This document shows, piece by piece, positions 1-32,000 of a stretch of DNA of 32,000 nt. This stretch comes from Candidatus Jordarchaeales archaeon (lineage in GTDB: Archaea > Asgardarchaeota > Jordiarchaeia > Jordiarchaeales > Freyrarchaeaceae). Location: the NCBI GenBank assembly GCA_038858525.1, contig JAWCFL010000002.1, positions 91,350 through 123,349 of the forward strand. Direction: 5' to 3'. Under the pieces are notes generated by a model. That model did not search any database. It worked only from the letters and a program-made list of their open reading frames with translations, and had not been told where the DNA came from. The first letter of the stretch is position 1, and each line of letters starts with the position of its first letter. The translations under genes and the position numbers were made by a program.

Positions 1-60
1 TAAATAATGAAATAGGAGGTTGCTACGTTAGAAGGCTGCCTTTGAATTTTATAGGTGCTT

Positions 61-1404
61 TTATGCTGTTCCTTCCCTCCATCCTTTAAGGTAGGCTAGT
101 TGCTCTTCCGTGAGTTTCTCCAGCTCTATCCCTAAGGCTTTGCACTTCAGCTCGGCTACTGTCATGTCTATTTCTTTAGGTATGTCAAGCACTATGTTTC
201 CCATCTTCTTAAGTTCGTCTCTATGCTTGACAATCCATTCAACCGCTAATGCCTGATCGCTGAAACTCATGTCCATCACTGAGCTTGGGTGCCCTTCAGC
301 AGCGACGAGATTTACCAGACGACCCTTGCCTAGCAGATATATTTTTCTTCCGTCTTTCAGCCTGTACTCGTCGACGTTAGGCCTTATTTCCTCCTTGCTC
401 ACAGCCAAGCTCTCTAGGTCTTTCAGGTTTATCTCGACGTCGAAATGCCCCGCATTAGCTAGAATGACGCCATCCTTCATCTTTTCCATGTGCTCCTTCC
501 TGATAACGTCTTTGCATCCGGTTGCTGTGATGAATATGTCCCCCACCTCGGCAGCCTTGGACATGGGCATTACATCTATGCCTTCAAGTGCTGCTGTAAG
601 TGCTCTGTGGGGGTTAATCTCGACTGCTATCACTCTTCTAGCGCCGAGCCCCTTAGCCCGCAGGGCTATTCCACGGCCGCAGTGCCCGTAGCCGGCGACC
701 ACGACAACCTTTCCCGCTATTAGTTCTGACGTCGCCCTCATTATGCCATCTATGGTCGACTGGCCTGTCCCCCATATGTTGTCGAACTCCCATTTAGTTG
801 GAGTGTCGTTGGTGGCTAGTATGGGGTATGGCAATGTTCCCTCTTCAGCCATAGCCCTAAGCCTTATAACGCCAGTGGTTGTCTCCTCAGCGCCCCCCCA
901 AACGCTGCTCCACCAATCGCCTTTTTTCTCTAAAACTTTCTTGACTATTTCTACTTCTGCACCGCCTTCACCATGCTTAAGTTTGGCTATCGTCGAAACT
1001 AAGTCGGCGCCATCATCCAGCGTGACGTTTGGATGAGCCTTTATCACGTTTCCTATAGCTCTATAGTATCCCTCGGCATCCATTCCGTGCCAAGCGAACA
1101 CGTGGATCCCGGCTTTAACTAGGGCGGCTGCTACGTGATCCTGGGTTGAGAGGGGGTTAGAGGCGCATAGGTAAACAGTTGCTCCTCCAGCTTGCAGTGC
1201 TTTAACGAGGACGGCTGTTTCCTTCGTAACGTGGAGGCATGCCCCTACAGTGACTCCTCTTAGCGGTTTTTCCAGGGAAAATCGTTCCTTGATCATCCTT
1301 AACACGGGCATGTGATCTTCAGCCCATCTGATCGCCTTCTCGCCCTGAGCAGCCAAGCTTAAGTCCTTTATCTCGTATCTATCTCCAACCTGTGTTTGAA
1401 CCAA
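61..1404 (-). CDS. ahcY: Adenosylhomocysteinase (SAH hydrolase)
   Basis: Motifs CLHVTKET, SNPLSTQD, DDGADL, EETTTG, FDNIWGTGQS, GYGHCGRG, NLVAAEGHPS. TTG start with GAGGTG SD. Confidence 0.97.
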   Translation of the reverse strand: MVQTQVGDRYEIKDLSLAAQGEKAIRWAEDHMPVLRMIKERFSLEKPLRGVTVGACLHVTKETAVLVKALQAGGATVYLCASNPLSTQDHVAAALVKAGIHVFAWHGMDAEGYYRAIGNVIKAHPNVTLDDGADLVSTIAKLKHGEGGAEVEIVKKVLEKKGDWWSSVWGGAEETTTGVIRLRAMAEEGTLPYPILATNDTPTKWEFDNIWGTGQSTIDGIMRATSELIAGKVVVVAGYGHCGRGIALRAKGLGARRVIAVEINPHRALTAALEGIDVMPMSKAAEVGDIFITATGCKDVIRKEHMEKMKDGVILANAGHFDVEINLKDLESLAVSKEEIRPNVDEYRLKDGRKIYLLGKGRLVNLVAAEGHPSSVMDMSFSDQALAVEWIVKHRDELKKMGNIVLDIPKEIDMTVAELKCKALGIELEKLTEEQLAYLKGWREGTA

Positions 1405-1484
1405 TTAGACCACCTCTTCCCCTAAACCTTCAAGAAACGGATTTTAAACCTTTACTTCTCCATTCGTTATTTCTATCATCTATC

Positions 1485-3167
1485 TTAGGCAACCATTCCC
1501 TCCTCTAACGCTTTCATTTCAGCCTTAACCTCGTCTTCCAATATCTTTCTGAAGAGAGGTTTTGGCTCATTGATCACGTGCCCGGCATTTATGCTGAAGC
1601 GTTTGGCGGAATCCCATGACGCGGATGTGTTCATCATCTCGAACAGCCGTTCCATGGATGAGGGAATAATGGGATAGAGACATGTTGCCGCTGAGTAAAG
1701 GAAATTTATGCAGATATAGAGTGGGGTGGCAGCCTCACCTTCTCTCGTCTTTCCACCTTTCTTTACGGCTTCCCATGGAGCCTTCGCAGTGAAGTAACTG
1801 TTCGCTTTTTTAAATGCTTCAATAATACGCCTGATGACCTGTGAGAAGTCACACTTCTCGTACTCCTTCTCCACCTCTTCAACCATTTTCATGAAGCTGG
1901 ACGCGAAATCGTTATCCTGCTCTTCCATGTCACCGGGTGCTGGCACCCTCCTATTAAACCACTTAGAAATGAACGTCAGGACGCGATGGGCGAAGTTCCC
2001 TATGTTGTCCACTAGATCCCCGTTTACCTTGCTCATAAATTCAAGCCAGCTGAAATCGTTGTCGCTAACACTGTTGGAAGCCTTGGAAGCCAAGTAGAAG
2101 CGAATGTAATCGGCAGGAAACTTCTCAAGGACGCGCTTAAGAGGAACAAGCCACTTTCTGCTCTTACTCATTTTCCGCCCTTCAAGAGTAAGATATCCGT
2201 TTACAACGTACTTGCCCGGAAGAGTGTATCCTCCGACGCCCATCAGCATGGCCGGCCAGAAGAGGAGATGGTGATATACTATGTCTTTTCCTATGAAGTG
2301 AGTTATCAGGCAGTCCCCCATCCAGTAGTCTCTCCAATCTCGCCCCGTCCTCTTGCTCCAGTTAACCGTCGACGCAATATATCCTATCGGGGCGTCAAAC
2401 CAAACGTACACATACTGGTTGTCCTTAGCGTCTTTATATGGCAATTTAAATCCCCAATAGTCTTCTCTCGTTATATCCCAATCCTGCAGTCCTGATTTAA
2501 TCCATTGGACAACATAGTTGACAACATCCCTCGAGAAGTCCTCATTACTCTTAGACTTTAACCATTCCAGCAATATGTCGGAGAAGGCGCTCAACCTGAA
2601 TATGAAATGCTCCTCACTTCTGGTTGATGGAGGAGTCTTACAGAGAATGCAGTATGGTTCAAGTATCATTCCCGGCTCTATTGTTCTTCCACAAACCTCA
2701 CAAGAGTCGCTGTATTGGTCCTCTGCCCCACAGTAGGGGCATTTCCCCTTAATCATCCTGTCAGGCAAGTATATCTTGTCGTTTTCGCAGTAGAAGAGAG
2801 TAACTTTCTTCTTGTATATGTAGCCATTCTCTCTGAGCTTTATCAAAAACTCCTCAGTCAACTCCCTATTTTCCTCACTATGTGTCCTATAGTAATTGTC
2901 AAAGCTTATCCCGAGACGTGCTAAGTCTTCCATCTGACGTCTCCGAAAGTATTCGACGTGCTCCAGAGGAGTACGGCCAGCTTCTCTAGCCGCGACGGAG
3001 ACGGGGGTCCCATGCTCATCGCTACCGCAAACGAAAACCACATCCCACCCTTTAAGCCTACAGTAACGGGAGAATATGTCTGCAGGAATATACGTGCTGA
3101 AGGCGTGCCCAAGGTGGAGATCCGAGTTAGCATAAGGCAGCGCCGCCGTAACCAGTACTCTGCGCAA
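1485..3167 (-). CDS. metG: Methionyl-tRNA synthetase, short form without C-terminal tRNA-binding domain
   Basis: ALPYAN..HLGH (HIGH), GSDEHG, Zn knuckles CPYC/CEVC, YVWFDA, GKDI, KMSKS. Start moved from 3185 to TTG at 3167 downstream of GGAGG. Confidence 0.96.
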   Translation of the reverse strand: MRRVLVTAALPYANSDLHLGHAFSTYIPADIFSRYCRLKGWDVVFVCGSDEHGTPVSVAAREAGRTPLEHVEYFRRRQMEDLARLGISFDNYYRTHSEENRELTEEFLIKLRENGYIYKKKVTLFYCENDKIYLPDRMIKGKCPYCGAEDQYSDSCEVCGRTIEPGMILEPYCILCKTPPSTRSEEHFIFRLSAFSDILLEWLKSKSNEDFSRDVVNYVVQWIKSGLQDWDITREDYWGFKLPYKDAKDNQYVYVWFDAPIGYIASTVNWSKRTGRDWRDYWMGDCLITHFIGKDIVYHHLLFWPAMLMGVGGYTLPGKYVVNGYLTLEGRKMSKSRKWLVPLKRVLEKFPADYIRFYLASKASNSVSDNDFSWLEFMSKVNGDLVDNIGNFAHRVLTFISKWFNRRVPAPGDMEEQDNDFASSFMKMVEEVEKEYEKCDFSQVIRRIIEAFKKANSYFTAKAPWEAVKKGGKTREGEAATPLYICINFLYSAATCLYPIIPSSMERLFEMMNTSASWDSAKRFSINAGHVINEPKPLFRKILEDEVKAEMKALEEGMVA

Positions 3168-3295
3168 AACGATCCCTCCAAGCAACCAACATTAAACCCG
3201 GTAATTAAACATTACCGAAGAAAAGATAAATGATTATTTTTTACCGTGCAATTGGAAAAACAAAGCTTTGAGAGTAGTGAAGTAATCGCCCCATT

Positions 3296-3307
3296 AACCT
3301 TTTAAAT
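3296..3307 (+). promoter_or_regulatory. Putative TATA for rps19
   Basis: CCTTTTAAAT about 36-45 bp upstream of the ATG. Confidence 0.4.
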
Positions 3308-3342
3308 CCACTATCCGAAATATTATTCGAAGGGGATGAAAG

Positions 3343-3747
3343 ATGCCTAAGGAGTTCACTTACAGAGGCTACACGCTGGATGAACTTCAAAAAATGCCGA
3401 TGGATGACTTCATAAAAATACTACCCTCGAGACAAAGAAGAAGCTTGATCAGAGGGTTACCACCACGCCATAAGAAGCTACTAGAAAAAATTAGGAGAGC
3501 TAGGAGAGCTCTTAAAAAGGGGAAGAAAGTCGTCGTGAGAACGCATAACAGGGACATCGTAATACTACCGGAAATGGTAGGTTTAACCATCGCAGTGTAT
3601 AACGGAAAAGAGTTCATACCAGTGGAGATAAGGCCGGAAATGATCGGGCACTACTTGGGCGAGTTCGCACTCACGTGCAAGAAGGTCTCGCACGGCGCTC
3701 CAGGCGTAGGAGCAACCCGCTCGTCAATGTATGTCCCCCTCAAGTAG
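3343..3747 (+). CDS. rps19: 30S ribosomal protein uS19 (S19P)
   Basis: [45 protein letters not shown]. Confidence 0.98.
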
Positions 3748-3794
3748 AGGGGAGCGTAGAAAGCTCGATGCTTCTACATCCAACTTGTTCTTTC

Positions 3795-4949
3795 CTATAT
3801 TTTTGTCAGTGATTCTGTGCTTCGTATTTTTCCCACCAATTTTGAAACTCCGGGGTCAACTCCTCTCAGAAGAGCTAGGTAGAAAGCCTGCCACTCTAGG
3901 GGTATAGCGTACAGTGGAGGGGAAAGAAGGTTTTCTACGTTACCTGGTGGAATTGATGCTTCTTCATCTATTTCTTGTGGTGAGACTTCGAGGAGCTTTT
4001 CTTTTCCCGCTTGTCTTTCCCAGAGGCGTTTGACGAGCTGAAATGTTTCTAGGGGTTTCGTCTGGTTGGGGGGTTTAAGCACTATGAGGGGCTTCTTTTC
4101 CTTGTTTTCTTCTTCAAGCGTTTCTACCAGTGAATGAATGAATTCCTCCATTTTTGCGTCGCACGCATCCGCCTTGACTCCTTCCATAAGCATTATTAGG
4201 GCGTGTTTTCTTGCTATGGGATATCTCGGCCCGTCACCCATAACGTAGAACATCTTGTCCACGTAATTGAGCCCCCACTCCGCGGCCGACTTCCCCCACT
4301 CGATAACCTTACCGGATTTGCTCAGCTTGTCAGTTAGATCAGGTATTATTTCGGCTTGAAGCTTTAAAGCGTGATCGATCTCATCGTCACTTTGAGAGAA
4401 GGCAAGTAGTTCCAGCAGTAGGAGGTTTAGTAAAGCTAGAGTTGCGTGAAACGTACCAGTTGAGGGAAGAGGTTTTTCAGGGTAAGGCCTAGTTCGAGTT
4501 CTGATAACGTAGCCACCCTCCTCCTCGAGGACGAGTAGGGATCGACCCTCCGGCTTTTCCCATCTGTTAGTTATGGCTACGCATGTGCTACCTCTTGAGA
4601 GGCATAGCTCCATGGCGTCCAGCGTGTCCTTGGTCGTCCCGGACTGAGAGAGTAGTATGACGAGCGTGTTTTTTCCAACCCATCTTGGAAGGTTATCCGC
4701 CAGCGTCCTAGAATGCATTGTTTTTATCGGAATATCCGAGAAGTATTCCCAGAGATACTCTGAGATCATCGGTATTAAGTATTTGTCCCCTGCGCCAGTC
4801 ATCAGAATGTTTTTGAACTTGACGCTTTCAGCCACTTCCAATATGGTTTTATGACTTTCCTTTATAGAAATCTTCACGCTTTCTCCCTGAAGCAGAATAG
4901 CTTCTTTCATGCCCGTTGAGTCAAGCGCTTCAAGCTCACTCCAATTCAT
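3795..4949 (-). CDS. Stand-alone double SIS-domain phosphosugar isomerase/deaminase (GlmS isomerase domain / GlmD / FrlB-like)
   Basis: VILLSQSGTTKDTLDA, VAITN, second SIS region GDGPRYPIA. No glutaminase domain. Start moved to ATG 4949 after GGAGGG. Confidence 0.75.
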   Translation of the reverse strand: MNWSELEALDSTGMKEAILLQGESVKISIKESHKTILEVAESVKFKNILMTGAGDKYLIPMISEYLWEYFSDIPIKTMHSRTLADNLPRWVGKNTLVILLSQSGTTKDTLDAMELCLSRGSTCVAITNRWEKPEGRSLLVLEEEGGYVIRTRTRPYPEKPLPSTGTFHATLALLNLLLLELLAFSQSDDEIDHALKLQAEIIPDLTDKLSKSGKVIEWGKSAAEWGLNYVDKMFYVMGDGPRYPIARKHALIMLMEGVKADACDAKMEEFIHSLVETLEEENKEKKPLIVLKPPNQTKPLETFQLVKRLWERQAGKEKLLEVSPQEIDEEASIPPGNVENLLSPPLYAIPLEWQAFYLALLRGVDPGVSKLVGKIRSTESLTKI

Positions 4950-5071
4950 GGTTCTCCCTCCAAAATCAGAAATCACTGGCAACTTAAAAATAATAATCTT
5001 TATATTAATGAATTTATATTCGAGTGATTTATTATCCCTTTTATGAAAAATGTTTTTCACGGTGATTCAAC

Positions 5072-6238
5072 TTGAAGGCTGTAGTCTTAGCGGCGGGGAA
5101 GGGGACGCGTATGCGCCCCCTCACGTTCACTCGGCCAAAGCACATGCTCCCCGTCGCCGGGAAACCGATCTTGGAGCACATAATAGGTTTCCTGCGTAAT
5201 GCAGGAATAAATGAGGTAGTAATGGTGGTTGGTCCTGAAAGCGAGTACATAACGGATTACTTCGGTGACGGATCCCGTTTTGATGTAAAAATAGAATACG
5301 CTGAGCAAAAGAAGCCTTTAGGTCTTGCTCATGCGGTCTCTATGGCACGTTACTTATTGGAGGGGGAGGAGCGCTTCATTACGGTTTTGGGGGACGTGCT
5401 ATTCAAGCTTAACCTAAAAGACATGTTGACATTTCACACTAAAAGGGAGGCAAAGGCTACCATAGCTGTTTCTGAGGCAGCCGACCCTACGCCCTTTGGC
5501 GTAGTCAAGGTTGTGGACGGCTTCAGAGTGGAGAGACTGGTTGAAAAGCCAAAGGTTCCGCCTTCAAACCTCATAATCGCCGGGCTCTACATTTTTGAGA
5601 ACGAGTTTTGGGACTGTTTAAAGGACCTTAAACCGTCTTGGAGAGGAGAATATGAAATTACGGATGCCATCCAGCTGATGGTGGATAGAGGTTATCCAGT
5701 GTACGGGTATCTCACCAAGAAGTGGTGGAAAGACACTGGAAGACCCACTGACCTCTTGGAAGCCAGCCAAAAGTTCCTGTCAGAGCTTTCGGAGTTTTAC
5801 GTTTTAGGAGAGGTCCAGAGAGAAGTTGAGATACGTGGCCCGGTTCAGATAGGGCGCGACACTGTGATCTACGAGGGTGCAAAGGTCTTTGGCCCCACGG
5901 TTATAGGGGAAAGATGTGAAGTCGGGCCAGGATGCCTCATAGGGCCTAATGTCGAGATAGGAAACGATGTTAGGCTGGTGGAAAACGTTGAGCTACGGAA
6001 CGCTATAGTAATGTCGCATACTCTCATATCGAATAACGTTCAAATAACGGACAGCGTTATAGGGGAGAACTGCAAGATAGGGTCTGGCGTGAGGGCATGT
6101 GGTAACAGCAATGTTTTCGGCGTCGTAATAGGAGATAACTCGGTTATAGGTCCCGGGATCTCGTTTTCACCGGGAAGCATGCTTGGTCCCAACTCCTCGA
6201 TAAAGTTAAAGTGGGAGGAAACTGATAATGAAGGGTAA
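5072..6238 (+). CDS. Sugar-1-phosphate nucleotidylyltransferase (glucose-1-P thymidylyltransferase / GlmU-like) with C-terminal hexapeptide repeats
   Basis: LAAGKGTRMRPLT..RPK, EKP, RGEYEITDA, WKDTG, followed by left-handed beta-helix repeats. Confidence 0.9.
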   Translation: MKAVVLAAGKGTRMRPLTFTRPKHMLPVAGKPILEHIIGFLRNAGINEVVMVVGPESEYITDYFGDGSRFDVKIEYAEQKKPLGLAHAVSMARYLLEGEERFITVLGDVLFKLNLKDMLTFHTKREAKATIAVSEAADPTPFGVVKVVDGFRVERLVEKPKVPPSNLIIAGLYIFENEFWDCLKDLKPSWRGEYEITDAIQLMVDRGYPVYGYLTKKWWKDTGRPTDLLEASQKFLSELSEFYVLGEVQREVEIRGPVQIGRDTVIYEGAKVFGPTVIGERCEVGPGCLIGPNVEIGNDVRLVENVELRNAIVMSHTLISNNVQITDSVIGENCKIGSGVRACGNSNVFGVVIGDNSVIGPGISFSPGSMLGPNSSIKLKWEETDNEG

Positions 6239-7229
6239 AGTTGTCCTTGTGACTGGAGGAGCCGGCTTCATAGGGTCTCACCTGGTTGATTGGCTGATCA
6301 GAGACAATGATGTCGTGGTGCTCGACAACTTCTCAAGCGGCAAAATGAGCAACATTCAGCATCATCTGGGAAGTGATGGCTTTACGTTGATCAGGGGTGA
6401 CATACTGGATAGGGAAGTTGTGAGGGAGGCTTTAAGGGATGTGGACGTCGTCATACACCAGGCGGCTGTTGTTGGCGTTAAAAAATACGTCGAAAATCCC
6501 TTGAATGTGTTGACAACAAACGTTTTCGGCACTCATAACTTAATAGAGGAAAGCCTTAGGAGGGGAGTGGAAAGATTTGTTTTCGCTTCGACGAGTGAGG
6601 TCTATGGTAAGAGCGAAAAAATCCCTCTGAAGGAGAGCGGGGACAGGGTTCTTGGAGCGACGAACATAGCTAGGTGGTGTTACTCGACGTCCAAAGCGGT
6701 TGACGAGCACTTTCTCTTCGCCTACAACGAATCTTACAGTTTTCCTATGGTTATATTACGCTACTTTAACGTGTATGGGCCGAGGCAGGAGACCAGCGAT
6801 TACAGCGGGGTGATCCCGATCTTCATAAGAAGAATTTTGAGAGGAGAGCCGCCCCTGATACATGGAGACGGAGAGCAAACTAGGGCTTTCACCTACATTT
6901 CAGATGCTGTAGAGGCAACTGTGATAGCTGCCAGCAAGAGAGAAGCGGTAGGGCAAGCCTTCAACATAGGGAGCAGAGAGGAGGTTACGATAAATCAGCT
7001 TGCCAGAATGATCATAGAGCTCTCAGGCAATAACTCGATCGAGCCTAAACATATATCCTACGAGGAGTTTTACGGTGAGAGTTACGAAGACATAAGGAGA
7101 AGGGTTCCGGACGTAGAAAAAGCTGAAAGGCTACTTGGATTTAAAGCGAAAACATCATTAAGGGACGGACTCAAAAAGACAATAGAATGGTATAGAAAAC
7201 ATTTAAACCGAAATGAACTCATGACTTGA
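6228..7229 (+). CDS. NAD-dependent epimerase/dehydratase (extended SDR, UDP-glucuronate decarboxylase-like)
   Basis: TGGAGFIGSHL, ASTSEVYG, YSTSK (YxxxK), RYFNVYGPRQ. Overlaps the upstream gene by 11 bp. Confidence 0.9.
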   Translation: MKGKVVLVTGGAGFIGSHLVDWLIRDNDVVVLDNFSSGKMSNIQHHLGSDGFTLIRGDILDREVVREALRDVDVVIHQAAVVGVKKYVENPLNVLTTNVFGTHNLIEESLRRGVERFVFASTSEVYGKSEKIPLKESGDRVLGATNIARWCYSTSKAVDEHFLFAYNESYSFPMVILRYFNVYGPRQETSDYSGVIPIFIRRILRGEPPLIHGDGEQTRAFTYISDAVEATVIAASKREAVGQAFNIGSREEVTINQLARMIIELSGNNSIEPKHISYEEFYGESYEDIRRRVPDVEKAERLLGFKAKTSLRDGLKKTIEWYRKHLNRNELMT

Positions 7230-7231
7230 AT

Positions 7232-7447
7232 TTATAACTTGCTGACTTCCTTCAGCATTTTCAGAATTTCCTCGGCTTCCTCCGGCTTAAGCTTTTCAAT
7301 AGCGTATCCAGTATGGATCATCACGTAGTCTCCTATCTTAACGTCGTCTAGCAGTGTGATGAATGCTTCTCTTGTTACTCCTCCAAAGTCAACTAATGCT
7401 TTCTCGCCATGGATCTCTAGAACCTTTGCCGGAACACCGAGACACAT
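7232..7447 (-). CDS. hypC: [NiFe]-hydrogenase maturation chaperone HypC/HupF
   Basis: MCLGVP N-terminus, GDYVMIHTGYAI. Start moved to ATG 7447 so that Cys is residue 2. Confidence 0.95.
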   Translation of the reverse strand: MCLGVPAKVLEIHGEKALVDFGGVTREAFITLLDDVKIGDYVMIHTGYAIEKLKPEEAEEILKMLKEVSKL

Positions 7448-7569
7448 GCGCACCACGCTCTCTTTCTTAACCTTTCACTATTAACTGAAACTTGAAGCCA
7501 TTTAAGGTTTCCCAAAAGCCTTAGATAGGTGTTGAGGGGAAGGCTCACCGTGCAATTTCCCCCTTACAT

Positions 7570-8118
7570 TTATTTTCTAATACTATTTTCTAATACTATT
7601 TCCAAGTAAGACCTGAGCTCGAAGCCGTCCGCCGGGATGCCCAGTTTCTCGGCCTTACTCAGCAACTCGTCACGCTTCTTCTCCACATCATTTTCATCCT
7701 CAACTATTGATTCAATTTCAACAAAAAACCCGATGCCGTTAATGTAGTCCAGATGAAGGAGGTTTTCACCCAGCTGGTAGGTTTTCCTCCTTTTGATGAT
7801 CCTTGCAACTTGGAGGAAACCTAATTTCTCGAGAAGAAGCAAGATATCAGCGAAGCTTCCAACTTCAACCCTAATTTCTTCTCTAGTCTTTGATTTTGAA
7901 TCAATTCTTGGCCCCTTATAGGTGACCTCCACCCGGTCTCCGACACACCTAACCCTCAGTGCTTCATCGGTCACCACAAAGTTTCTTGAGGGGTGCTGAA
8001 AGTAGACGTCTTCTTGAACCTCCTCGCCTAGAAGCAGCCCACCTATGGATAAAACCCGCGAAACTACACGGTCTGCATCCTCCTTTGAAACTTTATACTT
8101 AACCTCAACTTCTATCAA
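7570..8118 (-). CDS. cyaB: CYTH-domain protein (class IV adenylate cyclase CyaB-like / triphosphatase)
   Basis: EVEVK (ExExK), QEDVYF, EALRVR, TYKGP, REEI, K.RKTY, FVEIE. TTG 8118 after GGAGGTG. Confidence 0.88.
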   Translation of the reverse strand: MIEVEVKYKVSKEDADRVVSRVLSIGGLLLGEEVQEDVYFQHPSRNFVVTDEALRVRCVGDRVEVTYKGPRIDSKSKTREEIRVEVGSFADILLLLEKLGFLQVARIIKRRKTYQLGENLLHLDYINGIGFFVEIESIVEDENDVEKKRDELLSKAEKLGIPADGFELRSYLEIVLENSIRK

Positions 8119-8148
8119 AAACACACCTCCCTTCAAAAAAGAAAAGTA

Positions 8149-8391
8149 TTAAGCTTCTTGGACGCTTACCTTAATCGCTTTGTTAGGACACGCCTCGACG
8201 CACCTGTAACATAGTATGCAGAACCTCTTAAAGGATGGAACTATTACGTAGCTCTCTGGTTCCTTATTGGGCTCTCTGTCCGTCGCATACCTAACAAAAA
8301 CAGTGCATGGGCAAACTTCCAAACATTTTCCGCAATCTTGGGGTCTAGAACATTTGTCTCCAACCCATTCTACTGAAACCTTTACCGGCAA
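8149..8391 (-). CDS. 4Fe-4S dicluster ferredoxin
   Basis: C..PQDCGKCLEVCP and CILCYRCVEACP. TTG start with GGAGG SD. Confidence 0.88.
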   Translation of the reverse strand: MPVKVSVEWVGDKCSRPQDCGKCLEVCPCTVFVRYATDREPNKEPESYVIVPSFKRFCILCYRCVEACPNKAIKVSVQEA

Positions 8392-9231
8392 TCACCATTC
8401 CTCCTTTAATGCAGGTATGTTCTCCCTTGGAACAAGCGTGATGGCTCCTTCTGGGCATGCCGCTCTGCAAACCCCACACCCAAAACATTTCCAAGGGTCA
8501 ATGTATGCTTTCTCCATCGTTGGGCGGAGCGTGGCAGCACCAAACTGGCAACGAATCACGCAGCTTCCACATCCTATGCATTTATCTATGTCTAAGAATG
8601 CGACGTAGTGCCCCTTCAAAAGGTGATGGACGTTAAAATCGATTCTTGGCCTAAGGGCGATGCACTCGGGGTATTCGCAGTTACAGAGAGCGAAGGCGAA
8701 AGGAAGCGGGGTTCCAGCAATCGTATGAACGAGCCCTTTCTCGTCACATTCATCCAGGAAAGCTTTCGCTTCCTCCACGCTGAGAATTTCAACTCCATTA
8801 GGAGCGTGGTCAGGGAACACCCTTGCTGTTTCTCCATGTAACCCCAATGGCATACACGTGTAAACTTTCTCGTTTCGATTCATCCATCGGCAGGGACACA
8901 TCACTCTGTAAATTTCCCCAGAAATCTCGACGACCTTTTTAGCTTCTTCAACCGTAATAACTTGTCCAAGATGCCCTTCAGGAAAAACGCGTGTGCCTTC
9001 ATCTTTCTGTATCATTGCCTCGATCATTTTCTTCGTTGGTTCCAGCAGGTTTGGATCATCGAAGACATCAGACAGCGTCTTAGCGGCGTCACCATAAACT
9101 TTATCGATCAACTTCCAATGGTCCAGCTCCCACACTTCGTATCCCAATTCCTTCGCTAACTTCACGGAAAGGTTTCTCTCATTTAGATACCACTTCTTCC
9201 CTCCACCATGCTTGTAGCAAAACTTGCACAA
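8392..9231 (-). CDS. 4Fe-4S binding protein with N-terminal C-x2-C-x2-HG-x-GKKWYLN motif
   Basis: C-terminal CIGCGSCVIRC and CFGCGVCRAACP. Additional Cys motifs CPCR and CNCEYPEC. Start moved to TTG 9231 after GGTGGG. Confidence 0.8.
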   Translation of the reverse strand: MCKFCYKHGGGKKWYLNERNLSVKLAKELGYEVWELDHWKLIDKVYGDAAKTLSDVFDDPNLLEPTKKMIEAMIQKDEGTRVFPEGHLGQVITVEEAKKVVEISGEIYRVMCPCRWMNRNEKVYTCMPLGLHGETARVFPDHAPNGVEILSVEEAKAFLDECDEKGLVHTIAGTPLPFAFALCNCEYPECIALRPRIDFNVHHLLKGHYVAFLDIDKCIGCGSCVIRCQFGAATLRPTMEKAYIDPWKCFGCGVCRAACPEGAITLVPRENIPALKEEW

Positions 9232-9420
9232 TGTCCCACCTTCGCTAAAACCAGCTGTATTATTAGTTTTATTTTTATCTAATGAGAAGAGAGAAGACAC
9301 CTGAATAAAAGCATTGTTTCGTCTTCCTGCACAAGGCATTTTGTGGAAAAAGTATTACACGTACACTTTGGTATAAACACTGACCTATTTTTTGGGAATC
9401 AATGCAGGTGTTTCATCGTT

Positions 9421-9438
9421 GAGAGAACACTTATATAT
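9421..9438 (+). promoter_or_regulatory. Putative BRE/TATA for the HAD-mtnA unit
   Basis: GAGAGAACACTTATATAT in the divergent intergenic region. Confidence 0.45.
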
Positions 9439-9474
9439 TCCTTGAAGTAAATTTAAGACTCGCCTTTTGGTAAT

Positions 9475-10272
9475 TTGAAGGAGGGGACTGAGATTTCAGG
9501 GAAAAATCATAGCGGAAAAGTGCTTCTCCTCGACCTCGACGGGACGCTTGGCTTATCTCTGATACCCGAAGAGGATGCTATATCTGAAACTCTTAAGTTT
9601 ATTTCTGAGGAGCTCGCTAAGCGTCTCGGCAGGACTATTGATGAGGAAGAGATGCGCACCCTCTACAAGGAAACGAAAAACGAGCAGTATAAAATATACC
9701 ACCTTAACCCTAAAAGACATGACAAGAATTTGAGGTGGATGATGCTCCTCCATAAACTGGAAAATAAACTGGGTGTAAGGCTGCCTGAAAGTTTTTATGA
9801 GGAAGTTAAGGAGCGTTACTGGTCTGTTTTTGAGAGCAAGGCTGAACCATACCCGGACACGAAAGAAACCCTAGAAAAGCTAATGGAAAAATTCACTGTG
9901 GTCATAGTGACTAATAACGACTACGCGGAGGCTCAAAAAAAGATTAAGTTATTCGGCTTGAAAGAAGGGGAACACTACGATGCCTTAGTCACGTCAGAGG
10001 ACTTTAACGTTTGTAAGCCATCACCGGAGTTTCTTAAAAAGCTCTTCCCCTTTCTCGAGCAGAAGTTGAGCCGCATAGTTAGACCCGAACATATCGTCAT
10101 AGTAGGAGACGACCCTAAGAATGACATAGCATGGGCTCGAACTATCGGGGCCAAAGCTATAAGAGTCAAAAGGGATCTTCTCGCAAAACATGACCCTAGT
10201 AACGAGTCGGAGAAAGCTGACCACGTGATCGAAAACCTGTCCGAGTTGCTTAAAATCCTTGATAAAGTATGA
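9475..10272 (+). CDS. HAD-superfamily hydrolase (subfamily IA)
   Basis: DLDGTL (motif I), VTNN (II), KP (III), VGDDPKND (IV). Confidence 0.9.
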   Translation: MKEGTEISGKNHSGKVLLLDLDGTLGLSLIPEEDAISETLKFISEELAKRLGRTIDEEEMRTLYKETKNEQYKIYHLNPKRHDKNLRWMMLLHKLENKLGVRLPESFYEEVKERYWSVFESKAEPYPDTKETLEKLMEKFTVVIVTNNDYAEAQKKIKLFGLKEGEHYDALVTSEDFNVCKPSPEFLKKLFPFLEQKLSRIVRPEHIVIVGDDPKNDIAWARTIGAKAIRVKRDLLAKHDPSNESEKADHVIENLSELLKILDKV

Positions 10273-10311
10273 GTGTCCGAGCAACGAAGGCCTTCTATTG
10301 GAGGTTTATTT

Positions 10312-11598
10312 ATGGATGTGCTTGAGAAAGTTTTTTCCAAGATAGGGCTGGAGTTCGACGCGGAAATAGGAGCATATGTTCACGTAAAGACGAACATACC
10401 TCTCACAGTTCATTATGATGGAGAGAGCGAAGAGCTGGTTCTACTTGACCAAACTAAGCTTCCATTTGAAGTTACAGTTTGGAAAACAAAGGACTGGAGA
10501 GAAGCTGGAAACCCAGGAATAAAAGGAATGATAGTTCGAGGAAGCCAGGCTATAGGTTGTGCCGCCGGCTACGCAATGTTACTTGCAGCAAACAGCTTCA
10601 GAAACCTTAAAGAAGAAAAATTCATGGAAAAGCTTAACGAGGCAGCGTTATTCCTGAATTCTACGAGGCCAACAGCTTCTCCTCTAAAATGGGCTGTAGA
10701 ACTTTGCATAAAAGCAGCACAGAACGCTATTCGGAGCGGAGGCGTCGAAGAAGCCGTTGAAGCTATCAGAGAGACTGCAGACTACGTGCTTGCCTCCGAC
10801 TTGATCATGAACTGGTACCTAAGGCAGGAGGGGAAACCTCTCATAGAGGACGGCGACGTAATAATGACTCACTGCAATGGCGGAAGCCTTTCCTCGAGTT
10901 TTGGGGGACACGCCCTAGGAATGATAGAAGAAGCGTACGTTGAGGGAAAAGAACTAATAGTTGTCTCCAAGGAGACCAGACCCAGAAGCCAAGGCTTCAA
11001 GCTTACGACGTGGGAGCTTAACAGGGCAGGTGTGCCGGTGGTGATCATAACAGACAACATGATCTCCTCAGCAATAGAGCGCTTCGGAGTCTCGAAAGTT
11101 ATACTTGGAGTGGACAGGATTGCAAGAGACGGCTCAGTAGCTAACAAAATAGGCTCGGCCGACATAGCGCGCATTGCAACACTATACGGAAACATAGACT
11201 TCTACTATGCTACATCCTACAGCACCATAGACCTGAAAACAAGCGAAGGCAGAAGCATCCCTATAGAGGAAAGAAGCATAGACGAAATAACGTACCCATA
11301 TATCCTTGAAGCAAAAGACAAAAAGGAAAAGGGGATAATTTCGAGTAAAAGCCTAGAAGAATGGCCGCCCCAGAAAGTCATCGTCCAAGGAAAACCCGGG
11401 AGAGGGCAGATAATGATATATAACCCCGCCTTCGACGTCACGCCTCCGAAACTAATAGACTTAATCATAACGGACATAGGGATCTTCGCTCCTCAACAGA
11501 TAAGAACACTAACAGAGGAAAAAATAAATCGGATCGTGAGGGAGCGACTAGAAAAACAAGGGGTGACAATGCCCAAGTACATATATGTGTGGAGCTGA
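10312..11598 (+). CDS. mtnA: S-methyl-5-thioribose-1-phosphate isomerase family protein (MtnA / eIF2B-alpha-like)
   Basis: LLDQTKLP, MIVRG..AIG, TRPT, THCN, ETRP..QG.KLT.WEL, GVDRI..DG.VANKIG, NPAFDVTP. Start moved to ATG 10312 after GGAGG. Confidence 0.82.
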   Translation: MDVLEKVFSKIGLEFDAEIGAYVHVKTNIPLTVHYDGESEELVLLDQTKLPFEVTVWKTKDWREAGNPGIKGMIVRGSQAIGCAAGYAMLLAANSFRNLKEEKFMEKLNEAALFLNSTRPTASPLKWAVELCIKAAQNAIRSGGVEEAVEAIRETADYVLASDLIMNWYLRQEGKPLIEDGDVIMTHCNGGSLSSSFGGHALGMIEEAYVEGKELIVVSKETRPRSQGFKLTTWELNRAGVPVVIITDNMISSAIERFGVSKVILGVDRIARDGSVANKIGSADIARIATLYGNIDFYYATSYSTIDLKTSEGRSIPIEERSIDEITYPYILEAKDKKEKGIISSKSLEEWPPQKVIVQGKPGRGQIMIYNPAFDVTPPKLIDLIITDIGIFAPQQIRTLTEEKINRIVRERLEKQGVTMPKYIYVWS

Positions 11599-11600
11599 GC

Positions 11601-11617
11601 GCAAAAACATTTATTAT
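11601..11617 (+). promoter_or_regulatory. Putative BRE/TATA for tRNA-Ser
   Basis: GCAAAAACATTTATTAT about 31-47 bp upstream of the tRNA 5' end. Confidence 0.5.
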
Positions 11618-11647
11618 TCCTTCTCTGAAATAAGAAGGACTTGGTAA

Positions 11648-11810
11648 GCGGGGGTTGCCTAGTGGCTAGTTCCGGAGGAACCCATAAAAGGCGCTGGCCT
11701 GGAGTTTAAACCGCACCTGAAAGCCAGTGACCCGAAAAGGTGCATGACGCCGCGCGCCATCATGCGCTATCGGACGGGTCGCGTGGGTTCAAATCCCACC
11801 CCCCGCGCCA
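11648..11810 (+). tRNA. tRNA-Ser(GGA) with three BHB introns (11668-11687, 11705-11721, 11738-11775) and encoded CCA
   Basis: Removing the three inserts gives an 88-nt class II cloverleaf: GCGGGGG/CCCCCGC acceptor, GCCT/AGGC D stem, CTGGC-CTGGAGA-GCCAG anticodon arm, GACCC-GAAA-GGGTC variable arm, GTGGG-TTCAAAT-CCCAC T arm, G73, CCA. Confidence 0.88.
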
Positions 11811-11918
11811 AACACAACGATTCCCCCCAAACGTTGTTTTATGTCCTTCCTCCAGGAAATTTAGAGGAAAGAGCCGAGTAAGGCTATGTTTTGTGTGAAA
11901 AAATAGCTTGCTTGTTTT

Positions 11919-12350
11919 TTATATGTCAAGGACGAATACTAAGCGAGTTTTATCTTTTTTAATGTCGATTTCCATTTCGTGATACGTTGCTGCTTTGACG
12001 TCAGTCTTTGACACGTGCTTCTTGTGATTGAACTTTTCACCCTTTGCTGTCGCCGTTAACCTGTAACGTCCATCTTTCTCTTTCTCTATTGCCTTAACTT
12101 TAACCTCGGAGAATACTAGGCCCTCAGCGTCTGTTAGGTAAATGAATTCTTCAAGCCAGTTGTAAAGGAGACTCTCTAGGTCTTCTCCTTCAACAGTTAT
12201 GCTCCTTTCTACTTTAGGTTCGATCCTTGAGGTGTCCGTCATTAATTCGTAGAGTGCTTTAGCTGCCTCTTCGAAGGCTTCTTCGATGGTTTCCCCTTTT
12301 GCTTCTATTTTAGCATCAGCGGTGTGCTCGAGAAACCTAAAGCTGCCCAT
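11919..12350 (-). CDS. Archease (RtcB tRNA-ligase cofactor)
   Basis: FRFLEHTAD, AFEEAA.A, DLESLLYNWLEEFIYL, DVKAATYH, VLDI C-terminus. Start moved to ATG 12350. Confidence 0.95.
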   Translation of the reverse strand: MGSFRFLEHTADAKIEAKGETIEEAFEEAAKALYELMTDTSRIEPKVERSITVEGEDLESLLYNWLEEFIYLTDAEGLVFSEVKVKAIEKEKDGRYRLTATAKGEKFNHKKHVSKTDVKAATYHEMEIDIKKDKTRLVFVLDI

Positions 12351-12533
12351 AGTTAACACCTCACTCCAGTTTTTATCATAAGTGAAAGAAAAGCTTTCCT
12401 GAGTTTTAGAGAAGCATTTCTTAGAGTTTCGAGGAAGCCATGTGAAAGATCCGAGGGTGTTCTCTGTAATACTAAGCTTCAAAATGTTGGGGGTGAAGGA
12501 TGACTCGAGAAAGGTCTGGAGGATGAAGCTTGG

Positions 12534-13022
12534 TTGAAGTACGTTAAGGTTGTTTTTCTGGGGTTGCCCTCGGTTGGCAAGACGAGTATTATAACGCTCT
12601 TGAGCGAGAACAGGGTTGTTAAGAGCTACGACCCGACGATAGGTGTTGACTTTGGTTCTTTGTCGATCGGCGAATGTGAGGTCTGCATGTGGGACTTCGC
12701 AGGGCAGGATAGATTCAGGTTCCTTTGGGACGACTTCATAAAGGGGGCGAAGGTGATCTTCGCTGTGAGCGACTCGACCCCGAAAAACGTTCTGCAGACT
12801 AAGAGGATAATAGATGAAGTTAGGCAGAAAACTGATGCGGTTATCATAGGGATAGCTAACAAGCAGGATCTTCCAGGAGCCATGAAACCCAGTCAGGTGG
12901 AAAGCATACTTGAAGTTCCAACATACGGCATGGTTGCAATAGACCCTAGAAAGAGAGTTAAAATGTACAGCATTTTGAGGCAGGCTCTGGAACAGGTGGT
13001 TTTAACGGTAGCGAGCAACTAA
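12534..13022 (+). CDS. Ras-superfamily small GTPase (Arf/Rab/Roc-like)
   Basis: G1 GLPSVGKT, G2 PTIGVDF, G3 WDFAGQ, G4 NKQD. 162 aa, no CAAX box. Confidence 0.92.
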   Translation: MKYVKVVFLGLPSVGKTSIITLLSENRVVKSYDPTIGVDFGSLSIGECEVCMWDFAGQDRFRFLWDDFIKGAKVIFAVSDSTPKNVLQTKRIIDEVRQKTDAVIIGIANKQDLPGAMKPSQVESILEVPTYGMVAIDPRKRVKMYSILRQALEQVVLTVASN

Positions 13023-13095
13023 CCGGATTTTTTCCTTAGCGTTTTACAAAAAATTTATGTCTTTCTCCTTCAACCTGAATAAAAGGGGTTTCCGA

Positions 13096-13449
13096 GTGAG
13101 TTCATACAGTTTTGGACCGGCAGGAAAGTATTCGCCAAAACCACATGCTGCCCCTAAGGACATTAAGGAGATATCATTACTAGACCGCACTGTGAGAATT
13201 ATGGGTGTGGTGGTGGAGTCAACTTCAAGTTATATTGTCGTTGATGATGGAACAGGGATTATTAAAGTGCTCCTGCCGAGTGAAACTTCTGTTCCTGAAG
13301 TTGGGAGGATCGTTAGGGTTTTTGGCTCAGTATCCCAAAATGGGAAAGGAAGCGTATACATAAATGCGGAGATCATACAGGACATGAGTTCCTTAGATTT
13401 GGGGCTTTACAGGAAAGTTAAGAAGATTAAAAAGCATGGTTTAACATGA
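13096..13449 (+). CDS. Single OB-fold protein, RPA14/RPA3-like replication protein A small subunit
   Basis: VRIMGVV, DDGTG, VGRIVRVFG, INAEIIQDMS.LDL resemble the Thermococcales RPA14 pattern as recalled. Start uncertain (GTG 13096 or ATG 13057). Confidence 0.7.
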   Translation: MSSYSFGPAGKYSPKPHAAPKDIKEISLLDRTVRIMGVVVESTSSYIVVDDGTGIIKVLLPSETSVPEVGRIVRVFGSVSQNGKGSVYINAEIIQDMSSLDLGLYRKVKKIKKHGLT

Positions 13450-13480
13450 AGATTAAGGGTGTTATGAAGGAGGGGAAAAC

Positions 13481-14236
13481 TTGCCGTTTAGAGCGAAGTT
13501 TTCAGACGCGAAAACTTGGAAGCGGGTCATCGACGCGATAAGCGTACTTGTAGATGAGGCTGTCTTTAAGGCGAGTAAAGATGCCGTGAAAGTTAGAGCG
13601 ATGGATCCAAGCCATGTCGCTATGGTGGACGTCTATCTTCCCGTCGGAATATTTGATGAATACGAGTGCAGTGGCGAGGTAGCTATAGGGATGAGCCTTG
13701 ACGAGATGGGGAAAGTAATGCGTAGAGCAGGTGCAAGCGACGAATTGGAGCTCGTTCTTGACGAAGCTGCAGGCAGCCTTCGCGTGCATCTTAAGGGGGC
13801 CACCACACGAACCTTTAGGCTGTCCCTCCTAGATATAGGAGGGGAAGAGCCGCCTACGCCATCCATCAAGTTTAACGTTGAAGCGAAAATGCTGTCTGAC
13901 GCCCTTGTTCAAGCGCTAAAAGACGCTGAGCTGTTCAGTGATCACGTGCAGATCTCAGCAACTCCTGAGGGGTTGCGTATTGCCGCTTCAGGCGACACGA
14001 GCGGAGTAGAAGTCAAGATAGACAAAGGAAGTGAGGCTCTCTTAGAGCTTAACGCGACGGAAAGTTCAAAGGCAATATATGCGCTAAGCTACCTTTCAGA
14101 CATGATCAAGGCGGCTTCCGTGAGCGAAACAGTGACCATCGCCTTCTCCACGGATATGCCTTTAAAACTTGAGTTTAGGGTTCTCGGAGAGGGAAAAGTA
14201 ACATACTGGCTTGCTCCTAGGATCGAGGCAGAATAA
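13481..14236 (+). CDS. pcn: DNA polymerase sliding clamp PCNA
   Basis: RAMDPSHVAMV, YALSYL, DMPLKLEF, YWLAPRIE. Confidence 0.97.
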   Translation: MPFRAKFSDAKTWKRVIDAISVLVDEAVFKASKDAVKVRAMDPSHVAMVDVYLPVGIFDEYECSGEVAIGMSLDEMGKVMRRAGASDELELVLDEAAGSLRVHLKGATTRTFRLSLLDIGGEEPPTPSIKFNVEAKMLSDALVQALKDAELFSDHVQISATPEGLRIAASGDTSGVEVKIDKGSEALLELNATESSKAIYALSYLSDMIKAASVSETVTIAFSTDMPLKLEFRVLGEGKVTYWLAPRIEAE

Positions 14237-14284
14237 GAGGGGACTTTAAAACATCAACCTCTCCTTTAAATTTATTAGAAGCTA

Positions 14285-15337
14285 TTGAAGAGGAGAGGGT
14301 GCAAAATAATTTCTCGCCATTTTATTGCGAAGTATCCTTTCACGCTTGAGGCTCAGACATGGCTTAAGGAGAGAAAAATAGACTTAGACGACTTAGTTAG
14401 GGAAGAATACCGTATTGTTCTAGAGAGGGGAAAGGAGAGGGTTTTAAGTGCCCTTGAGGAAGGGGTTGTTTCTCTTGGCCTAGACGACCCTGAAGCCGAG
14501 TTTCTCTCTTTCCCCGTGGCTAGATTGATTGTCGAGGTTGTTGGAGACCCTTTCTTACGGCACAGGTTCGCGGTGGCTGAGGCGAAGAGGGCTCAAGGCT
14601 TATTTAGAAACGAGGATGATGACACGCTGATCGCCATAGCGACGCAAACCTTCGGTATTAATTGCAAGTTTGCTAGGAAGGATATTGGCGGAAGAAGGTA
14701 CCCATTCAAGATCCACTTTGCAGATTACTTGAGGTACGCATCCGGCTTTCATGACCCATACTGGAAGCTCGTTAACAGAGTCCTTTCGGGGGGATACGTC
14801 TTTCTCGTAAAGGAGGATTTTACGAGAATACTGGCTAGCGCTGTCGAGAAAAAGCTCTCAGAGCCACGAGAGCCACCCGTAAAGGTGCCTTCCGAGGTAA
14901 AGCAGATTGTAAGTGAGATTGCAATTAGAGTTATAGATAAACGCGAGAAATACGCTTTCGAGAAGGTGGAGGGGGAGATTGTGGAGGAAGCGTTTCCCCC
15001 ATGCATAGCAGCGCTTGTATCGGCGCTGCGGAGAAGCCAGTCTCTCTCTCACAATGCAAGGTTTACTTTGACCTCGTTTCTCCTCAACGTAGGCTACCCT
15101 GTCGAGAAGGTTATTTCGCTTTTCAGTGAGGTGCCTGACTTCAAGGAGGACTTGACAAGGTACCAGGTTGAACACATTGCAGGCATGAAGAGTGGAACAA
15201 GGTATACGCCTCCAAAGTGTGAAACCATGAGGACATATGGTTTGTGCCTGTCGCGTGAAGAATGCGGAAACGTGAAACACCCTCTCGAGTATTACAGAAA
15301 GCATAGACGACGCCACATGAAGGAGGCGGAAAGTTGA
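14285..15337 (+). CDS. priL: DNA primase large subunit PriL
   Basis: KYPF, FPPCI, HNARF, TRYQVEHIAG, YTPPKCETMRTYGLC (Fe-S C-terminal domain). Confidence 0.94.
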   Translation: MKRRGCKIISRHFIAKYPFTLEAQTWLKERKIDLDDLVREEYRIVLERGKERVLSALEEGVVSLGLDDPEAEFLSFPVARLIVEVVGDPFLRHRFAVAEAKRAQGLFRNEDDDTLIAIATQTFGINCKFARKDIGGRRYPFKIHFADYLRYASGFHDPYWKLVNRVLSGGYVFLVKEDFTRILASAVEKKLSEPREPPVKVPSEVKQIVSEIAIRVIDKREKYAFEKVEGEIVEEAFPPCIAALVSALRRSQSLSHNARFTLTSFLLNVGYPVEKVISLFSEVPDFKEDLTRYQVEHIAGMKSGTRYTPPKCETMRTYGLCLSREECGNVKHPLEYYRKHRRRHMKEAES

Positions 15338-16584
15338 GTCTAAATGACAGACAGACGAAAAACGAAGTTTTCCTTAAAAACCTCTTCAGAAAGTATTATC
15401 AGGAGAATAAGGTGGAGCCTCCCTCTTCAATGGAAAAGAGGGAGTTTGGTTTCATGTTCTTCGGTGCGCAAACCATGGTGAGGCACCTCGCATTCTCGGA
15501 GCCTGAAAGTCTTCAACGATTTCTGGTATCTAGAGCACCCTCTAACGCTTTTCACTCCGCGGCATATTACGCAAAGCCAGATGCTACAAGAATGGATGAG
15601 AAGGTATGGGAAGGGTGCGATCTCGTATTCGACATTGACGCAGACCACCTTAAAACCTCCTGTAAGGAGGTACATGATAAATGGATTTGCCAGCACTGCG
15701 GGCAAAGCGGTCCAGGAAAGAAGCCCGAGAAGTGCCCGGTATGCGGGGAGCAAAACATAGAAGAAAAAACATGGCTATGCGAAGAATGTCTGGAGACGGC
15801 TAAAGACGAGCTGACTAAGCTAATTGAGGATTACCTGACGGCTGATTTTGGCATTAGCACAGATGAATTAAAAGTGGTTTTCTCGGGGCATAGAGGGTAC
15901 CATGTCCACGTGACCTCAGAAGCACTGCTAGACTTGGATCAGAACGCAAGACGCGAAATAGTGGATTACATAAAGGGCGTGGGTCTCGAGCCGCGTTATC
16001 ATGGACTTGTTGAGGCACGTGATGGAAGAAGTAAGATACTAAGGGGACCAAGGGCCAATGAAGATGGGTGGAGGGGGAGGCTGACTAGGGGTGTAGTCAA
16101 AACCATATTATCTATGGATGAAAGCAGCATTCCTCAGGAAAGAAAAGTGAAGAATGCTTTACGAGTTTTACTGAAAGATAAGGATAAGGTGGCTGATTCG
16201 TTGAGGGAGGGAGTGTGGGACACTGTAAGGGGGGTTGGAATTGATGTTTGGGGGTATATAGCGAGGCTTGCTGTTGAGAAAGTTGGAGGGAGAATCGACG
16301 AGCCGGTAACGGCGGACATTAGGAGGTTAATAAGGCTCCCCACATCCCTGCACGGGAAAACCGGCTTTAAAGTTTGCCCCGTCCCACTAAGAGAGCTCTC
16401 ATCCTTTGATCCCTTCAAACACGCGTTAGCATTCAGGGGAGAAGCGACCATCCACGTAGACGAAGCCCCAAAGTTCAGAGTTGGGGAGGAGGAGTTTGGC
16501 CCATTTAAAGATGAGGACGTGGAGCTCCCTCTTTCAGCAGCTGTTTTACTAATATGTAAAGGATTTGCGTACCTGAGGGGATGA
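15334..16584 (+). CDS. priS: DNA primase small (catalytic) subunit PriS
   Basis: REFGF, DLVFDIDAD, FSGHRGYH, DEPVTADIRRLIRLPTSLHGKTG. Zn-finger insertion CQHC..CPVC. Confidence 0.96.
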   Translation: MSLNDRQTKNEVFLKNLFRKYYQENKVEPPSSMEKREFGFMFFGAQTMVRHLAFSEPESLQRFLVSRAPSNAFHSAAYYAKPDATRMDEKVWEGCDLVFDIDADHLKTSCKEVHDKWICQHCGQSGPGKKPEKCPVCGEQNIEEKTWLCEECLETAKDELTKLIEDYLTADFGISTDELKVVFSGHRGYHVHVTSEALLDLDQNARREIVDYIKGVGLEPRYHGLVEARDGRSKILRGPRANEDGWRGRLTRGVVKTILSMDESSIPQERKVKNALRVLLKDKDKVADSLREGVWDTVRGVGIDVWGYIARLAVEKVGGRIDEPVTADIRRLIRLPTSLHGKTGFKVCPVPLRELSSFDPFKHALAFRGEATIHVDEAPKFRVGEEEFGPFKDEDVELPLSAAVLLICKGFAYLRG

Positions 16585-16597
16585 ATGGGGGTTAAGA

Positions 16598-17098
16598 ATG
16601 TATAAGGAGATCCGCAAAGTGTGGTTCGCAGAACAAAAGGAAGAAGCTCTTCAGCCGCTGGGTGACGACTTCTTTGAGAGAGCAACAAGATACCTCAGAC
16701 AATTAGAGAGCGCGGAGGAGAAAGCGCCTGAACTGATTAGGGTAGAAAGGAGGCGAGTGAATTACATGTTAACGGACTTAACAGAGTTACGACTGGAAAA
16801 AATAATATTAAAAACCATGGCTAATGCCCCTCTCGATGAGGGAGCACTATCTCAAGAGGAAAAAAGCGTCTATGATGCTCTCAAAAAGTTATTGACGATG
16901 AAAGAGAATAGACTGGAAGAAATAGAAGAAGGCGACTTTCTAGTTGTACGTGTACTCATAGACCTGCCAGAAATAGTCGGGGTAGACCTGCAAACTTACG
17001 GCCCATTTAAGGCGGAAGACGTAGCTACGCTCCCCAGGGAAAACGCTGTCGCTCTTATAAAGAGAGGGGTTGCCGCACCAATAATAACCGGCAAATAA
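16598..17098 (+). CDS. GINS complex subunit Gins15 (Sld5/Psf1-like)
   Basis: N-terminal helical A domain (R..KI) and C-terminal B domain IVGVDLQTYGPFKAEDVATLP.ENA. Follows priS as in the conserved archaeal cluster. Confidence 0.9.
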   Translation: MYKEIRKVWFAEQKEEALQPLGDDFFERATRYLRQLESAEEKAPELIRVERRRVNYMLTDLTELRLEKIILKTMANAPLDEGALSQEEKSVYDALKKLLTMKENRLEEIEEGDFLVVRVLIDLPEIVGVDLQTYGPFKAEDVATLPRENAVALIKRGVAAPIITGK

Positions 17099-17160
17099 AA
17101 GAACACTAATACGTAAAAAATGATATCCAGTGGCATGTTTCAGATGGCGGTTAAGCGTCG

Positions 17161-17178
17161 CAAAAAGTTTTTAAATAT
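17161..17178 (+). promoter_or_regulatory. Putative BRE/TATA for the rpl11 operon
   Basis: CAAAAAGTTTTTAAATA in the GINS-rpl11 gap. It implies a leader of about 60 nt. Confidence 0.5.
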
Positions 17179-17263
17179 TTAGACTCTTGTCCTTTCTCAA
17201 TCACACGTGAACATATCCTCTTTTCGCTAATCTCTCGTAGAGTTCATTAAAAGGTGAACGAGT

Positions 17264-17749
17264 TTGGGCAAAGTTACTGTTGAAGCCCTTGTTGAGGGAG
17301 GAAAGGCGACAGCTGGTCCCCCAATAGGCCCAGCTTTGGGACCTACAGGAGTTAACCTTTACCAGGTAGTTCAGAAAATAAACGAGTTAACGGCTAAGTT
17401 TAAGGGCCTTAAAGTTCCAGTAAAAATAACAGTTAATACTGATGATAAGTCCTTCGAAGTAGAAGTAGGTGTTCCACCCACATCTGCTCTTATTCTGAGC
17501 AAGCTAGGTAAGGAGAAAGCTACAGGAAACCCTGGAAAAGAAGTTACGGGTGACATTTCAATGAAGGACATAATCGAAATAGCAAAAATGAAGCGTACCC
17601 AACTGTCAGCAAAGACTTTAGCTGGAGCTGTAAGAACAGTCCTTGGGACATGTACTTCTATGGGAATTACAGTGGAGGGTAAGGATCCACGTGACGTTCA
17701 AAAGGAGGTGCTAGAAGGCAAATATGACGACATCATATCCGAAAAGTGA
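17264..17749 (+). CDS. rpl11: 50S ribosomal protein uL11
   Basis: GGKATAGPPIGPALGP, VGVPPTSALI, VLGTCTSMG. Confidence 0.98.
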   Translation: MGKVTVEALVEGGKATAGPPIGPALGPTGVNLYQVVQKINELTAKFKGLKVPVKITVNTDDKSFEVEVGVPPTSALILSKLGKEKATGNPGKEVTGDISMKDIIEIAKMKRTQLSAKTLAGAVRTVLGTCTSMGITVEGKDPRDVQKEVLEGKYDDIISEK

Positions 17750-17789
17750 CCTTTCCTTCAAGTCAAATATCGAAAGTTGAGGGATTTCC

Positions 17790-25756: not shown

Positions 25757-27118
25757 ATGGTTTTGGAGGCGTTAGGTGAGGGGTTAAGGAACGCTATTAG
25801 TAAGCTTCTCCGCTCAACTGTTGCTGATAGGGAGACTGTTAGGGAGCTTGTAAGGGAGATTCAGCGCGTTTTGCTCTCTTCCGACGTTAATGTCGAGCTT
25901 GTGCTTCGTCTTTCAGAGAACATTGAGAGGAGGGCGTTTGAGGAGGAACTCCCCCCGGGCGTCAGTAGAAGGGAGCACATTGTCAAGATCGTTTACGAGG
26001 AGCTCGCGGAAATCCTTGGCAGCAAGCCGCGCGGCCTAAACATTAAGCCGGGACAATTAAACGTCATAATGCTCGTCGGGATACAAGGTTCAGGAAAAAC
26101 GACTACCGCAGCCAAGCTGGCTAGATACCTAGCTAAGCGCGGATTTAAGACGGGGCTTGTGTGCGCCGACACTTTCCGTCTAGGAGCATATGAGCAGCTC
26201 AGCCAGCTAGCTGACGCTGCAGGAATCCCGTTCTACGGCGACATTAAAAGCAAGAGTAGCGTCGATGTGGCTAAGAAGGGGATCGAGTATTTCCGGGGAA
26301 AGGGGTACGATGTGGTCATAGTTGACACTGCGGGCAGACATAAAAACGAGGCTGACCTAATGGAGGAAATGAAGGATATTGCCAGAGCGATCAAGCCCAC
26401 CGAGATAATGCTCGTCGTTGACGGGACATTAGGGCAGCAAGCCATGGCTCAGGCCAGAGCCTTCAAGGAAGCCACAGATGTAGGTTCGATAATCGTGACT
26501 AAGCTTGACGGGACTGCTAGGGGTGGAGGAGCTCTCTCAGCTGTAGCCGCAACAAGCGCGCCTATAAAGTTCATAGGAGTGGGGGAAAAGCTAGACGACA
26601 TAGAGGCATTCGACCCCGTCGGCTTCGTAGGCCGCCTCCTAGGAATGGGGGATTTACGGGCGCTTCTCGAGAAGGTGAGGGAAGCCGAGATCAAGCCTGA
26701 GAGGGAGGAAGCGTTAAGCCTGCTCACAGGGCGCTTCACGCTAAAGGATTTTTACAAGTGGATGGAGCAGGCTAGAAAAATGGGGCCAGTAGGTAAGCTC
26801 TTCGAGCTGATGGGGCTATCCAGTGTTCCGAAGGAACTTAGAGACGTCGCCGAGGCCAAGCTTGACAAGTGGAAGGTCATAATGCAGTCCATGACTATGG
26901 AGGAGCTGGAAGACCCCAAGATACTCAACAGGTCAAGAGTCAACAGAATAGCCAGAGGGTCCGGCACCACACCAAAGGAAGTAAAAGAGCTGGTAGACCA
27001 GTACTTCGCAGCCAAGAAAATGGTTAAAGCGCTAGGTAAAAGGAGGATGCGAGGAAAGGGGATGCCCATACGCGGCGTAACACCTGAACAACTGGAGAAG
27101 CTAGTGAGGAAGCTATGA
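25757..27118 (+). CDS. srp54: Signal recognition particle protein SRP54
   Basis: NG domain GIQGSGKTTT, DTFR, DTAGR, TKLDG.ARGGG, plus M domain. Confidence 0.97.
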   Translation: MVLEALGEGLRNAISKLLRSTVADRETVRELVREIQRVLLSSDVNVELVLRLSENIERRAFEEELPPGVSRREHIVKIVYEELAEILGSKPRGLNIKPGQLNVIMLVGIQGSGKTTTAAKLARYLAKRGFKTGLVCADTFRLGAYEQLSQLADAAGIPFYGDIKSKSSVDVAKKGIEYFRGKGYDVVIVDTAGRHKNEADLMEEMKDIARAIKPTEIMLVVDGTLGQQAMAQARAFKEATDVGSIIVTKLDGTARGGGALSAVAATSAPIKFIGVGEKLDDIEAFDPVGFVGRLLGMGDLRALLEKVREAEIKPEREEALSLLTGRFTLKDFYKWMEQARKMGPVGKLFELMGLSSVPKELRDVAEAKLDKWKVIMQSMTMEELEDPKILNRSRVNRIARGSGTTPKEVKELVDQYFAAKKMVKALGKRRMRGKGMPIRGVTPEQLEKLVRKL

Positions 27119-27681
27119 GACACTTCTACATCATACTGAACAGCATCCCTAAGTTCTCAAGGAAAAACGTCGACTGCGGAGATGTAAGCGACGACGTGGC
27201 TGAGCTCTGCTCCTGTATCAGAGCAGCCCTCTTCCTCTCCCACGACATAAGAAGAGACGTTAAAGTCCACCTAGTCCTCCTTGAAGAAAAAAGAGAAGTT
27301 GTAATCGATGGTGGAAGCATCAGGTATCTTTCCCCCGACGAAAGATCCATCTGTATGCTCCTGATCAAACTGAGCGAGAAGAGAGCCAGAAAACCCTGGA
27401 GAGGAGTTTACGTTAACGATCTCACATCTATCAGGGACGTTTTCTCACCGGACGCCTTAATCATCACGCCCAGTAAAAGCGGAGCCGACCTGCGGCAAGT
27501 GAAAAACTTAAAGGAGGTAGCAGTAATTATTCCATTGACTCCCTCAGACAATTGGATAGAACACCTAAATAATGCAAGAACACTGCACGTCAGAACATGG
27601 GGAAAGCTGCTTCCAAGCCACCTCATAACCATCCTGAACAACCAAATGGACTTAGCGGAGGAACAAAAATGTACCCCCTAA
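27115..27681 (+). CDS. trmY: TrmY-like SPOUT protein (tRNA pseudouridine-54 N1-methyltransferase family), divergent
   Basis: ALFLSHDIRRDV..HLVL, G..IRYL.PDERS, GV.V. Adjacent to pus10. SAM-binding knot looks degenerate. Confidence 0.75.
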   Translation: MRHFYIILNSIPKFSRKNVDCGDVSDDVAELCSCIRAALFLSHDIRRDVKVHLVLLEEKREVVIDGGSIRYLSPDERSICMLLIKLSEKRARKPWRGVYVNDLTSIRDVFSPDALIITPSKSGADLRQVKNLKEVAVIIPLTPSDNWIEHLNNARTLHVRTWGKLLPSHLITILNNQMDLAEEQKCTP

Positions 27682-29024
27682 AGAAAGCACTCGAAATCCT
27701 CGAGAAGACACCGCTATGTAACAGCTGCCTAGGCAGACAGTTCGCCCTCCTAGGAATGGGGTCAAACAACCCGAGCAGAGGACACGCCCTAAAACTAGTC
27801 CTCACAATGACAGCAGCATACACACTTAGAGAAAACCCTGATGAAGCAATAAGGATACTCAAAATCCTCGCCACTAACGGCATGTTTCAACCAGCAACTG
27901 AAACCCTACAAAAAGAAGGAATTGAACTCAAAGAGGAAACAAAGACATGCTACATATGCAGCGGACTCATGACGAAGAAAAAAGAGATAGCCGAGAAAAT
28001 CGTGTCCGCCCTTAAAAACTACGACTACAGAAGCTTCCTCATAGGATGCCACGTCCCTCCAAGCCTAACAGAAAAAGACGACGAACTCAAAGCGTCACAC
28101 CAAATAGACACAGGAGAATCAGTAAAAGCAGAGTTCAACAGAGAAGTGGGAAAACTCGTCTCAGCCATAACGGGAAAAACCGTCGACTTCAAAAACCCCG
28201 ACGTAGTCGCAGTAATAAACCTCGAAAACCTAGAAGTCACAGTCAACTCAAACCCAATATACATAGCAGGACGCTACCTCAAACACGTAAGAGGAATACC
28301 ACAAACAAGATGGCCCTGCAGAGCCTGCAAAGGAGAAGGATGCCCCCGCTGCAACGGCACCGGCAAAATGTACACCGAATCAATCGAAGAACTCGTACTC
28401 ACACCAATACTCGAAGAAACAGGAGGAGACGAAGGAAAATTCCACGGAGCAGGAAGAGAAGACATAGACGCAAGAATGCTCGGAACAGGCAGACCATTCA
28501 TAGTAGAAATAAAAAACCCAAAAAAACGCAACATAGACCTACAACAACTACAAGAAAAAATAAACACCCACGCCCAAGGAAAAGTAGAAGTCCACTCCCT
28601 ACACTTCGCAGTAAAAGAAAACGTAAGACAACTCAAAGCCCTATCACAATTCGCACCAAAAACGTACAGAGTAAAAGTCCAACTAGACAGAGAAGTAACC
28701 CCACAAGAACTCGAACAACTAGAAAAACAACTCACAGGACAAACAATAAGACAAAAAACCCCAAGAAGAGTAGCCCACAGAAGAGCAATAAAAACAAGAC
28801 TCAAAAAAGTATACCAAGTCCAAGCCAAACGGTTAGACGCGCGGACGATAGAGCTAATAGTAACATGTCAGGGCGGGCTCTACGTTAAAGAGTTAGTTAC
28901 AGGGGACAAAGGGAGAACACGGCCGAGCGTATCAGAGATACTACAAACAAAAGCATCATGCGAAACATTAGACGTGATCGATGTGGGTGCGCCATTGCCG
29001 CAAGAAATAGAGCAGCGACAATAA
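27669..29024 (+). CDS. pus10: tRNA pseudouridine(54/55) synthase Pus10
   Basis: LCNSCLGRQF, GRYLKHVRGIPQTRW, catalytic GREDIDARMLG.GRPF, TP.RV.HRR, GGLYVKEL..GD.GRT.PS. Start moved to ATG 27669. Confidence 0.96.
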   Translation: MYPLKKALEILEKTPLCNSCLGRQFALLGMGSNNPSRGHALKLVLTMTAAYTLRENPDEAIRILKILATNGMFQPATETLQKEGIELKEETKTCYICSGLMTKKKEIAEKIVSALKNYDYRSFLIGCHVPPSLTEKDDELKASHQIDTGESVKAEFNREVGKLVSAITGKTVDFKNPDVVAVINLENLEVTVNSNPIYIAGRYLKHVRGIPQTRWPCRACKGEGCPRCNGTGKMYTESIEELVLTPILEETGGDEGKFHGAGREDIDARMLGTGRPFIVEIKNPKKRNIDLQQLQEKINTHAQGKVEVHSLHFAVKENVRQLKALSQFAPKTYRVKVQLDREVTPQELEQLEKQLTGQTIRQKTPRRVAHRRAIKTRLKKVYQVQAKRLDARTIELIVTCQGGLYVKELVTGDKGRTRPSVSEILQTKASCETLDVIDVGAPLPQEIEQRQ

Positions 29025-29320
29025 TTCGCACGGAGGAACACGACACCCCTCACGTGACCCGCACAGCAGCCAAACTCTCACCCATTTTCCAGAGCTTTAA
29101 AGACCTCAACAGACATTCCCCTGGCCTAGCTTTCCGGTTTTTCTCGGCAAGAAGAGGGACGTATGCTCGCCGAGCAGCCAGCACCGCAAAGGAGACCACC
29201 AGACACCTTAAATACCACACAACCATACAACGCCCCACCCTAAACCCACCAGCACTCTACGTGAAACCGCCAACAACGCGCGAACTAGCCCCCTCCCTTT
29301 TCGCCGGGCCTCCCCTACGT

Positions 29321-31576
29321 CTAGTCCGCCCCCTCAAGCATTTTCGTCATGTACTCTACGTCCTCCCTCGGCAGCTTAGAGGACGCCGCCTCCAGAAGCA
29401 CAAGCTTCGCCTCTCTGCCAGCCAGCTCATCAATCATTGCGGGGAGGTACAACCTGAGCTTCTCGGGCGGCAGCACCTTCACCGCCACCCCAGCAACCTC
29501 AAGCTTCGCCCCATCTTCCTCCAGCTCGCCCATCACGTCAAGGATTTTGCGCGCCAGCTCCTTCAGCGGCAACCCCTCCGCAACCTTCTCCGCGACCACC
29601 CTCGCAACCTCTATCTTCGCCTCCTTGTCGGGCATTAGTCGTATCAGGTCGTCCGCTTTGGCTGCCAGCTCGTCCTTAGACAACTCCTTCATAATGGTCT
29701 TCGCTAATTCCATCTTCGCCTCCTTGTCGGGCATTAGTCGTATCAGGTCGTCCGCTTTGGCTGCCAGCTCGTCCTTAGACAACTCCTTCATAATGGTCTT
29801 CGCTAATTCCATCTTCGCCTCCTTGTCGGGCATTAGTCGTATCAGGTCGTCCGCTTTGGCTGCCAGCTCGTCCTTAGGCAGTTTGAGTGACACCTTCAAT
29901 ACGAGCTCCAGTCTCTTCTCCTCCGGAATTGGGAGCGTCATGTTGATGATTTCGTTTGCGAGCACTTCTGGCGGCAGCTTTTGCGCTAGCTCCATTGCCA
30001 GCTTCACGGCCTCCTCTATCCTCTCCTTCCGCATCATCAGCGTCTCTATTGCTAGGCGTGCCATCGCTGGGTTCCGCATGCAGCTTTCGAGGTAGTATTC
30101 ATATGGAAGCACGGGCCATCCCCTCTCCTCAATGTAGCGGGCACCCATCCCTAAATCCTTATCTATTTCGCAGAGTGCTATAAGGGCATCGCTGGCCCTT
30201 TTCCTCTGCCCCCACGTCCTCGGCATCCCCGCCATGACTGAAATTATTGTTGCGAGGGTGGACGCCAGGTCCCCCCTAGGCGCCCTCCAACAGTCCACTA
30301 TCATGATGGCTGCCTTCATGTCCTTCATCTCCGCCCACACCACGTAGTACCCGTTCTTCGGCTTGCCCCTGAGAGTTAAGGTTACGTCTCCGCTGGTGAT
30401 GGTGGCGCCGGGCTCCCGCCCGAAAAACTTCCTGAGGTCCTCGCTGAATGCGCCCGCGTTCAGCATGACTGGGATGACAGCGCAGCGCCCCAATCTCCTT
30501 CTGAGCCCCTCCACCCTCTCAACCATCTTCCCAACTTCGCCTGGGTCGAGCCTGTCGCTGAAGGTCTTGACCTCCAGCGCGAAGGCGAGCAGGCCGCCCT
30601 CCTCGAGCACCACCATCTCCCCCCTCGGGAGGAAGCCCCTAATAAAGTCAACCGTCTCCTTCGCTAGGCCACCCTCCTCAACACCCCCCAGCGACACTGT
30701 GAAGGTGAGGGCGTCAAGCCTCCTACCCCCCAGCTCGGTCCTCGTCTCAACCTCCTCACCACTCACCCCCCTAACCCTGAGAAATAGTTGGGCGATGCGG
30801 GTCATGAGAGTGTGAAGTGGAATCGCCCTCCTAGGTGTTCCCTCAACACTCCTCGCCTCCAGAATCATCCCCGGGTTCACCGCCGACGCAAAGGCTGCAG
30901 GCTTCAGCATCGCATCCCCCATCAAGTTATCCCCCTCCTCCTTAGAGCCTCGTAGTGCCAGCTCCACCCTCGTCACTCTCCTCGCGAGCTCCACACTCCC
31001 GGACAGAGCGGCAACCCTAAGTATGACTTCGCCCCTCAACCCCTTCTGATGCCCCATCAAGAACTCGTATAGCGGCTTAAGCCCCGCCGCATCGGCCACC
31101 CACGAAGTCAGTCCCCATACCTCACTCAACCTTCCCGCCACCTCCCTTACAGCCTCTGCATCTAAAAGCCTGTAGTTTGCCTTGGGATCTATGTTGACCT
31201 TGATGGAACCCCACGGGGCAACCAACTCCTCCGCGACACCAAACCTCATCCTCACAACAGCATCCGCAACCTTCCACTCCCCCTCGCCCTGCGGCCTCTC
31301 ACCCCTCAACGCCTCGAGCGCCAGCTTCAGCGCCAACTTAACATTCTCCGGGCTAACCCCTTCCACCGGCACGCCAGCCAACTCGCACGCCACCTCATGT
31401 GTGAGGGCCCCAACCAGGTGGAGCGCGCGAAAAAGCGCATTGTAATCAACGCCCATCTCCTCAGCCAGCCTACGCAAGCTCACCCCCCTCTCAGCCATCA
31501 CCCTGCACAACTCCTCTCTACCCCCCACCACGACAACCGACCCCTCCGCCCTCTTAGTCCGCTCCAGCTTAACCAT
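29321..31576 (-). CDS. Uncharacterised multidomain protein: two XRE/Cro-like HTH, PD-(D/E)xK nuclease-like domain, helical tandem repeats
   Basis: 751 codons open. HTH-like segments VSLRRLAEEMGVDYNALFR and WVADAAGLKPLYEFLMG. RLD(288)..ALEVK(335-337)..GAFSED. Three 33-aa repeats. Domain calls are by eye. Confidence 0.65.
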   Translation of the reverse strand: MVKLERTKRAEGSVVVVGGREELCRVMAERGVSLRRLAEEMGVDYNALFRALHLVGALTHEVACELAGVPVEGVSPENVKLALKLALEALRGERPQGEGEWKVADAVVRMRFGVAEELVAPWGSIKVNIDPKANYRLLDAEAVREVAGRLSEVWGLTSWVADAAGLKPLYEFLMGHQKGLRGEVILRVAALSGSVELARRVTRVELALRGSKEEGDNLMGDAMLKPAAFASAVNPGMILEARSVEGTPRRAIPLHTLMTRIAQLFLRVRGVSGEEVETRTELGGRRLDALTFTVSLGGVEEGGLAKETVDFIRGFLPRGEMVVLEEGGLLAFALEVKTFSDRLDPGEVGKMVERVEGLRRRLGRCAVIPVMLNAGAFSEDLRKFFGREPGATITSGDVTLTLRGKPKNGYYVVWAEMKDMKAAIMIVDCWRAPRGDLASTLATIISVMAGMPRTWGQRKRASDALIALCEIDKDLGMGARYIEERGWPVLPYEYYLESCMRNPAMARLAIETLMMRKERIEEAVKLAMELAQKLPPEVLANEIINMTLPIPEEKRLELVLKVSLKLPKDELAAKADDLIRLMPDKEAKMELAKTIMKELSKDELAAKADDLIRLMPDKEAKMELAKTIMKELSKDELAAKADDLIRLMPDKEAKIEVARVVAEKVAEGLPLKELARKILDVMGELEEDGAKLEVAGVAVKVLPPEKLRLYLPAMIDELAGREAKLVLLEAASSKLPREDVEYMTKMLEGAD
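29613..29877. repeat. Perfect 99-bp tandem repeat, about 2.7 copies
   Basis: Units start at 29613, 29712 and 29811 (atcttcgcctccttgtcggg...) and are identical as read. They encode KDELAAKADDLIRLMPDKEAKMELAKTIMKELS. Confidence 0.97.
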
Positions 31577-31579
31577 CCG

Positions 31580-31936
31580 CTAAAGGTCCTGCCCGAGCAC
31601 CTTCAAAATACGCCTCCAAACATACACCCTCACCCCCTTCCTCCCATCCAGAAACCAGTACAGGTGTCTTTCCCCCAAACCCACCTTTCCAGCTAGAGCC
31701 CTAACACTACCAAACCTCTCCTCCGCCCTCATCCGCACCACCCCCCCACCCTCCACCAGCCTCACCGTGGAGAAGTCATCAAATTCCACATCCACATCCC
31801 CAAGAAGCCTCCTCACCACCTCGGGAGCACAGGCTGGCAGACTAAACCTATAGAAAAGAGACTTCCTGTCATTTTTGCTCAACTTGTAACCCAACCTCCC
31901 AAGAGCCCTCTCAAGCTCCTCCTCCGAGACAAACCG

Positions 31937-31940
<4 letters not shown>
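31580..31940 (-). CDS. Partial HTH (XRE/Cro-like) protein, 5' end lost in the poly-C edge
   Basis: FGSVRALAGKVGLGERHLYWFLDGRKG..VWRRILKVL is HTH-like. The annotated MWAGGGG start derives from the homopolymer. Confidence 0.55.

Positions 31941-32000
<60 letters not shown>

Follow-up and report, generated by a model that had tools for sequence, protein, structure and literature searches.

A tRNA-Ser(GGA) gene of a Jordiarchaeia archaeon probably interrupted by three introns, including one at the variable-arm tip

Direct reading of the window (the whole 32,000-nt stretch of DNA analysed here) revealed a tRNA-Ser(GGA) gene on the plus strand at positions 11648-11810, in which four tRNA-like exons were interrupted by three inserts, located in the D-loop, at the canonical 37/38 site and at the apex of the long variable arm (Table 1). 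The transcript is very probably spliced of all three inserts as introns by a splicing endonuclease together with RtcB. This reading was based on the anatomy of the gene, its conservation among relatives, covariation and the presence of the splicing enzymes in the genome.

Gene structure and spliced product

When the three inserts were removed in silico, the resulting 88-nt product was identified by ARAGORN as tRNA-Ser(gga) with a clean cloverleaf. The acceptor stem contained 7 bp, the D-stem 4 bp, the anticodon stem 5 bp and the variable stem 5 bp with a GAAA loop, and the T-arm was standard. The ARAGORN structure of the spliced 88-mer was that of a class II tRNA-Ser, and the discriminator G was read directly from the sequence. 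In the unspliced window, no tRNA was found by ARAGORN, and none was found by Rfam at the gathering threshold; at a loose E-value, the Rfam tRNA model matched the T-arm of exon 4 alone, with 14.5 bits. An earlier note on this DNA had proposed a triple-intron tRNA-Ser(GGA) at this position and suggested that scanners could miss it. The sequence, the exons, the inserts, all three junctions and the 88-nt length of the spliced product were borne out in silico, and the unspliced gene was indeed overlooked by both ARAGORN and the Rfam tRNA model. Folding of the precursor, a check for which the same note had asked, yielded for the 163 nt a lowest-energy structure of -72 kcal/mol (z = -2.9), which none of 200 shuffled sequences equalled. 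It was a cloverleaf with an insert prolonging each of the D, anticodon and variable arms.

Table 1. Features of the window discussed in the text
Feature	Position	Strand	Description
TATA-box-like element TTTATTAT	11610-11617	+	31-38 nt upstream of the mature 5' end; direct reading
Exon 1	11648-11667	+	Acceptor 5' strand, U8-U9, D-stem 5' strand, D-loop to position 20a
Intron 1, 20 nt	11668-11687	+	D-loop, site 20a/21
Exon 2	11688-11704	+	A21, D-stem 3' strand, G26, anticodon-stem 5' strand, anticodon loop to G37; anticodon GGA
Intron 2, 17 nt	11705-11721	+	Canonical 37/38 site
Exon 3	11722-11737	+	A38, anticodon-stem 3' strand, variable-arm 5' strand and GAAA loop
Intron 3, 38 nt	11738-11775	+	Long variable arm, at its tip; follows the final base of the loop and precedes the variable stem's 3' strand
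Exon 4	11776-11810	+	Variable-arm 3' strand, T-arm, acceptor 3' strand, discriminator G73, encoded CCA
Short hairpin ACAACG...CGTTGT, then T-run TTTTAT	11814-11842	+	Direct reading
Archease gene (RtcB cofactor)	11919-12482	-	PF01951, E = 1e-48, 166 bits
Arf/Ras-family small GTPase	12534-13022	+	PF00025, E = 1e-21; adjoins archease
Long imperfect hairpin	19790-19885		One arm GA-rich, the other CT-rich
Apparent tRNA-Arg(UCU)	23578-23711	+	Inserts in the D-loop, anticodon stem (~29/30) and T-loop (59/60); anticodon by eye
Apparent tRNA-Thr(CGU)	25356-25475	-	Inserts in the D-loop and T-loop (59/60); by eye only

The TTTATTAT element upstream of the gene is probably its archaeal promoter, as judged from its sequence and position, and a similar A/T-rich box was located at equal upstream distance in the orthologs G001, G002, G003 and G004. 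The short hairpin and T-run behind exon 4 may mark the end of the transcript. An uninterrupted tRNA-Ser(GGA) elsewhere in the genome had been named in the earlier note as an observation that would speak against the gene. No second tRNA-Ser(GGA) was found in the 92.7%-complete assembly, either by BLAST of the mature sequence or by a search for a GGA anticodon arm followed by a T-arm. The gene in the window is the sole detectable decoder of UCU and UCC in this assembly. ARAGORN reported only 11 tRNAs in the 2.09-Mb genome, with no Ser tRNA among them, and most tRNA genes of the genome are therefore interrupted.

Orthologs and intron motifs

Orthologs were searched for in 60 related genomes. The remaining three species of the genus had full-length orthologs of 161, 158 and 147 nt, and an ortholog of 129 nt was found in the sister genus G004. 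All four species of the genus carried inserts at the same three sites. Among these members of the genus (n = 4), the exons were 94-100% identical and the introns 51-68%, and exons 1 and 2 were identical in all five orthologs. After splicing in silico, the orthologs (n = 5) were recognised by ARAGORN as 88-nt tRNA-Ser(gga), like the gene in the window. The inserts were then scored as BHB motifs in the strict register, which requires 3-nt bulges spaced by 4 bp, each cut behind its second base.

Intron 1 had a central helix (GTGG/CCAT) with all four pairs formed, bulges CTA and AAA, and an inner stem of 5 bp (GTTCC/GGAAC), and its outer helix was the D-stem with A14 bulged. This is a canonical BHB motif, and the description of the D-loop intron in the earlier note as a textbook BHB was correct apart from the bulged A14. 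All four pairs of the central helix were kept in 5/5 orthologs, in which the intron side read CCAT, CCGC or CCAC and the intron varied in length from 17 to 26 nt. The intron at 37/38 was relaxed, as had been claimed. Its central helix (CTGG/CCTG) formed three of four pairs owing to one U-U mismatch, which was kept in 5/5 orthologs, the inner helix consisted of 1 bp, and the outer helix was the anticodon stem. Intron 2 is not a canonical BHB and belongs to the relaxed hBH class only. Its site was occupied in all orthologs, Freyarchaeum included; position and conservation across the order, rather than the motif, argue that the 37/38 insert is an intron.

The variable-arm motif was found partly as described before. 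The central helix (CCGA/TCGG, four of four pairs), the 5' bulge AAA and the 9-bp stem (GGTGCATGA/TCATGCGCT) were all present, but the stem, which had been taken as outer, was internal to the intron, the 3' bulge given as ACG was effectively 4 nt (ACGG) once the outer GAC/GTC helix formed, and a single unpaired A (11769) between the 9-bp inner stem and the central helix had been omitted. The BHB of intron 3 requires one additional unpaired base at two junctions, and this conformer was calculated at -20.7 kcal/mol, compared with -24.5 kcal/mol for a mature-like stem with an internal loop, a gap of 3.8 kcal/mol at 37 °C. In these modelled structures the motif of intron 3 is near-canonical, not textbook. 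The intron was present in 4/4 species of the genus, with lengths of 29-38 nt. Its central helix formed four of four pairs in the window genome (G000) and in G001 and three of four in a third species; in G003 it formed one of four in the strict register and at best three of four by eye when the register was shifted. No guide-RNA C or D boxes were seen when the 38-nt intron was inspected by eye.

The three junctions CT/AAGGC, GGAG/AGCC and GAAA/GGGTC (the slash marks the joint) agreed in silico with a cut after the second bulge base. In the variable arm, such a cut restored the GACCC-GAAA-GGGTC arm, as the earlier note had stated, with a variable region of 17 nt as in two insert-free relatives. 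The register of the variable-arm cut is ambiguous because the 3' bulge is effectively 4 nt, and a 3' cut after ACG would leave a 4-bp stem with a 5-nt loop. In G001, moreover, the BHB rule placed the 3' cut in the D-loop one base earlier, which resulted in an 89-nt product. That the gene is spliced with at least one junction off by a base or two is nevertheless unlikely, since the original junctions recover the 17-nt variable region of the insert-free relatives, and moving both D-loop cuts by one base within the A run leads to the same product.

Covariation was seen in the paired regions of the proposed structure. In the variable stem of G003, substitutions in exon 3 were matched by substitutions at the paired bases of exon 4 (A-U to G-C and C-G to U-G). 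In the five-sequence alignment, 91.8% of the structure cells were paired, compared with 41-50% when the partners were slid, and double-sided changes occurred at 7 pairs, including both inner intron helices and the variable stem, a result reached by 0 of 500 shuffles. The covariation is supportive rather than formal proof because the related sequences were just five and not independent.

The compensatory changes of the inner helix would also be explained by a structural extension of the tRNA, in which the D-loop and 37/38 inserts are spliced and the 38-nt variable-arm insert is kept or conditionally removed, leaving a giant helical variable arm. Two further observations lean in this direction: the mature-like stem with its internal loop and long helix was favored by 3.8 kcal/mol over the BHB conformer, and the variable-arm motif was degenerate in G003. 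Slow or conditional removal of the insert is conceivable because the precursor prefers the mature-like variable stem to the BHB fold. However, an arm of this size fits poorly with the way SerRS recognises its tRNA, through the variable arm's length and orientation. The central helix also had four of four pairs in G000 and G001, where the AAA and 3' bulges were separated by exactly 4 bp, and the cut by the BHB rule yielded the exact 17-nt region of the two relatives without the insert. In addition, inserts at the same site of Leu tRNAs are listed as introns in published tables (PMC11291895). It is therefore highly improbable that the variable-arm insert is not constitutively removed and that a giant-armed tRNA-Ser might persist or be a maturation checkpoint at SerRS. 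A decaying tRNA pseudogene with insertions, out of use, which the failure of standard scanners at the locus might suggest, is barely credible, since the exons were near-invariant in four species and the sister genus as the inserts diverged, all stems were intact in the spliced product, the gene was the only candidate decoder of UCU and UCC in the assembly, the flanking gene order was conserved on both sides within the genus, and most tRNA genes of the genome were similarly interrupted.

Gain of the variable-arm intron and comparison with known tRNA genes

The D-loop and 37/38 introns were common to the whole order. Neither the sister genus G004 nor Freyarchaeum (G006) had the variable-arm insert; the variable region was 17 nt in both, and the tRNA-Ser(GGA) of Freyarchaeum had an anticodon-stem intron in place of the variable-arm one. 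On this distribution, the variable-arm intron would most simply have been gained on the stem of the genus studied here. When metagenomes were scanned for further orthologs carrying this intron, one contig was found, which was identical to the G003 gene and therefore added no diversity.

The identity of the reference genomes was established from coordinates. G006 is the complete 3.58-Mb Freyarchaeum genome, in which our search match and the published tRNA-Ser(GGA) (1482398-1482542) both ended at 1482542; the match G021:C1:697920 corresponded to the tRNA-Ser(GCU) of Atabeyarchaeia-1 in the published table. Removal of the two listed introns from the Freyarchaeum tRNA-Ser(GGA) (G006:C1:1482398-1482542) left 107 nt. 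A third, unlisted insert of ~19 nt was found in its D-loop at the site of intron 1, and when it was removed as well, an 88-nt tRNA was obtained that ARAGORN accepted. This agrees with the point made about overlooked D-arm inserts in a 2026 preprint, according to which tRNAscan-SE overlooks 30% of inserts, mostly in the D-arm (Goswami et al. 2026, bioRxiv 10.64898/2026.10.13.758758).

Heavy interruption of tRNA genes has been described in this group of archaea. Introns, often non-canonical and multiple, were reported in 92-95% of the tRNA genes of Freyarchaeia and Atabeyarchaeia (Valentin-Alvarado et al. 2024, PMC11291895). For Jordiarchaeia and Atabeyarchaeia, Goswami et al. counted 2.2 intervening sequences in the average gene and five at most, and they mention insertions in class II variable arms. 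The gene in the window, with its three inserts and a host in the same order as Freyarchaeum, fits this class. Like the tRNA genes of Jordiarchaeia and Atabeyarchaeia in general, it carries multiple BHB-type introns, many of such introns being non-canonical, especially in the D-arm, and standard annotators fail on it. Unlike the published Freyarchaeum ortholog, for which two introns are listed, it has a variable-arm intron, which is restricted to its genus.

Variable-arm-tip introns were also found in Leu tRNAs. In Freyarchaeum deiterrae, the coordinates in Supplementary Data 4 of PMC11291895 place introns of 31 nt each at the variable-arm tip of tRNA-Leu(GAG) (GGC-GCAG/intron/GCC) and tRNA-Leu(UAG) (GGC-GTAG/intron/GCC); the coordinates are tabulated in that paper, and the position itself is not discussed there. 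These are class II tRNAs like the one studied here, and their introns likewise lie between the last base of a 4-nt loop and the 3' strand of the variable stem (after GCAG and GTAG, compared with GAAA here), but the isotype is different and the introns have no evident sequence similarity. After splicing in silico and recognition by ARAGORN, the window genome itself was seen to contain a tRNA-Leu(UAG) with a 17-nt variable-arm-tip intron (C1:58834-58966, plus strand; GTAG/.../ACC) and a tRNA-Leu(GAG) with a 19-nt one (C1:~61351-61480, minus strand; GTAG/.../GCC). By eye, no similarity was evident among the three variable-arm introns of this genome, in Ser(GGA), Leu(UAG) and Leu(GAG). Given the Leu introns of Freyarchaeum and of the window genome, an intron at the class II tip is therefore not new in the order. 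As far as the compared sequences indicate, what is specific here is the variable-arm-tip intron in Ser(GGA), limited to one genus. The Leu(CAG) gene on C11 of the window genome may likewise carry an intron at the variable-arm tip.

The earlier note had assigned triple-intron tRNAs mainly to Thermoproteales. Such genes are indeed known there, for example the Pyrobaculum tRNA-Glu(UUC) and tRNA-Pro(UGG) (Sugahara 2008, as cited in PMC4390854 and PMC4090602), but for this Asgard host the statement is outdated, as multi-intron tRNAs have been published for Jordiarchaeia (PMC11291895; bioRxiv 10.64898/2026.10.13.758758). The gene in the window has in common with those of Thermoproteales that as many as three BHB or BHB-like introns occur in one gene, that some sites are non-canonical, 20/21 included, and that splicing would depend on an (alpha-beta)2 endonuclease bearing the crenarchaeal specificity loop; it differs in that its host belongs to a different phylum (Asgard). 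In the older reviews on Thermoproteales that were consulted, 45/46 and variable-loop introns are described only for class I tRNAs, such as the A. pernix tRNA-Lys; the passages on the T. pendens case (Kjems 1989, as cited there) name no isotype. According to one review, no translocatable intron or split gene was known in class II tRNAs.

As a typical case of a phenomenon that has been published before, the gene leaves the known picture unchanged, because the phenomenon, its scale and class II variable-arm introns are already in the literature. It provides a clean, well-conserved example of extreme tRNA gene interruption in Asgard archaea. It also provides a well-polarised intron gain, present in 4/4 species of the genus and absent in the sister genus and in one species of the sister family (Freyarchaeum), which could help with the question of how such introns arrive. 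As a more modest alternative to a persisting giant-armed tRNA, the tip of the class II variable arm may be a recurrent landing site for introns in the order, and the genus-specific Ser(GGA) intron may be a recent, datable gain. In practical terms, the gene serves as a warning that nearly all tRNAs of these genomes escape annotation by ARAGORN and Rfam.

Splicing machinery and proposed maturation

Two EndA paralogues, each with PF01974 and PF02778, were found in the genome, in the regions C3:81835-82089 and C43:5978-6235. The paralogue of 191 aa had as its best match the catalytic subunit of A. pernix (3P1Z_B), to which it aligned end to end (E = 2e-48), and its residues K46 and K48 were located opposite K44 and R46 of the Crenarchaea-specific loop of 3P1Z_B. 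This loop confers a broad substrate range on EndA (Hirata et al., PMC3241643). The paralogue of 198 aa was 32% identical and had an Ala opposite the catalytic His, which fits a structural beta subunit. By sequence comparison, the pair appears to have the features of an (alpha-beta)2 enzyme of broad specificity, including the Lys of the specificity loop. RtcB was also encoded (601 bits).

The gene for archease, the cofactor of RtcB, was convergent with the tRNA gene and located 108 nt downstream of its end; the true start of archease is likely the Met near 12350. The adjacency of the two genes was kept in 4/4 species of the genus and was not seen in G004 or G006. It may be a coincidence, or it may locally tie a cofactor of splicing to a substrate that undergoes much splicing. 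Upstream of the tRNA, an IF-2B-family gene was present in all orthologs, that of the sister genus included, and the gene order on both sides was conserved within the genus. The Arf/Ras-family small GTPase next to archease belongs to a typical Asgard "eukaryotic signature" gene family and agrees with the Asgard affiliation of the host.

In the proposed maturation pathway, the host, an uncultured hot-spring Asgard archaeon of the class Jordiarchaeia and the order of Freyarchaeum, would transcribe the gene as a precursor of ~163 nt in which the D-arm, the anticodon arm and the variable arm are each lengthened by an insert. Every insert would pair with adjoining exon bases to form a BHB or BHB-like motif, and the two-subunit splicing endonuclease of the (alpha-beta)2 type would cut after the second base of every bulge. 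The three motifs are in separate arms and can form simultaneously, and therefore no fixed order of removal would be needed. The four exons would then be joined by RtcB with the help of archease, giving an 85-nt tRNA plus CCA with the GACCC-GAAA-GGGTC variable arm and G73. Cleavage, the exact cut sites and ligation are inferred here. The variable-arm insert would have to be removed before recognition by SerRS. Translation would require the removal of all three introns, because the assembly yielded no other gene that reads UCU and UCC.

RNA data and other features of the window

At least part of the locus was present in 16 of 19 sequencing runs, and only one of these 16 was RNA (a metatranscriptome). 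The metatranscriptome contig that spanned introns (252 nt, 11518-11763) was unspliced, began in the upstream gene and represented a variant in which 6 nt were inserted into intron 1. The remaining metatranscriptome pieces at the locus covered the shared T-arm end only. No exon joints appeared in this library, and it is uninformative on splicing either way.

Apart from the tRNA-Ser(GGA) gene, two stretches of the window resembled interrupted tRNA genes, an apparent tRNA-Arg(UCU) and an apparent tRNA-Thr(CGU), whose inserts are given in Table 1. The long imperfect hairpin with one GA-rich and one CT-rich arm was located at the end of a Glu/Lys-rich coding stretch. Plant microRNA precursor models matched it weakly on both strands, the best with 29 bits, far below threshold, and the hairpin is probably an inverted repeat or a terminator.
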